Below, one piece after another: positions 1 to 64,000 of a DNA stretch of 64,000 nucleotides. The position numbers and the translations under genes are program-made. The notes below the pieces were generated by a model. It saw only the letters and a program-made list of their open reading frames with translations. It did not search any database and had not been told where the DNA came from. Source of the DNA: an uncultured Methanoregulaceae archaeon (GTDB lineage Archaea > Halobacteriota > Methanomicrobia > Methanomicrobiales > Methanospirillaceae); assembly GCA_963737635.1 (NCBI GenBank), contig CAVTTL010000001.1, positions 2,016,001 to 2,080,000 on the forward strand, written 5' to 3'. Each line of letters opens with the position of its first letter. The first letter of the stretch is position 1.

Positions 1-97
1 CCCATGGAATCAATGAAATCTGGTTCGGCCCAATATCCATTTCGAGTGTTTTATATTATCAGTCGTTCAATATCTGGATGCTGTTCAGGAATACTCC

Positions 98-2320
98 ATG
101 TATACTGTCCTCTACGTCGACGATGAACCTGGTCTTCTTGAGATCGGAAAACTCTTTCTGGAACAGAACGGACAGTTCACGGTTGACGTCATTACCAATG
201 CGCCCGCCGCCCTGTCTCTCCTGCAGTCAACAACCTACGATGCGATAATTTCCGATTACCTGATGCCGGACATGGACGGCATTGAATTTCTCAAACAGGT
301 CAGAGGTTCCGGCAATACCATTCCGTTCATTCTCTTTACCGGCCGTGGCAGGGAGGAGATTGTCATCCAGGCCCTGAATGAAGGTGCCGATTTCTACCTT
401 CAGAAAGGCGGGGAACCTGTCTCCCAGTTTACCGAGCTTGCGTACAAAGTTCAACGGGCAATACAACGAAAGAGAGCCGAGATAAGCATCCGTAACCATG
501 AACGCCGGGAACAGGATATCATCAACTTCCTTCCCGATGCAACGATTGCCATTGACAAAAACGGAATCGTCATCGCGTGGAACCGGGCAATCGAAGAGAT
601 GACCGGCATACCTGTTAGTCAGATGCTGGGGAAGGGGAATTACGAGTATGCACTCCCCTTCTACGGAGAACGCCGGCCGATCTTGATTGATCTGATCTTC
701 GCACCTCCCGAAGAGATCAAAGAGAGATATTCACATATTGTCCGGACCGGCGCAATGCTTGCTGCTGAAACCACTCTCCCGCGCCTGGGGGGAGAGACAA
801 AAACACTGTGGGGAAAGGCAAGCCCGCTGTACGACCAGAAGGGGGAGATTGTCGGAGCAATCGAGTCAATCCGGGACATTACCGAACGCAGGCGGGCGGA
901 GGAGGCGTTGCGCGAAAGCGAGGAGAAATACCGGGCATTCTTTTCCACAACGCGGGATTGTGTTTTTATCACGTCAAAAGACGGCATCGTCGTCGACTTC
1001 AACGATGCAGCAGTCGGTGCCATAGGCTATGAAAGCAGGGAAGACCTTGCACGGGTCACGGTAAATGATCTCTATGCAAATCCTGAGGAACGGGAAGTGT
1101 TTGTCCGGACCGTATGCGGGCAGGGGTTCGTGAAAGATTATCCGATTGACCTGAAAAAAAAGGATGGGAGTATCCTTCGTACCGTGATTTCAGCCGTCGC
1201 GCGAAAGGATGCCGAGGGTAACCTTGTCGGGTTCCAGGGCATTATCCATGACATTACCGCACAGAAGCAGATTGAACGGGATCTCCGGTCCGCACAGGAA
1301 AAACTGACCGAAGCGCACCACCTTGCCCATATCGGCGTATGGGAGTGGTCGCTGGAGACGAATACCGGGATCTGCTCCGATGAACTCTGCAGGATCATGG
1401 GATGGGATACTGCGAAACCCGCACCCCCTCTCGCTGAACTTGCACGGTATTTTACTCCTGAAAGCTGGGATCACCTGCGGAATGCAGCCGAAAAGGTTTT
1501 AGCCACCGGAGAGCCCTACAACCTTGAACTGGAAGTGGTCCGGCCCGATGGCAGCAGGATATGGACCTCTGTCTTTGGGGGTGTTAAACGAGACAGTCAG
1601 GGAAAGATTGTCCAGATGCACGGCATCGTGCAGGATATCACCGGGCGTAAGATGATGGAAGACGCGATCAGGGAAGCGAACAGGAAACTCAACCTTCTTT
1701 CCGGCATCACCCGCCATGATATCCAGAACCAGCTTCTGACCCTCAGGAGTTATCTGGCCCTCTCCCGTAATCAGATCCAAGACCCGGTGGTTCTTGGATA
1801 CCAACAAAAAGAAGAGAAGATTCTAGAAACAATAGAGCACCAGATCGCATTCACCCGGGATTACCAGAATATGGGAATACGATCGGCGACATGGCAGAAC
1901 GTAAACGCAAGTGTCATGCGTGCAACCTCGCAGCTGCCTATGCGCGATGTCCGGGTACAGGTCGACCGGAAGGATTTCGAAATCCTTGCCGATCCGCTCT
2001 TCGAGAAGGTATTCTACAACCTCATCGATAATGCGCTCAGGTATGGAGGCGATCGGATGACCGCCATCCATGTATCAGCGCAGGAATCTGATGGCGGCAT
2101 AGTACTCATCTGCGAGGATGACGGGGCCGGTATCTCCCCGAAAGATAAAAAGCACCTTTTTACCAAAGGTTTTGGGAAAAATACCGGGTTCGGCCTGTTC
2201 CTGTGCCGCGAGATCCTGTCAATTACCGGTATTGCTATAGCTGAGAACGGCCTGACCGGAAAGGGCGCCCGGTTCGAAATGATCGTCCCAAAAGAAAAAT
2301 ATCGGTTTAGCTCCCGGTAG
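98..2320 (+). CDS. Hybrid sensor histidine kinase (REC-PAS/PAC x3-HisKA-HATPase)
   Basis: N-terminal receiver (VDDE...SDYLMP...YLQKG), repeated PAS/PAC ends (RDITERR, HDITAQK, QDITGRK), H-box RHDIQN, N-box NLIDNALRYG, G-boxes DDGAGI and GFGLFL. Confidence 0.93.
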   Translation: MYTVLYVDDEPGLLEIGKLFLEQNGQFTVDVITNAPAALSLLQSTTYDAIISDYLMPDMDGIEFLKQVRGSGNTIPFILFTGRGREEIVIQALNEGADFYLQKGGEPVSQFTELAYKVQRAIQRKRAEISIRNHERREQDIINFLPDATIAIDKNGIVIAWNRAIEEMTGIPVSQMLGKGNYEYALPFYGERRPILIDLIFAPPEEIKERYSHIVRTGAMLAAETTLPRLGGETKTLWGKASPLYDQKGEIVGAIESIRDITERRRAEEALRESEEKYRAFFSTTRDCVFITSKDGIVVDFNDAAVGAIGYESREDLARVTVNDLYANPEEREVFVRTVCGQGFVKDYPIDLKKKDGSILRTVISAVARKDAEGNLVGFQGIIHDITAQKQIERDLRSAQEKLTEAHHLAHIGVWEWSLETNTGICSDELCRIMGWDTAKPAPPLAELARYFTPESWDHLRNAAEKVLATGEPYNLELEVVRPDGSRIWTSVFGGVKRDSQGKIVQMHGIVQDITGRKMMEDAIREANRKLNLLSGITRHDIQNQLLTLRSYLALSRNQIQDPVVLGYQQKEEKILETIEHQIAFTRDYQNMGIRSATWQNVNASVMRATSQLPMRDVRVQVDRKDFEILADPLFEKVFYNLIDNALRYGGDRMTAIHVSAQESDGGIVLICEDDGAGISPKDKKHLFTKGFGKNTGFGLFLCREILSITGIAIAENGLTGKGARFEMIVPKEKYRFSSR

Positions 2321-2375
2321 TACGGAGCGGCAGAACCTCACGCTCTGACACAGAATCCCTTCTGTCTTGGTACAG

Positions 2376-2894
2376 TCAGGTTTTTTTCCCTGCGTTTCGC
2401 ATCAGGACAAGCAGGCCGGTGAGGATCTGGAGTGGAGTGGGGGGGGTTCCGGGGATCTTGAGATCAACCGGTAGGATTTTGTCTGCCCCGCCAAGGACCG
2501 CGTACGTCCCGGTATAGATCCCGCCATTGCAGGCATCATCCCCGACAGCTACAACGAATTTGGGAGACGGCATCGCATCGTAAGTCTTTTTTACGGCGGT
2601 AGCCATATTGTGCGTGATCGCGCCGGTCACGATTAAGACATCGGCATGCCGGGGTGAAGCAACGAACGTGATGCCAAACCGCTCTACATCGTAGAATGCA
2701 TTGCTGAGATTATTTACTTCGATCTCGGCAGCATTGTCGCTGCCAGCATCCAGTTCACGGACGGCAAGGCTCCGCCCGAACCGCGTATCGATCTCCTGTT
2801 TTATCTCGCGGCCGAGTCTTTCCATTTCATCTTCCGGTAACGGAAGCGAACCGGTCACTTTCTTTTTTATCAGACAGGAAAATGCATTGACCAT
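2376..2894 (-). CDS. Ehr/Hyf-like small subunit (NuoB/HycG family) lacking the canonical Fe-S cysteines
   Basis: NuoB-family motifs DVERFGITFVASPRHADVLIVTG and PSPKFVVAVG; Cys positions read GSDNAAE, GDDAC and IPGTPP. Confidence 0.88.
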   Translation of the reverse strand: MVNAFSCLIKKKVTGSLPLPEDEMERLGREIKQEIDTRFGRSLAVRELDAGSDNAAEIEVNNLSNAFYDVERFGITFVASPRHADVLIVTGAITHNMATAVKKTYDAMPSPKFVVAVGDDACNGGIYTGTYAVLGGADKILPVDLKIPGTPPTPLQILTGLLVLMRNAGKKT

Positions 2895-2905
2895 CGCGTT
2901 TCACC

Positions 2906-4498
2906 TCATAGGTCTGTCCCGGCGTACGACAGATTCAGGCTCTTGTTGATAACCGGGAAATCGGCAATGATATTGCCGGGTACTGCATGCTCAAGGGTGA
3001 GCCAGTTGCAGTATGAAGCTGTTCTCACCTTGTAACGGCTGATTTTTCCACCCTGTACCTCCACCCAGCAGAGGTTCTGCCCCCGCGGGGACTCTACAAG
3101 CGCGAGCGCACAGCCATCTCGGACAGGTTCGTCGCTGCACATCTGCCCGTCAGGGATAGCGGCGATAACCTGTTCGATCAAGTCGAGTGCATCTAGGATC
3201 TCCGCTGCTTTTACCGTGAACCTGGCAAGGACATCGCCATCGGCCAGGGGCATGAGCGTAGGAACGAAGCGGTCATAAATCCCGTACGGATGGTCCACCC
3301 GAACATCCATCTCGCCACCGGAAGCACGAGCAACCGGGCCGGTGATATTGAGGGGGGCAAGCAGCGGTTTTTTGATGATCCCGGTCTGCGCGAACCGGTC
3401 GATCACCGAGGTTGTCGAGAGCACGATGGAAAGCCCGGTCCTGAACTGTTTTTTGAACCGTCTAAGATAATTCTTAAAACCGGTTAGGGTTACGGCCGGG
3501 ATATCCCGCGTGACCCCGCCCGGACAGATCATTCCCCGTAGGAACCGGGAGCCGGAAAGCTTCGCGTTCTCGCGCAACATCTCCTCGCGCAACACGGCAA
3601 ACTGGCTGGCACCAAGAGCAAATGCGACGTCGGTCAGCATGCCTGCCAGATCGCCGAGGTGGGAACAGATCCTTTCGGACTCGCAGAGGACCGTCCGGAT
3701 GTGCCAAGCGCGTTCAGGCACGGTGATCCCGGAGAGTCGTTCGACTGCCATGCAAAACCCCGTCGCATTTGCCGCTGATTCGTCTCCGCTGACCGCTTCT
3801 GCGATCTTCGTGCAGTCCATTGGAGCCTTCCCTTCTGCCAGTTTCTCGATCCCCCGGTGAGTATAGAACAGGCGGACCTCGAGGTTGAAGACCGTCTCCC
3901 CGATCACGCTGAACCGGAAGTGACCGGGCTCGATGATGCCGGCATGGACCGGCCCGACCGGGACCTGATAGACGCCGTCGCCGCTCACGTTCCGGAACTG
4001 GTAGAAATCAGACGCGTTGATCGTTTTTACCGGGGTAACTGGCGCATTGGCGCATCCCTTTTCCAGCGGGTGAAACATATCAGGATATTCCTCATGCAGG
4101 ACGAGTCGCCGGGTGTCAAACGCGCCGTCGAATTCGATCCCGAACATGTCCCGGCATTCCCGTTCCGGCCATGTAGCCGAAGGAAAGACCGCGGCAATGG
4201 AGGTCGCCTGTTTTCCGGTAATATTCCGGACAAGGACGAGGATGCTGTCGTGGTGTTCGAAAACATACCGGAGCACATGCTCTTCGCCGCCAGTACCTTC
4301 AGAACAAAACAATCCGATCAGGACCCATTTCTGTGCAGTAAGAATGGGGATGGCTTGGCCAAATTCCTGTTTATTGACGTTGACGGAATACTCCCCGCTG
4401 CATCCATACGTAATCCGGGCTGGCGTAGCGGCACTACCAAAAATTTCCCGGACTGCTGCAGTGGCGGCATCTTCCCCGGTGATTTCAGTCTGGGTCAT
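2906..4498 (-). CDS. Ehr/HycE-like large subunit (NuoC+NuoD fusion) without NiFe ligands
   Basis: WPERECRDMFGI, GPVHAGIIEPGHFRF, FYTHRGIEKLAEG, ESPRG; the N-terminal CxxC is replaced by VSGD and the C-terminal by NLSYAGTDL. Confidence 0.92.
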   Translation of the reverse strand: MTQTEITGEDAATAAVREIFGSAATPARITYGCSGEYSVNVNKQEFGQAIPILTAQKWVLIGLFCSEGTGGEEHVLRYVFEHHDSILVLVRNITGKQATSIAAVFPSATWPERECRDMFGIEFDGAFDTRRLVLHEEYPDMFHPLEKGCANAPVTPVKTINASDFYQFRNVSGDGVYQVPVGPVHAGIIEPGHFRFSVIGETVFNLEVRLFYTHRGIEKLAEGKAPMDCTKIAEAVSGDESAANATGFCMAVERLSGITVPERAWHIRTVLCESERICSHLGDLAGMLTDVAFALGASQFAVLREEMLRENAKLSGSRFLRGMICPGGVTRDIPAVTLTGFKNYLRRFKKQFRTGLSIVLSTTSVIDRFAQTGIIKKPLLAPLNITGPVARASGGEMDVRVDHPYGIYDRFVPTLMPLADGDVLARFTVKAAEILDALDLIEQVIAAIPDGQMCSDEPVRDGCALALVESPRGQNLCWVEVQGGKISRYKVRTASYCNWLTLEHAVPGNIIADFPVINKSLNLSYAGTDL

Positions 4499-5979
4499 CA
4501 GAACCTCAACTCCGTAACTATCTGGGAGAGAAAAGCAGATCCTCCGGCAGGGAACATAAGCCCGAGTACAAGAACGAGGGCAAGCAGGATCACAATCGGG
4601 ATCTGCATGGAGAGCGGTGTCCGGTAAGGAACTAGTTCAGGGTTTTCGTCCGGTGGTGTGGTGCGGGTAAACATGCTGATAACGAAGTTCCCGAGGGCGG
4701 CAGCGGCTATCAAGATGAGGATGAGGACAACCGTAAGCACCCAGAGTGAAAGCGATCCGAGAGAGAGCAGGATGAGGAATTTTGAGAAAAAGGCCATAAA
4801 GGGTGGCATACCGATGATCGCGAGCCCTCCGAGGATGATCCCCCATGCCGCGAACGGCTGGAACCGGAACACGTCGTGGATGTCATCAGGGGCATCGGCA
4901 GAAATATGACTCCGGTATTGCCGGTGCAGGATACCGGCTGAGAAGAAGAGCGAGGCTTTCGTGAGGGCGTGCGCGATAACCTGGAAAAGTACCCAGAAGA
5001 TCGCAACCGGTGTAGCGACAGCAATGCCAACCAGGATGATACCCATGTTCTCGATACTTGAAAATGCGATTAGTTTCTTGAGATTCTTTTCAGGCAGCAT
5101 GGAGAACGCGGCAATGGCAATCGAGAAGATGCCAAAGAGCAGGATTGCCGGGGCAACTACGGCCGAAGCATCAGTCTGGTGGACAATGGCAAATACCCGG
5201 ATTATACCGTAGATCCCTATGTTCAGGAGCACTCCTGAGAGGACTGCACTCACCGCAGAGGGCGCCTTGGCATGGGCCTCGGGAAGCCATGTATGGAACG
5301 GGAAGATGCCGGACTTTGCGGCAAACCCGATAAAGATGAACATAAAGGCGGCGATCATCATTACAGGGGGGAATGCAGAGGCATGCTGCATCAGGGCTGT
5401 CCAGTTGAGGGTACCGTCGCCAAGCGTGGAACGAGAGATTTCAAAGAGGAAGATAAGCCCGACAAAGGCGAAGATCATAGCCACCGATGCAACGAAGATG
5501 TACTTGAGCGCCGCGTCGATATTCTCCTTCGCCGAGAGTATCGCGATAAGCATCGCCGATATGATCGTTGTCATCTCAGCAAAGATCCAGAAGAGCGCCA
5601 GATTGTCCGAGAAAAAAGCAAGAACAATGACCAGTTCGAGCAGGCACCACGCGGCATAGAAGAGCTTCAGGCTCCCCTGTTCCAGCTCCCTGTTTGCAAG
5701 CAGATTGCTGATATAGCCCCGGGCATACACGGCAGCGAGTAAGAAAATGAAGGTTGCAACCAGCACTTCCAAGAGGCCGAGGTGGTCGATGAAAAAGTAC
5801 CCGCTGCCTACAATGAAAGTGTTGACAGGGATTTGCACGAACAGGAGAATGTACAGGGTGATCGCTAAGTAAATGATCCCCTGCCCGGCGGCGGCCGCAT
5901 TCATCTGCTGGTTTGTGTGGCTGAGGGCGACAAGAATGATCGCAACGAGGGCGCAGGCCACAAAGGCGATGAGAATCAT
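4498..5979 (-). CDS. HyfF-like proton-conducting membrane subunit (NuoM/MrpD family)
   Basis: Polytopic membrane protein with KSGIFPFHTWLPEAHAKAPS, KKLIAFSSIENMG and HALTKASLF. Confidence 0.9.
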   Translation of the reverse strand: MILIAFVACALVAIILVALSHTNQQMNAAAAGQGIIYLAITLYILLFVQIPVNTFIVGSGYFFIDHLGLLEVLVATFIFLLAAVYARGYISNLLANRELEQGSLKLFYAAWCLLELVIVLAFFSDNLALFWIFAEMTTIISAMLIAILSAKENIDAALKYIFVASVAMIFAFVGLIFLFEISRSTLGDGTLNWTALMQHASAFPPVMMIAAFMFIFIGFAAKSGIFPFHTWLPEAHAKAPSAVSAVLSGVLLNIGIYGIIRVFAIVHQTDASAVVAPAILLFGIFSIAIAAFSMLPEKNLKKLIAFSSIENMGIILVGIAVATPVAIFWVLFQVIAHALTKASLFFSAGILHRQYRSHISADAPDDIHDVFRFQPFAAWGIILGGLAIIGMPPFMAFFSKFLILLSLGSLSLWVLTVVLILILIAAAALGNFVISMFTRTTPPDENPELVPYRTPLSMQIPIVILLALVLVLGLMFPAGGSAFLSQIVTELRF

Positions 5980-6668
5980 GGGGACACCTCCTGCTCTTCC
6001 CAGAGGTAGAACCGGTGGAGCCGGTTATGGTACTCCTCGAGCGTCGAATCAATCCCGACGGTAAGGATGGTCGTCAGGATGATAAGGATGACCAGATCGA
6101 TGACGATCAGGAACTCGATGATGAACGGGAGCTCGGTTACAAAGATGCCAAAGAGGAGGACGCCGTTTTCCATCGAGAGGTATCCCAGCACTTTCGTGAT
6201 CGCCCTTTTCCGTGAGAAGGTCACCATCATGCCCATCAGGACAAGAGAGACCCCAATCACCGCCCCAAAGAAAAAGAGGCTTCCGTTTATCGTTGTATCC
6301 GGGATGATACGGGAGAGGGTGATGTAGACGACGATCATTAGCGCAAGCGAGATCAGAAGCGAACTCGTCGGGCTGAGGAAATGGAAGTCGATATCGCGTT
6401 TTATCCGGATCTTCTCCTGGATGGTCGCAATGAAGTACGGTATCAGGCACACTTTGAAGACCAGCGTGAGGATCGCAATGGCAAGGAGGATCGGCTCATT
6501 CTCGTACCACGCGACGCCAAGAGCGATAATAACGAGAGTAAGCGACTGGAGCGCGTAGACCCTGACCAGACTGATGAGGTTCTTTGTTGTGATGATATAC
6601 GCCGACGTAACGATCACGCAGACGAACAGGATCTTGACGATCCCATCAAAAAATGCAGGGTCGATCAT
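5976..6668 (-). CDS. HyfE-like membrane subunit
   Basis: Hydrophobic, with YALQS and GYLSMENG motifs; position between hyfC-like and hyfF-like genes; ATGA overlaps. Confidence 0.85.
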   Translation of the reverse strand: MIDPAFFDGIVKILFVCVIVTSAYIITTKNLISLVRVYALQSLTLVIIALGVAWYENEPILLAIAILTLVFKVCLIPYFIATIQEKIRIKRDIDFHFLSPTSSLLISLALMIVVYITLSRIIPDTTINGSLFFFGAVIGVSLVLMGMMVTFSRKRAITKVLGYLSMENGVLLFGIFVTELPFIIEFLIVIDLVILIILTTILTVGIDSTLEEYHNRLHRFYLWEEQEVSP

Positions 6669-7606
6669 GCGAACACCTCGATGATGATGATAAGGGTAGA
6701 GAAGAAGAACGCCATCATAAAGAGGCTTGGCAGCCGGAAGAACCGCATCTTTGCCATGGATGACTCAAAGAGCCCCATCACAAGGGCAAGAAGGGCAGCT
6801 TTTCCGATAAAGAGAACAAAGGCGGCGGCAATAGTGGCAGGAGTGAGTGTGGTGGCGATCCCCCATGGGATGATAAGGTTGATGAGCAGTCCCATCAGGA
6901 TTACCTGTTTTATGGCAGACGAGAGTTCGAGGAGTGCAAGATTCCGGCCCGATTGTTCGAGGATCATGCCTTCGTGGATCATGGTCAGCTCGAGATGGGT
7001 CTCCGGGTTATCGACCGGGATGCGTGCGGTCTCAACGATCAGGATAATAAAAAGAGAGATTCCAAGCAATATCAGTACCGGGGTCACCGGGGTACCGGTT
7101 GTAGCCGCCACCGTGGCCATATCGATGATATTGAGGGATTTAAAGACAAATGCGAGTGCGGCAAAGACAATAATCGTAGTTGGTTCGATGACCGCCGCGA
7201 TGCTCATCTCCCGGGAGCTGCCCATACCGCCGAATGTGCTCCCTGCATCGAGGCCGCCCAGCGCCATGAAGAACCGGGCGAGCACCAGCAGGTACAAGAA
7301 GAGGATAATATTTCCGATGCCTCCAGCCGGCTCCGTGACATAGACGAGCGGGACAAAGAGCGAGGCAGTAAGGATGGCAGCGATGCAGACCCACGGTGTA
7401 ATCCTTGTGATCCGGGATGCATTGGGGGAATAGATCACTTCCTTTTTGAGGAGCTTCGCGAGCGTGTAATAGGTCTGGAAAATCGATGGCCCCTGCCGCC
7501 CCTGTGTCCACGCTTTGACCTTCTTTACCAGGCTCACGAAGAGCGGCGCAATAAGAACGACACTGACGGTGTTGATGATACCGTACAGCAGGAACTCCGG
7601 GATCAT
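6665..7606 (-). CDS. HyfC/HycD-like membrane subunit (NuoH family)
   Basis: QGRQGPSIFQ, GGMGSSREM, ETARIPVDNPETHLELTMIHE. Confidence 0.92.
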   Translation of the reverse strand: MIPEFLLYGIINTVSVVLIAPLFVSLVKKVKAWTQGRQGPSIFQTYYTLAKLLKKEVIYSPNASRITRITPWVCIAAILTASLFVPLVYVTEPAGGIGNIILFLYLLVLARFFMALGGLDAGSTFGGMGSSREMSIAAVIEPTTIIVFAALAFVFKSLNIIDMATVAATTGTPVTPVLILLGISLFIILIVETARIPVDNPETHLELTMIHEGMILEQSGRNLALLELSSAIKQVILMGLLINLIIPWGIATTLTPATIAAAFVLFIGKAALLALVMGLFESSMAKMRFFRLPSLFMMAFFFSTLIIIIEVFA

Positions 7607-9552
7607 GCGAGTACCCCCAGGAAGAGGATGACGGCGACCACGGCAAGGAAGACATACAGAAGGTAGGTGTCAAGGCACCCGTTCTGCATGCGGGCAACCA
7701 AACCGGCAGCACGGCACGTTCCCCGTGCAACCGGGAGGTAGAGGTACTCCTCGAAGAACTTTACCAGCCGGATCTCTGCTGTTCCCTCAGCAAAGATGCA
7801 TTCGTGCTGGTCGTAGTATGTTTTGGTGCTCGTCTTTTTGGTCCGGTAGATGGAAGAAAAGATTGTAACAATCGGCTCCGAGAACCCGTGTCCGGTATAC
7901 TCGGTCGAGGAGGGCAGCGACCGCGCACCGCATCCCCAGGTTTCGCTGATCCTGACCTCGTGGGATGCGGTAAAATACAGGACAACGTACGTGAGCGCTG
8001 CCATGAAAAGGAGCAGCATGCTCACGAGAAGAAGGTCGGGGATGGGAAGCACATAGCCGAACGCGGTGAGGATCTGGTACGAGAAGACCCCCAGAATGAC
8101 ACACGCGGCGGCAAGGATGGCCGGGCCGGCAAGCATCGAAAGGCCGACCTCGTGGGCTTCCTCACACTCCGGTGACCGCGACCGGGCGAGGAAGATGGAG
8201 CCAAAGGCCTTCACAAAGCAGGCAGCAGAAAGGGCACTGGTGAGCGCAAAGAGGGCAAGACAGATGAACAGGAGTATTTTTATGAGTGGGTCGACCATGG
8301 AGACGGACTCAAAGAACGCCGTGTAGACCAGCAGTTCGCTGGCAAAACCGTTGAGCGGCGGGAGCGCGGCAATGGCAGCAGCTCCGGTAAAAAAGAGGGC
8401 GGAGGTAACGGGCATCTTGCCGGAAAGGCCGCCCATCTTCTCGATGTCGCGGGTGTGTGTGGCGTGCACTACTGAGCCGGCCGTGAGGAAGAGGAGGCTT
8501 TTGAAGAGCGCATGGTTGAGAGAGTGGAAGAGCGCGGCAAGCAGGCTGATGGTTGCAAGCAGGGGAAGTCCCGCGCAGGAGAAGATTACATACAGACCAA
8601 TGCCCACAAAGATGATGCCGATATTCTCGATGCTTGAGTACGCAAGGAGCCCCTTGATGTCGTCTTCCTTGATTGCGTAGATCACGCCGAGCACAGCCGA
8701 CGCAATACCGGCGATAAGGATCAGGACACCCCACCAGAGATCCGGCGAGAACACCGTGATAATAAACCGGAGGAGACCATAGACGGCGACCTTGAGCATC
8801 ACGCCGGACATGAGCGCCGAGACGGGCGTGGGACTTGCCGGATGGGCGTACGGGAGCCACTTGTGAAACGGAATGATCCCGGCCTTGATGGCAAAGCCGA
8901 TAAAAAGCGAGAGAAACGCGACCGTGACCAGAGGCATCGACACAGCGGGAAGATGCACCGGGGCGATCGCAAACGAACCGGAAGCGACAAAAAGGGCAAT
9001 GATCCCGAGCATTACAAAGAGGGTCGAGAGCTGGGTCATCACGAAATAGAAGATCCCGGCTTTCCGTGTCTCGGCGTGTGTATACTCGTACATCACGAGG
9101 AAAAAGGAGACCACTGCCATAAGCTCCCAGAACACGAGAAACGAGATCGTGTTTTCCGAGGCAACCACAAGCACCATGGCGAGCACGAAGAGACCGATGC
9201 AGCCGCAGAGAAGGTTGCGACGGCTCCCGCCCTCCATATGCTCAACGTACCCGGTGCTGTAGACCGCGACACAGGCTGCAACGATCCCTATGAGGAACAG
9301 GAAGAACGCGGCGAGCCGGTCGATAAAAAATGCTACCGCGATCCCCGGGAAGGGCTGCCAGGCGGTAAAAGCAAGAGACGTGCCGGTGACCAGGATAATG
9401 AGCGAGAGCACCGTAAGAAGCGCCGAGGCAGCCGCAATACAGGCAAGCGAGAGAGTGCGTGAGGTCCGGCTGTCCCGCGTCGCTCCCAAAAGGGCGATGA
9501 CCGCGCCGGCAAGGAAAAAGATGACGACAATCCCAAAGATCAGGCCGAGCAT
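7603..9552 (-). CDS. HyfB/HycC-like antiporter-type membrane subunit
   Basis: FWELM, KAGIIPFHKWLPYAHPASP, LAYSSIENIG, NHALFKSLLF, PPLNGFASE, TWGCG. Confidence 0.92.
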   Translation of the reverse strand: MLGLIFGIVVIFFLAGAVIALLGATRDSRTSRTLSLACIAAASALLTVLSLIILVTGTSLAFTAWQPFPGIAVAFFIDRLAAFFLFLIGIVAACVAVYSTGYVEHMEGGSRRNLLCGCIGLFVLAMVLVVASENTISFLVFWELMAVVSFFLVMYEYTHAETRKAGIFYFVMTQLSTLFVMLGIIALFVASGSFAIAPVHLPAVSMPLVTVAFLSLFIGFAIKAGIIPFHKWLPYAHPASPTPVSALMSGVMLKVAVYGLLRFIITVFSPDLWWGVLILIAGIASAVLGVIYAIKEDDIKGLLAYSSIENIGIIFVGIGLYVIFSCAGLPLLATISLLAALFHSLNHALFKSLLFLTAGSVVHATHTRDIEKMGGLSGKMPVTSALFFTGAAAIAALPPLNGFASELLVYTAFFESVSMVDPLIKILLFICLALFALTSALSAACFVKAFGSIFLARSRSPECEEAHEVGLSMLAGPAILAAACVILGVFSYQILTAFGYVLPIPDLLLVSMLLLFMAALTYVVLYFTASHEVRISETWGCGARSLPSSTEYTGHGFSEPIVTIFSSIYRTKKTSTKTYYDQHECIFAEGTAEIRLVKFFEEYLYLPVARGTCRAAGLVARMQNGCLDTYLLYVFLAVVAVILFLGVLA

Positions 9553-9567
9553 GAAGGCACATCCCCG

Positions 9568-10185
9568 TTATGCATCCCGGTCTCCCGGGAGAGGAGTGGG
9601 GTCGCGCTTCATGGGACAGCTCCCCGAATAATTGGCTGTGCCCTGCCCGGGCCGGATCGTCACCGGAATCTCGGGGGCCGGGACAAAACCCATCTCCCGG
9701 TAGAAGTCAACCAGTTCCGGCTTCGCATGCAGGTACAGCATCTCGTGCCGGCCGCACTCCTCGATCAGCCGTCTCATGACCAGGCGGGCAAATCCCCGGT
9801 GCCGGTACTCTTCGAGGACATAAACGCCGTCTACTTCAAAGCTATCTAGATGCCGGGAACACCGGGCAACACCGACTAACTGGGTACCAGCAAATGCCGC
9901 AAACAGCCGGTCTGTCGCAGTATCTGCTTTCTGCTGGTTATCGTGGATCCAGAGTTCTTCTTCGGCACGACGCATCTCGTGCGCCGGGAGTTCCCTGACC
10001 TCGACGCTGAGCACGGCCGGGTGGTCTATAAACGCGTGCCCAAACGTAAGAAGCTGCTTCCGGATCCGGCGGAAGATGCGTGGTTGCAAGGTGACAAACT
10101 CCCCGCATTCCTCACCTGCAAGCGCATAGAGTGTAAGCAGGGTCGCATCTTCCCCAGTGGGTTCTTGGTGTATTGCTGATGACAA
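9568..10185 (-). CDS. GNAT family N-acetyltransferase (start uncertain)
   Basis: VYVLEEYRHRGFA acetyl-CoA motif and FYREMGF; ends 15 bp upstream of the hyfB-like start. Confidence 0.8.
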   Translation of the reverse strand: MSSAIHQEPTGEDATLLTLYALAGEECGEFVTLQPRIFRRIRKQLLTFGHAFIDHPAVLSVEVRELPAHEMRRAEEELWIHDNQQKADTATDRLFAAFAGTQLVGVARCSRHLDSFEVDGVYVLEEYRHRGFARLVMRRLIEECGRHEMLYLHAKPELVDFYREMGFVPAPEIPVTIRPGQGTANYSGSCPMKRDPTPLPGDRDA

Positions 10186-10407
10186 TGCAGACGTATATGC
10201 ATTCTCCTTGTGTAGTATTGCGTGGTCCTGAAAGGGTTTTTTAGTGTCTCCTGTCCCCAGCCAGCACGGAGATAAGAGTTTTCATACGTTTTCCCCTGAT
10301 CCTGCTTATAGGTTACGTCCGGCGGGCTGATATCCGCGGTCTCGTGATCACCCGGTTACACCAAGGAAACTTTATGGTTTATTACCTGCCGGCGTCAATC
10401 TTCGGGT

Positions 10408-10968
10408 ATGACCATTGAATCTGATGCAGTAAAAGACGTTGCCGGCCTCATGGCGCTTGCCGCCCGGACGGCACCGAAAGCCTGCGGCCTTGACTCGATC
10501 AAGATCGAGATCGTAACCGGGAAAGAACAGAAAGAGCTCGGTGATCTTATGATCGCCGAGGCAAAAACGACCGGCATGGATTTCCTCAGGATCAACGGGG
10601 AACAGGTAAAGGCAAGTGACGCCTCGGTCCTTATCGGGGTCGAAGGTCGAAAGACACTCGGCATCAACTGCGGCGGGTGTGGGTATGCGACCTGCGCAGA
10701 GATGGCAGCAGCGCAGAAAACCAAGAAGAACAAGGGCTCTGCCTATGCGGGCCCGAATTGCGTGCTCAAGATCTCGGATCTGGGTATCGCTGTCGGCTCA
10801 GCCGTCAAGACCGCTGCTATCCACAATGTCGACAACCGGATCATGTTCACCGAAGGTTATGTCGCCCTCAAAGCCGGGTACCTGAAAGGATGCAGCGTTG
10901 CCTACGGGATTCCTCTCCGGGCATCGGGCAAGAGCATCTACTTTGATATCCAGTTCCCCAAGCACTGA
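10408..10968 (+). CDS. Ferredoxin-domain protein (DUF2148 family)
   Basis: AARTAPKA, NCGGCGYATC, GPNC, DLGIAVGSA, VDNRIM. Confidence 0.85.
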   Translation: MTIESDAVKDVAGLMALAARTAPKACGLDSIKIEIVTGKEQKELGDLMIAEAKTTGMDFLRINGEQVKASDASVLIGVEGRKTLGINCGGCGYATCAEMAAAQKTKKNKGSAYAGPNCVLKISDLGIAVGSAVKTAAIHNVDNRIMFTEGYVALKAGYLKGCSVAYGIPLRASGKSIYFDIQFPKH

Positions 10969-11011
10969 TACCATCCTCTTTTATTTTCTTCACGACATGT
11001 ATGCTGATTTT

Positions 11012-11797
11012 TTAGGTAACCATTTCTTTCCATTTCGGGTTCTCCCACATAATATTGAAGGCATTATTGATCGCCTTAGTTACCATATCATTTGCAATCC
11101 AAAGTGCGATCAGGTTTTCGCGGTGTGCTGCTTCCGCTTCAGGAAGAGGGAGCATCATGAGCATTTCCCTGCTATCGATGGTCAGGGTCCGGATGAACGG
11201 TTCCGGAGCGATCTGGATATCGCTTGTCACCTTCGAAAAGGATGCGTACACATCCACGATCTCCTCTTTTATCCGCGCCGGGTTGTTCGACGATATCCGG
11301 ATGATGACCCCCCGCCGCCTGGCGGCACCGATCAGCTGTTTCATCCTTTCAAGCTCCTCCGGGTAATAAAGCGTGCCGAACAAGTAGAGGCTTGTCCGGG
11401 CCCTCTTCATCATATCTGCCGTCTTGACACCGATGTTGTCGATGCCGCGGATGATATGGGCCTCGGGTGGGTCCGCCTCCATGCGTTTCTCATAATGCAT
11501 GGTAAACTCGTCTGCCATCCTGTCGATCTCGGCATCGAATGCGGATTTCCGGTCACCGATTGCCTGGCTGGGACAGACCGGCGATATTTTTGCCGGCCTC
11601 CCTTTCTCGACCCTGATCCAGTCCTGCTTTTCGAGCCTTTTCAGGGTCTCGTAGATCTTTGTCCGGGGAATGCCCGCCTCTTCTGCAAGGGTAAAGGGGG
11701 TGGTGGTACCGATCCGCACCAGCGCTTCGTACGCCTTTGCATCGTAAGTCGTCAGCCCGAGCGTCTGCAGGAGGGCAATAGACTTGGAATCGTTCAT
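11012..11797 (-). CDS. TrmB family transcriptional regulator
   Basis: LGLTTYDAKAY...IPRTKIYETLKRLE wHTH followed by a PLD-like effector domain. Confidence 0.9.
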   Translation of the reverse strand: MNDSKSIALLQTLGLTTYDAKAYEALVRIGTTTPFTLAEEAGIPRTKIYETLKRLEKQDWIRVEKGRPAKISPVCPSQAIGDRKSAFDAEIDRMADEFTMHYEKRMEADPPEAHIIRGIDNIGVKTADMMKRARTSLYLFGTLYYPEELERMKQLIGAARRRGVIIRISSNNPARIKEEIVDVYASFSKVTSDIQIAPEPFIRTLTIDSREMLMMLPLPEAEAAHRENLIALWIANDMVTKAINNAFNIMWENPKWKEMVT

Positions 11798-11889
11798 AAT
11801 AGGTTCTATGACATTTCCCCGTATATAAGTTACAAAAACATTATCCCTCCTGCACGCAATTCACGCGTGTTAACAAAGGAGACCTGCAT

Positions 11890-12327
11890 ATGTCAACTGT
11901 TGAAGAGAACATGCGTCTCATGCAGACGCTGGACGACGCCTGGAATGCACAGGACTGGGCCACCTTCGAAAAACGCCACGCAGCACAGGTCGATGTCTTC
12001 TGGCCGGGGCAGGAAAAACCGACCCATGGCCGGCCGCCCCACAAGGAAGAAGCGATCGCCTTTTTCAAAGCCTTCCCGGACAACAAGGTCGGGAATCGTC
12101 CCTACAAGACCCTGTTCGGGCAGGGAGACTGGACCTGTTCGGTTGCCGACTTTACCGGTACTTTCAAAGGCCCGATGACCGGACCGGATGGAAATGTGAT
12201 CCAGCCGACCGGAAAGAAGTTCAAAGTCGAGTTCTGCACGGTCGCCCACTGGAAGAACGGGGAGATTACCGAAGAGAAACTCTTCTATGACAAGATCCTG
12301 CTGATGCAGCAGATAGGCCTGATGTAA
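11890..12327 (+). CDS. SnoaL-like ester cyclase family protein
   Basis: NTF2-like pattern AFPD...GTFKGP...PTGKKF...GEITEE; AAGGAG RBS. Confidence 0.85.
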   Translation: MSTVEENMRLMQTLDDAWNAQDWATFEKRHAAQVDVFWPGQEKPTHGRPPHKEEAIAFFKAFPDNKVGNRPYKTLFGQGDWTCSVADFTGTFKGPMTGPDGNVIQPTGKKFKVEFCTVAHWKNGEITEEKLFYDKILLMQQIGLM

Positions 12328-12431
12328 AAACAGCAGTCGCGTCAGCCCGGACCCGGGCGAAAGATGAGATACCTATCCGGGGGTATATCTTCGTATGATA
12401 GTTAACCGGTAATCAAGGACATACGCTAACT

Positions 12432-13133
12432 ATGAAAGAACAGACCAGGAAAATACCGGAATCAGCCAGTGATTCCATGAAGATCACAGTGAGCACAAAC
12501 GGCCCGTATATTGTCACGGGCGGCGTCCCGCTCATCCGGATGGAGATCTGCAACGATGACGAGGGTTACTGCCGTACTTGGCGGGAAGTAAAGAGGTATC
12601 CAGTGCAGGAGACCTATGCCCTCTGCCGGTGCGGCCACTCGCAACACAAGCCGTTCTGTGACGGGTCGCACGCAAGGATCGCCTTTAATGGCACCGAAAC
12701 TGCCGGGAATGAACCGTACCTCAAGTACCCGGAGATCATCTCCGGCCCGGAACTGGATCTGCATGATTATGAGGGCCTCTGCGTTCATGCCCGGTTCTGC
12801 ATGAGGGCCGGCGGGATCTGGAACCTTACCAAAGTCTCGGATATCCCAGAGGCGAGGGCTACCGCTATAGAAGAGGCATGCAACTGCCCGTCAGGACGAC
12901 TGGTGATCAGGGACCGGAAGACCGGCACGATCATCGAGCCGGAACTGGAAAAGTCGATTGCCGTTATTGAGTACCCTCCCAAGGGAGAGCATGGCCCGCT
13001 CTGGGTCCGGGGCGGTATACCCGTTGTGTCTGCTGATGGTAAACAGTACATTGTCAGGAACCGGCTCACGCTCTGCCGGTGCGGGAAGTCGGAGAACAAG
13101 CCGTTCTGCGACGGGAGCCATATCGAGCAGTGA
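12432..13133 (+). CDS. Double CDGSH iron-sulfur domain protein with central ferredoxin-like domain
   Basis: LCRCGHSQHKPFCDGSH and LCRCGKSENKPFCDGSH; central CVHARFC...CPSGRL. Confidence 0.92.
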   Translation: MKEQTRKIPESASDSMKITVSTNGPYIVTGGVPLIRMEICNDDEGYCRTWREVKRYPVQETYALCRCGHSQHKPFCDGSHARIAFNGTETAGNEPYLKYPEIISGPELDLHDYEGLCVHARFCMRAGGIWNLTKVSDIPEARATAIEEACNCPSGRLVIRDRKTGTIIEPELEKSIAVIEYPPKGEHGPLWVRGGIPVVSADGKQYIVRNRLTLCRCGKSENKPFCDGSHIEQ

Positions 13134-13176
13134 GAGCGGGCGGACAGAGAACGAGATTAGAGAGGGAATGAAACGT

Positions 13177-13590
13177 ATGAGTTTTGTCGAAGTTGCAAAG
13201 ACAAGCGAGATTCCTGCCGGGACCATGAAACACATTGAAGCCGACGGGAAAGAGATATGTATCGCGAATGTCAGCGGGAAATTCTATGCTATCGGTGACC
13301 GTTGTGGTCACGAGAATGCCAGACTCTCCCGGGGCACCCTCATGGACACTATTGTGACCTGCCCCATGCATTCTTCACAGTTTGACGTAACCACCGGGAA
13401 ACTGATGTCCGGGCCGGTCTTGGAACTTAGTGGGCTCAAGGAAATGTTTACCGGCTGCCCTGAAAAAGTGAAAAAAACGGTGGCGCAAATGTTTGAAGGT
13501 ATTGCCGAAGAGCAGCGCCTGATCAAGACGTACGATCAACCAGTTTATGAAGTGAAGGTCGATGGCAACGACGTGCTTGTCCAACTTTAA
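13177..13590 (+). CDS. Rieske [2Fe-2S] ferredoxin (copy 1)
   Basis: CGH...CPMH Rieske boxes; start set by alignment to copy 2 (MSFVEVAKTSEI). Confidence 0.88.
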   Translation: MSFVEVAKTSEIPAGTMKHIEADGKEICIANVSGKFYAIGDRCGHENARLSRGTLMDTIVTCPMHSSQFDVTTGKLMSGPVLELSGLKEMFTGCPEKVKKTVAQMFEGIAEEQRLIKTYDQPVYEVKVDGNDVLVQL

Positions 13591-13678
13591 ATTTTTGGAT
13601 GTGAAAAAACATGAAAGAAATTATTGGCAAATTAAATGATGTAGCGGAAATCATGAAAAAATCAGCTGGGGTTCAGGT

Positions 13679-14323
13679 ATGACAGGAGAGGAGTGCGTTG
13701 GTTTTCCGGTTCTGGGAGAACCTGCCCCGGATTTTGAAGCAGAAACGACTCAGGGTCCGATCAAACTATCAGACCAGAAGGGGAAATGGGTGGTGCTATT
13801 TTCTCATCCCGCCGATTTCACCCCGGTCTGTACAACCGAATTCATGGCGTTCGCCGCGATTCATGATGAACTTGCAGCGCTCAACGTGAAATTGATCGGG
13901 CTATCTGTCGACAGCGTATCGGCACACCTAGCATGGGTACACAATATCAAGGAAAAGATGGGTGTTGTCATCCCGTTCCCGGTCATTGCTGACCTGAACA
14001 TGAAAGTGGCAAAGAAATACGGTATGATCCACCCGGGCCAGAGCTCGACTACAGCAGTCAGGTGCGTGTTCTTCATCGATGACAAGGGGATCATGCGGGC
14101 GATGATCTACTATCCCCTGCAGAACGGGCGGTTCATGCCAGAAATCGTCAGGCTCGTAAAAGCGCTCCAAACGACCGACAAATACAAGGTGTCGACGCCC
14201 GCCAACTGGCAGCAGGGCGACAAGGTTGTCGTGGCCCCCCCAAAGACCTCGGCCGAGATGGACAAGCGCTTAAGCGAGGGATACGAGTGCAAAGACTGGT
14301 ATCTCTGTTTCAAAAGCATATGA
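13679..14323 (+). CDS. Peroxiredoxin (Prx6/archaeal type)
   Basis: HPADFTPVCTTE; C-terminal ECKDWYLC. Confidence 0.95.
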   Translation: MTGEECVGFPVLGEPAPDFEAETTQGPIKLSDQKGKWVVLFSHPADFTPVCTTEFMAFAAIHDELAALNVKLIGLSVDSVSAHLAWVHNIKEKMGVVIPFPVIADLNMKVAKKYGMIHPGQSSTTAVRCVFFIDDKGIMRAMIYYPLQNGRFMPEIVRLVKALQTTDKYKVSTPANWQQGDKVVVAPPKTSAEMDKRLSEGYECKDWYLCFKSI

Positions 14324-14483
14324 GCGGGACCGGGATCCCTGCTCCATTTTTTCGCTTGTTAGGTTCTGGTGAGTTAGCAAGCTCAAAGAAAATGATCCTG
14401 GCGGCAGTTGAGAATGCCTTGTAGAATAATAGTTTATCATCGTTATGTGTCAAAGGAAAATTATACCCAAAAGGTGAACTGTC

Positions 14484-14876
14484 ATGAGTTTTGTCGAAGT
14501 TGCAAAGACAAGTGAGATAACGCCCGGAACCATGAAACATGTGGAGGTCGACGGGAGAGAACTGTGTATCGCGAATGTTAACGGTAAGTTCTATGCAATA
14601 GGCGATCGGTGCCCCCATATGAGCGCCCCCCTCTCCATGGGGACGCTTAATGGGACGATCATCACCTGCCCACTCCATTTCTCACGGTTCGATGTCACTA
14701 CCGGGAAGAAGATCTCCGGGCCCGTTGAGGCAAAGATTGAGGGAGCGGAGAAACTTCCTCCAGAGTTCCAGAAGATGATGGTTCATATGGCGGAGATCAT
14801 GGCCCCGGTGAAGACAGGCGATGCACAGATATTCCCGATCAGGATTGATGGCCCAAGGATCTTCGTCAACGTCTAA
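14484..14876 (+). CDS. Rieske [2Fe-2S] ferredoxin (copy 2)
   Basis: CPH...CPLH Rieske boxes; GGTGA RBS. Confidence 0.9.
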   Translation: MSFVEVAKTSEITPGTMKHVEVDGRELCIANVNGKFYAIGDRCPHMSAPLSMGTLNGTIITCPLHFSRFDVTTGKKISGPVEAKIEGAEKLPPEFQKMMVHMAEIMAPVKTGDAQIFPIRIDGPRIFVNV

Positions 14877-14977
14877 TAAACCGGATTTCTTTGTTTCTCG
14901 TGCAGCATCACAGGTGCCCAGCTCGCGCTTCCTCAAAAAATCTCCCTGATTTCACGGTCTCCAGCCGGAGATACTGC

Positions 14978-15917
14978 CTACCTAGCCCGGGACAGTGGGT
15001 ACTCTTTGGAGAGGTTGTCGATATCGTTGAGGATATAAGCAAACGCAAGCCAGCTCCATTTTCCCCACCGGGCCGCAAGCTCATTCTGGACTCTCTCGAT
15101 CTCCTGCCGGGAGTTTGCCGGTGTCTTGTGATCGTAGAGCTCGCTCATGATCACCACGCTCCACGCATCGATGGGCGGGGTAGACTGGCCAAAGATGATC
15201 GCCGCCGAGTATTTCCCGATACCGGGGATCGCGGTGAGTACCTTCATGGCCTCCTCTTCCGGGGTTTTCGCAGGCTCCCGGAGAGAAATTGGGTGGGTGG
15301 TGAGATACTGAGCCGCCTTGACAAGGCGCTCGGCCCGGTACCCGAGCTTCGCTTTACTGCGGAGGAGCAGCGGATCGAGGGATGCGATGTCTTCTGCCCG
15401 GGGCCAGAGGGTAACCGTGTGATTGTTAAAAGAGATCTCCGCACCTGCGAGCGCGAGGACGGCGTCCATCATCTGTTCGCTCCTTTCGATCGGAGCCATC
15501 TGGAGGAGAATGGCAAGAACAACGCCCCCGAAGATGTCTTCTAGGTTCCCTATCCGCATGCCGGGGTGGTCGGCGACCGCTTTTCTCAATACCGGGTCGT
15601 CCTGTGCAAATGCGTAGAACGCGGCAAGGTCTTCGTCCGCGCCGAGGCCGGTCCGGATGATATCCTTGAGATCGCGCTCTGCTTCATTTTCAAGGGGCGA
15701 TGCGGTGAAAGCCCGGACCCTGACCCGGTTCTTATGGGCAGCCATCACTAACCCGGCCGGGATGGCGCCTACCCGTACACCGGCCCAGAGCGTCCCGTCG
15801 TCGAAAATTTCCTTCCGGGTGGACCACGACCATCCCGCAGGCTTGGCAACAGTGAGCGAGAAATCGAATGGTTCCGGGATTGTAATGGTAAACGTGTGTT
15901 CGTGCCGGGAGCTGCAT
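14978..15917 (-). CDS. DNA-3-methyladenine glycosylase (AlkA/HhH-GPD), one +1 frameshift near 15906
   Basis: LGYRAERL and LTAIPGIGKYSA...PIDAW HhH-GPD motifs; the frame extends upstream (FTITIPEPFDFSLT) and joins ATG 15917 if one C is removed. Confidence 0.8.
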
Positions 15918-16054
15918 CACGCGTAGTTATAGCGCGACTGGTAATAAAACCGGAGATGTTGCCTAGCGCGTGTGGTTTCCGGTGCCATCGTTTTTGATTT
16001 TGTAAAAAAAAAAGATCCACGCAAAAAGAATAATTCAGAGTATAATCATGGTCG

Positions 16055-17119
16055 CTATCTTGTTTTTATAATATCCGGCTCGTATAACCGTCTCCGTTCC
16101 GGCTCCATTGCATCAAGCCTTCTTGTGGCTTCTTCTGGAGAGACAGCACTATATGACCCGTCATCATTCTGTACGACAACCCTTCCCTGAGTCACCATCT
16201 TAAATCGTTCTTTTCTCACGTTAGGATCGGGATGACACACTAACTGACAATGGGAACAAGAATAATCCAGCGAATAGCCCGGTCTGAATGATATGTAAAA
16301 AACATGATCATTCAGCGTGCGTTTAAGGTAAGCGGGCATCGCCCGATCCATTTCCCGGAGTAAATCCTGGTCATCTTCAGGAATCGGATACCGGGATGCA
16401 GACCAGTTTGACCATTGTCCTGATCTGTCAAGACCTGCTATCCCGCCACAGACGTATGCACATCGGGTATACATCCCTCGTTTTGCGTAGGAAAATTCCC
16501 GGTTTCCAAGCTGAACGGTCGTCGTTTCGTTAGGAGAGATGAACCCTGACGGGCAAACTGCCCGGCATAACCGACACCCATTGCAATAATTCTCACGTTC
16601 CGAGAGTGGTTCCGTGGGCGAGAGCTCGGCTTCAGTGACGACAGATCCGAAAATAACTGCAGAGCCATACTCCTTCGTAATAATGTGCCCTGAATAGCCA
16701 AACCACCCGATTCCGGATCTGGCTGCAAGATACCGGTGTGAAATCAGGGGTTTCCGGTCTGAATATCTGGTATCCTCCGAATGGCGGTATTGGAAATTTG
16801 AGCAGATGGGGACCGATTTAAACCCGAGCTGATTGAGGAAATTCGACATCTCAAGCGCGATTCCGTTCGCAAGAGTAGTTGCCCGAATTTTATTGAGATT
16901 ATGCTCTTCATGATTCTCTTTTTTCAGATATCGCTCTATCTTGGTCTGATCCAACGCTAAAGCAAAGCAAATTGCGGATTTGGCTGTCGGAAGGACATAG
17001 GTAAGATCAGCGGATGGAGGTCCACCGGCCAATGTTTCAACGGTAGCGATACCGGCGAGATCAGCGCCAAGACTTTTGGCCATCTCCAGCAATAATTCGC
17101 TCATATTGGTTGATGCCAT
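16055..17119 (-). CDS. Epoxyqueuosine reductase (QueG)-like 4Fe-4S protein
   Basis: GADLAGIA, ISHRYLAARSGIGWFGYSG, CNGCRLCRAVCP, later C..C and CSHCQLVC. Confidence 0.8.
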   Translation of the reverse strand: MASTNMSELLLEMAKSLGADLAGIATVETLAGGPPSADLTYVLPTAKSAICFALALDQTKIERYLKKENHEEHNLNKIRATTLANGIALEMSNFLNQLGFKSVPICSNFQYRHSEDTRYSDRKPLISHRYLAARSGIGWFGYSGHIITKEYGSAVIFGSVVTEAELSPTEPLSERENYCNGCRLCRAVCPSGFISPNETTTVQLGNREFSYAKRGMYTRCAYVCGGIAGLDRSGQWSNWSASRYPIPEDDQDLLREMDRAMPAYLKRTLNDHVFYISFRPGYSLDYSCSHCQLVCHPDPNVRKERFKMVTQGRVVVQNDDGSYSAVSPEEATRRLDAMEPERRRLYEPDIIKTR

Positions 17120-17255
17120 ACATTCTCCATTTTTGTAATAGTGTATATAGGAAAAATTCCCTCAATTACTCTTGCGTCCCTATGAAGACCTTCGATTACG
17201 TGAATCTTATCTACTATGCACCGCATGGTCGCAGGGTTATGACAGTTGAGAAAAA

Positions 17256-17660
17256 TTAGAGGATTTTACTGCCGGCATTCGGGCCCGGCTGGCACTCGAA
17301 GACATCGATGATCTTAACGATTATAAGAGAACGTGCAGGAAGGGCCGGGTTCTTCTTGTTGATCTTTGCCTTCATCTCATCGAAATCCTTACCGCTGGTC
17401 TTGACCGTCGCATGACCCTTGATCTGGAAGCAGCCCTTGATCTCCGGGCCCCAGATATAGAGGGCAATCTTCGGGTTTGCCTTAAGATTTTCAAGCGACT
17501 TGTTCATGAAATTGTCCGTGATCCAGATCGTATCATCGCTGACGAGTTCGACAACGCCGATAGGAACCACATTTGGCATACCATCTTTTGATGCGGTAGC
17601 AACCGGGAAGATCTTCATCTTGCCAAACGCTTCTTTCATCTCTGCAGTTAGTTTCGCCAT
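17256..17660 (-). CDS. Pyridoxamine 5'-phosphate oxidase family FMN-binding protein
   Basis: ATASKDGMPNVVP, KSLENLKANP, FQIKG. Confidence 0.88.
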   Translation of the reverse strand: MAKLTAEMKEAFGKMKIFPVATASKDGMPNVVPIGVVELVSDDTIWITDNFMNKSLENLKANPKIALYIWGPEIKGCFQIKGHATVKTSGKDFDEMKAKINKKNPALPARSLIIVKIIDVFECQPGPNAGSKIL

Positions 17661-17693
17661 GATATATCACCAGCAATAAACCCTGTCCGGGGA

Positions 17694-17939
17694 TTACAGC
17701 CCTGCCCGCTCGACGATAACATCAGCGACAGCCTTTGCACTCTTGAACGGAAAGTCCGATGCCTTGAGGAGTTTTCCTGCCTCACCGGCGGTCATCTTCA
17801 GGTCTCCCACTTGACAGGTTGTGTCCGCACCGTTCGGGAATGCAGCGATGAGGTCTTTTGGCGTTGCTATCGGAAACTTTGCTCCTTTGAGGGCTCCGCT
17901 GATCTGTGCGTGGATTTGTTCCTTAACTGATTTGGTCAT
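17694..17939 (-). CDS. MTH865 family protein
   Basis: GAKFPIATP...AFPNGADTTC...DFPFKSA; GGTGA RBS before ATG 17939. Confidence 0.85.
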   Translation of the reverse strand: MTKSVKEQIHAQISGALKGAKFPIATPKDLIAAFPNGADTTCQVGDLKMTAGEAGKLLKASDFPFKSAKAVADVIVERAGL

Positions 17940-18072
17940 AGTATTTTCACCGGTTGACCATTGCATGATTATGAATATATAGATGAGGGTCATAAAAATA
18001 CACAAACGATTTTAGAGATAGAAAAATGACCCGCATAGTCATAATAGTTCAAATTAAACACCGGAAGAGAAT

Positions 18073-18822
18073 ATGGGAGCAGCACTGGGAACAATGACCG
18101 AGATCCGCGAGCTGAAAACAGAGATCTCCGGGCTGCGGACCGATCTGAAAAGGTTCATTGAACGGGCGAACCAACAGCATGTTGATACTGTCCTTACCGA
18201 TCTGAAGAAAAATTATTCAGACCTTTTCACGAACCACCAGGTCGAGAATGCGAAAGAGGATCTCTCCGCACATATGGTCGGGGACTGCAAGATGCGGGAC
18301 AAATGTTACGGGGTATTCATGGATTTCTTGCAGAATACCGCACAGCATATTAAAGACGGGCAGGTCTCGGATGAAATTATCCAATCTTACCGTGAGCAGA
18401 TGATGATGATGCGGAGCAAGGGTCCATATGATCGTTGCGATACCTGTTTTATCCAGGTCCACCGTCTTTTTGAAAAGCAGATCGACCTGATGCAGTCACT
18501 GGGGATCTATGCTAAAGCACGGGAAGACGGAAATACTGCCCTTGAAATCCTTGATGAGGTCGTGGTAAAGGACATATTGGAGCCTGTTGCGAATCTCCAA
18601 CGTTTTCAGATCCTCAAGTCACTTACCACTCAGACACGGACATTTTCTGATCTTTCGCAGCTGACCGGTCTGCGAGGGGGCAATCTGCTCTTTCACATCC
18701 GGAAGCTTACGGACTCAGGAATGATTCTCCAGCGTCACGAGCGGGGGGATTATATTATCACGGACAAGGGCTACAAGACGATGGCTGCGATTGGAGATCT
18801 CTACAGGGTGCTGTCGATCTGA
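18073..18822 (+). CDS. ArsR-like winged-helix regulator with Cys-rich N-terminal domain
   Basis: C-terminal RFQILKSL...TGLRGGNLLFHIRKL...YIITDKG; N-terminal Cys pairs. Confidence 0.85.
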   Translation: MGAALGTMTEIRELKTEISGLRTDLKRFIERANQQHVDTVLTDLKKNYSDLFTNHQVENAKEDLSAHMVGDCKMRDKCYGVFMDFLQNTAQHIKDGQVSDEIIQSYREQMMMMRSKGPYDRCDTCFIQVHRLFEKQIDLMQSLGIYAKAREDGNTALEILDEVVVKDILEPVANLQRFQILKSLTTQTRTFSDLSQLTGLRGGNLLFHIRKLTDSGMILQRHERGDYIITDKGYKTMAAIGDLYRVLSI

Positions 18823-18878
18823 AAAGCAATTTTCACTTTCAATAATTCAGAACAGAGAATTTGGCCATCGGTTCGGAG

Positions 18879-18953
18879 TGCTGCTATGGGGATTTGAACC
18901 CCAGTCGCGGGCGTGAAAGGCCCGCATGATTGGCCGGTCTACACTATAGCAGC
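18879..18953 (-). tRNA. tRNA-Glu (TTC)
   Basis: GCTGCTA acceptor stem, anticodon arm GCGGG-CCTTTCACG-CCCGC, T-loop GGTTCAAATCC; no encoded CCA. Confidence 0.95.
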
Positions 18954-19103
18954 GCGTTGCTCTAACTAGTTTTACGCGGCTTAATAAATAGGTTATGGAA
19001 AGGGACGGCTTTGCACAGAATATCGGTTGTAAATCTCAAATAGCACGGATAGAGCACGATGCAAATCCATATAAATAGAAAATTTTGATACAAGACAATT
19101 GAA

Positions 19104-19559
19104 ATGCTAAACGGTGCCACGGTTTTCCTGCTGTTGAACCTGGTCTTAGCCTTCTATAATGTTGGGACGATCTGGGCAATGGAGATAGATATATTCAGGA
19201 CATGGAAACTCGTTGGTAAGAAAGAATTTCTTACCATACAGACCACCCACTGGCACAAACTTCCCTATTGGATTTTTACACCGGTAGCTCTCGCTCTTAT
19301 CGGGGGATTATTACTCACTTTCTTTCATCCTCCCGGTTCACCCGCGTGGGCAATATTCGGCAATATCGGTGCCCAACTGTTGTCTCTTCTCCTTACCGTA
19401 GTATTCTGGGGCAGGTGGCAGGTGGCATTAAGCAGGGACGAAGCCGGCCCGGAGAGCGTCTATCTCGACAAAATATTAAAAACGCACTGGATCAGGACGT
19501 TGTTAATCACGCTCTACGCTGTTATTCTGCTTGCGTGGGTACTCATCGTAGTATCATAA
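19104..19559 (+). CDS. Four-TM membrane protein (DUF1772/anthrone-oxygenase-like)
   Basis: Four hydrophobic segments and an HWIRT motif near the C-terminus. Confidence 0.6.
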   Translation: MLNGATVFLLLNLVLAFYNVGTIWAMEIDIFRTWKLVGKKEFLTIQTTHWHKLPYWIFTPVALALIGGLLLTFFHPPGSPAWAIFGNIGAQLLSLLLTVVFWGRWQVALSRDEAGPESVYLDKILKTHWIRTLLITLYAVILLAWVLIVVS

Positions 19560-19596
19560 GAATCCGGGAAAAGAGCATTCTGCCGGTAAAAAAAGG

Positions 19597-20502
19597 TTAT
19601 TTCTTCCGTGTACCGGTCTTCTTTGCATCAGCTTTTCCCGAGACGGGATACCCTTCCATATCAGTCACGGTCTTAAAAGCCGCCATGAGCTGCCGGGTAA
19701 TGGGGCCGGGCTTTCCTGTGCCAATGACCCTGCCGTCGACCCAGGTGATCGGTGCCACTTCTGCCGCTGTCCCAGTGCAGATAAGTTCGTCCGCGGTATA
19801 GAGATCGAAATACCCGAGGTTCTGCTCACGGAAGGTGATGCCGAGCGATTCGGCGATCTCGCGGACAACCATCCGGGTGATACCCCGGAGGTTGTTAAGC
19901 GTGAACGGAGTGAGGATCTCACCGTTCTTGATAATATACAGGTTGTCCCCGGAACCTTCTGCCACGTACCCGTTTGTATCAAAGAAGATCGCTTCGTCGC
20001 CACCCTTGTAGTTTGCCTCGATTTTTGCCAGGATGTTGTTGAGATAGTTGAGACTCTTTACATTGGGCGGGAGGGACTCGGCAGCATTGCGCCGGACCGA
20101 GACCGTGATGGCCTTGAGCCCCTTCTCGTACAGGTCGCCGTACATCGCACCCCACGTCACACAGATCACGATCACGGATGCTTTCTTGCACTTGCGGGGA
20201 TCGAGCCCGAGGTCGCCGATGCCCCGGGTGATGATCGGGCGTATGTAAGCGTCAGTCAGCTTGTTCCGTCGCATTGTCTCGCAGATCGCCTCGCTCATTT
20301 CCTCTTTAGTAATCGGCGGCGTGATATCGATCGTTTTTGCCGAATCGTAGAGACGGTCAAGGTGCTCTTTGAGCCGGAAGATCCTGCCGTTGTATGCGCG
20401 GATCCCTTCAAAGACACCGTCGCCGTATAACAGGCCGTGATCGAACACGGAGACCTTTGCCTGGTCCTCGGGCAGGTATTTCCCGTCAAGGTAAATGATC
20501 AT
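19597..20502 (-). CDS. ilvE: Branched-chain amino acid aminotransferase
   Basis: [41 protein letters not shown]. Confidence 0.96.
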
Positions 20503-20560
20503 ACTAGTAACACTCCGTCAAGATATACACTTTTTATCCCATTAAGGGCGCTAATTGATC

Positions 20561-20881
20561 ATGGTTTCTTCCAGTACAAAAAAGATACGAAGTGTCCCGC
20601 TTTATCTCTCGCTGATCGAAAAAGCCGGGCGCTCGCCACAAACTATCAGAACCTACCGGGATGCATTGCTCCATTTTTCCCGGTTCATGGATGTGCCGCT
20701 TGAAGAGCTGTACAAGCACCTGAGCGTTGAGAACCTCCTCGCTTATACCGATAGCGCAGCCCTGAAAGATGCCAGCCAGAACACTCGTCGCATGTGGTTA
20801 GCGATCATCCACAAGTACATGAGACTAAATGGCGTGGAATTTTCCGGATATACAATAATTCTGCAAATTGCTTATGCATAA
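20561..20881 (+). pseudogene. Truncated tyrosine integrase (N-terminal core-binding domain only)
   Basis: GRSPQTIRTYRDAL...FSRF...SQNTRRMWLAII pattern; no catalytic domain; sequence becomes AT-rich after NGVEF. Confidence 0.65.
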
Positions 20882-21180
20882 GCATCAAAATTAAAAAATT
20901 TTGCATTGTCCGTAGGAGAATCGCAGATAATTCTCAAATATTTAGGATCAATTTGCAGTTTATCCATTTTTATCAATCATCGTGAATACTAAGTGAATCA
21001 GATTTGAGTATAATATAGTAGTTCCTTTTTAGAAGATTATCATTGTTCCGGATTCAGATCACCTAGAAAAATCCCTTAACCAACTCAATCTGTTTTTCAT
21101 CGTCGGCATCCGTTGTGTTCGCCCGCTCCGATACCCCATATGCACCCCTTCCTTCAGCGAGAACTTCGGATGCCACAGTA

Positions 21181-22053
21181 TTAAACCTGGACCTTGGCAG
21201 AAACAAGACGATAGAATTCGTATCCATGTATTTCAGAGCTGGGACGGCCTGCCCGCCGCCACACATCGGCAACGCTTACGTCATATATCAATTGCAGTTT
21301 CCTTTCAGCAAGGTATTGATCAATCTCATCGGTATACAAGCCAAAAGTCCATGGCTCACCGTATGAGTGAAGTCTGGACAATAGTTTTCCTCCGCCAAAG
21401 AAAAGGTCTGGTTCTTCGAGAATTTTACGATCAACGTACGTAAAAAGCAGGATACTCCCCTTAGCAACCTTTGCAATCTGCCGAAGTGTTCCATCGACTG
21501 CCTCCGGGGACAGATAATTCGTCACGCCTTCCCAGACAAAACAAGTAGGTTTCGTTTCATCAAAGCCAGCATTGATCAGAACATCAGTAACGGACTGTTT
21601 GTTACAATTAATATTGACGAATTGTACGTGGCTTGGAAGTGATCCGGTTTTCTTCAGCAAAATTTCTTGTTTGGCAGTAGATGTCTGGGGCTGGTCAAGT
21701 TCAAAAGTAATCACTCTCTGTGCGATAGGCAGGCGATACGCCCGGGTGTCGAAGCCGGCGCCGAGCAAAACAAGTTGTGTACAGGTTTCCAAAGATCGTA
21801 TGACCTCGTCATCGATCCACTTAGTACGGGCAATCCCCGCCGCTCTGGCACCTGGTGACTCTCGATCTAATAGTCGCTCCACTAATCGACGACCTGCATC
21901 ATACCGTGCAATCTTATAGATCCATTTACGCCAGCCTTGAAGGAACAATTCTGCAAATGGATCAGAGAACAATCGCGAGTTGTGAGACCGGGCTGATTCG
22001 ATGGCGCGAAATAGTGCCATGTATTCTGCTGTAAGGCTGGCCTGATTTCTCAT
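21181..22053 (-). CDS. SAM-dependent methyltransferase (LCM/YktD family)
   Basis: FSDPFA, ARTKWID, QLVLLGAGFDTRAYR, WEGVTNYL, GEPWTFG. Confidence 0.9.
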   Translation of the reverse strand: MRNQASLTAEYMALFRAIESARSHNSRLFSDPFAELFLQGWRKWIYKIARYDAGRRLVERLLDRESPGARAAGIARTKWIDDEVIRSLETCTQLVLLGAGFDTRAYRLPIAQRVITFELDQPQTSTAKQEILLKKTGSLPSHVQFVNINCNKQSVTDVLINAGFDETKPTCFVWEGVTNYLSPEAVDGTLRQIAKVAKGSILLFTYVDRKILEEPDLFFGGGKLLSRLHSYGEPWTFGLYTDEIDQYLAERKLQLIYDVSVADVWRRAGRPSSEIHGYEFYRLVSAKVQV

Positions 22054-22201
22054 TGACTAAACTCATTTGATTATATGTTTTGAGGATTTTGATAATTTGC
22101 TGGTGCTGGTGCGTTGTCGGTGTATTAGATAATTTTAACGAAGTGAAATACCCTATGGTAATCGAAGACGCAATTGAATCAGGATCGCCATCCCGTAATT
22201 C

Positions 22202-22999
22202 CTATTCTCCCTGTTGTGCCTCAAGTTCCTTGATACTGACTGCCGGGTTCCGGTACCGCGGTCGTGTTGCAGTATCTGGGCCGCCTTGAATCGCTCTCAC
22301 CGGGCAGATATGGATGCATCCAACACAGAGCTCGCAGTGATGTTTCCAGACCGGCTTGCCATCGACGAGCTCGATATTCTCTACCGGGCAGATAGCTGCA
22401 CATGTCCCGCATGATGTACATTTCTCATTCACCGAGAATTTCCGGTCGTCATCATGGATGTGTGACATAGTCCGGTCGTATGCCAATCTGTGTAGTAATT
22501 GCATAATAGGATTATACGGCAATTTCCGGTGCTCACAACGACCAATCATCCCCGCGATATCGGTGAGTTTTTTATCGGCGTTCGTCAGAACCTGCTCCCT
22601 TTTCACACCTTCGGGTGAACGGTAAAACAGGATGTAATTACCAGGCATATTTACGATAAATCCTGCATCCAGCCCGTGGTTCTGCCGCTTCTTAAGAATG
22701 CTGTCGAGCTGCTGCATTGATGACGATCCACCAAGACGATTTTGTGTAGCAATCGAGAATGTGTACTGCGAATGCGAGATATCAAGACGTCCGGCAAACA
22801 AGGCCACAATTGAAGGTAGACCCAGAAAATAAACGGGATAAACAATGCCAACCCTGCCTGCCTGCGGAGTTATTCTCCCGGTAGTATTCCTAAGCGATGC
22901 AATTGATACCAGCTCGCAGTCCTCAAGACCGGCGGCGATCTTTTTTGCTGCTGCAAGCGAATTGCCGGTACCGGTGAAATAATAGATAATCGTCTTCAA
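22202..22999 (-). CDS. EFR1 family flavodoxin-ferredoxin protein
   Basis: YYFTGTGNS, MPGNY, CTSCGTCAAICP and CELCVGCIHICP; TTG start. Confidence 0.9.
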   Translation of the reverse strand: MKTIIYYFTGTGNSLAAAKKIAAGLEDCELVSIASLRNTTGRITPQAGRVGIVYPVYFLGLPSIVALFAGRLDISHSQYTFSIATQNRLGGSSSMQQLDSILKKRQNHGLDAGFIVNMPGNYILFYRSPEGVKREQVLTNADKKLTDIAGMIGRCEHRKLPYNPIMQLLHRLAYDRTMSHIHDDDRKFSVNEKCTSCGTCAAICPVENIELVDGKPVWKHHCELCVGCIHICPVRAIQGGPDTATRPRYRNPAVSIKELEAQQGE

Positions 23000-23066
23000 G
23001 ATTTCACACCTTTCGGTTCAATCTCTCTAAATTGCGATGGAGAACCGGAATCCCGGTTCCCGATCG

Positions 23067-23546
23067 TCACAACTCCGTTTTCCATTCATCCAATTCCGAC
23101 TTAAATTCTTGCAGCATTTTCCTTAAGTCTTTGTTGAATCGGATGAGGACCTCAAGGTCCTTGTCGCTGTATGCGTCCACCATCACGCTTCTCCGGGCGT
23201 ACGCGCCCCGCATCCGCTCGAAGGCTCTTTTCGTCTCCTCGTTCATTACCAATTCGACCTTTCTGACTCTCCGGTCATTCGGATCGTTCACCCGCCGTGC
23301 ATAACCTGCCTTTTCCAATTTGTCCACAACTGCCGTGATGGTGCCGGTCGTGAGGCCGGTCATTTCCGCAAGCCTTCCAGCGGGTAACGGCCCGAGCCGC
23401 CCGAGCAGGCCAATACACCTGAACTCGGTCAGGCTCAAGCCAAGAATATCCGCCATCGCATCGTCCACAACAATGATCTCTCCGGTCGATTCACGAATAG
23501 CATCGAATAGGGTGGCCGTCAACTGCGCCCTTTTGTCACTTTTCAT
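23067..23546 (-). CDS. MarR family transcriptional regulator
   Basis: GLSLTE...AGRLAEMTGLTTGTITAVVDKLEKAGY...DRR. Confidence 0.92.
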   Translation of the reverse strand: MKSDKRAQLTATLFDAIRESTGEIIVVDDAMADILGLSLTEFRCIGLLGRLGPLPAGRLAEMTGLTTGTITAVVDKLEKAGYARRVNDPNDRRVRKVELVMNEETKRAFERMRGAYARRSVMVDAYSDKDLEVLIRFNKDLRKMLQEFKSELDEWKTEL

Positions 23547-23559
23547 GGGGTAAAACAAT

Positions 23560-23600
23560 ATAATTTGGTATTTAAATATCTTGCCTAGTGAGGATAATTT
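23560..23600 (-). promoter_or_regulatory. marR promoter/operator box (copy 1)
   Basis: 33/41 identical to 25201-25240; minus-strand ATATTTAA TATA-like box next to an imperfect ATCTTG..GAGGAT dyad. Confidence 0.6.
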
Positions 23601-23608
23601 CCGGCGGC

Positions 23609-23890
23609 TCAGGGATAGATTATTGTTATTGCTGATATTAGTCCAAGGCACATCCCAACCAGAGTGGACACGATGAGGGGCCAATTCCTCTTTTCAAGGA
23701 AGAACGCGTACGGCAACCAGACACTGCAATTGAGTACAGTGAACACAGGTATCAGCAACGATCCGGGTTGGCCTGAAAGATTGAGGCGTATCTGGTCCAC
23801 GTATGAGAAATAGGTCAGCATAGCCGTGACTGTTGCTATCCATCCAATCATGCCGACCGTTTTCTGGTTTATTCCATTGAAGAGGCGCAT
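23609..23890 (-). CDS. SemiSWEET family transporter
   Basis: 93 aa, three TMs, SYVDQIRLNLSG, NCSVWLPYA, NWPLIV. Confidence 0.8.
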   Translation of the reverse strand: MRLFNGINQKTVGMIGWIATVTAMLTYFSYVDQIRLNLSGQPGSLLIPVFTVLNCSVWLPYAFFLEKRNWPLIVSTLVGMCLGLISAITIIYP

Positions 23891-23911
23891 AAAAATTTCG
23901 GGAGCTGAAAG

Positions 23912-25189
23912 TTAAGACTTCCAGCCGAGTACATCATCGAGCCAATCAAACTCTATCTGGTTTTTCAACAGCAGGTTGTTAATCATGCTGTGTCCTTCTC
24001 CTCCCTCAGAGGTTGTTCCAAACTTCACTTGGCTCTTCGGGTGGTTCATGAACTTCTTCCACTGGATTTTCTCCTTTTCCATTTTCGCGGGATTGAACTC
24101 ACTTTCTCCGGCAATAATAAGCAATGGGCAAGTTACGTCCTTTTCGAGTCCTGTTAGCTTAAACTTACTCATGCCGTCCAAAAACTCCGCTATAGTAGCG
24201 TTGGCATATCCACACCTCATGCGGACATCGCTTTCAGCGAGCGTCCTCACAGCAGTGTTTGACATGTCGAGATGTGATTCCAGATCGCGCGGATATGGCT
24301 TTGTCGGATCCAAACCTATCACTTCCATGAAACCCGCCTGAATATCGTAGAAGAGCGGGAGTGCTACTACCGCTGCCAAACGCTTCTCGAAAGCAGCAGC
24401 CCGGGGCGCAAAATATCCGCCGAAACTGGCGCCGATCAACACGATTTTCTTTGGATCCACCTCAGGACGGCTCAAAGCATAATCCACGACATGGCTAATC
24501 GGGACTTCAGCATCATGGCGGAAGAACAGATCGGGATAGTCATAGAACATCGCCTTTTGTCCGGGAATTTCGAACATGAGCACATTGTAACCCCGCCTCT
24601 GCGCGCCCACCGGAACCACACCATAGAGTTCCTCGAGCGCGCTATCGCCGCCTCCGAGCACAAGAACCGTTGGTCTCTTCTCGCCTTTAGGGCCGCCGGG
24701 AATGAAATACCCTGGCATCGTCCTGCCATTTTCGTAGGGGATGTTTACAATTTCAATTTGAGGATCGAAAAGCTTAGCAGCCTCACGGAAACATGCCCGC
24801 TCTTTCTCGTAATTTGAGCGAAGGCGCGGATCAGTGAATCTGGCGTAATTCGTCGTGGCACCCCAGTAGGTTGTGGCGCGCAAAAACGCATCGCGGGCGC
24901 TCACCTTATGTCCTTTCCTGAGGCAATCCCTCCCAATCGTCTCAACCCGCTTCGCAGTCACCTCCCACGCATCTGAAAAGCTTTGGAAATCTCCATCGAC
25001 AATCCGGCTCGCCGTTTCGTAGCATTCTCCCACTGCCGATCCGCCATAATTGCCCCTCCCCATTACTCGAGTGAAGTAGGCGTCGAAATAGGTCTTGAAC
25101 CTATTCGCCTGGCCTGCCGTGTGGCGAAACATTACTTCCTGTTTTTCTTCCTTGACGGTTATTTTCGCATTCATTTTTCCGTTTTTCAT
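23912..25189 (-). CDS. Alpha/beta hydrolase (FrsA/DHPON-hydrolase-like)
   Basis: GGGDS, PGQ, GASFGGY nucleophile elbow, RAAAFEKR, GEGHS. Confidence 0.88.
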   Translation of the reverse strand: MKNGKMNAKITVKEEKQEVMFRHTAGQANRFKTYFDAYFTRVMGRGNYGGSAVGECYETASRIVDGDFQSFSDAWEVTAKRVETIGRDCLRKGHKVSARDAFLRATTYWGATTNYARFTDPRLRSNYEKERACFREAAKLFDPQIEIVNIPYENGRTMPGYFIPGGPKGEKRPTVLVLGGGDSALEELYGVVPVGAQRRGYNVLMFEIPGQKAMFYDYPDLFFRHDAEVPISHVVDYALSRPEVDPKKIVLIGASFGGYFAPRAAAFEKRLAAVVALPLFYDIQAGFMEVIGLDPTKPYPRDLESHLDMSNTAVRTLAESDVRMRCGYANATIAEFLDGMSKFKLTGLEKDVTCPLLIIAGESEFNPAKMEKEKIQWKKFMNHPKSQVKFGTTSEGGEGHSMINNLLLKNQIEFDWLDDVLGWKS

Positions 25190-25200
25190 GAATATGCCAT

Positions 25201-25240
25201 ATGATTTGGAGATTAAATATCTTGTCTATCAAGATAATTT
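25201..25240 (-). promoter_or_regulatory. Hydrolase promoter/operator box (copy 2)
   Basis: Perfect dyad ATCTTG-N5-CAAGAT next to a TATA-like box; repeat of 23560-23600. Confidence 0.62.
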
Positions 25241-25585
25241 GAGATTACATAACATACACCCGGAATCAGTTTGAGAGCCTGAAGCGGGATTCACGTACTG
25301 CATTTTTAGATTTCAGTACTGAATGAATTGTAGACCATTCATTCTCACTAATATCCTTGATTTTAATTATTATATAGTATTTTTTTAGCTGAATAAAATA
25401 GGAATAACTTGACTGTACGTTATTGTTAAATGATCATAGCATGTGATGGGTTTTGGTGGTTTTGTAGTTTTTTCTTTGGTACGATTCTTGTTTTGATCCT
25501 TTTTGGGCGGGCCGCTCAAGCGAGCAAAACATTCGATGCATCGAATGTTTTCGGTATTTATAGACAGGCATCATATCGCACCTAT

Positions 25586-26371
25586 ATGAGGAAACCGGCC
25601 CGGAATGCATCACTGACAGACTCAGTTGACGATATGACCGAACGGCTGTTGATTGATGCCGGCATAGGTCCTGGAATGCGTGTCCTTGACGTTGGCTGTG
25701 GCAGCGGCGACGTCTCGCTTCTGCTCGCAAAACTGGTTGGCGACACCGGCCACGTCGTTGGCATCGATCGGGATGAACCGTCGCTTGAAAGAGTACGGGA
25801 ACGGGTGCGCGAGCTCAATCTCCCGAACCTCACCTTCGTACAAAGCGATATTTGTGCACTATCACCTGAACTGGGCCCATTCGATGCTGCCGTTGGCAGG
25901 CGCGTTATCATGTATCTGCCCGAGCCGGTTGATGCCATCCGGAAAATAGCCGCAACACTGCACCCTGGAGGTGTCGTCGCCTTTCTGGAACACGATGCAA
26001 CAATGGTGCCAGGCCGGTTGAAGCCTCTGCCACTTCAGGAAAGAGTAAACCGCTGGATCCAGCAGACAGTCGAGCGTGAGGGTGCCAACATTCACATAGG
26101 CTTTGACCTTCCATTCATCCTCAAGCAGGCGGGGCTCACGGTAGAACATATTCGTGCCGAAGCGATCATTCAGACGCCACAAACCCATTACCCAACCGTG
26201 TATATCATCCGCGCCATGCTTTCCCGGATCGTCCAGAAGGGTGTTGCTACGGAAGAGGAAATCGACTTGGACACGCTCGAACAGCGCCTTTTTGACGAGC
26301 GGGCACAAGCCAGTTCAATCTACGTGAGTGATATGGTCTTTACTGTATGGGCACGCAAGCCCGGGCAATAG
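25586..26371 (+). CDS. Class I SAM-dependent methyltransferase (UbiE-like)
   Basis: GMRVLDVGCGSG, GID, FDAAVGR, LHPGG; start uncertain. Confidence 0.88.
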   Translation: MRKPARNASLTDSVDDMTERLLIDAGIGPGMRVLDVGCGSGDVSLLLAKLVGDTGHVVGIDRDEPSLERVRERVRELNLPNLTFVQSDICALSPELGPFDAAVGRRVIMYLPEPVDAIRKIAATLHPGGVVAFLEHDATMVPGRLKPLPLQERVNRWIQQTVEREGANIHIGFDLPFILKQAGLTVEHIRAEAIIQTPQTHYPTVYIIRAMLSRIVQKGVATEEEIDLDTLEQRLFDERAQASSIYVSDMVFTVWARKPGQ

Positions 26372-26390
26372 ACCGAGATAAAAAGGAATG

Positions 26391-27764
26391 TCACGGCTGC
26401 TTCCTGCACCGGTCTGCGAAGGTCCGGAACATATCCCGGCTCCCCACCGGGTGAAGGTGCGTATAGCTCCCGAGGGTATTGTTGACCACTGCCCCATCAA
26501 GCGTATCCTGAATCCCGAACCCCCGCGAGAGCCGGTACGCATACGTGGTCGACGGAATCGAGCTCAACGCCGGAGTAATGGAACTCGTGGCCCCGGAACC
26601 GTGAAGCACCCATCGGACAGTCCTTTGCGCTTGTCCCCTCTACGTAGCTCACCACACGCCGGGCCGGCATCACGGTCTCCCCCTTGAAAACGCCGCACAT
26701 CGCGCCGGAAAGTTCGGTCTCCCGGCCCTGCCACCCTTTCCTCAGCACCATCCGGTCGGTCAGGTACATCAGGCCGCCGCACTCCGCATAGAACGGCGTA
26801 CCATTTCGTGAAACCTCACGGACCGCTTCCCGCATCCGGTCGTTTGCTTCCAGTTCCGGCACGAAGAGTTCCGGGTAACCGCCACCGATAATATAGCCAT
26901 CGGCCTCTGGCAGCCGGTCGTGAATGGGACTGAACTGCACAACAGATGCCCCAAGCGAGGGAAGAACCTCGAAGAGATCTGCATAGTAGAAATTGAATGC
27001 TTCATCATATGCGACGCCGACGCGTACGTCCTGCTCCGGGGCGGGACTAAACATGTCCTTGCAGGAGGACGGGATCTCCTTTGCCAGCGCAAGGAGGCGG
27101 TCGAGATCCACATAGTTGCCGATGATCTCGGTGATCGTCCGGATCCGGTCGTCAAAATCGCCGCTGCCTGTACCTTCGCGGTATGGTACAAGGCCGAGGT
27201 GGCGCATGGCAGAGCTGCATCTCCTCCATCCGGGGAATTGCGCCTATAACCGGGACGCCGCAGTAATACTCGATCGCCCTTGCCGCCTTGTCCCGGTGCG
27301 ACCCTCCCTTGACCTGGTTGAGGATGACACCGGCAATCCTGATCTTCCGGATCGAAGGCCTGGAACCCTTTCACGATCGCGGCTGCGCTCCGGGTGATAC
27401 TCTGCGCAGAGACCACTAAAACCACCGGCAGGTCGAGGATCTTTGCGATTGCTGCGGTACTACCGGTATCATCTAATGCCTCAGCGCCTTCGTACAGCCC
27501 CCGCACTCCTTCGACGAGTGCAATATCGGCTCCCTTTGAACCATGCGAGAAGATGCTGCGGATCTGTCCTTCACTCAGGACGAAGTTGTCGAGGTTCCGG
27601 CACGGCCTTCCCGAGACTGCGGCAAGGTACGAGGGATCGATGTAGTCCATCCCCACCTTGAAGGTCTGGACGGTCCCCCGTTTTTTTAAGAGGGCGGCAA
27701 GGGCAAGGGTGATGCTCGTCTTCCCGCTGCCGGAACGATCGCCGGTGATCAAGATCGACTTCAT
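26391..27764 (-). CDS. cfbB: Ni-sirohydrochlorin a,c-diamide synthase, three +1 frameshifts (about 27345, 27211, 26556)
   Basis: SGSGKT, FKVGMDYIDP, EGVRGLYEG, RHLGL, AFNFYY, GGGYPE, AECGG, GHEFHYS, YTHLH spread over successive frames; cfb operon context. Confidence 0.88.
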
Positions 27765-28834
27765 TGCACAATGCTCCTGAGCACCGCACCGAACTCGCTC
27801 TCCACTATCTCGCGCACCCCAAGTGTCCGGGGATGAAGGTCGATCTCGACCAGTACATGCTCATGGCCGATCGCGTGGAGCGGCGCAACCTGCCGGGGGC
27901 CGTTCGTCACCGAGAAGCACTCGATGCCGTTTGTATATTCCGGCGGGATAGCGTGCGGGACACCGACGATAAAGGCAAACGATGGCCCGATCTCCCGGAT
28001 CCGGGCGCCAAGAGCATCCCCGTTTGCCCCGTACTCGTCCAGTGCCCCGATCACTTCCAGCGGCACACCGCGTTTTGTCATCTCGTCCCGTATCCTCTGC
28101 GCATCGGCCCGGACTTTGGGAAGCCCCCGGTTGTCGAGGTTAGCGATATACGTGATATCTGCTCCGGGGCAGGCATCATGGATGGCGATCAGTTCGTCAG
28201 CGAACATATAGGCCGTCTCTTTTTTGGCGTTGAGGACCGCGACCCCCTTTGCCCCGCTCTGTGCACATGCCATAAGACGCTGTGCAGCGAGATGCTTTAA
28301 GTCACCGCGTGAGGGTTCGATGTACTCCTGCGAGGCGGCCCCCCGGAGTTTCTCGACCTCGTTTGCCTTTTCCATGAGCCGGTGCTGGCGGGCAAGTTCC
28401 TCCTCGCTGATCCAGCCGGCCTGAGTCGCTGCATCCAGCGTCGCAAGCACCCCGGCAATGTTCTCCGTAAAACCGGCATGGATGTCAACCGCAATGGTCG
28501 GGGCCGTGATCCCGGCGCTGTCGACGGCAGCCGCCAGGTCCTCACCAATGATCATCGAGACACAGGTCCCGATTACCGCCATCCGTTTGGGGGCAAACTG
28601 GTCCTCTGCATACCGCAGCACACTCTCGAGCGGTTTCTGGCCGCCGAAGACGAACTCGTTGTCTGCAAGCGCTGTGGTGAGCACCCGCATACCATCCTCC
28701 TCGAGAAGCCGGGCATGCTTGAACGAGCACCCTGACGGGCCGTGCAGGATCGCGACATCCACTTCGAGATCCCGTGCCGTATAGAGTGCTGCCACAATCG
28801 AGCTCGGGCGGGGATGCATGAATCGTGTCGGCAT
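27761..28834 (-). CDS. cfbD: Ni-sirohydrochlorin a,c-diamide reductive cyclase catalytic subunit
   Basis: HPRPSSIVAALYT, HGPSGCSFKHARLLEEDG, GTCVSMIIGED, TNGPRQV; GGAGGT RBS. Confidence 0.92.
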   Translation of the reverse strand: MPTRFMHPRPSSIVAALYTARDLEVDVAILHGPSGCSFKHARLLEEDGMRVLTTALADNEFVFGGQKPLESVLRYAEDQFAPKRMAVIGTCVSMIIGEDLAAAVDSAGITAPTIAVDIHAGFTENIAGVLATLDAATQAGWISEEELARQHRLMEKANEVEKLRGAASQEYIEPSRGDLKHLAAQRLMACAQSGAKGVAVLNAKKETAYMFADELIAIHDACPGADITYIANLDNRGLPKVRADAQRIRDEMTKRGVPLEVIGALDEYGANGDALGARIREIGPSFAFIVGVPHAIPPEYTNGIECFSVTNGPRQVAPLHAIGHEHVLVEIDLHPRTLGVREIVESEFGAVLRSIVQ

Positions 28835-28836
28835 AA

Positions 28837-30060
28837 TTACCTCCATGTCTTGACCGCAAGCACGATAGCGCCGGTCGTTGTCCGGTCAAGGGCGCAACGC
28901 TCTGCTTCTTCGAGCGTCTGGCAAACTGCATCGATTGCCACCGGAGACGACCCGTGGGTTTCATCAAACGAAGGCGGATCTCCTACCCAGATAAGTGTCC
29001 GGGGCCGGATGGTCCGGATTGCGTTTAGGATCTGGTCGTCTTTGAACCCTTCGCACACAGCACCGTCACCTTTGGCGGTACCGATCACAAGCGTGATCCC
29101 GGGAGAGCCTGCACAGGTACGGGCATACCGGGCGGCCTCGATGGTAGTCTCAGCCGTGGTCCCGCTGTTGGCATTGTCGATGACGAGAATGTTGTTGTGT
29201 TTCCTGACCGACATGCGCCCCGGAATACCGGCAAACGTACCCAGTGGGGCAGGATCAACCCCGAGCATGACAGCGGCTGTCCCGGCAAGGGCAAGAGGCA
29301 CCCGATACCCTGGTGTTGCAAGGAGCGGATTGGTAAATGTCCCGGACCGTCCGTCGACCGCGATGGTGCAGGTTGGCCCGGCGATAGACACAACGTCGTC
29401 CAGCTGCACCGTGTCCCTGTGCACACCGGATGGGATACCAGGAGCCACGAGAAGCCGCCGGCTTTTCTGTGCCGATACCAGTTTTTCGGTGATCGCACTT
29501 TTCTCCCCGGCAGCACACCGGTAATCGGATGGCGAGGTAATAATGGCAAGATCGCCAGCGCCGGTCACACCAAGGGACTCTTCAGCAACAAGCCAGCCCC
29601 GGATGGCACCTGCCTTTTCTGCCGCATCAAGCACCGAGGCCGGTGTAATGCTTTTTTTAAAAAGGAGCCGCTGCCCGGGCATCTCGTAGGTCCCGGTCGA
29701 GGTATGCAGGATACCAGGGCCGGGAAGGAGGTAAGCAAGTGCGTGTGCCGTAGTGGTCTTTCCTTGTGCGCCCGTGATTTCGATCATCGGGGAGGGTACG
29801 TGCCCGGCAAGCAGCCGTCTCACTGCTTCATGGTGAGAAATCACCGGTTTCGATTTAGTGCGTCCGGCAAGCAAAGGATGAGACGGGTCAAGATGGACCG
29901 GGGCCACAATAAGATCATAGGATGTTTTTGCAGCCCGGTCAGCCGCGTCGGGCGTCGTGCCCCGGTACACGTCCACAATATCAACGGTGTTGCCGGCCGT
30001 GGCAAACGCTTCACCAATCCTGCTGCCGCCATGGATCGTATCGAGTACCAGGATCCGCAT
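28837..30060 (-). CDS. cfbE: Coenzyme F430 synthase (Mur-ligase-like)
   Basis: VLDTIHGG, APVHL, EITGAQGKTTT, SITPAS, EESLGVTG, VCEG, VKTWR. Confidence 0.9.
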   Translation of the reverse strand: MRILVLDTIHGGSRIGEAFATAGNTVDIVDVYRGTTPDAADRAAKTSYDLIVAPVHLDPSHPLLAGRTKSKPVISHHEAVRRLLAGHVPSPMIEITGAQGKTTTAHALAYLLPGPGILHTSTGTYEMPGQRLLFKKSITPASVLDAAEKAGAIRGWLVAEESLGVTGAGDLAIITSPSDYRCAAGEKSAITEKLVSAQKSRRLLVAPGIPSGVHRDTVQLDDVVSIAGPTCTIAVDGRSGTFTNPLLATPGYRVPLALAGTAAVMLGVDPAPLGTFAGIPGRMSVRKHNNILVIDNANSGTTAETTIEAARYARTCAGSPGITLVIGTAKGDGAVCEGFKDDQILNAIRTIRPRTLIWVGDPPSFDETHGSSPVAIDAVCQTLEEAERCALDRTTTGAIVLAVKTWR

Positions 30061-30067
30061 ATGCCGG

Positions 30068-30469
30068 TCAGATAAGCGCAAGTGCACGGTGGGCGTTTTT
30101 CACCATCAGCTCTGCAAGCAGCGGGTCGATCCCGATGGGGTCTGCGTACACGAGCGGAATGGTCTTCCCGTTAAGAGCAAACGTGCCTTTTTTCATGCCT
30201 TCGGAAAGGCCTATCTCTGAGGGAATGTCTTTTTCGATGTGGACGCCTTTTGCAAGAAAGAGCGGGACGACCACGAGCACATCGATATTTTCTTTCGAAA
30301 ACTCGGCAAGCGCATCCCTGATGGAGGGTTTATTGATGTTCATAAAACCGCATTTGACGACAAATTCTGAAGTCTGCGCTGCGATCAGTTTTCCTGTTGA
30401 TTCAATGAGCTCCTTGTTATAGGGCATGGTGCTGCCGTGGCCTACGAGTAACATTCCCTTGGTAACCAT
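30068..30469 (-). CDS. cfbA: Sirohydrochlorin nickelochelatase
   Basis: LVGHGS, VPLFLAKGVHIEKDIP (CbiXS fold); heads the cfb operon. Confidence 0.9.
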   Translation of the reverse strand: MVTKGMLLVGHGSTMPYNKELIESTGKLIAAQTSEFVVKCGFMNINKPSIRDALAEFSKENIDVLVVVPLFLAKGVHIEKDIPSEIGLSEGMKKGTFALNGKTIPLVYADPIGIDPLLAELMVKNAHRALALI

Positions 30470-30736
30470 GTATGCAACCTCAATGTGACTTTTTTATAGT
30501 TTTTTAGAAGGTTCGATGTTTTCTAAGACAGCGAACACGTGATGTATGACAAATTGGGCACTATCGTAATAATTTTTATCGTTTCGATCGCCATATTCGT
30601 GTTACTCGCGAGGAAAGACGCCTAAACTCGTGTCTACTTCTTTTCACGATAGTGCTGAAGAAATCCCATTCACGTACACTCATTTTCTCCCATAATCGAG
30701 CGTCACTGAAGGGGTAAAAAAAGAAAAAGGGAAACA

Positions 30737-31366
30737 TTAATACAGCGTCTGAACTGCAGTAAGTCCACCGGGGATCGTCCGTGTGATGGGGAGGTATGCT
30801 CCGACAGACGGTTGAAAATTAATCGAGATCTGTGTATTGGGAGTTGCGGTTGAAGGCAATCCCACCATAAGAATCATCTGAGCGTTGTTATCGAGCAGGG
30901 CGCCCGTTGTTATGTTATTAATTTTCTGTCCTATGCACCACGTCGTAGGAAGCGTTGTGGTGCTCGTATCGCCAGGACACTTTCCACCCGAATCTGTCCC
31001 TATGCCTCCATAGGTCAAATTAGACACGTGACCTCCGTTATTGTCGTTATAGGATACTACCAGTGAAGACAAGTCGATGGGGGTGCCACCTGCAGTGAGT
31101 GCCACGGTCACATTAACATAGTCAAGATGGTTACCAACGGTACCGCCAGTCATATCTGCAACACCGTAGGTGTTCCCATTTACTTCCATACTGGAACTTG
31201 CCTGGCTGACTCCGGTATGAACCGTTGACTGTGCAGTTTGGGAGGTAAAAAAACCGGCGCCAAGCACCACATACGAAAAAACGGCCGCGACAACAACAAA
31301 TGCAATCAACACAATCGCTGCTTCGAGACCGGTAAAACCTTCTTCGCATTTGTTATCATTGTACAT
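30737..31366 (-). CDS. flaB: Archaellin (FlaB/ArlB)
   Basis: Class III signal G/FTGLEAAIVLIAFVVVAAVFSYVVLGAGFF. Confidence 0.92.
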   Translation of the reverse strand: MYNDNKCEEGFTGLEAAIVLIAFVVVAAVFSYVVLGAGFFTSQTAQSTVHTGVSQASSSMEVNGNTYGVADMTGGTVGNHLDYVNVTVALTAGGTPIDLSSLVVSYNDNNGGHVSNLTYGGIGTDSGGKCPGDTSTTTLPTTWCIGQKINNITTGALLDNNAQMILMVGLPSTATPNTQISINFQPSVGAYLPITRTIPGGLTAVQTLY

Positions 31367-31604
31367 AGTCTTTAATATCGAATTCAGACACCCTAATTCT
31401 TTGCATTATCAAAAACGAGATTGTAAAATCCTTTTTTCTTTCTGGAGCGCGATAGCACCAATTTTGCAATTGCTTTATAATCTTTAGGTTTGAGTGCGCT
31501 CAATTTCGCTTTGCGGGATCACGTTTATGCGGACCCCGGACTCCTGTGTCGTGTCAGATCCAAAGAATATTTCTGATGCAACTCTCAACTGATATGGACT
31601 CATA

Positions 31605-32742
31605 ATGGATGCATTCGAACGATTCGGCCTTGTCATCAACGACCGCGTAGTAAAGACTCCTCTTGCTATAGCATCCATGGCAGGGATTGTTGACGCCAGG
31701 TATATCCTTGAACGAAAGGATCATGTCGGGGTTGCTTTCATCGGCGGCTACGCTATTGACCGGCCCACAATAGACGCGGCGCAGGAGATGACCGCCGGCG
31801 GGGAACGCAAAGAATTCCTGTACGATGACCCGGTTGAAGCATTGCGTGCCGAGATCGCCCTACTCAAAAACTCATACGTAGTCGTCGGCATCAATCTCCG
31901 TGGCAGTTCACCTGCGGCATTTGAGGCCATCGCTGATGCTTTTGGCACCGAAGTCGTCTACGAGATCGACGCCCACTGCCGGGCAGGCCCCTATGGTTGC
32001 TGCCGGTGCCGGGGAATATTATCTTAAAAATCCCGATGACCTCGTCGCAGTCGTCAAGGCCCTGAAAGCGAAAAAAGTTACCGTCTCGGTCAAGATTCGC
32101 GTGGGAGTGGCTGCCGATGACCGGGCGCTGGTCCGGGCACTCTGGAAGGCAGGCGCAGATATCCTCCACATCGATCTCATGGATGCAGGAATAGTGAAAC
32201 TCCGGCAGATCCGGAACAGCTGCCCGCTCATCCTTATCGCAAACAATGCCATCACGACCTTTGACCGGATGCGGGAGATGCTCTCCCACGGTGCCGATCT
32301 CGTCTCGCTTGCCCGGCAGTCAGATGTACCGACTCTTTCCGCGCTGGATGCTGCTATTACCCGGTACGCAGATGAAGAGGGCTGGTATAACTCCCCAAAA
32401 CAGCTCTGCCGGGGAGGAGATGTCAGGGCGCTTACGTTCTGCTGCATGCCGGTAAAAGAGTGCCCGCTTATTCCTTCACTTTCCCGTATCGGCCTCTCAC
32501 CGGAAGAGTATGTCCGGTTAAAACTGGATTCAGTAAAAGATACGCCCCTTGAAGGAGGCCCCAATACCTGTTTTGGCAGCCTTGCGTGGTGCTGCAAAAC
32601 CTCTTCTCCTTGTATGTTCCGGGACATGACCCTTACGCAGGAGCGACTCTCAAAGAAAGAGTATATGCGCCGGAAACGCGAGCTTTCAGATACCATAATG
32701 AGCCGTGTTTTCCATGACGTCACACCTGATGAGTCCGGTTGA
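31605..32742 (+). CDS. DUS-like TIM barrel fused to methanogenesis marker 9 domain, one +1 frameshift about 31982
   Basis: IASMAGI, EIDAHCR-Q, SVKIR, LHID, IANN; C-terminal KQLCRGGDVRALTFCC...CFGSLAWCCK. Confidence 0.85.
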
Positions 32743-33535
32743 ACGTGCACAGCTGGCGATGATGCTCGAGGTCACCGCATTCCCAAAGCCCGGGAACGTG
32801 GACCGGTGCCACGATTATGCAGACACCCGGCTCGAACATTTTCTTGCGTCCGTCATCTTTGCCCGGCCCGCACTTGAAGAGGCGGCATCCGGGAAAGGGA
32901 GGATCGGTGAGATCATCGGGCATGCAGTCCAGAAGACCAATGTGCACAGTGGCGGCAATACGCATTTTGGCGCGTTTATCCTTCTTATCCCACTCCTGTA
33001 CGGCGGCGATATCGAAGGTGCGAACAAGGCAGTGACCCGGACCGACGTCTCCGATGCGGTTGCGTTCTACAAGGCGTTTGCACTCACCCGGGTCCGGATG
33101 AATGAAAACGACGAGCTGGACGTGAACGATCCAAAGGTGCTTGACGAGCTCCGGGAACGCAACATGACTCTGTTTGATGTGATGCAGCATTCAGCGGCAC
33201 ATGACATGGTCGCCCGTGAATGGATCAATGGGTTTATGCTGACCCGGCGCGGTGCCGATATGCTTCACCAGATCGGCCCGGGCCGTGGGGCAATTGTCGA
33301 GATGTTCCTGACCCTCCTTGCGACCGAGCCCGATACCTTCATTATCAAAAAACACGACCGTGCGGTTGCGGAAGAAACTATGGCAAAAGCCCGCGATGTG
33401 CTCGACGGCCGGCGGGTTCTTGAAACATTTGATGCCGAATGTATCGAGACCGGCATCAACCCGGGTTCGATAGCGGATATTACGATCGCGGCTCTGTTTA
33501 TCGCGTTAGGTGAGGGATGGACATGGGACTCCTGA
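32714..33535 (+). CDS. citG: Triphosphoribosyl-dephospho-CoA synthase (CitG family)
   Basis: LEVTAFPKPGNVDR, NTHFG, DTFIIKK, NPGSIAD. Confidence 0.88.
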   Translation: MTSHLMSPVERAQLAMMLEVTAFPKPGNVDRCHDYADTRLEHFLASVIFARPALEEAASGKGRIGEIIGHAVQKTNVHSGGNTHFGAFILLIPLLYGGDIEGANKAVTRTDVSDAVAFYKAFALTRVRMNENDELDVNDPKVLDELRERNMTLFDVMQHSAAHDMVAREWINGFMLTRRGADMLHQIGPGRGAIVEMFLTLLATEPDTFIIKKHDRAVAEETMAKARDVLDGRRVLETFDAECIETGINPGSIADITIAALFIALGEGWTWDS

Positions 33536-34088
33536 AAAGCGGCATTAACGAAGTGATTGCCACAACCGCATTGAACGCGGCGCCTATCGGCATCCACTTC
33601 CGGGACAATAGGGCGAGTATGATCCTGTTCCCCGGCAGTCATACCGCCGAGAATATCGTACGCGATGGCTGGGTGGTGGCAAATATCCTCTTCGATCCCC
33701 TGCTGTATGTGCGGACCGCATTTGAGGACCTTACGCCCGATGCGTTTGTAGAAGAGCCGTGTCGGGCAGATCAATGTACCGGCTTGCCGGGGCCGAGGCC
33801 TGGATTGCGTTCACCGCGCAGGTCGAGAGCAACTCTACCGGGGCACTGACGGTCCGGCTGACACAGGAAAAAGCGATTATCGAGACGGTGGCAATCCACC
33901 CGGTGAACCGGGGGTTCAACAGCATCATCGATGCGACTGTTTACGCGACCCGGTACCGGGAGAACCGGGACCCGGATCTGAAAAAGCTGATCGAGTACCA
34001 TGCGGGCCTCGTACGAAAATGTGGCGGGAAAAAAGAACTTGAAGCACTTGGGGTGCTGATGAAGTATATCAGCGATGCCGCCACGTGA
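33523..34088 (+). CDS. DUF447 family protein, one -1 frameshift about 33758
   Basis: EVIATT, NAAPIG, GSHTAEN, NRGFNSIIDATVYATR. Confidence 0.8.
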
Positions 34089-34123
34089 AGGATCATTGTT
34101 CTCATCATCCGATACGGGAATAG

Positions 34124-34252
34124 TCAACGAGATAAAGGGCCCTTGGAGTAAGGATGAAATGGGGTATAGTTCTCCCATACCGCAGGGATAGTCAAAACCG
34201 GGCGATTCGGGCACCAGCCGAGATACCATCTGATTATGGTAGTGATGTGCAT
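34124..34252 (-). CDS. 42-aa GWCP-motif (DUF1673-like) peptide or gene remnant
   Basis: MHITTIIRWYLGWCPNRPV...; strong GAGGAG RBS; below the ORF-track cut-off. Confidence 0.55.
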   Translation of the reverse strand: MHITTIIRWYLGWCPNRPVLTIPAVWENYTPFHPYSKGPLSR

Positions 34253-34319
34253 TTCCCTCTCTCCTCATTTCAGGTCTTGTGTGTTTTGGTTGTCGTTCTA
34301 AAGCGAGTCAGATCATTTT

Positions 34320-34850
34320 TCAAACGGTATACTCACGCTCTGTAACGTCCACGGCGTTGCCTGACTGGTCGCTCATCTTGAATGCAGCCATGAGCGCCTG
34401 GTAGGCATCCTCTCCCTGAAGGGAACCCGGGCCGCTGATCGTAAAGAGCATCATGCTATTATCCCCTGAATTAGGGGACTGCATTTTCACGTTCTCTCCG
34501 TCGAGCCCCAGCGGGAAACTGCCGTCCTTGCCGGGATGTTCTATTACCAGCCAGTATGTTCCTGACGGCAGGGCCGTGGAAAACGTTAATTTACCGGTGG
34601 TATCTTCTGTTGCCGGCAGCCGTGCGACAAAGTGTTTCAATCCTGTATTGTCCACTTGGAATGCCCAGACTGCGACATTCTGGGATGGAGGAGAGAGCAT
34701 AAGCAGGGCCGCTGCCGGTATGGCCAGTATACAGATGATGGCAATGATATAAATTCCACGTCCTATCTTCACCGGAGGTGCGACAGTAACCCTATGGTTC
34801 GGGCACCAGCCCAACCACCCACGTATGACATCAGATACTCGTGTAATCAT
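34320..34850 (-). CDS. GWCP-motif (DUF1673-like) single-pass membrane protein
   Basis: IRGWLGWCP N-terminus, one TM, extracytoplasmic domain; ATGA overlap with the upstream HTH gene. Confidence 0.72.
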   Translation of the reverse strand: MITRVSDVIRGWLGWCPNHRVTVAPPVKIGRGIYIIAIICILAIPAAALLMLSPPSQNVAVWAFQVDNTGLKHFVARLPATEDTTGKLTFSTALPSGTYWLVIEHPGKDGSFPLGLDGENVKMQSPNSGDNSMMLFTISGPGSLQGEDAYQALMAAFKMSDQSGNAVDVTEREYTV

Positions 34851-35293
34851 ACCATCGCCTTCACTTTCATAAAAAGTTCATCAGCCATCTTTGTTGGATC
34901 CGCAGTTTTCTCAATTTTAAAGCCCAGTTCATTTGCATAATTCCAGAGCAGTTCGATGCACTCGGTGTACCTCTGGCATGTACCGCAGTCGCCATCATGC
35001 TCGTACCAGACCTGCACGCCGTACTTCTCTGAGACAAATATGATCGCTGCGGTCTGGAAGGGGATCGAACGGCCGATAAGAATTCCCCGTTCAGCGTTGA
35101 TCTTATCGATTGAGATCTGGTTTGCATTCGCCATCTCGCGGAGTGCCGATTCGATCTTCCCGTCCATGACAAGGAGGGCTTTGGATACAGCCTGCCGTGA
35201 AATGCCCAGAAGGTTGGCGATGGTAATATTGGGAGTGCCGCTGCGCCGCATCTTCCAGAATGCGAATTGTTTTTCATCCATGGGCAGAAGCAT
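34847..35293 (-). CDS. HTH transcriptional regulator with Cys cluster
   Basis: NITIANLLGISRQAVSKAL HTH; QVWYEHDGDCGTCQRYTEC. Confidence 0.85.
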   Translation of the reverse strand: MLLPMDEKQFAFWKMRRSGTPNITIANLLGISRQAVSKALLVMDGKIESALREMANANQISIDKINAERGILIGRSIPFQTAAIIFVSEKYGVQVWYEHDGDCGTCQRYTECIELLWNYANELGFKIEKTADPTKMADELFMKVKAMV

Positions 35294-35295
35294 AA

Positions 35296-35315
35296 GTCAA
35301 CATATGCAGGTTGAC
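35296..35315 (-). promoter_or_regulatory. Operator GTCAAC-N8-GTTGAC (copy 1)
   Basis: Perfect dyad between TTTATAT box and ATG, 2 nt from the start codon. Confidence 0.75.
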
Positions 35316-35469
35316 CATATAAATTTTCTTGAAAATAATAGATGTTCACTAAACTGCATTCTTACTGGACACGGTGCGGGCTAAAAAAGATTGTTCCCCT
35401 CATACTATTCCTGATAGAAAACCCATACCTACTCTGATCTTTAGTCTCAAGGAAAAAAGAGAGGCGCGA

Positions 35470-36558
35470 TCAATTGTGGTGGAAGTAGTTTAACACGAGC
35501 AAGGTTCCGTTTTGCGCATCGACCCACCCATCTTCCGGGACGGGGAATTCCTGTGCCCGGATTGTTTTATCATCGAACCGGACATCCCAAGCAAGAGGGA
35601 TGACGCCAGGCTCCGGGGTGAATTTGTCCTGATTGTAGATATCCATCCACCGGAGATCCGCAGATACGATCCTGAAACTGTCAGCCGATCCCGGATAACA
35701 TGCCTCGGCTTCCTGTTCAACAAGTGCTATTGCCGCGTCCCGGGAAATGGCCGGGACGGTTTGGGCCGCGACTGCATTCTCCGGAACGTACCATGTCTTC
35801 ATGTAAGAAGTGACATTACCGGTTTCTGAATCGACAGCAATGATAATGCCATCTTTGTAACAGGGAACACCATCGATGATCCTGCTATATGTAAAGAAAT
35901 AGCTGCCATCCTGAACTTTTGAATCTGTCAACTGCAGAGGAATCTCGCCATTCCGTTCCCGGATCTCGTTTTCCGCAGTCGCCCGTGCACTATCATTGGT
36001 GGTGGGGTTGGAGTTCCCCTGCTTTTCTATCACCAGGGGATTATTAACATTATAATTCATCAGATCGCCGGTATCTGCATAAAGGCTGCCAAGGACAAGT
36101 TCCTGATTGTCCTTGTACAGGACGAAGTTCCATGCCCGTACGTATTGAGACCCGTTAGAGAACTCCATGTCGACGCGGTCGGGGGAATATTGCGGGAACG
36201 CCTTTCTGGCAAAATCATCTGCCTGTTCGATCGTTATGTTTGCATCCTTTTTTCCGACAGGAGAAGAATAGTTTCCCGCTGATTCAGCAGTGAATACCGT
36301 TGTATCGTAATAGGTGAACCCGTCTATATCCGGGACGTTTACATCTTTAACCGGGACCATGTCACATTGGTTCACGACTTTTCCGGGGTTACTTGCCATA
36401 GTTGTTACCGGAGCAGACAGATTCGCCTGAATGCCGGTATCGGACTGGACTGGTTGATCGGTATCATGGCTGTTCAGTACAGTAAGAACGATGATCCCTG
36501 TTGCAATGATGACTAGCACTGCCACAGCAATTACAGATGCAGGGATTTTCTGTGCCAT
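35470..36558 (-). CDS. Membrane-anchored secreted protein, PepSY/YcdB-YcdC-like repeats
   Basis: N-terminal TM, ITIEQA, YSRIIDGVP, VDSETGNV, ISRDAA, VDAQNG; many NxS/T sequons. Confidence 0.7.
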   Translation of the reverse strand: MAQKIPASVIAVAVLVIIATGIIVLTVLNSHDTDQPVQSDTGIQANLSAPVTTMASNPGKVVNQCDMVPVKDVNVPDIDGFTYYDTTVFTAESAGNYSSPVGKKDANITIEQADDFARKAFPQYSPDRVDMEFSNGSQYVRAWNFVLYKDNQELVLGSLYADTGDLMNYNVNNPLVIEKQGNSNPTTNDSARATAENEIRERNGEIPLQLTDSKVQDGSYFFTYSRIIDGVPCYKDGIIIAVDSETGNVTSYMKTWYVPENAVAAQTVPAISRDAAIALVEQEAEACYPGSADSFRIVSADLRWMDIYNQDKFTPEPGVIPLAWDVRFDDKTIRAQEFPVPEDGWVDAQNGTLLVLNYFHHN

Positions 36559-36562
36559 GTTG

Positions 36563-36787
36563 TCAGTCCTCACCGCGGGTAGCCAGAAGCGTGGATGTAT
36601 TGTCACCCGCTTCTGCCGGGCCCCCACCGACCAATCCTGCTACCGGAACCATAGTAATCAAAATGAACAGACAAAATGCTACAAGAGCAAACAGTTTTTT
36701 TCCGCAAATATTCACTGAGCCTTTCTTCTTCATCGAGGAAATAAGTGCCCGGAATCCGAATTGCCTGTCATTCGTTATCAGGAACAT
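36563..36787 (-). CDS. 74-aa chimeric ORF (HTH-like first 12 codons plus signal-peptide-like segment)
   Basis: MFLITNDRQFGF resembles MLLPMDEKQFAF of 34847-35293; followed by KK and a hydrophobic stretch. Confidence 0.5.
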   Translation of the reverse strand: MFLITNDRQFGFRALISSMKKKGSVNICGKKLFALVAFCLFILITMVPVAGLVGGGPAEAGDNTSTLLATRGED

Positions 36788-36789
36788 AT

Positions 36790-36809
36790 GTCAACGTATA
36801 CGTGTTGAC
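36790..36809 (-). promoter_or_regulatory. Operator GTCAAC-N8-GTTGAC (copy 2)
   Basis: Same dyad, same spacer length and same 2-nt distance to ATG 36787; TTATATA box immediately upstream. Confidence 0.75.
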
Positions 36810-36941
36810 TATATAATAGTTTTCAAATTCGATTCCGATAACAGGACTGCGTAAAGAAAATCGATGAAAAAGAATTTTCCTGACTTATAGCAAGGAGAAA
36901 TTATTCCACGTTCTGACAAGGTATCAGAGCTTCGGAATGTA

Positions 36942-37937
36942 TCAGCACACCCGGGGCACAGGGTCGCCCATAGGAGGTTCAATGAATCGCTCGCCCCCGA
37001 TCGCTGTCTCCATGATCACGTGGGACCCGTTGACAACCCTTCCTACAATCGCGGCGTCCTTCCCGTACCGGTGTGAGCGGAGTGCGGCGAGGATCGCATC
37101 CGCATCGGCAGCAGGCACTCCCATTACCACTTTGCCTTCATTTGCCACTTCGAGCGGGTCGATGCCAAGCATACCGGCGGCACTTTTGACGCTTCTGCGA
37201 ACCGGGATGTGTTCCTCCTCGATCCTGACCTGCACATGGCCCTTTTTTGCCATCTCGTTGATGGCACTGGCAAACCCCCCCCGGGTCGGGTCTTTCATCG
37301 CGTGGATGGTACCGGCATCAAGGACACCTTCCATCATGCCCCAGAGCGGCGAAACATCGGACAGGATCTGTTCACCCAAGTCAAAGCCCTCGCGGTGGGC
37401 CATGATCGCAATACCATGATCGCCAAGGGTTCCTGAGACAATGATTACATCCCCGGGAACAAGGCCGTTGTCCCGCACGATGGTCTTTGCAACGCCGATC
37501 CCGGCGGTGTTGATCACAATCCCGTCAAGCGAGCATCGCTCGACAACTTTGGTGTCTCCCGTGACCATGCTTGCCCCGGCTTCCCCAAGCGCCTCATCCA
37601 TAGAGCAGACAATACGTTCGAGATAGGCGATATCAAAGCCTTCCTCGATAATCATCCCGCAGGAAAGTGCGATGGGGCGCCCACCCATCATGGTAAGGTC
37701 GTTTACCGTCCCGCACACGGCGATCCTGCCAATGTCGCCTCCCGGGAAAAAGATCGGGCGAACGACATGGGAGTCCGTCGTAAAGACGATGTTGGTACCA
37801 TTGACCGGAATCACGGCCCCGTCGTCAAGGGACTCAAGCCCTATACCACCGGCATTGTTGTGGGAGAATTTCGTGAGCGTCTGCAGGAGCTCGCCCATGA
37901 CCTCTCCCCCGGCGCCATGCATCAGGTTGACTTTCAT
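36942..37937 (-). CDS. hypE: Hydrogenase maturation protein HypE
   Basis: HGAGG, TTDSHVV, GDTKVV, DPTRGG, ANEG, C-terminal PRVC. Confidence 0.96.
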   Translation of the reverse strand: MKVNLMHGAGGEVMGELLQTLTKFSHNNAGGIGLESLDDGAVIPVNGTNIVFTTDSHVVRPIFFPGGDIGRIAVCGTVNDLTMMGGRPIALSCGMIIEEGFDIAYLERIVCSMDEALGEAGASMVTGDTKVVERCSLDGIVINTAGIGVAKTIVRDNGLVPGDVIIVSGTLGDHGIAIMAHREGFDLGEQILSDVSPLWGMMEGVLDAGTIHAMKDPTRGGFASAINEMAKKGHVQVRIEEEHIPVRRSVKSAAGMLGIDPLEVANEGKVVMGVPAADADAILAALRSHRYGKDAAIVGRVVNGSHVIMETAIGGERFIEPPMGDPVPRVC

Positions 37938-38278
37938 GGGGAGTCAGCCACCTCGATCTCGACATTGGTAACGACAATTTCGCGACCACGCACGACTTCC
38001 GGCAGCTTGCCGCAGCGGGGACAGATATAAATTTCGTTTCCTTCATACCCGCAGGGACATTTCGTTTCCGGTTCTACTTCAGTGCAATCGAGAACTGCTG
38101 CGGTAAAGAGCGGGTCGTCCTCTTTTATCGTATCAAACAAAAATATCACCTGTTCGGGATTGACCATGGCCATCTTTCCTACATCGACCCGGATCTTTTT
38201 TACCTGTGTGGCATGGTGATCGAGTGCTGCTTTTTTAGCGGTTGCATACAGGTCGTAGGCGATGCTGTATTCGTGCAT
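37934..38278 (-). CDS. hypA: Hydrogenase nickel chaperone HypA
   Basis: MHEYSIA N-terminus, CPCG and CPRCG, GRE. Confidence 0.93.
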   Translation of the reverse strand: MHEYSIAYDLYATAKKAALDHHATQVKKIRVDVGKMAMVNPEQVIFLFDTIKEDDPLFTAAVLDCTEVEPETKCPCGYEGNEIYICPRCGKLPEVVRGREIVVTNVEIEVADSP

Positions 38279-38502
38279 CACTCCTCCAGCGCGGCATAGA
38301 CCTGCCTGAAGATCTCCCTCGTCTCCAAGCCGTCCTCGCGGGAGAGGCGCTGGATCGCAAACCCCACGTGAACGAGCACGAACTCTCCGATCTTGACATC
38401 AACGAGATCGAGCCGGACCTCCTGTTTGAGGTCGCCATAGTCCACGACCCCGATATTCCCCTCTTTGATCTCCAGAACTTCCGCAGGAACTGCAACGCAC
38501 AT
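38278..38502 (-). CDS. hypC: Hydrogenase chaperone HypC
   Basis: MCVAVPA, VLVHVGFAI. Confidence 0.95.
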   Translation of the reverse strand: MCVAVPAEVLEIKEGNIGVVDYGDLKQEVRLDLVDVKIGEFVLVHVGFAIQRLSREDGLETREIFRQVYAALEE

Positions 38503-38662
38503 CGATGATCCACACCAGTATTCGGTTATGTACTATAGATTTTTCATCTTCATAAAAACAGTGATATGGTTATTGGAGCCGTTGTCCCTTTATCCCGGTG
38601 CAGTGATAGTGATACAGCATAGGAAGATCGTAGCCGGAAAAGAGGAGAAACAGCGCTGATTA

Positions 38663-38747
38663 CGCCGGGGAAGAGATTTGAACTCTTGAGGTGCAGGGCA
38701 CCAGTGGCTTTCAAGGCCACCGCCTTACCGGACTAGACTACCCCGGC
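38663..38747 (-). tRNA. tRNA-Ser (TGA)
   Basis: GCCGGGG acceptor stem, GTGGC-CTTGAAA-GCCAC anticodon arm, long variable arm, GTTCAAATC T-loop. Confidence 0.95.
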
Positions 38748-38874
38748 ATGTGTTTCTACTCTTTTGGCGGTGCAATATAAAAAAGGCTTCTTTACCTGAT
38801 GTTTGCAGTTCTTTTATTTGTAAGGAAGTGTGGTTCACCCAGACGATCTTCTTCATCTATGTAGAGGATCAAGT

Positions 38875-39873
38875 ATGTGGCTGGCAATGAATCCCGAAAA
38901 CCAGAAAAAACCGATCGCGTGCTGGCGTGGCAAGGAGCGGTATAACGGCGGGGTGCTCGAATGCCTGACGATTATCTTTGAGTCCGGCGGTTGTTCGTGG
39001 GCACGGTGCCGGATGTGCAGTTACCGGTTCGAAAGGTTCAGGACACAGACCTGCGGGGAACTTGCCGGGCATCTGTGTGCCCAGCTGGCCTGGGTGCGGT
39101 CGCAGTTCAGTCTTGACGAGTTTTCGATGATCAAGATCTTCACGTCGGGAAGTTTTTTCGATCCGGAAGAAGTTCCTTTAGCATTCCAGAACGAGGTTGC
39201 ACAGGTGTTCCGGGGAAAAATTGTTATCGCCGAGAGCAGGCCGGAATATGTCACCTGCGAGACCATCGAACCTTTTCTCGCCGAACTTGACGATGGTACT
39301 CACGCAACGCCTCTCTATTGTGCTATTGGCCTTGAAACAACAAGCGATCCTATCCGGGAGAAATGCATCAACAAAGGGTTCACCTACGCGGATTTTGCCA
39401 AGGCCGCAGCGACTGCCCATGCTGTTGGGGCCGGGGTAAAGGCATATCTCCTTTTCAAGCCGCTGTTCCTTACTGAAGCCGAGGCTGTAGCCGACATGAA
39501 ATCATCGCTCGCAGAACTCTCCGGGCATGCGGAGATGGTCTCGATGAATCCCTGTACGGTCCAGAAAAGGACTGAACTTGAACTGTACTGGCGACGAGGA
39601 GAATACCGGCCTCCGTATTTGTGGAGTGTTCTTTCAATTCTAAAAGATGCACCGGTTCACGTGACCTGTGATCCTCTAGGCGGAGGCCAGAAACGGGGAC
39701 CGCACAACTGCGGGACGTGCGATTATGAGATCACCCGGGGGATACGGGACTATTCCCTTACGGCAGATCGCGATCTTATCAGTGCACTGCTCGATATGGA
39801 CTGTGGATGCAAGAACGAGTGGGAGTTCGTGCTCGCCCGGGAGCAACCGTATTGCATGCCACTTACGAGATGA
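38875..39873 (+). CDS. Archaeosine biosynthesis radical SAM protein RaSEA
   Basis: GCSWARCRMC, KIFTSGSFFD, ESRPEY, IGLET, YRPPYLWS, RGPHNCGTC. Confidence 0.88.
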   Translation: MWLAMNPENQKKPIACWRGKERYNGGVLECLTIIFESGGCSWARCRMCSYRFERFRTQTCGELAGHLCAQLAWVRSQFSLDEFSMIKIFTSGSFFDPEEVPLAFQNEVAQVFRGKIVIAESRPEYVTCETIEPFLAELDDGTHATPLYCAIGLETTSDPIREKCINKGFTYADFAKAAATAHAVGAGVKAYLLFKPLFLTEAEAVADMKSSLAELSGHAEMVSMNPCTVQKRTELELYWRRGEYRPPYLWSVLSILKDAPVHVTCDPLGGGQKRGPHNCGTCDYEITRGIRDYSLTADRDLISALLDMDCGCKNEWEFVLAREQPYCMPLTR

Positions 39874-39930
39874 GCATTCTCATAAATTTATCTAAAAAAG
39901 AGATTTGGGCTTTTCCAAAGAACAATCTTC

Positions 39931-41166
39931 CTACTTTTTCCCTCTGCTTTGTTTCTCGATCTGTTCGGCAAGGAGGGGGAAGAATGTCCCTGCATCGGAA
40001 ACAATCCCAATCGCCTGCGTTGTGCCCCGGTCCATCAGTTTTGTTACGGATGCGGGATTGATATCCACACACACGGTCTTGACACCGGATGGCAGACAGT
40101 TCCCAACCGCTATCGAGTGCAGGAGGGTTGCGACCATCAGGACCATTTTGCACCCGGGGACGTACTTGCGCATCTCATCCTGTGCCACCATGGTGTCCTG
40201 GATCACATCGGGCAGGGGGCCGTCATCCCTGATCGAACCTGCGAGTACGAACGGGACGTTGTGCTTAATGCACTCGTACATGATACCACCCGTGAGGACA
40301 CCCTGATCAACCGCATCTTTCAGGGAACCAACCCGCATAATCTCGCTGATCGCATAAATATGGTGGCGGTGCCCGCCCATAACCGGTTTTCCAGTCTTCA
40401 TGTCCATCCCCAGCGATGTGCCAAAGAGGTTGCACTCAACATCGTGGGTTGCAAGTGCGTTGCCGGCAAAAAGGACGTTAATATACCCTTTCCGGATCAT
40501 CTCTGCTACGGCTTTGTCCGCGCCGGTGTGGATGATCGCAGGACCTCCCACGAGAATGATCTTTCCCCCGGTCCGGTGAACCTCCAGCAGTTCTTTTGCG
40601 ATCTGGGCAATAAGGGCCTCACTGGGCCGTTCTGATGAAACGGTACCATGCATAAACTCAAATGTGCTGCTGGTACGGGGGCGGGCGGGATAGCTCACCA
40701 TCACGCCCTCTTCACCCACAACCACAAGGTCGCCTTTCCGGATCTTTCCAAGGGGGGTGCACCGGGCCTTCTTTTTCTCCGGATCGACAACAATCAGGAA
40801 ATCCATTTCGATGTCATCGACGGCGACCCATTCATCCGCAAGCCTGACCTGGGTCGGGTGATTGGTGGTGGTATAGAATTCCCGGGGGACATTCCGGTCG
40901 GCAGCTGCGGGGACGTAATGGACCGATTCCACGGGAGGCAGGCGGGCACCAAGCCGGTGGAGTTCCGAAAGGATGGACCGCAGCTTTTCCTTATCGTGGG
41001 CTATAATTTTCAGGCGGGCATAGCTGGGATCGGTCTTTTTCTTACCGACGTCAAAAACGAGGATCTCAAAATTCCCCCCCATATCCATAACCCGGTCGAA
41101 GAGCTGGGTCATAATACCCGAATCAATGATATGACCCTGCAGCTCGATCTCCTGTGACTCCACCAT
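39931..41166 (-). CDS. TIGR00300 family protein (LOR/SDH-related, ornithine cyclodeaminase-like)
   Basis: GHIIDSG, FYTTTNHPT, VSSERP, GNALATHD, AGSIRDDGPLP, TKLMDRG. Confidence 0.9.
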   Translation of the reverse strand: MVESQEIELQGHIIDSGIMTQLFDRVMDMGGNFEILVFDVGKKKTDPSYARLKIIAHDKEKLRSILSELHRLGARLPPVESVHYVPAAADRNVPREFYTTTNHPTQVRLADEWVAVDDIEMDFLIVVDPEKKKARCTPLGKIRKGDLVVVGEEGVMVSYPARPRTSSTFEFMHGTVSSERPSEALIAQIAKELLEVHRTGGKIILVGGPAIIHTGADKAVAEMIRKGYINVLFAGNALATHDVECNLFGTSLGMDMKTGKPVMGGHRHHIYAISEIMRVGSLKDAVDQGVLTGGIMYECIKHNVPFVLAGSIRDDGPLPDVIQDTMVAQDEMRKYVPGCKMVLMVATLLHSIAVGNCLPSGVKTVCVDINPASVTKLMDRGTTQAIGIVSDAGTFFPLLAEQIEKQSRGKK

Positions 41167-41284
41167 GATACCGATATATTAACCCCGCACCTTAATATTC
41201 ATTCGTACTAAATACGGCAGGATTTGCCTTTTTTCGGGTGTAACGGCACGGATTGGGGCCAGTTAATGTGGGAATATGATGATT

Positions 41285-41890
41285 TTACTGCACCTTTCGC
41301 TGTTTTCTGAGGAATCCTTCCGCTGCAATGAGATCGGCGCGGGTATTGACATTTATGGCAAGACGAGGATCGTCGAGGATCAGCTGGATCTCATCCTGAG
41401 GTCCGGTTATCCGGTCCCCTCGCAGGATGTTGAGGCCGGTTGGGCAGGCATCAACATCCCGGATTTTTGTACGATAGGTCGGGCCTCCCCGACAGGATGC
41501 AACAGTATTTGCAGGGACCCAGGTAGAACAGGCGTCCTTTCCTGATTTGGTATAAGCATCCTGAACCGTGGAAATGACATCGACGTCAATACAGGGGATA
41601 TCTGAAACGCTCACGAAAAGCGGCTGTTTCTCCTCGAGAGCCCGGACTGTTTCAACCATGTCCGGGATATAGTCTGCCCCTTCTGCATCGTATGTATCGA
41701 TACCGTTTGCCCGGCACCAGTTCCGGGTCATAGGTGTTTTGGGCGATGTTGCAACAATCACGGTGCACCCTGCCCCGGCAAAAGCGTCGATAATATAACG
41801 GATCATAGGCTGATCGTTGATAAGAAGGAGGGGTTTTTCCCCAAGATTCAGGCGACTTCCGGCCCCTCCTGCCATAATCAACGCACGCAT
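41285..41890 (-). CDS. cobY: NTP transferase, adenosylcobinamide-phosphate guanylyltransferase-like
   Basis: MAGGAGSRL...EKPLL, SDIP, NVNT; coupled to the CobD-like gene. Confidence 0.82.
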   Translation of the reverse strand: MRALIMAGGAGSRLNLGEKPLLLINDQPMIRYIIDAFAGAGCTVIVATSPKTPMTRNWCRANGIDTYDAEGADYIPDMVETVRALEEKQPLFVSVSDIPCIDVDVISTVQDAYTKSGKDACSTWVPANTVASCRGGPTYRTKIRDVDACPTGLNILRGDRITGPQDEIQLILDDPRLAINVNTRADLIAAEGFLRKQRKVQ

Positions 41891-42876
41891 GCGGATAATG
41901 CCTCCACGAGCAGGGTGTTTTCTTCGTGGGTCATTACAGCAACCCGGATACTGGATGCACGTCCGAACGATGCGCAATCACGCACCAGAATGCCGAGGTT
42001 TTCCAGCTGCGAACACAGCGTTTCTGCCTTGCGGCCACAGTCAACGAGCAGGTAATTAGCAGAAGAAGGACAACACCGCATACCCATATCTTCGATATGA
42101 TTTTGGAGGAACGCCCGTTCTTTCCTGATATAAGCTCGGGATTTTTCCAGCTCATCCATATGGTCGAATGCCTTAAGGGAGAACGCTTCTGCATACGCAT
42201 TCACGCTCCAAGGTGGGCGGGCAATCTCGATCTTCGCAATCAAATCCGGATCGCCAAAACCGTAGCCGAAACGAATGCCGGGCACAGCAAAACTCTTGGT
42301 AAGCGAACGCAAGACAAAAAGGGATTCCCCGCGCAGATCGACAAGGCTTTGGGAAGGGTCTGATAGTTCAATAAATGCTTCATCGGCAAAGAGAATACCG
42401 CCGTGTGACGATGCAGCCCGGAGGCGGTCTGTCATTTCAGGAACAGCGTGCAATTCGCCGGTCGGATTATTGGGATTACAGATAAAGGAAACAGTAGCAG
42501 CTTTTGGACTATCTGCCGGTGCTGCACCGGCGAGCCTGGCGGAGAGCTCGTATTCCCCGAATGTGGGTGTTTCCGTAAAGTATGTTTTTTTACCGGAGAG
42601 TACGACCGAACAGAAGACACGGATCAACTCAATGGAGCCGTTCCCCACACATATCTCTTCGGTGTCCCGGTGAAATACACGTGCGATACATTCTTTAAGC
42701 CGGTGGTATTCGTTATCGGGATACGACGAGACGCACTTAGGATCGCAGGTCCACCCGAACCGGGGTGGCAGAGGGTTGAGGCTCGCGCTGAAATCCAGCA
42801 GGTTTTTCCCTGTACTTTCCCGCTGTCGCTTTCCTGTACCTCCGTGAACTCCGGGACCCGGAAAATCAACAACCAT
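41878..42876 (-). CDS. cobD: PLP-dependent threonine-phosphate decarboxylase-like aminotransferase
   Basis: HGG, DFSASLNP, GNGSIE, CNPNNPTG, DEAF, RSLTKSFAVPGIRFGY. Confidence 0.82.
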   Translation of the reverse strand: MVVDFPGPGVHGGTGKRQRESTGKNLLDFSASLNPLPPRFGWTCDPKCVSSYPDNEYHRLKECIARVFHRDTEEICVGNGSIELIRVFCSVVLSGKKTYFTETPTFGEYELSARLAGAAPADSPKAATVSFICNPNNPTGELHAVPEMTDRLRAASSHGGILFADEAFIELSDPSQSLVDLRGESLFVLRSLTKSFAVPGIRFGYGFGDPDLIAKIEIARPPWSVNAYAEAFSLKAFDHMDELEKSRAYIRKERAFLQNHIEDMGMRCCPSSANYLLVDCGRKAETLCSQLENLGILVRDCASFGRASSIRVAVMTHEENTLLVEALSACVR

Positions 42877-42997
42877 CAAATTGCCTGTCTTTTGTCAGAA
42901 ACATTGGCTGGGAATTCATAAATGCGTTTGGAAAACGGGTCTGCCTCAAACGGAAAGATATTTATATCATAATGCTTCATTTTGGTATATCTGGTTA

Positions 42998-43063
42998 AGT
43001 CAGACACAAGAGTTCCCCTTGTCTGACATATGTATGACAAAAAGCAGACATATGTCAGAAATG
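42998..43063 (+). promoter_or_regulatory. Phased 11-bp repeats (core GTCWGACA) upstream of cdrS
   Basis: AGTCAGACACA, one skipped unit, TGTCTGACATA, TGTATGACAAA, AAGCAGACATA, TGTCAGAAATG. Confidence 0.6.
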
Positions 43064-43071
43064 GAGATACA

Positions 43072-43251
43072 ATGATGCAACGAATCACGCTCCGGTTACC
43101 CGAACAGCAGATAAGCCTGCTCCAGCAGATGGTGGATGCAGGCGAATATCCCAATGTTTCAGAAGCGGTCCGGGCCGCCGTGCGTGAGCTGGTTGAGAAA
43201 CGAGCCGGCCGTGTCTTAAAGGATAATGACCAGGTTTCATTCAAGGTTTGA
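43072..43251 (+). CDS. cdrS: Ribbon-helix-helix cell division regulator CdrS
   Basis: MQRITLRLP...[15 protein letters not shown]; directly upstream of ftsZ. Confidence 0.85.
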
Positions 43252-43261
43252 GAGGGTAGAA

Positions 43262-44428
43262 ATGCAGAGCATAATTAACGATGCGTTAAAAAATGCCGAA
43301 CTTGAAAAAGAAGTAAACAAGTCCGGATCAAATGCACCGGATGAAGATTTCCTTGGGCAGCCAAGAATTGTGATCATCGGCTGCGGAGGTGGCGGGAACA
43401 ATACGGTAAACCGTATCCACCACATGGGTGTCTCCGGCGCGGAAACGATTGCGATCAACACGGACAAGCAACACCTGGACATGATCCAGGCCGACAAACG
43501 GGTCCTTATCGGGAAATCCCTGACCCGGGGGCTTGGTGCCGGCGGTTATCCCGATGTCGGTAAGCGTGCAGCCGAGATGGCCCGCCCGACTCTTGAGGCA
43601 CTACTCGAGTCTGCCGATCTCGTGTTTATCACTGCCGGTATGGGAGGAGGTACCGGTACCGGTTCAGCACCGGTCGTGGCCCAGGTTGCAAAGGAACAGG
43701 GCGCAATTGTCGTAGGTATGGTCAGCTACCCGTTCCAGGTCGAAAAGGCCCGGCTGATCCGTGCAGAAGAAGGTCTTGAGGCGCTTGCCGCTTCAGCCGA
43801 CTCAGTCATCGTCCTTGATAACAACCGTCTGAAGAACTTTGTTCCAAACCTCCCCCTTGGCCAGGCGTTCTCGGTTATGGACCAGCTTATTGGGGAAACG
43901 GTCAAGGGCATTTCGGAGACCATCACGGAACCCTCGCTTATCAATATTGATTATGCCGATGTCCGGGCGATTATGTCCAAGGGCGGCGTCGCCTCCATGC
44001 TTGTAGGAGAGAGCAAGCAACAGAACAAGGCAGAAAGTGTCGTCCGGGAGTGCTTAAGCAACCCGATGCTCGACATTGACTACCGCGGCGCAACCGGAAG
44101 CCTTATCCATATCACTGGAGGTACTGACCTCACCCTGCAGGACGCGGAAGAGGTCGCAACCTCGCTTACCTATGAACTTGATCCGCACGCGGATGTCATC
44201 TGGGGAGCCCGGGTCCGGTCCGATATGGAAGGCAAGATCCGTGTCCTCGCTATCATGACCGGTGTCAAGAGTGCGCAGATCCTTGGGACCCGCCAGTCTT
44301 ACAAGACGATGGTGCAGGAGATCGATGCAAAGAGATCCAGTCCCAAGCAGGTCGAGATGCCCCAAGCGCGGAAAGTCGCACCCCGCGACCAGACGAGCGG
44401 TGGCGGCGTCCTTGAATGGGTCGGTTGA
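43262..44428 (+). CDS. ftsZ: Cell division protein FtsZ (FtsZ2 type by cdrS linkage)
   Basis: [35 protein letters not shown]. Confidence 0.97.
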
Positions 44429-44466
44429 ACGTTCTCATAAAAATCAGATAAAATATATCACAAAAA

Positions 44467-44505
44467 CCGGGGGAAATGGCCTATGCCAGTCCCCCGGATT
44501 TTTTT
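44467..44505 (+). terminator. Hairpin plus T-tract after ftsZ
   Basis: CCGGGGGA...TGGC-CTAT-GCCA...TCCCCCGG followed by ATTTTTTT. Confidence 0.6.
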
Positions 44506-44619
44506 AAATCCTTGCTTAAAACGCTTTTTACCGGTGCAACCGGTTTTCTGCCGTACATCCCCGGCGAAACGCTTAAGAGGAGTCGCCGCCTTTAAAATAT
44601 AGTACATTCGACCAGATCA

Positions 44620-44898
44620 TCTGGGAGGGAGAATGGTGGACGATACCCGTTTCGCGCGGGTGTCATCCGTGTATCGGGAGTTGAACATCATGAATCGAGT
44701 GTCGAACAAAGGCTTCTCACGGAAGTCTTGCAAACATTCTAAGGAACGATCCTTTTCTGATGTTTTTTGCCCTGCATCAGGCATGCAGAGCGGTCACAGG
44801 CCGGACGCGCAGGTTTCGTGCGTGTCCCTGTTAGTTACTGCCTCTGGACTCTGTGTCTGCACATCCCTTACAGGAGACAGGATGAGGAGTGGTACCGC
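44620..44898 (+). other. Long structured 5' leader or candidate ncRNA
   Basis: TTTAAAATAT box at 44591; hairpins 44638-44668 and 44803-44827 with G-U pairs on the + strand and UUUCG loops. Confidence 0.4.
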
Positions 44899-45759
44899 AT
44901 GTTGAATGATTTAATGGAAAAACGCAAGAAGATCCTTGCCGAGTCTGAACTGCACAAGAACAAAAGAAACGAGCTCAATGCCGCAGCCAGTAAATCCGCG
45001 CGGGAGCGGAATACGCTCAATAACCAGACCCGGGAATTCGTGGAAGAGGCCCAGAAAAACAAGGATCTCAGGGACAAGTACAACCAGGAAGTTCTCGACC
45101 TGAAAGCACAGCGGAACGAGTTAAACGATAAGGCAAATGTGCTGTTCGAAGATATCGAGGCATTCAAAAAAGAGCACGGGTCGCTTAAGAACCGGGGAAT
45201 CAAGGAACTCCAGAAGCAGATTGAATACATGGAGTACCGACAGCAGACCGAAGTCTTTACTACCGATAAAGAGCGCGAACTGATCGAAAAGATCAAGCAG
45301 ATGAAAGGTCAGGTCCGGGAACAGGAGGCTGAGCTTGAGCAGAACAAAGAGATGCGGACAAAGATCTCCTCCGCCCGGGATTTTCGCAAGCTGGCATCCG
45401 ATCTTCATGCAAAAGTAACAGAACTTGCGGAACTTGCCCAGAAGCACCACGACCTGATGGTGGAATCCTATCGGAAGGCAGACAAGTCACGCGAATCGGC
45501 TGACGCATCCCACAAGAGCTTTGTGGAGGCACAGGAATCTGCCGACGCCGAGCACAAATCCTTTATTGCCAACCAGAAAGAACTGCGCGATTATGATAAG
45601 GTTATTTCCGGTCTGCGCAAGAAGACAAAGAAGGTCAAGGTAACAAAGGAACAGAAAGCAGTCCGGCAGGAAGCAGAGCACCTGTTCAAAAACTTCCGGG
45701 CCGGGGAAAAACTCACCACGGACGATATTCTCCTGCTCCAGCGTTCAAAACTCATATAA
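44899..45759 (+). CDS. Conserved archaeal coiled-coil protein (COG1340-like)
   Basis: All-helical heptads, EYRQQT...ERELIEKI, C-terminal GEKLTTDDILLLQ; GAGGAG RBS; linked to DUF373. Confidence 0.85.
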   Translation: MLNDLMEKRKKILAESELHKNKRNELNAAASKSARERNTLNNQTREFVEEAQKNKDLRDKYNQEVLDLKAQRNELNDKANVLFEDIEAFKKEHGSLKNRGIKELQKQIEYMEYRQQTEVFTTDKERELIEKIKQMKGQVREQEAELEQNKEMRTKISSARDFRKLASDLHAKVTELAELAQKHHDLMVESYRKADKSRESADASHKSFVEAQESADAEHKSFIANQKELRDYDKVISGLRKKTKKVKVTKEQKAVRQEAEHLFKNFRAGEKLTTDDILLLQRSKLI

Positions 45760-45833
45760 CCTTTTTATCAATTAATTCTTTTTTACCAGCCGCAGGTAAA
45801 AATTAATAGATTTACGGTGATTTTAATATACCA

Positions 45834-46967
45834 ATGACAGTAGATCGGACTCTCGTCCTGAGTGTTGATCGGGACGATGATATCGGGTGGAAGGCAAAGA
45901 TAGAAAGCCCAGTCGTCGGCAGGCAGGAGTGCCTGAAGGCTGCCGACCGGCTTGCCCTTGCCGACCCGGAAGATTCCGATGTGAATGCTATATTTTCAGC
46001 AGTCAAAATTTATGACGAGCTGATCGCAAAAGGGGAAGAAGCAGTTGTGGCAGTGATCGCCGGCAACCACCTTCATATGATTGAAGGCGACCGCAAGATT
46101 GCAGCAACCCTTGATGAAGTGATAAAAGAGACCAAACCTACGTCATGTATCCTTGTCTCCGACGGTGCTGAGGATGAATTTGTCGTGCCTATCATCCAGT
46201 CCCGCATTCCGGTGGCGAGCATTCGCCGGGTAATCGTCAACCAGATGCCCAATCTCGAAGGGACATATTATATCCTGAAAAAACTCCTCGATGACCCGAA
46301 AGTGTCGCGGGTGGTTTTTGTTCCTCTTGGCCTTGCGATGTTGTTGTACGCAAGTGCGTTTATCCTTGGATACCCGGGAACCGCAACGATTGTCGTGATT
46401 GGTGTCATCGGCATGTACCTGCTGTACAAGGGGTTCGGTCTCGACGAATTGATCCATGGGATTATCAATGCACTGCGGGCCTCCATGTCCCGGGGCAAGT
46501 TTTCCTTTGTCACGTATTCTACCACTATCGTCCTGACTGTGATAGGATTTACCATCGGCTTCTTTACCGTCCTGAATTATTATAGCGAAGACAATTCCTT
46601 AGGCATCCTCCTGTATGTCATGAGTTTCATCTACGGGGCGATTCTCTGGCTGATTATTGCCGGTCTTATTACAGCACTTGGAGTGATGATTGATGTATAT
46701 ATCAATGAGCGGGAGAACATGGCAAAAGTCATTGTCTTCCCATTCTTTGTAACCGCTATCGGACTCATCCTGTATGGTGCCAGCGCGTACATACTCGCGG
46801 TCAGCAGTGTCTCTGGATTTCCCATAAGTCCGGCATCTGCCGGGACCTATATCCTGTACTCGACGCTGTTCGGGCTTGTTTGTGCAATCGCCGGTGTATT
46901 TCTCCAGTATATTGTTGCGAAACGACAGGCAGAAGCACAAAAAGAAGCTATCATCGAGACAATCTGA
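45834..46967 (+). CDS. DUF373 family membrane protein
   Basis: VDRDDDIG, DPEDSDVNA, SDGAEDE, then TM helices. Confidence 0.9.
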   Translation: MTVDRTLVLSVDRDDDIGWKAKIESPVVGRQECLKAADRLALADPEDSDVNAIFSAVKIYDELIAKGEEAVVAVIAGNHLHMIEGDRKIAATLDEVIKETKPTSCILVSDGAEDEFVVPIIQSRIPVASIRRVIVNQMPNLEGTYYILKKLLDDPKVSRVVFVPLGLAMLLYASAFILGYPGTATIVVIGVIGMYLLYKGFGLDELIHGIINALRASMSRGKFSFVTYSTTIVLTVIGFTIGFFTVLNYYSEDNSLGILLYVMSFIYGAILWLIIAGLITALGVMIDVYINERENMAKVIVFPFFVTAIGLILYGASAYILAVSSVSGFPISPASAGTYILYSTLFGLVCAIAGVFLQYIVAKRQAEAQKEAIIETI

Positions 46968-47097
46968 TTCGGTATCATGTTTAACTGCTGATCGTTTTTT
47001 TGACTCAATTCCATTCTATTTTTACCTGAAATATACGTGGCCGAATGTTCTTGTAGGTATTGGCATCCTGTGCCCGAATATGTCTGGGATGCTGCGG

Positions 47098-47586
47098 TTA
47101 AGAATGTGATACTGTCGGTGTTGCATTTATTGTGACGGTCTCAAAATAACCCACGCCATCACTAAACACGTTGGTGTTGGCATAATTTTGCACGACCTGA
47201 GGCGTCGTTATCGTCAGTTTCGGAATGACAACGTTGAACTGGTGTGATGGGAACCAGAATATTCCATTTCCATAAGAATATGATGCCTGATCTACCACAA
47301 ATTCCGCATCAGAGAGGTTGACGTATTGCATCTGGGCATTGTTAAAATTGAGAATAGTTATCAATTTATTTTTAAGGTCCTGTTTTCCCAGCAAAAAAAA
47401 GATGATCCTTGTCCCTTCATCGACGGAATAATGCATATCAATAAGGGCTGTATCATTGTGCAACTGGATTTGGACGGATTCAAGGGTAATATAGCCATAC
47501 CGTTCATCATTGGTTGCTGCGGCTGCCGGTGCTATACAAAGCACGATCAGGAAAAGACTGATACATGCTATAGCACGTCTATTCAT
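47098..47586 (-). CDS. Secreted hypothetical protein
   Basis: Signal peptide MNRRAIACISLFLIVLCIAPAAAA. Confidence 0.65.
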   Translation of the reverse strand: MNRRAIACISLFLIVLCIAPAAAATNDERYGYITLESVQIQLHNDTALIDMHYSVDEGTRIIFFLLGKQDLKNKLITILNFNNAQMQYVNLSDAEFVVDQASYSYGNGIFWFPSHQFNVVIPKLTITTPQVVQNYANTNVFSDGVGYFETVTINATPTVSHS

Positions 47587-47679
47587 AGCACTATCAGTTT
47601 GAAGGCTGCAGTTAAATGGTTTACGATAATCGAGAGCTTCACTATGCATATTGCGGAGGAATAATAAGCCCTCTGAAAA

Positions 47680-47973
47680 TTATTTGTTTGATGAAAGGAT
47701 AATTTCGATACTCGAGACATTGGTCTTTCCGGTGTCGGTATCAATTACCTCTGTAGAGGTAATAACATCCTTTTTAGTAACACCGTCAAGAAACCGGTTT
47801 AATGCGATCTCCGCCGTATCAACTGCTCTTGAGATCGCCTTTCCCCGGGCCTTGATGGCAACCTCCCCAGCCCCATTGTTAAACTGGGTGACAACTGCGA
47901 GAACGTAGTTCATGACTGGTTTGTTCCCTACAAACACGGTATTTTCTTTCATTGGCTGTAGTGTGGTATCCAT
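47680..47973 (-). CDS. albA: DNA/RNA-binding protein Alba
   Basis: [30 protein letters not shown]; start may be 47952. Confidence 0.95.
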
Positions 47974-47978
47974 AGAAA

Positions 47979-48995
47979 TCACAGATAGTTCTTCTTTGTA
48001 ATCAGTTCAGCATTCAGCACACTTGCACCTGCTGCGCCGCGGATAGTATTGTGTCCCATAGCCACGAACCGAAGTCCCTCCCGCAGACGCCCAACAGAGA
48101 CCGTCATCCCACGACCCCGCATGCGATCGAGCCGGGGTTGGGGGCGGTCATCTTCTAAAAACAGGTGCACGGATTCTGGTGGCTGGGTTGGCAGGCCCTT
48201 TATCGGAGGTTTGTAGTCTGCATAGGCTTTTTTTACCTTTTCGACTGGTTCTTTGATATCTACCCAGACCGCCATCGTATGCCCGTCAATGACCGGTACC
48301 CGGTGGCAGCTTGCGCTTACGTGGAACGGTGCATTTACCACTTTCTTTCCTTTGAGGGTACCCATGATCTTGAGGGTCTCAGTCTCCATCTTCTCTTCTT
48401 CCTTTCCGATGTAAGGAATGACATTGTCGTAAATAGACATTGCCGCCACACCGGCAAAACCGGCTCCCGATATTGCCTGCATCGTGGCGACCCGGATATC
48501 AGAGAAATCGAATTTGCGCAACGGTGCAAGCGCTGTAACAAGCATGATGGTGGAACAGTTTGGATTGGTCACGATAAAACCGTCCCTTCCGGCGTCCCGC
48601 TGGACATCGATCAACCCCAGGTGTTCTGGGTTGACCTCCGGTACCACAAGAGGAACATCGGATTCCATCCTGTGTGAACTTGCATTGCTGCAGACCGCGA
48701 TGCCTGCATCAGCAAACGTGTTCTCGACATCCATCGCAATTTCGGCAGGGAGCGCGGAGAAGACCAGATCCACATCCTTCATCGCCGAAGGGGCAATATT
48801 TGTGACCTTAAGTTTTGCGATCTTCTCCGGAAACGGCGTTTCAAGGCGCCAGTTTACTACTTTCCCATAGGGCTTTCCCGCACTGCGTTCCGAGGCCGCG
48901 AGCGTTGTCAGATTAAACCAGGGATGATCTGATAAGAGTTCGACAAATCGCTGACCAACCGCGCCCGTAGCACCGAGCACTCCAACATTGATCAT
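47979..48995 (-). CDS. asd: Aspartate-semialdehyde dehydrogenase
   Basis: [38 protein letters not shown]. Confidence 0.96.
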
Positions 48996-49248
48996 AACTG
49001 ACAGGTCCTGTGATAGTTTGTTTTTCCCGTTTGAAATGATGGCGGGTTGTAAAATCCCATTTCACCTGCGATAATAAAAACATTGTTTTTTTCAGTTTAC
49101 CTTTCCGCTCCTTTCAGCACCCGCCAGTTTCTTGCCGTTCGCTCCGGGTGCGTATGAAATCAAGACAGAGGCAACGGTCTGATAACTATTTTCTTATCGG
49201 ACCGGTGAACCCTGCAAGGAGCTGAAAAAAGGAATTTTTTAAAGAGAA

Positions 49249-49422
49249 TTATTCCATATGGATTGCTTCAGACGGGCAGACATCTACACATGTCTGACAG
49301 TCTACGCACATATCCTTATCTACCTTGGCTTTTTCGTTTTCCATGGATATTGCAGATGCGGGGCATTCGCTCACGCACGTTTCACAACCGGTACATTTTG
49401 TGGTATCAACAACTGCCACCAA
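49249..49422 (-). CDS. 2[4Fe-4S] ferredoxin
   Basis: CTGCETCVSECP and CVDCQTCVDVCP; TTG start after GGAGTG. Confidence 0.92.
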   Translation of the reverse strand: MVAVVDTTKCTGCETCVSECPASAISMENEKAKVDKDMCVDCQTCVDVCPSEAIHME

Positions 49423-49501
49423 AAAGTTCACTCCATCGTAATAATGCGGTCAAAGACAAAAAATATGTTTCGATTCGAACAGTGATCGGGAAGAGGCAGG
49501 A

Positions 49502-50269
49502 TTATTTTTTTCGCAGGCCAAGCACGTCGTTCATGCCATAAATGCCCGGTTTTTTGCCCACAACCCAACGGGCAGCCCGGAGGGCGCCACTTGCAAATAC
49601 CGATCTGTCGTACGCCCTGTGAGAGAGTTCTATGGTCTCGAAATTTTTTGAAAACATGACCGTGTGATCCCCGACAATATCCCCTCCACGGATCACATGG
49701 ACACCGATCTCGTTGTCCCGTTCCATGAGGCCTTCCCGTCCATAGAGTTTCCTGCGGGCCCCTACCTCCTCTTCGAGGATCTGCAGAATGGTCTTTGCCG
49801 TGCCACTCGGGGCATCCTTCTTGTTCCGGTGGTGTGCTTCGATAACTTCAATATCGTAATCCCCGAGCAGTTTTCCTGCCTCCCGCACAAGCTGCCAGAA
49901 AATATTGACACCGACTGAAAAGTTGCTCGATATCACGGCAGGGACATTTCCATTAATGGCCGCTGCCATCGTTTCGCGCTGTTCCTGGGTAAACCCGGTC
50001 GTACCCACGATGAGTGCCACATGGTTTTTTGCCGCTGCTTTTACGGTCTCTACAGCCGCGTTTGCTATGGTAAAATCGATCAGGACATCGGGTTTTTCGC
50101 TTTTTAAAAGTGCTTCGATGTCCTGTACTGCCACAATATCAGCGCCGAAAAAACTGCCCGGGCGAAGATCTATCCCGCCGACAAGTTCAAGATCCGGTGC
50201 TTCTTTGACCATTCTCCCTAGGGTCTGGCCCATGCGGCCGGAGGCGCCGCAGATAACGACTTTAACCAT
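49502..50269 (-). CDS. dapB: 4-hydroxy-tetrahydrodipicolinate reductase
   Basis: GASGRMG, GTTG, EAHHRNKKDAPSGTA. Confidence 0.96.
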   Translation of the reverse strand: MVKVVICGASGRMGQTLGRMVKEAPDLELVGGIDLRPGSFFGADIVAVQDIEALLKSEKPDVLIDFTIANAAVETVKAAAKNHVALIVGTTGFTQEQRETMAAAINGNVPAVISSNFSVGVNIFWQLVREAGKLLGDYDIEVIEAHHRNKKDAPSGTAKTILQILEEEVGARRKLYGREGLMERDNEIGVHVIRGGDIVGDHTVMFSKNFETIELSHRAYDRSVFASGALRAARWVVGKKPGIYGMNDVLGLRKK

Positions 50270-50276
50270 ATCTGAT

Positions 50277-51206
50277 TCACCGCCGGCGGCGTTTTGCGGA
50301 TGATTTTTTCTTCTTGCCCATGTTCTCTGCCGCCGGAATGGTTGCAAGGACTTTCCTGAGTTCAGCAGTCTTTTTTTCGTCGAGGTTATCAAGAGGAAGC
50401 CGGACCGGTCCTCCTGCCATACCGACCAGTTCTACAGCTTTTTTGACCGGGATGGGATTTGTATCGATAAACATCGAACGGAAGAGGGGCGAAAGGGCAT
50501 AGTGCAGGGTAAGTGCTTTTTTCCAGTCACCTTTTTCTGCTGCTTCACACAGGGCAACCATTCGCCTCGGATCAACGTTTGCCGCAACCGAGATCACGCC
50601 TTTGCCTCCGAGCGCCATGATCGGGAGGGTAAGGTTATCATCTCCCGAGGTCACAACAAAGTCCTCATCCTGTGTCATCTCGATGATCCGCGAGACTTGT
50701 CCGACATTGCCGCTGGCCTCTTTGATCCCTACAATCCCGGGGTGTTGTGCAAGTTCAGCGATCAGATCGGGTTCGAGATTCTGGCCTGTGCGGCCGGGGA
50801 CGTTGTAGACTACTACCGGAATGTCAAGATCCGCAAGTTTCGTGTAATGCTTGATCAGCCCCGCACGGTTGGGTTTGTTGTAATACGGGCTGATAACGAG
50901 CACGCCATCGGCACCGGTGTCCTTTGCCGCCTTAGTAAGGATGACTGCTTCCGCCGTATTGTTTGAACCTGTACCGGCAAGGACAGGCACCTTGCCATTG
51001 ACCTTATCGATGGCTACACTGACAACTTTCTCGTGCTCGGCAAACGTGAGTGTTGCCGATTCGCCGGTCGAGCCACAGGGCACGATCCCGTGGATGCCAC
51101 AGGAAAGAAGATACTCAATGTTTCGCTCCAGACCCTGAACGTCAAGGTCCATCGCGGAATTACGTCGAAAAGGGGTTATGATAGCAGGAAGGACACCTTC
51201 GAACAT
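50277..51206 (-). CDS. dapA: 4-hydroxy-tetrahydrodipicolinate synthase
   Basis: GSTGESATL, PYYNKP, YNVPGRT, IKEASG, NPIPVK. Confidence 0.96.
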   Translation of the reverse strand: MFEGVLPAIITPFRRNSAMDLDVQGLERNIEYLLSCGIHGIVPCGSTGESATLTFAEHEKVVSVAIDKVNGKVPVLAGTGSNNTAEAVILTKAAKDTGADGVLVISPYYNKPNRAGLIKHYTKLADLDIPVVVYNVPGRTGQNLEPDLIAELAQHPGIVGIKEASGNVGQVSRIIEMTQDEDFVVTSGDDNLTLPIMALGGKGVISVAANVDPRRMVALCEAAEKGDWKKALTLHYALSPLFRSMFIDTNPIPVKKAVELVGMAGGPVRLPLDNLDEKKTAELRKVLATIPAAENMGKKKKSSAKRRRR

Positions 51207-51214
51207 ATGTAGCG

Positions 51215-51406
51215 TTATGGGTGTCTTTTTGTATTAATTTTTCTTGTTATATATCCGGCGACCCGGTTCCGGACCCGTTTGCTGTCGATAGATGCCGATG
51301 ACGACAGCTGCTGCTTGTTCGCATCAAAGTTGTTCGAAAAGTTCTCTCTCTGGGTGGCAAGGAGTGCAGTGCCGATGGTTTTTATGTATGATGGCTTAAT
51401 TCCCAT
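51215..51406 (-). CDS. rps17e: 30S ribosomal protein S17e
   Basis: MGIKPSYIK...FDANK...SKRVRNRVAGYIT. Confidence 0.95.
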   Translation of the reverse strand: MGIKPSYIKTIGTALLATQRENFSNNFDANKQQLSSSASIDSKRVRNRVAGYITRKINTKRHP

Positions 51407-51416
51407 GGAATATTCC

Positions 51417-51974
51417 TCAAAGTTCTATATGTATAATGCGGTTCGACAACATAATAATATTGCCCGCGACATCTACCGGGTTTTCACCGAATAGGTGGAT
51501 CGTTGAGGCATCGTGTGATGCGCCGCGATCCACGATCACTTCCGGCACTCCGTCTTTGCAGCAAGAAGCCACACCCCAGTCCAGCGTGCTGACGTCAGGG
51601 GGCTGCAGGCGCCGGTCAACGGTGCAGCATTCGAGGAACATATCCGCGAGGATATGACTTGCCTCATCAGTATACTGGATCGTTGCTGCGCATCGCATAT
51701 CCGGGTCGAATTTCGCTGCGGTTAGAACGATTTTTGCCATATTTTCATCAGCGCCAAATTCACAAGCACCTGCTGCCTTGACCATATTGTCCTGGACGAC
51801 AAATCTTCCCTTGACTGCGGCGACGCCGAAACTGTCCCGGGCACCCCTGATGGCATACCCCATGTTGGTGCCGGCAGCCGACACCAGGCTGGGAGCCATT
51901 GATTCTGTAAGGAGGTGTGCGGCATATGAGAGCTGGGCAAGGACGTCCTTTCTCTGCTGCTCCGGACTGATCAT
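51417..51974 (-). CDS. Thiamine-phosphate synthase (ThiN) family domain protein
   Basis: GTNMGYA, VAAVKGR, EFGA, DPDMRCA, DWGV, PEVIVDRG; degenerate. Confidence 0.75.
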   Translation of the reverse strand: MISPEQQRKDVLAQLSYAAHLLTESMAPSLVSAAGTNMGYAIRGARDSFGVAAVKGRFVVQDNMVKAAGACEFGADENMAKIVLTAAKFDPDMRCAATIQYTDEASHILADMFLECCTVDRRLQPPDVSTLDWGVASCCKDGVPEVIVDRGASHDASTIHLFGENPVDVAGNIIMLSNRIIHIEL

Positions 51975-52027
51975 GATAATAGCACTTCTATTGATCCGGT
52001 TGGTTCTTATTCCCTTGCTGTCCTTGG

Positions 52028-52579
52028 TCAGCTAAGCCCAAGGTCTTCGCGTATCGCCATCAGGCCGCCGATTGCAAGAGAATAGAACTTCGGTAGAGAG
52101 AGAATCGGTTCAATGAGTACGATGCGATTCCAGTCACACCCAGCAGCAAAGGCCTTTTCTTTTGCCTGTTTTGTTACGGTCTTTGCAGTCACGTCAGAGA
52201 GCCTGCCGCCGTTTACAAGGGCGCAGGCGACACCGTCCGTATGCGCTATCGGATGCTTGTAGCGCGATATCGACAGGTCTTTCGTATGTTCCTGGAAAGA
52301 GAAGGTGGTGGTGCCGTTGTATAAATCCGGGCTAGATCGGGATCGACACCAACCCCCTATCAAGGGCTCCGCACCTTTCACACTATGCAGCTGCATGCCT
52401 CATGAATAAGTTCGAAATCGATATCGTGCAGGATACCAATCGCTTCCCACAATCCGGTATTCTCACCGAGCTGCGCGGCAAGAGATTTCATGACAGCACC
52501 AGTCGCCAGAAAGTGCTTTTTGAGCCCCGGTATCGTGAACATATGTATCAAGCAAAGCTATCGCAGCAGAGCGTTCCAT
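52028..52579 (-). pseudogene. HD-domain (HDIG) phosphohydrolase, about five frameshifts
   Basis: Reassembled: MERSAAIALL..LKKH.LATGAVMKSLA..WEAIGILHDIDFE..H..ALQASD..ACALV..KEKAFAAG. Confidence 0.75.
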
Positions 52580-52655
52580 GGCAAGATATGTACCTTCCGG
52601 GACATCAGCGTAACAACTCATCTCACGGATATGCATATAACCGAACAAAGCCAAA

Positions 52656-52841
52656 ATGGTCTGGATGGATGCACGACTGCTCGATGTTCTTATTGCAGTG
52701 ACGGGCTTTGTGATCCTTGTCATTCTTCTCGCTGTACTACCGCTGGTCATCAGCGCCGGCCCTGCTTACCTGATTGCCATTATTATCTTTATTGTATTCC
52801 TCTCTGGTGCCGGATACATGGTTAATGAGAAGATTGCCTAA
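52656..52841 (+). CDS. Small two-TM membrane protein
   Basis: 61 aa, two hydrophobic helices. Confidence 0.6.
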   Translation: MVWMDARLLDVLIAVTGFVILVILLAVLPLVISAGPAYLIAIIIFIVFLSGAGYMVNEKIA

Positions 52842-52865
52842 ATACGTACGATAAAGAAATCCCTT

Positions 52866-53956
52866 TTAAGAACGGCTGGAATCGTTCGCAGGTTCCGGAT
52901 TTTTAATTCCGGTTACCGGTTTCCGGGGAACTTTGGCTTTTTTCACCTTGTAATAACTGAGGGGATGGCTGACCTTTTCGCAGAGTGCGTCGCGGTGAAC
53001 GCAGATGCCAGTTGTCTGCATCGCCGCGCACGCTGGTGTCGTATATTCGGTTCCCGTACCCCCGGCCGGTGATATGCTCGACTTGGTACATGGTCTTCTC
53101 AACATCGAAGTCCGGGGAACGGGCATAGAGCTCAGCGATCCCGGTCGCGTTCATACCGATATTATGGAGGAATGCCGTCAGCGAAAACCGACCGGCATGC
53201 GTAAGATTGGTGCCTGCAGCAAGTGCGGTGATGAGCGCCTGCATGCACGGTGGGAATGCGCTCTCTTCGACCTTCCCGAACTGCCGGAGCATCTGTTCCT
53301 GGTATACTTTCTTGATATCCGCTGCCCGGGGTGCAAGCTGTTCGCAGATATCCTTTGGAACCCTGTGCGGGAGATCGCGGCGCAGAAGTACGCGGACCCG
53401 CTCCCTGAGAAGATCGTAGCGTTCATTTTTGTTGATCGTCACATAACCACGCTCAACACGCCGGTTGATGAGCCGGTACCGGTCATCATGCAGGGGTGCA
53501 ACAAGCTCCACATAATCGGGAACCGGCATCCGGTCCTGTGCTATCCTGATGCCCATTTCATCGGCAATCGCTGCCCACAGCCGGGAATACTCCCCATCGT
53601 CCTGCACATAACTGTTGTTCCACTCTTCTTCGTTGACCAGAAAATAATACGCACGTTCAGCCTCGTACCGGGTAAGCCGATCGATGAGTCTGTTTATCAT
53701 TGATGCAGGAGACGATGATCCGTGCAAGAGCATATGCCGCAATCTCGTCTTCCGGTGAATCGCACACTTCCGGTGTTCGGCTCTTTTTCTGGGATATTGC
53801 CTCCTGTATCCGGGCAACTGCATAGGAGATCAGGGTTTGGCCTTTCTGCGTGCCAAGAAGCGTACCGAGCGAGGCAAACCGGGATCTGATGGGACCCTGT
53901 GCTTTTTTTAAAAACGGGAAATGGGAAAGTTCCTTGCCGGAAGGCACAAACTCCAT
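52866..53956 (-). CDS. priL: DNA primase large subunit, two frameshifts (about 53689, 53060)
   Basis: FPFL, YEAERA, FPPCM, NLTHAGRF, PDFD..YQVEHI, EYTTPAC..GIC..C..HPLSYY across three frames; downstream of PCNA. Confidence 0.88.
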
Positions 53957-54701
53957 TCAGTCAGCCTCAATCCGGGGCGCAAGCAGGTACTCCACGTGCC
54001 CGTTGCCACCTGCAATATCGAAGGAAAACCGGACAGGGTGATCTACGCCAAGACAAACCTCGACTTCGGGAGCCCGCGACATCACCTTGCCCATATCCCT
54101 GAGATAGTCAAGGGAGAAAAGGGAGCGTGCCTCGACCGGGGAAAGCGATTTCAGCTCGATCTTTGCCGAACTCACGCTGGATATGATCGGTGTCCCCTTC
54201 GGCGACCATATAAAATGTCTGATCCTTGGGGTTAATGCCCATGGCTATCTTATCCGAGATTACTGCGGCTGCCTTTATCGCGTTGTTGAGATCCTCACCG
54301 GAGATCACAACCTTTCCCGGAAGATTGATCGTCGGAGAATTAGGATCTTTTCGTATCGTGTTTGTGTCCAGGAGAGTGATCGAGTAATGGTAACCGTGGA
54401 CGCTGACGGCCATTTTCTGGGCGTTGTCCGCTAGCTCAAGGCTGATGAGGTCGCCCTTCCCACCCATGTTGAAAATGTTTTTCATCTTCTGGATGTCGAC
54501 ACCCAGTTCACTTTTGGTTGCCTTGAAAGTATCAAACGCTTCCTTTTTGAGCGTGAAACCAATCATCGCGACATTGGCGGTGTCTACGGCCCGGGTGGAG
54601 ATGCCATCTTCCGCTGTGTGCAGCCGGCATTCAGGAACAAGTGCCGAGATCGCTTCAATGGCTTCCCGGAATATCTCCGCGTCAATGGTTGCTTTTAACA
54701 T
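53957..54701 (-). CDS. pcn: DNA polymerase sliding clamp PCNA, one +1 frameshift about 54159
   Basis: RAVDTANVAM, SLFSLDYL, YLLAPRIE; removing one base gives 247 aa. Confidence 0.92.
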
Positions 54702-54792
54702 CTCTTTCCCCTTAACAACTGTCTTATACAGTATATCATCATACTTTAATTATAGCGTTTTGGGTCGTTTTAGGCCTTTTGGGTGATTTGGC

Positions 54793-55374
54793 ATGGGTTC
54801 GCAATGGTCGCGGGACAAGGTGTATATCCGGGCAAGACACGAAGGGTTCCGTTCCAGAGCTTCTTTTAAACTCATCGAAATCCAGGAGAAATTTGCCATT
54901 ATCCGCCGGGACGACAATATAATCGATCTGGGCGCTGCCCCGGGGAGCTGGCTCCAAGTGCTTCGCACACTTACCGACGGAAGAGTTCTCGGGATCGACA
55001 TAAACCCCATCGCGGTGCTCGATGGCATCGAGACAATCGAAGGAGATCTAACCGAGCCGGCCATCCAACAGCGGGCACAGGAGATGCTTGGCACCGTCAG
55101 CGTCGTTGTATGCGATGCCTCCCCAAAACTCTCGGGCCACAAGAGTTACGATCAGGCTAGAGCCATTGCTTTAGGAGAAGAGGCTCTCGGGTTTGCCTGT
55201 AACGTATTAAAATCCGGGGGTAACTTTGTGATCAAGTCATTTCAAGGCGCGGACTTTCCGGAACTGCTGGCCATGGTACGTGAACACTTTCATTCAGTGA
55301 AGACTTTTTCCACGAAATCGTCCCGTAAGGGGAGTACGGAAATTTATATTATCGCAAAGAACTTCAAAGGCTGA
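54793..55374 (+). CDS. rlmE: 23S rRNA Um2552 methyltransferase
   Basis: RSRASFKL, DLGAAPGSW, CDASP, K..QG, SSRKGSTEIY. Confidence 0.94.
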   Translation: MGSQWSRDKVYIRARHEGFRSRASFKLIEIQEKFAIIRRDDNIIDLGAAPGSWLQVLRTLTDGRVLGIDINPIAVLDGIETIEGDLTEPAIQQRAQEMLGTVSVVVCDASPKLSGHKSYDQARAIALGEEALGFACNVLKSGGNFVIKSFQGADFPELLAMVREHFHSVKTFSTKSSRKGSTEIYIIAKNFKG

Positions 55375-55380
55375 AATAAG

Positions 55381-56271
55381 ATGCCCGCAACCGCGACGCT
55401 CAAGGATTCCTACGGACGACCGGTGACTAATCTTCGCATCAGCCTGACGTCTCGCTGCAACCTTTCCTGTATTTACTGCCACGCCGAAGGAGAGAAGAAC
55501 CCGGATGCGGAGATGAGCGCAGAAGAGATCATTGAGATAATGAATGTTGCGGCAAAATTCGGGATCCGCAGTATCAAATTCACTGGAGGAGAACCACTCC
55601 TCCGGCCAGACATTCTCGATATAATCCGGGCTGTTCCCCCGGGAATCGAATCATCTGTCACAACCAACGGCATCCTTCTTGGGAATATGGCAGAGCCACT
55701 CAAACGCGCCGGGCTTCGCCGGGTCAACGTCAGCCTTGACAGCCTGAATCCTGATACCTACAAGCGGATCACAGGAAGCGACCGGTTGAGCGATGTACTT
55801 GCGGGGATCGATGCGGCGCTTAAAGCCGGCCTTACCCCGGTCAAACTTAACATGGTTGTCCTTTACGGGATCAATGACGACGAGATTGACGACTTTATCA
55901 GGTACGTGAGGGGTAATCGGCATCTTGTCCTCCAGCTCATCGAGCTGATGCAATTCAACGATTGCAAATACCATGGCGATCTGCAGGGTGTTGAAGCCAT
56001 GCTTGCCTCGCGCTCCAGCCAGGTCCTCACGCGCAGGATGCACCACCGGAAAAAATACTGTCTTGACGGCGCCGAAGTCGAGATTGTGCGCCCGCTGCAT
56101 AACACCGAGTTTTGCGCATACTGTAACCGGCTCCGGGTAACTTCAGATGGGAAACTCAAACCCTGTCTCCTGCGGACGGACAACCATATCATGATCAGGG
56201 GTAAAAAGGGTGCGGAACTCGAAGGGTTGTTCCGGCAGGCTGTCGAACAACGGGAGCCATTTTTCAAATGA
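55381..56271 (+). CDS. moaA: GTP 3',8-cyclase
   Basis: LRISLTSRCNLSCIYC, TGGEP, NVSLDSL, FCAYCNRLRVTSDGKLKPCL. Confidence 0.95.
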   Translation: MPATATLKDSYGRPVTNLRISLTSRCNLSCIYCHAEGEKNPDAEMSAEEIIEIMNVAAKFGIRSIKFTGGEPLLRPDILDIIRAVPPGIESSVTTNGILLGNMAEPLKRAGLRRVNVSLDSLNPDTYKRITGSDRLSDVLAGIDAALKAGLTPVKLNMVVLYGINDDEIDDFIRYVRGNRHLVLQLIELMQFNDCKYHGDLQGVEAMLASRSSQVLTRRMHHRKKYCLDGAEVEIVRPLHNTEFCAYCNRLRVTSDGKLKPCLLRTDNHIMIRGKKGAELEGLFRQAVEQREPFFK

Positions 56272-56369
56272 ATTCATAATCCGTGTATTCCGGGACTTAA
56301 TTAGAAACATTCCTGATCTATGGACATTTAAGGGGTTTTATTTACGATTCCTGCATACACTAGGATCAT

Positions 56370-56879
56370 ATGACTTCAGACAATGAGTACCTCCATGTCC
56401 TCACCCATCTTTACGAAAAATCGCTGATCCTTCATGACACGTCTCTCTTTGAAAAAACCCTGTATTTCTATTTTCTTGACTCTCTTGCCCACATTGATTA
56501 CACCTGCAGCATTTATGCGTTCAACTACCAGTCGCCGAAAAATATTATGGGCGCAGAGTATATGCGCTGGCGAATCGATGAGGAAAAGAAGGGAGATCGC
56601 GCGCATTTCCCTGCATTTATCGTTTGGCTTCGGGATAACCATCCGGAGAAATTTGCAAAAGTGCCTTCGCTCTGGCAGATGATTTATGACCCTGAAGACC
56701 CTGCCAGTTACCGGAGCTTCCGGATCGTTCTTGATCCGGACAGCAAACAAGCTATACCGACAAACTTCTTCTTCGTTACTATAGACGAATTTTTCGAACA
56801 GGAGTTCCTGAAAAGCCTGTACGAGGAAGCTTCGCTTTCCCGGCTCTTCTCTGAATTCCTCGCACAGAAAAAAGCCTGA
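56370..56879 (+). CDS. Hypothetical protein
   Basis: 169-aa aromatic-rich ORF filling the gap and abutting the M20 gene; no motif recognised. Confidence 0.7.
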   Translation: MTSDNEYLHVLTHLYEKSLILHDTSLFEKTLYFYFLDSLAHIDYTCSIYAFNYQSPKNIMGAEYMRWRIDEEKKGDRAHFPAFIVWLRDNHPEKFAKVPSLWQMIYDPEDPASYRSFRIVLDPDSKQAIPTNFFFVTIDEFFEQEFLKSLYEEASLSRLFSEFLAQKKA

Positions 56880-58100
56880 TTGGCAGGGAAAAGTGAACCT
56901 CCGGAAATGCAGCCCCAGAAGATCTGTTCGGACCTCGTGGCCATAAGAAGTGAGAATCCCCCGGGCGATACCTCAGACGTTATCGAATATATCCGGAACT
57001 TCCTCGACGCCCGGGGAATCGGGTCGCAGGTCTCTGGTACCTCAGGGGGAAGGTGCAACCTAGTGACAATGGGGAGACCACGACCGCTCCTTCTCTGCGG
57101 CCACGTGGACGTTGTTCCTGCTCTCGATGAGGGATGGACATATCCTCCATTTTCCGGCATTGTACGGGACGGCTATATCTGGGGTAGGGGATCAAGCGAT
57201 ATGAAAGGCGGATGCGCCGCAATCTTATCAGCGTGCGATACCCTCGCAGAACTGGATGACCCCCTGCCGGCGACCATCGCTTTTGTCTGCGACGAAGAGA
57301 CCGGAGGTGAGAATGGGATTCGTTACCTGCTCGAAAAAAAACTCATCACTCCCTGCGACTGCCTGGTTGCCGAGCCAACACCAGCCCTGCACCCATGTAT
57401 CGGCCAGAAAGGGCTCTGTCGGCTGGAACTAAAATTCACTGGCACGCCCGGCCATGGTTCATTGTATCCCATTGTTGGCATAAGTGCAGTGATGGAAGCA
57501 ATGCGTCTGCTCGATTATGTTAAAGGCCTTCACGAGCAGACTTTTCCGATGGATAAGAAACTTCACGAGATGGTCCGAAACTCCACCCGGGTCTTTGCCG
57601 AAGAATTCCGGATCGAAAAGGGCAGCGAGATCCTTGAACGGATCACGTTTAACCCGGGTGTGATAACCGGCGGGGAAAAGGTCAATATCGTTGCCCAGCG
57701 TTGCAATCTCGATCTCGAAATGCGTATTCCGTGGGGATGCAACATCCAAGAACTGGTTCATGGGATTAAGGCGCACGCGCCTCACGGTACAATCGTGAAG
57801 GAATTACTGCATGACCCCTCCCTCACGGATCCCTTGTGTGATTTCGTATCCCTGGTGTGCCGTGAGGTAGAAAAGGTGCAGGGGAGACCGGTATCTCCTA
57901 TTCTCCAATGGGCCGCAAGCGATGCCCGTCACCTGCGATCTGTCGGCTTCCGGGTGATTGAATATGGTCCGGGCGAACTTACCACGTTGCATGGCACCAA
58001 TGAACGGGTCGCAGTGACCTCGCTTGAGAAAGCTGCTGCCATCTACGTTGGAATCATGCAGACATATATGGCTCAGGGTAGCCGGCTGCGTGCATATTAG
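56880..58100 (+). CDS. M20 family metallo-amidohydrolase (DapE/ArgE-like)
   Basis: CGHVDVVP, GRGSSDMKGG, DEETGG, AEP, GHGS, SDAR, HGTNE. Confidence 0.92.
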   Translation: MAGKSEPPEMQPQKICSDLVAIRSENPPGDTSDVIEYIRNFLDARGIGSQVSGTSGGRCNLVTMGRPRPLLLCGHVDVVPALDEGWTYPPFSGIVRDGYIWGRGSSDMKGGCAAILSACDTLAELDDPLPATIAFVCDEETGGENGIRYLLEKKLITPCDCLVAEPTPALHPCIGQKGLCRLELKFTGTPGHGSLYPIVGISAVMEAMRLLDYVKGLHEQTFPMDKKLHEMVRNSTRVFAEEFRIEKGSEILERITFNPGVITGGEKVNIVAQRCNLDLEMRIPWGCNIQELVHGIKAHAPHGTIVKELLHDPSLTDPLCDFVSLVCREVEKVQGRPVSPILQWAASDARHLRSVGFRVIEYGPGELTTLHGTNERVAVTSLEKAAAIYVGIMQTYMAQGSRLRAY

Positions 58101-58157
58101 TGGGATTCTCGGGAAAATAACGAACCCGGATGTTGTTTCACCGGATTTATCCGGTGT

Positions 58158-59162
58158 CTACCGGGTCTTTCCTTTCCCTGTGAGGCCAAGAATCACTGCG
58201 GCCGCTGCAAGCCCGGCAAGGGCAGGAAACAGTGACAAGGGTGAAAACGTAGTCTTTGTTGTAACCGTCGCCACTACTGTGGTCATCTGGGATGTTGTGG
58301 TTGTCGGGACAGGCAGCGGTGGAATAACAGTAAGCGTTGCTGCGACCTGAGTGGGGGTCACGGTTGTTGGCGCAACTCCCCCGAGATACCATGGGGCCAT
58401 TGTCGGAGTCGGTGTATTTGTACCACTAACAACCTGACCCTTTCCCATTGCGGCCTGCTTGTTTATCTGGGCCGCGGTATAGTTTGGGTTCAGGCTGAGC
58501 GCAGTGTTAAAGCAGTCGACTGCGTCCTGGTACCTGCCGAGAGCCGCAAGCGCTTCTCCTTTATTATTCCAGATCTCGGCATTGTTTACCGTCATGGTGG
58601 TTGCCGTATTGAATGCGTTGAGGGCAGCCGAGTACTGGCCGTTGGCCATATACAGAAGACCGATCTGATTATAGACCAGCGGGTTAGTCTGATTGAGATT
58701 TGTGCACTGAGTATATGCCGTGAGCGCCTGGGTGGACTCGTTTTCCTGGACATACGAATAGGCAAGGTTGCAGTAAGCAGAGTACTGGTTGTAAACAATT
58801 GATGTGTAATTAAGATAGGCCCCGATGGCATCGTTATATTGGCCGAGATAAAAAAGGGCGTCTGCACGTGCACCTAAAGCAGTTGGGCTAGACCGTATGG
58901 CAAGAGCCTGGTTAGCTTCAGAGAGTGCCGCAGAGTACTGGCCGAGGACATTGAGCGCGACCGCATCTCCGGCCATCGCCATATCGTACCCGGGATTGAG
59001 CGCGATCGCGTTGTTATAATAAGTAACTGCATCCGTATAATCCCCGTTCGCTGCAGCGTTCTGGGCTTTTGTGTACCACTCGGTAGCATCCTCAGCGGTC
59101 ACAGCGGGGATGAGAAAGATGACAATTAGAATCAATATGACTATTTTTGCGCTCATCTGCAT
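58158..59162 (-). CDS. Secreted TPR-repeat surface protein with Thr-rich linker and C-terminal anchor
   Basis: Signal peptide, TPR repeats (WNNKGEALAALGRY), Thr/Pro-rich region, SPL plus TM plus basic tail. Confidence 0.88.
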   Translation of the reverse strand: MQMSAKIVILILIVIFLIPAVTAEDATEWYTKAQNAAANGDYTDAVTYYNNAIALNPGYDMAMAGDAVALNVLGQYSAALSEANQALAIRSSPTALGARADALFYLGQYNDAIGAYLNYTSIVYNQYSAYCNLAYSYVQENESTQALTAYTQCTNLNQTNPLVYNQIGLLYMANGQYSAALNAFNTATTMTVNNAEIWNNKGEALAALGRYQDAVDCFNTALSLNPNYTAAQINKQAAMGKGQVVSGTNTPTPTMAPWYLGGVAPTTVTPTQVAATLTVIPPLPVPTTTTSQMTTVVATVTTKTTFSPLSLFPALAGLAAAAVILGLTGKGKTR

Positions 59163-59276
59163 ATCCGAAAATCTCTTTTAAAACAGATGAATCTATTGAT
59201 TCGAAATCAACATTGCGAAGAGTCTTTGTTTATTTGAAAACAAAAATGCTACTATTGCTGGAACAGCAGCAGACAT

Positions 59277-59851
59277 ATGTGCACTGATTTCAAGCTGCTT
59301 CTGCTATTCCCCGTGGATTGTCTTTGGCCTGATCAGCGGATCAACGCTTGAGGGCCTCAATGTCGCCCTGCTTGCTGCCCTTATATTAACGCTTCTGACC
59401 AGTTATTATGACCTTCTGAAAAAGTATGTTTAAGCTGGGTTACCCTTATTTTTTTATCTTTAGCTGCGTGACCATCATTCTCCTTCATGTAAATCTTCTT
59501 ATCCTCTACCTCAGTAGCCTCTCGATGGCTGCCCTTTCGCTCATCTGCCAGGATACGGTGGCCTTAAAAAAGTCCTTCACCTTGCAGTACGCCCGGGGAG
59601 GGGCTGATCCGGCGCTTGTGGCAAGTGCGCCGTTTATCCAGGCAAATTATATTATCACTGGTATGTGGGAAGCATTTTGTCGTAAACATGTGCGTCGCTA
59701 TTGCAGTCTTTTACATTCCGTACCTGCAGAAATCCGGGATACGCGAATTCACATGGCTGACCATTTTGATCGGACTCGCGTTCACGTTCTGGTATCCCGC
59801 TCAAATTCCCATAAACTGACGTGCTCCCACGACTTTTCTCAAGTTCCCTAA
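59277..59851 (+). pseudogene. Degraded membrane protein gene
   Basis: Hydrophobic segments (PWIVFGLI, WVTLIFF, FTLQYAR, ANYIITGMW, WLTILIGLAFTFWYP) scattered over different frames. Confidence 0.55.
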
Positions 59852-60034
59852 TAAAACGTGTCACAAATTTCATCGATGCTACGTAATTAAGGCCGCCAGC
59901 CTTTTGCCAAACTCTCGCGGGCTGCATTCCTTTCACTTCAGTCCATACCCCGGAAAAAGATCCTTTGCCGTATACAAATGTGTTTATACCTCTTTGGAAG
60001 ACTACCCAGTATCGAACTTGATGGATTGAGTGAT

Positions 60035-60847
60035 ATGGCAGAAGAAGAAAATCATGCCGCGGACATGGGCAAGACAGCCGGTGTCCGGAAAAGGGAAAAA
60101 GGGATGCGGGTCGTTATCACCGGGAAGGGAGGTGCCGGCAAGACTACACTCACGGCGCTCCTTGCCAACCTGTTTGCACAGGAGGGAAAATGTGTCCTTG
60201 CAATTGACGGCGATCCCCGGCAGCACCTTGCAGCGGCGCTTGGGATACTCCCCTCCACGGCGACAGGCATTGTCCCGGTAACGGGGGGTGCCAGCGACCA
60301 TCAGGAGGCCCGGGATATCGTCGATCGGTTCTCGGTGCCGGCTGGTAGGAATGTCCGTCTCGTGGTCACAGGAGGCACAAAAGAAGATGAAGAGGGCCGC
60401 CTCTGTCCGGGATATACCCTGCTTGCGGCACTTCTTCGGAACCTAAAGGCCAATAATAATGAGGTCATTATTCTCGATACGCCTGCTGGTCTCGAACACT
60501 TCGGAAAGGCGGTTGTAGAAGGGGTCACCTGCGCGGTGGTCGTAACTGATCACTCGTATAACGCAGTTTCCGTTGCCCGGAAATCGGCGGCTCTCGCCCG
60601 GCAGCTAGGGATCGGAAATGTCATTCTTGTCATCAACCGGGCGCAGAATGAGACCGGGATTCGCAATACTTGCGGAAGCGAGGGAGGCATTGCAGAGTTC
60701 TCGCAGACTATTGTCCTTCCGTTCGAACCCGGGGCCAACCTGAAAGAATCCCTGACTGACAGCACTTCGGTTTTTACAAAAGGTGTCAGTACCTTGATGG
60801 CGGCAATTGCTGGCCGGTGTGAAAGCTGGTCGCCTCCCATTCGCTAA
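60035..60847 (+). CDS. CooC-like ATPase (degenerate)
   Basis: ITGKGGAGKTT, IDGDP, LDTPAGLEHFG; metal motif reads GRLCP. Confidence 0.82.
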   Translation: MAEEENHAADMGKTAGVRKREKGMRVVITGKGGAGKTTLTALLANLFAQEGKCVLAIDGDPRQHLAAALGILPSTATGIVPVTGGASDHQEARDIVDRFSVPAGRNVRLVVTGGTKEDEEGRLCPGYTLLAALLRNLKANNNEVIILDTPAGLEHFGKAVVEGVTCAVVVTDHSYNAVSVARKSAALARQLGIGNVILVINRAQNETGIRNTCGSEGGIAEFSQTIVLPFEPGANLKESLTDSTSVFTKGVSTLMAAIAGRCESWSPPIR

Positions 60848-61004
60848 AAAATTCATCGGGCGGGAATGTTTCCTGCGGCTGAAGTGGATTCGGCAGGAGA
60901 CTAATCAAGTGCAAAGGTTTTCCATCTTCCGCAACCATTCGTGACCTGCTTGTTTATGGCAGACGAAAACCAACACTTGTTACCAAAATATTGGACTACA
61001 GTTG

Positions 61005-61889
61005 ATGAAACAGCCCGATCCTCCCCAGGCCCACCGCGCGGTATTCTCAGTTTCCACGCTTTCCCCCCGGTTCCCTGTATCTTATGAAGTTCAGGCCGGG
61101 GCACTCTGGATCCTTGTTGCCGGCCAAGGCATCGCAATTCAAGATGGCGACATCCCCCAGATCTTTTCGCAGACTCTACCGGATATTCATTTAGCCGGCC
61201 CTGTCGAATACCTCGGCCACCGGGGTGAGATCCCTTGCTATGCCGCAGGACTTGACGATGGCGCTCCGCTCCCTGAGGGCAGGGTTTTCGCGGGTCTTCG
61301 TGAGCTCTACGGTAGGATACCGGATGAGGATCTCGCTGTTGCATCTTTTGCGGTCCGGATGGTGGGGTCGGCAGCAACGAGCCGTTTCTGCGGCCGTTGT
61401 GGGCACGAGACCGAACCGGTCCCTTCCGAGCGGGCAAAGAGATGCCCGGAGTGCGGACTGGTAATCTATCCGCGCATTTCCCCGGCAGTTATTGTCCTTA
61501 TTATGCGGGGCGAAGAGATTCTGCTCGCCCACTCCCCCCGCTTTCCAGCCGGGATGCAAAGTGTTATCGCCGGTTTTGTAGAACCGGGAGAAACACTCGA
61601 AGATGCCGTTCGTCGCGAGGTACGGGAAGAAGTCGGTATTGTCATACAGAATATCCGTTATTTTGCAAGTGAACCTTGGCCGTTTCCCGATTCTCTCATG
61701 ATCGCGTTCGTTGCTGATTATGCGTCCGGTGAGATTACCATTGATAACAACGAAATCGTTGCGGCTGGCTGGTACAAACAGGATAATCTGCCGGTGCTTC
61801 CTGCACCGATGAGCATATCCCGGGCGCTCATCGACCGGTGGATACGAGGCGAAAGATTCGAGTCTTTGAATCAGGAGAAATACCCGTAG
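61005..61889 (+). CDS. nudC: NAD(H) diphosphatase
   Basis: FCGRCG..CPEC..YPRISPAVI, GFVEPGETLEDAVRREVREEVG, SEPWPFP. Confidence 0.94.
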   Translation: MKQPDPPQAHRAVFSVSTLSPRFPVSYEVQAGALWILVAGQGIAIQDGDIPQIFSQTLPDIHLAGPVEYLGHRGEIPCYAAGLDDGAPLPEGRVFAGLRELYGRIPDEDLAVASFAVRMVGSAATSRFCGRCGHETEPVPSERAKRCPECGLVIYPRISPAVIVLIMRGEEILLAHSPRFPAGMQSVIAGFVEPGETLEDAVRREVREEVGIVIQNIRYFASEPWPFPDSLMIAFVADYASGEITIDNNEIVAAGWYKQDNLPVLPAPMSISRALIDRWIRGERFESLNQEKYP

Positions 61890-61985
61890 TCACGGGATGT
61901 TTCCGGGCGCTGCAGCCGATAGGCAGAACCGCAGGCGATATAAACATAGATATAATATAAAGCCTTTAAATTCTGTTAGAGAGCA

Positions 61986-64000
61986 ATGGTGATGAATTCT
62001 GAACCATCAGGTACAGATGCGGACATCCCTGACAGGGAGAGCGCCATCGATGTCTTCATTCTCTGCAAAGATGACCGGGATTCCGAGGAGCTCGGCGGAC
62101 AGCTCGCACCGGAGGGATATCGGGTCACCCTTTTTTCCGACAGCACGGATCTGCTGATATCCCTCCGTGCAGGAAAACCCAACCTACTCATCTGTGACGT
62201 CACCGGACCGGGGCAGGATGGGTATGAGGTCTGCCGCGAGATAAAAGCCGACGAAGATCTCTGGAGGGTCCCGGTGCTTCTTGTCACCGGTGTTGCAAGC
62301 CTTGGTGATCTTCTGATTGTCCTTGACAGCAATGCGGACAACTTCCTCGCGCGGCCATACGATCCCCAGTACCTCCTTTCGTTGATCGAAACGATGCTCG
62401 TGTCCCCTATAGAAAAGCCGGATCCGGAGAAAATCAGGACACAATTCAAGATCCGGCACGAAGACCGCGATTACGTGATCATGGCGGATCGCAGAAAACT
62501 TCTAGAGTTCCTGCTCTCCTCATTCGAGATCGCGATCGACCGGGCCGGAGAGCTGGCACAAGTGCAAAACGCTCTGGACGGGCTCAAATCCACATTCGAA
62601 CGTCGTGTTGCAGAACGTACGAACGAGTTGGTCACAGAAACTGCCAGACTCCAAGTCTTGGTAAATGGAAAGACGCACGAACTGGAAAGCGCTGCAAAAG
62701 TGCTGGAAAGTCAGAAAAGGGAAGAGGAGACCCTGCGCTCCCGTATTGACGACCGGGAAAGAGCTATTGCCACAAATCAAGACGAAATCAGCCGGCTTTC
62801 GCACGAACTCGAATCGACCCGGGCCCGGCTTGCAGAAGCTGAAGACACAACCCGAACACTCGGGACTGAGAAAGATGAACTTGAGCAGGCTCTCCGCGGC
62901 GACGCCGATGCTTTGAATCGCGATCTCGGCCAGACAAAAAATGACTTGGAAGAGGCAAAAAAAGAACTCGCGGTTCTCTCAGAAAACAAGATCGCCTTGG
63001 AGACGCAGGTTGCCGAGTTCACCCGTACCCATGAAGAGGCCCAGAAAACACTTGGCGCCCGGTTGGTCGAGATCGGGCAGGCTAAGAGTACGCTTGCCGG
63101 AGAGAAAAACCGGGCCGACGCCGCCGAAATGGAAGTTAAATCCATCCTGCAGGAAAAGGCACGGGCGGAGCAGGATCTCCGGCAGATGGTTGAAGATATT
63201 ACCGAAAAAGCAAAGCAGCAATCGCAGGAGTGCCTGCAGCTTGCCGACGATCTTGCCGCAGAAAAAGACCTAACAGTAGCAGCGGAACAGCAGTGCAGTG
63301 TACTTGCGCAGGAATCTGCAAAAAAAGAGGCTGCATTTGTCGCGGAAAAAAGTACGCTTGTAGAGCATCGTGAGGGGCTTCAGCAGAAATACGATGCATT
63401 GACGGCGTCGTTCGGCGCCGAGCAGCAGAAGTGCTCGTCATTGGAAACAGAAATTGTCCGCATAACAACAGCTGAGGAGCAAGCTGATCGGGGGATGCAG
63501 GCCATACAGGAAGATCTCCGTAGGGCAATTGCCGCGGGAGATGAGGAACGACGCCTGCGCACCGCGGCTGAAACGAGCGCGGCGGAGGTCGCAAAAATAA
63601 AAGATGAGGAAATGCAGGCTCTCAGGAACGATCTTGCCTCAGTCCGCGCCGAGATCGAGACTGCGCAATCCGATCTCGTGCAGGCAAAGCAGGAACGAGA
63701 TGATGCCCTTGGCGCGAGCAGAGGTCTCAGGGACGACCTGGCCGCTGCCGTCCTCGCAGGTGCAGAAGCGGACAAGCTGGCCCGCTCAGCTTCATCCGAA
63801 ATAGAACAGATCCGGGAAGAACTGGAGACCGAACGGCGCCTGCATCATGCAACCCAGGAGAAACACGCTGAGGTGATCCAGGCAAAGGAAAAGGCCGAGT
63901 GCGAATGGGGTGCCACCGGTGAAAAGATTGCGGCAAAAGAACGCGAACTTCTTGCAAACATTCGCATCCTCGCTGACACCCTTGAAACCGAGCATGATGC
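61986..64000 (+). CDS. Atypical receiver-domain protein with very long coiled coil (3' end outside the window)
   Basis: Frame read from ATG 61986: PNLLICDVTGPGQDGYEVCREIK, VPVLLVT, ADNFLARPYD, then E/A/K-rich heptads; absent from the ORF track, consistent with no stop before the edge. Confidence 0.85.
   Translation, partial: MVMNSEPSGTDADIPDRESAIDVFILCKDDRDSEELGGQLAPEGYRVTLFSDSTDLLISLRAGKPNLLICDVTGPGQDGYEVCREIKADEDLWRVPVLLVTGVASLGDLLIVLDSNADNFLARPYDPQYLLSLIETMLVSPIEKPDPEKIRTQFKIRHEDRDYVIMADRRKLLEFLLSSFEIAIDRAGELAQVQNALDGLKSTFERRVAERTNELVTETARLQVLVNGKTHELESAAKVLESQKREEETLRSRIDDRERAIATNQDEISRLSHELESTRARLAEAEDTTRTLGTEKDELEQALRGDADALNRDLGQTKNDLEEAKKELAVLSENKIALETQVAEFTRTHEEAQKTLGARLVEIGQAKSTLAGEKNRADAAEMEVKSILQEKARAEQDLRQMVEDITEKAKQQSQECLQLADDLAAEKDLTVAAEQQCSVLAQESAKKEAAFVAEKSTLVEHREGLQQKYDALTASFGAEQQKCSSLETEIVRITTAEEQADRGMQAIQEDLRRAIAAGDEERRLRTAAETSAAEVAKIKDEEMQALRNDLASVRAEIETAQSDLVQAKQERDDALGASRGLRDDLAAAVLAGAEADKLARSASSEIEQIREELETERRLHHATQEKHAEVIQAKEKAECEWGATGEKIAAKERELLANIRILADTLETEHD

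What the first reader, a model, noticed from the sequence alone, without database searches (positions are those of the whole stretch)
2376..9552. Complex-I-related Ehr complex that appears to have lost all redox cofactors
Seen: in the NuoB/HycG-family small subunit all four canonical [4Fe-4S] (N2) ligands are replaced. GSCxxCE reads GSDNAAE, GxCA reads GDDA and PGCPP reads PGTPP. Only two Cys remain in the protein, one two residues after the third site. The large subunit lacks both NiFe CxxC motifs, and no NuoI/HycF ferredoxin subunit is in the operon. The surrounding motifs and all six ORFs are intact. Known: Ehr complexes lack NiFe ligands but are normally described as keeping the small-subunit cluster. 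Inference: four independent, mostly multi-base codon changes (two to Asp) look selected, not like decay or read error. The machine may be a non-redox ion/solute transporter, or may use an Asp-ligated metal site.
Basis: partly seen in the sequence, partly recalled or inferred. Interest (0 to 1): 0.8.

Follow-up and report, generated by a model that had tools for sequence, protein, structure and literature searches.

The report
Cofactor-free complex-I-like Ehr membrane complex
A methanogen carries a six-gene relative of respiratory complex I and membrane hydrogenases that has lost every known metal-centre binding site yet is tightly conserved, so it probably moves ions without electron transfer; the family is already named, but its function is untested.

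Summary
Window 9552-2376 (minus strand) holds six overlapping genes in the order ehrABCDLS, from a Methanoregula genome.

The NuoB-like subunit has D53, A56, D120 and T150 where the four N2-cluster cysteines sit. The NuoCD/HycE-like subunit has S, E, S, G in place of the four NiFe cysteines. No ferredoxin subunit is present.

This is not decay or sequencing error:
- All 120 close homologues lack the cysteines.
- Contigs from three other studies match with no differences.
- dN/dS is 0.06-0.17 for all six genes.
- The charged residues of the membrane ion path are kept.

In a biased sample of 80 Ehr loci, none of 79 readable large subunits keeps a NiFe cysteine. Sixty small subunits keep all four cluster cysteines and 20 do not. 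On the large-subunit tree the cluster was lost at least two to three times.

The window belongs to a well-supported cluster-less clade: Methanomicrobiales, Methanosarcina, Dehalococcoidia and Moduliflexus.

The family is published, including M. hungatei ehrABCDLS. I found no accessible paper noting the cluster-less small subunit. This scan has reported the same thing before on other DNA (CPR, DPANN).

The most likely function is non-redox ion translocation, which is inferred, not shown.

The parts
7603..9552 (-). ehrA: NuoL/HyfB/HycC-like antiporter-like subunit, 649 aa
   Evidence: Pfam Proton_antipo_M 8.1e-59 and Proton_antipo_N. NCBIfam PRK08667 'hydrogenase membrane subunit' 970 bits. Best PDB match HycC 7z0s_C, 2.8e-68. 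The TM5 Glu, TM7 Lys, TM8 Lys and TM12 Glu motifs are kept in the alignment.
6665..7606 (-). ehrB: NuoH/HycD-like subunit, 313 aa
   Evidence: Pfam NADHdh 2.5e-35. Best PDB match HycD 7z0s_D, 5.4e-40. The acidic stretch vEtaripvDnpEthlEltmihEgmilEqsG aligns with the HycD loop.
5976..6668 (-). ehrC: HyfE-like small membrane subunit, 230 aa
   Evidence: No Pfam hit. NCBIfam PRK11492 'hydrogenase 4 membrane subunit' 8.3e-17, below its cut-off. Present in synteny in 13 of 13 untruncated orthologous loci.
4498..5979 (-). ehrD: HyfF/NuoM/N-like antiporter-like subunit, 493 aa
   Evidence: Pfam Proton_antipo_M 3.3e-50. NCBIfam PRK08676 706.9 bits. Best PDB match MbhH 6cfw_H, 7e-37. TM5 Glu, TM7 Lys and TM12 Lys are kept; the TM8 Lys position reads Asn.
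2906..4498 (-). ehrL: fused NuoC + NuoD/HycE-like large subunit, 530 aa, without NiFe ligands
   Evidence: Pfam Complex1_49kDa 5.8e-39 and Complex1_30kDa 1.4e-15. Best PDB match HycE 7z0s_E, 3e-71. The four NiFe Cys positions read S237 (3788-3790), E240 (3779-3781), S524 (2927-2929) and G527 (2918-2920). These four are invariant in 15 of 15 Methanomicrobiales orthologues.
2376..2894 (-). ehrS: NuoB/HycG-like small subunit, 172 aa, without [4Fe-4S] ligands
   Evidence: Pfam Oxidored_q6 2.1e-26. Best PDB match NDUFS7, 6e-31. The cluster sites read D53 (2736-2738), A56 (2727-2729), D120 (2535-2537) and T150 (2445-2447); C122 is at 2529-2531. In 120 close homologues: D53 120/120, D120 118/120, C122 120/120, site 4 N 117 and T 3.
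9568..10185 (-). GNAT acetyltransferase gene 15 bases upstream on the same strand; possibly co-transcribed, not a core part
   Evidence: Pfam Acetyltransf_1 6.2e-12. Adjacent to the operon in the window and in L034, L035, L039-L043 and L048. In G081 and G119 the full-length orthologue lies about 200 kb from the operon.

Best explanation
This is an Ehr (energy-converting-hydrogenase-related) complex of a Methanoregula. It belongs to a subclade that has lost the NiFe site, the proximal [4Fe-4S] cluster and the ferredoxin subunit.

Shown: six translationally coupled genes encode two Mrp/NuoL-type antiporter-like subunits, a NuoH-like subunit, a HyfE-like subunit, a NuoC-NuoD fusion and a NuoB homologue. 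All canonical cofactor ligands are replaced. All six genes are under purifying selection. The charged residues of the membrane ion path are retained.

Inferred: the proteins assemble like formate hydrogenlyase or MBH without the electron-input branch. The complex works as a secondary, non-redox ion translocator, either Na+/H+ or H+-coupled and Mrp-like. The cofactor-less L/S/NuoC cap serves as a structural plug or gate on the NuoH-like channel. The conserved carboxylates (S: D53, D/E120; L: E240) may replace the cluster structurally or bind a cation or proton.
For: - Family assignments and absence of Fer4 domains.
- Ligand replacement checked against solved HycE/HycG/NDUFS7.
- Cys-less state in 120 of 120 close homologues and in all 15 operons found in 121 Methanomicrobiales genomes.
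- Same gene order in 13 of 13 untruncated loci.
- NG86 dN/dS of the window against its four closest orthologues: S 0.056-0.104, L 0.10-0.17, A 0.087-0.142, B 0.060-0.112, C 0.065-0.156, D 0.079-0.146.
- TM5 Glu, TM7 Lys and TM12 Lys/Glu motifs and the NuoH-like acidic loop are kept.
- Identical sequence in contigs from other studies.
- Neighbours of 20 cluster-less loci from other taxa are ion-related and never a recurrent FeS or flavin partner. F-type ATP synthase genes sit beside 4, Na+/H+ exchanger PF00999 beside 3 and carbonic anhydrase beside 2.
- In this genome the only Proton_antipo_M genes are the two in this operon and one Ech-like locus, so no separate Mrp was found (genome 90% complete).
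Against: - No functional data exist for any Ehr.
- No RNA run holding the locus was listed, so expression here is unshown.
- The ion-path argument rests on motif alignments. The assignment of those motifs to TM5/7/8/12 is recalled from complex I literature, not computed here.
- In EhrD the TM8 Lys position is Asn.
- The genome already has NhaP-type exchangers, two PF00999 loci, so a further antiporter is not obviously needed.
- Why a non-redox transporter should keep a conserved 700-residue peripheral cap is unexplained.
- The strong conservation of D53, D/E120, C122 and N150 could mean something still binds at the old cluster site.
- Neighbourhoods are heterogeneous; most loci show no informative neighbour.
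Confidence: 0.55

Rival explanations
1. The complex is part of an energy-coupled CO2/bicarbonate or formate/CO2 system. It would use or make an ion gradient together with a carbonic anhydrase, by analogy with the cyanobacterial NDH-1 CO2-uptake complexes or DAB (analogy recalled).
For: - A beta-carbonic anhydrase (PF00484) lies next to the operon in L035, L044, L046 and L048, that is 4 of the 21 loci of the window's clade.
- L044 and L046 also have a FocA/FdhC-type transporter upstream and FdhB downstream.
- A CsoSCA-like protein lies beside L118.
- Among cluster-keeping Ehr, beta-CA lies beside L094 and SulP beside L077.
- An earlier scan note (e1-2048200) reported the same pattern in CPR.
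Against: - No PF00484 match in the window's own genome (90% complete), and none in the window near the operon.
- 17 of 21 clade loci have no adjacent carbonic anhydrase.
- No DabA-like or CupA-like protein is in the operon.
- L044 and L046 are the same genus, so they are not independent.
Confidence: 0.15
2. The old cluster pocket still binds a metal through non-canonical ligands (D53, D/E120, C122, N150). It would act as a mononuclear or unusual FeS site, for sensing or residual redox chemistry.
For: - These four positions are nearly invariant: D53 120/120, D120 118/120, C122 120/120, N150 117/120 in close homologues.
- The pattern D-x-[DE]-C-N holds in 20 of 21 clade loci from two archaeal orders and two bacterial phyla.
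- Positions freed by simple loss would be expected to drift.
Against: - Other cluster-less clades use different residues (T-C-D-D, S/T-E-G-D/N/E), so there is no common ligand set.
- I recall no precedent for a cubane with at most one Cys ligand.
- The window itself has T, not N, at site 4.
- Conserved Asp/Asn can equally be a hydrogen-bond network that holds the loops the cluster used to hold.
- No electron input subunit exists.
Confidence: 0.07
3. The complex is still a redox enzyme that reduces ferredoxin or couples to a separately encoded partner such as formate dehydrogenase, as the M. hungatei genome paper and the FDH-Ehr proposal assume.
For: - PMC4704411 (passage read) lists ehr among clusters that 'likely reduce Fd'.
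- PMC6349859 (passages read) proposes an FDH-Ehr complex.
- Fdh genes lie near the operon in L044 and L046.
Against: - No ligand set for any FeS cluster or NiFe site remains in S or L, and there is no HycF/NuoI-like subunit. No electron path to the membrane interface is therefore visible.
- No recurrent redox neighbour in 20 cluster-less loci.
- The Tyr that binds quinone in complex I (recalled) aligns to Gly in L (third alignment).
Confidence: 0.08
4. The operon is a decaying relic or an assembly artefact.
For: Loss of all catalytic ligands is what a pseudogenised enzyme would show. The distribution is patchy, 15 of 121 Methanomicrobiales genomes.
Against: - All six frames are intact here and in 13 of 13 untruncated orthologous loci.
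- dN/dS is 0.06-0.17.
- Independent assemblies agree.
- 56 of 172 small-subunit columns are invariant over 120 homologues.
Confidence: 0.02

Closest known systems
Ehr (Ech-/energy-converting-hydrogenase-related) complexes, ehrABCDLS: Geobacter sulfurreducens GSU0739-0745 and Methanospirillum hungatei Mhun_1817-1822
   Same: - Same six-subunit composition and gene order.
- The large subunit lacks the NiFe cysteines, as Anderson 2009 (PMC2686161) noted for Mhun_1817-1822 and for Methanosarcina homologues.
- Orthologues at 57-65% small-subunit identity occur in other Methanomicrobiales families.
- One genus (L044, L046) has the formate transporter/Fdh neighbourhood that PMC4704411 gives for M. 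hungatei (Mhun_1811, 1813-1814 beside 1817-1822).
- Ehr subunits were detected in a Geobacter proteome (PMC8691401, passage read).
   Different: - The papers I could read describe only the large-subunit loss. None mentions that the small subunit has also lost its cluster, and one still assumes ferredoxin reduction.
- In my sample most Ehr (60 of 80) keep the four small-subunit Cys; the window's clade does not.
- Coppi 2005 and Marreiros 2013, which define Ehr, are not held, so I cannot say what they state about EhrS.
Formate hydrogenlyase / hydrogenase-4 (E. coli Hyc/Hyf; group 4a/4f [NiFe] hydrogenases), PDB 7z0s
   Same: Best solved matches for four subunits: HycE 3e-71, HycC 2.8e-68, HycD 5.4e-40 and HycG 2.2e-30. 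HyfE- and HyfF-like subunits are also present.
   Different: No NiFe ligands, no proximal cluster ligands, no HycB/HycF ferredoxin subunits and no formate dehydrogenase subunit in the operon.
Mrp multisubunit Na+/H+ antiporter (PDB 7qru, 6z16)
   Same: Redox-free. Built on the same antiporter-like subunits: MrpA 1.5e-51 to EhrA and MrpD 3.8e-27 to EhrD. It is the closest known working model for a cofactor-free member of this superfamily.
   Different: - Ehr keeps NuoH-, NuoB-, NuoC- and NuoD-like subunits, which Mrp lacks.
- None of the six ORFs hit MrpE/F/G families.
Respiratory complex I (NuoA-N) and archaeal Fpo
   Same: Homologues of NuoB, C, D, H, L and M/N, with conserved membrane charged motifs.
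   Different: No N2 ligands, no NuoI, no NuoEFG or FpoF input module, and no NuoA or NuoJ detected. The quinone-binding Tyr position (recalled) reads Gly.

Membership tests
Ehr complex | Group-4-hydrogenase-like large subunit lacking both NiFe CxxC motifs | tested here: met
   The sites read S237, E240, S524 and G527 against HycE Cys. None of 79 readable related large subunits has a Cys at these sites.
Ehr complex | Six-gene ehrABCDLS architecture: NuoL-like, NuoH-like, HyfE-like, NuoM/N-like, large and small subunit | tested here: met
   The same order is seen in 13 of 13 untruncated orthologous loci.
Ehr complex | Large subunit groups with named Ehr references, apart from true group 4 hydrogenases and NuoD | tested here: inconclusive
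   The large-subunit tree of 90 loci holds only NiFe-less sequences. No named Geobacter or M. hungatei reference and no true hydrogenase outgroup was included. Orthology to M. hungatei ehr is inferred from gene order and neighbourhood (against PMC4704411).
   The sites read D53, A56, D120 and T150. 60 of 80 sampled Ehr loci do keep CCCC. This feature therefore splits the family and does not define it.
Group 4 [NiFe] hydrogenase | L1 RxCGxCxxxH and L2 DPCxxCxxH/R motifs | tested here: not met
   AVSGDESAAN and NLSYAGTD.
Group 4 [NiFe] hydrogenase | Proximal cluster in the small subunit and a 2x[4Fe-4S] ferredoxin subunit | tested here: not met
Respiratory complex I / Fpo | N2 cluster in NuoB, NuoI, and an electron-input module | tested here: not met
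   Only six genes, with no room between them.
Mrp antiporter | MrpA-G set, including MrpE/F/G, without NuoH/B/C/D homologues | tested here: not met
   No MrpE/F/G family hit among the six ORFs; NuoH/B/C/D homologues are present. The rest of the genome was not searched for MrpE/F/G.
DAB / NDH-1 CO2-uptake systems | DabA (beta-CA-like) or CupA/CupS partner beside the antiporter-like subunit | tested here: not met
   None in the operon. No PF00484 in the genome. DabA and Cup families were not searched genome-wide.

The most novel reading that the evidence does not exclude
Complex-I-type machines have shed their entire electron-transfer apparatus two to three separate times while keeping the whole Q-module scaffold. 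In this clade the former N2 pocket has been rebuilt into a conserved Asp/Asp(Glu)/Cys/Asn site. That site would bind a cation, a proton or inorganic carbon and gate the membrane arm. The 'coupling' half of complex I would then run on a ligand or an ion gradient instead of redox energy. If true, Ehr would be a natural, redox-free preparation for studying how the peripheral-arm interface drives the antiporter modules.
Probability: 0.12. Interest if true: 0.8.

Novelty: new member of a known kind. Interest (0 to 1): 0.45.

Why it matters
How events at the NuoB/NuoD/NuoH interface drive ion pumping in complex I is a long-standing open question. A conserved relative that keeps that interface but has no redox centre must be one of two things: a simpler machine such as an antiporter with a cap, or a machine driven by something other than electrons. 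Either answer is informative.

For methanogen physiology it matters because genome papers still count ehr among ferredoxin-reducing hydrogenases. The sequence gives no visible basis for that. Energy-budget models of Methanoregula, Methanospirillum and Methanosarcina should not assign it H2 or ferredoxin chemistry.

The cluster-less clade includes Methanosarcina, which is genetically tractable (recalled), so the function is directly testable.

Tried and rejected
- **RNA evidence.** No RNA holder was listed for the locus, so expression could not be examined.
- **Literature.** Ten searches found no accessible paper stating that an Ehr small subunit lacks its cluster ligands. One search was swamped by 'electronic health record' hits. 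Coppi 2005 and Marreiros 2013 are not held, and supplements are closed. The point may therefore already be in print.
- **The search for related loci with alignment A2.** The 19-sequence alignment had no conserved stretch. I used the 7-sequence alignment A3 instead.
- **Small-subunit tree.** The tree of 130 representatives has only 149 columns and is poorly resolved. Its '5 forced changes' mixes in true hydrogenases and truncated sequences, so I rely on the large-subunit tree.
- **GNAT as an obligate seventh subunit: rejected.** GNAT paralogues match in 90 of 121 genomes. In G081 and G119 the full-length orthologue lies far from the operon.
- **C7 as part of a metal site: rejected.** It is conserved only within the window's own family.
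- **In-frame TGA in the G070 small subunit.** This is just the normal stop of a 167-aa protein.
- **Bacterial promoter and terminator scans.** At or below shuffle expectation, and not suited to archaea.
Full report
**What is there.**
On the minus strand of window 9552-2376 lie six ORFs that overlap by 1-4 bases or are 11 bases apart. Pfam and NCBIfam assign them as follows:

| Gene | Length | Assignment |
|---|---|---|
| ehrA | 649 aa | NuoL/HyfB-like antiporter-like subunit |
| ehrB | 313 aa | NuoH/HycD-like subunit |
| ehrC | 230 aa | HyfE-like membrane protein (below cut-off) |
| ehrD | 493 aa | HyfF/NuoM-like antiporter-like subunit |
| ehrL | 530 aa | NuoC + NuoD/HycE fusion |
| ehrS | 172 aa | NuoB-family protein |

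No ORF carries a 4Fe-4S ferredoxin domain, and there is no room for another gene. Source names of near-identical proteins place the organism in Methanoregula.

- Small subunit. Against 150 representatives of the NuoB/HycG family, the motifs GSCNGCE, G(D/A)CA and PGCPP read GSDNAAE, GDDAC and PGTPP. The last two also align directly to GSCA and PGCPP of mitochondrial NDUFS7.
- Codons. They are GAC, GCC, GAT and ACC, each two bases away from a Cys codon.
- Remaining cysteines. The protein has two, C7 and C122.
- Large subunit. The HycE motifs RVCGICGFAH and DPCYSCTD align to AVSGDESAAN and NLSYAGTD.
- Independent assemblies. Contigs from runs of three other studies cover the small-subunit gene without a single difference, so assembly or read error is excluded.

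**Selected, not decaying.**
- All 120 closest database homologues (74-100% identity) lack the cysteines. D53 is found in 120/120, D120 in 118/120, C122 in 120/120, and site 4 is N in 117 and T in 3.
- Among 121 Methanomicrobiales genomes, 15 including the window's own carry an orthologue at 57% identity or more. The other 20 matches, at 38-45%, are paralogues.
- I fetched 14 of these loci. The six-gene order is kept in all 13 that are not cut by a contig end.
- Nei-Gojobori dN/dS of the window against its four closest orthologues is 0.056-0.104 for S and 0.10-0.17 for L. It is 0.06-0.16 for the four membrane genes. Synonymous sites are near saturation (dS about 1-2), so these values are rough, but the direction is clear.
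- The genome's other PF01058 proteins keep their cysteines: an Ech/Eha-like small subunit and FrhG.

**How wide is the cluster-less state.**
598 of them were confirmed as relatives, and the best 80 were kept. The sample is biased: one of the two search patterns demands the Cys-less GS[DNS]N motif, and the ranking is by likeness to the query.

In these 80 loci:
- None of the 79 readable large subunits has a Cys at any NiFe position (SSSG 49, STSG 9, SESG 7 and others), so all are Ehr.
- 60 small subunits keep all four cluster Cys. These come from rhizobia and other Alphaproteobacteria, Methylobacter, Methanoperedens, Methanomassiliicoccus, Verrucomicrobia and Omnitrophota.
- 20 small subunits lack at least three of the four. 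These come from Methanomicrobiales, Methanosarcina(les), Dehalococcoidia, Moduliflexus, several CPR phyla, Bdellovibrionales, Syntrophus and Thermoleophilia.

On a large-subunit tree of 90 loci (quick IQ-TREE, SH-aLRT only, unrooted), the cluster-less rows form three groups among cluster-keeping ones. The tree needs three changes, and starred branches force at least two.

The window sits in a 21-row cluster-less group with support 100. The group joins Methanomicrobiales, Methanosarcina, Dehalococcoidia and Moduliflexus, and is sister (99) to a cluster-keeping Thermoproteota sequence.

Replacement residues are clade-specific:
- D-[ATP]-[DE]-N plus C122 in the window's clade.
- [TD]-C-D-[DN] in the CPR-type clade.
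- [ST]-E-G-[DNE] in a third group.

Two gene orders exist: ABCDLS, and S first.

**Membrane arm.**
Alignments to solved HycC, MbhH, NuoM and HycD give this picture:

| Subunit | Kept | Changed |
|---|---|---|
| EhrA | TM5 Glu, TM7 Lys, TM8 Lys, TM12 Glu motifs | none |
| EhrD | TM5 Glu, TM7 Lys, TM12 Lys | TM8 Lys reads Asn |
| EhrB | acidic loop of HycD/NuoH | none |

The helix labels are recalled from the complex I literature. The alignments themselves come from the calls.

**Neighbourhood.**
- In the window, a GNAT gene lies 15 bases upstream on the same strand, and a PAS histidine kinase converges downstream.
- The GNAT is adjacent in 8 of 13 Methanomicrobiales loci with upstream sequence, counting the window, and also in L048. 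Elsewhere its orthologue lies far away, so it is not a core subunit.
- Beta-carbonic anhydrase is adjacent in 4 of 21 clade loci. Two of these also have a formate transporter and FdhB. The window's own genome gave no PF00484 match (90% complete).
- Among 20 cluster-less loci of other taxa, F-type ATP synthase genes abut 4, Na+/H+ exchangers abut 3 and carbonic anhydrases abut 2. No FeS or flavin partner recurs.
- Twenty cluster-keeping loci show no recurrent partner either.
- In the window's genome the only Proton_antipo_M genes are the two here and one Ech-like locus. There are two PF00999 loci.

**Interpretation.**
Without NiFe site, proximal cluster or ferredoxin subunit, no electron path is visible. 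The hydrogenase and ferredoxin-reduction roles assumed in PMC4704411, and the FDH-Ehr electron-transfer idea in PMC6349859 (passages read), have no sequence basis for this clade.

The retained ion-path residues, the purifying selection and the ion-related neighbours elsewhere point to a redox-free ion translocator. Mrp is the closest working analogue, and the L/S/NuoC cap would be kept as a plug or gate.

This mechanism is inferred, and I give it about 0.55. The rivals are:
- a carbonic-anhydrase-linked CO2/bicarbonate role (0.15);
- a residual non-Cys metal site (0.07);
- hidden redox coupling (0.08);
- decay (0.02, refuted).

The conservation of D53, D/E120, C122 and N150 is unexplained. It keeps the metal or cation-site reading alive.

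**Comparison with what is known.**
- The family is Ehr. Anderson 2009 (PMC2686161, passages read) already noted a membrane-hydrogenase-like operon in M. hungatei (Mhun_1817-1822), M. acetivorans and M. mazei whose large subunits lack the NiFe cysteines.
- Gunsalus 2016 (PMC4704411) names that operon ehrABCDLS.
- Jaffe 2020 (PMC7304191) describes a CPR Ehr clade.
- A Geobacter proteome detects EhrA, C, L and S (PMC8691401).
- None of the passages I read mentions loss of the small-subunit cluster. The two defining papers are not held.
- Earlier notes of this scan reported the same cofactor-free Ehr on other DNA (CPR, DPANN). I re-tested their core claims here on independent loci.

**Verdict.**
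It is a member of a known, named family in a widespread cluster-less subclade, not a unique oddity. Interest is moderate: the function is a real open question and is testable in Methanosarcina.

Noticed in passing
window 9568-10185 (-); L034, L035, L039-L043, L048: A GNAT acetyltransferase with a roughly 60-residue N-terminal extension sits directly upstream of ehrA on the same strand in three Methanomicrobiales families. In two Methanoregula genomes its full-length orthologue lies about 200 kb away.
   Followed up: partly
L035:3603-4202, L044:12597-13172, L046:4439-5014, L048:1553-2179; L044/L046 flanks: Beta-carbonic anhydrase lies next to the ehr operon in 4 of 21 clade loci. In one genus the operon is embedded between a FocA/FdhC-type formate transporter and FdhB.
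   Followed up: partly
window 10408-14323: Upstream of the GNAT lies a run of small redox and stress genes: DUF2148 ferredoxin-domain protein, TrmB regulator, SnoaL-like protein, CDGSH iron-sulfur protein, Rieske-like protein and peroxiredoxin. Other Methanoregula loci (L036, L038, L048) have ferritin-like, glutaredoxin and FTR-like/rubredoxin genes in the same place.
   Followed up: partly
L048-L054 versus window 2376-2894: The small subunit is 59-68% identical between Methanoregula and Methanosarcina, Dehalococcoidales and Moduliflexus. The large subunits of these form one clade with support 100. This suggests transfer of the whole operon between archaea and bacteria of anoxic habitats.
   Followed up: partly
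L048-L127, large subunit: The residues that replace the NiFe cysteines are nearly fixed across all Ehr sampled: Ser at site 1, Ser at site 3 and Gly at site 4 in almost all of 79. This holds whether or not the small subunit keeps its cluster. Site 2 is Glu only in the window's clade.
   Followed up: partly
L086, L089, L109, L118; L089, L113, L121: In CPR and Bdellovibrionales loci the small-subunit gene comes first. The operon directly follows F-type ATP synthase gamma/beta/epsilon genes, or sits beside a Na+/H+ exchanger gene.
   Followed up: partly
own genome G000:C1:897847-898703 and 1073349-1074366: The Ech-like antiporter-like subunit gene and one Na+/H+ exchanger gene each match their family in two adjacent pieces with different open frames. 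This could be a frameshift or an assembly error.
   Followed up: no
window 98-2320 (+): A response-regulator/PAS/histidine-kinase hybrid converges on the end of ehrS. L034 has a 1513-aa relative in the same position.
   Followed up: no
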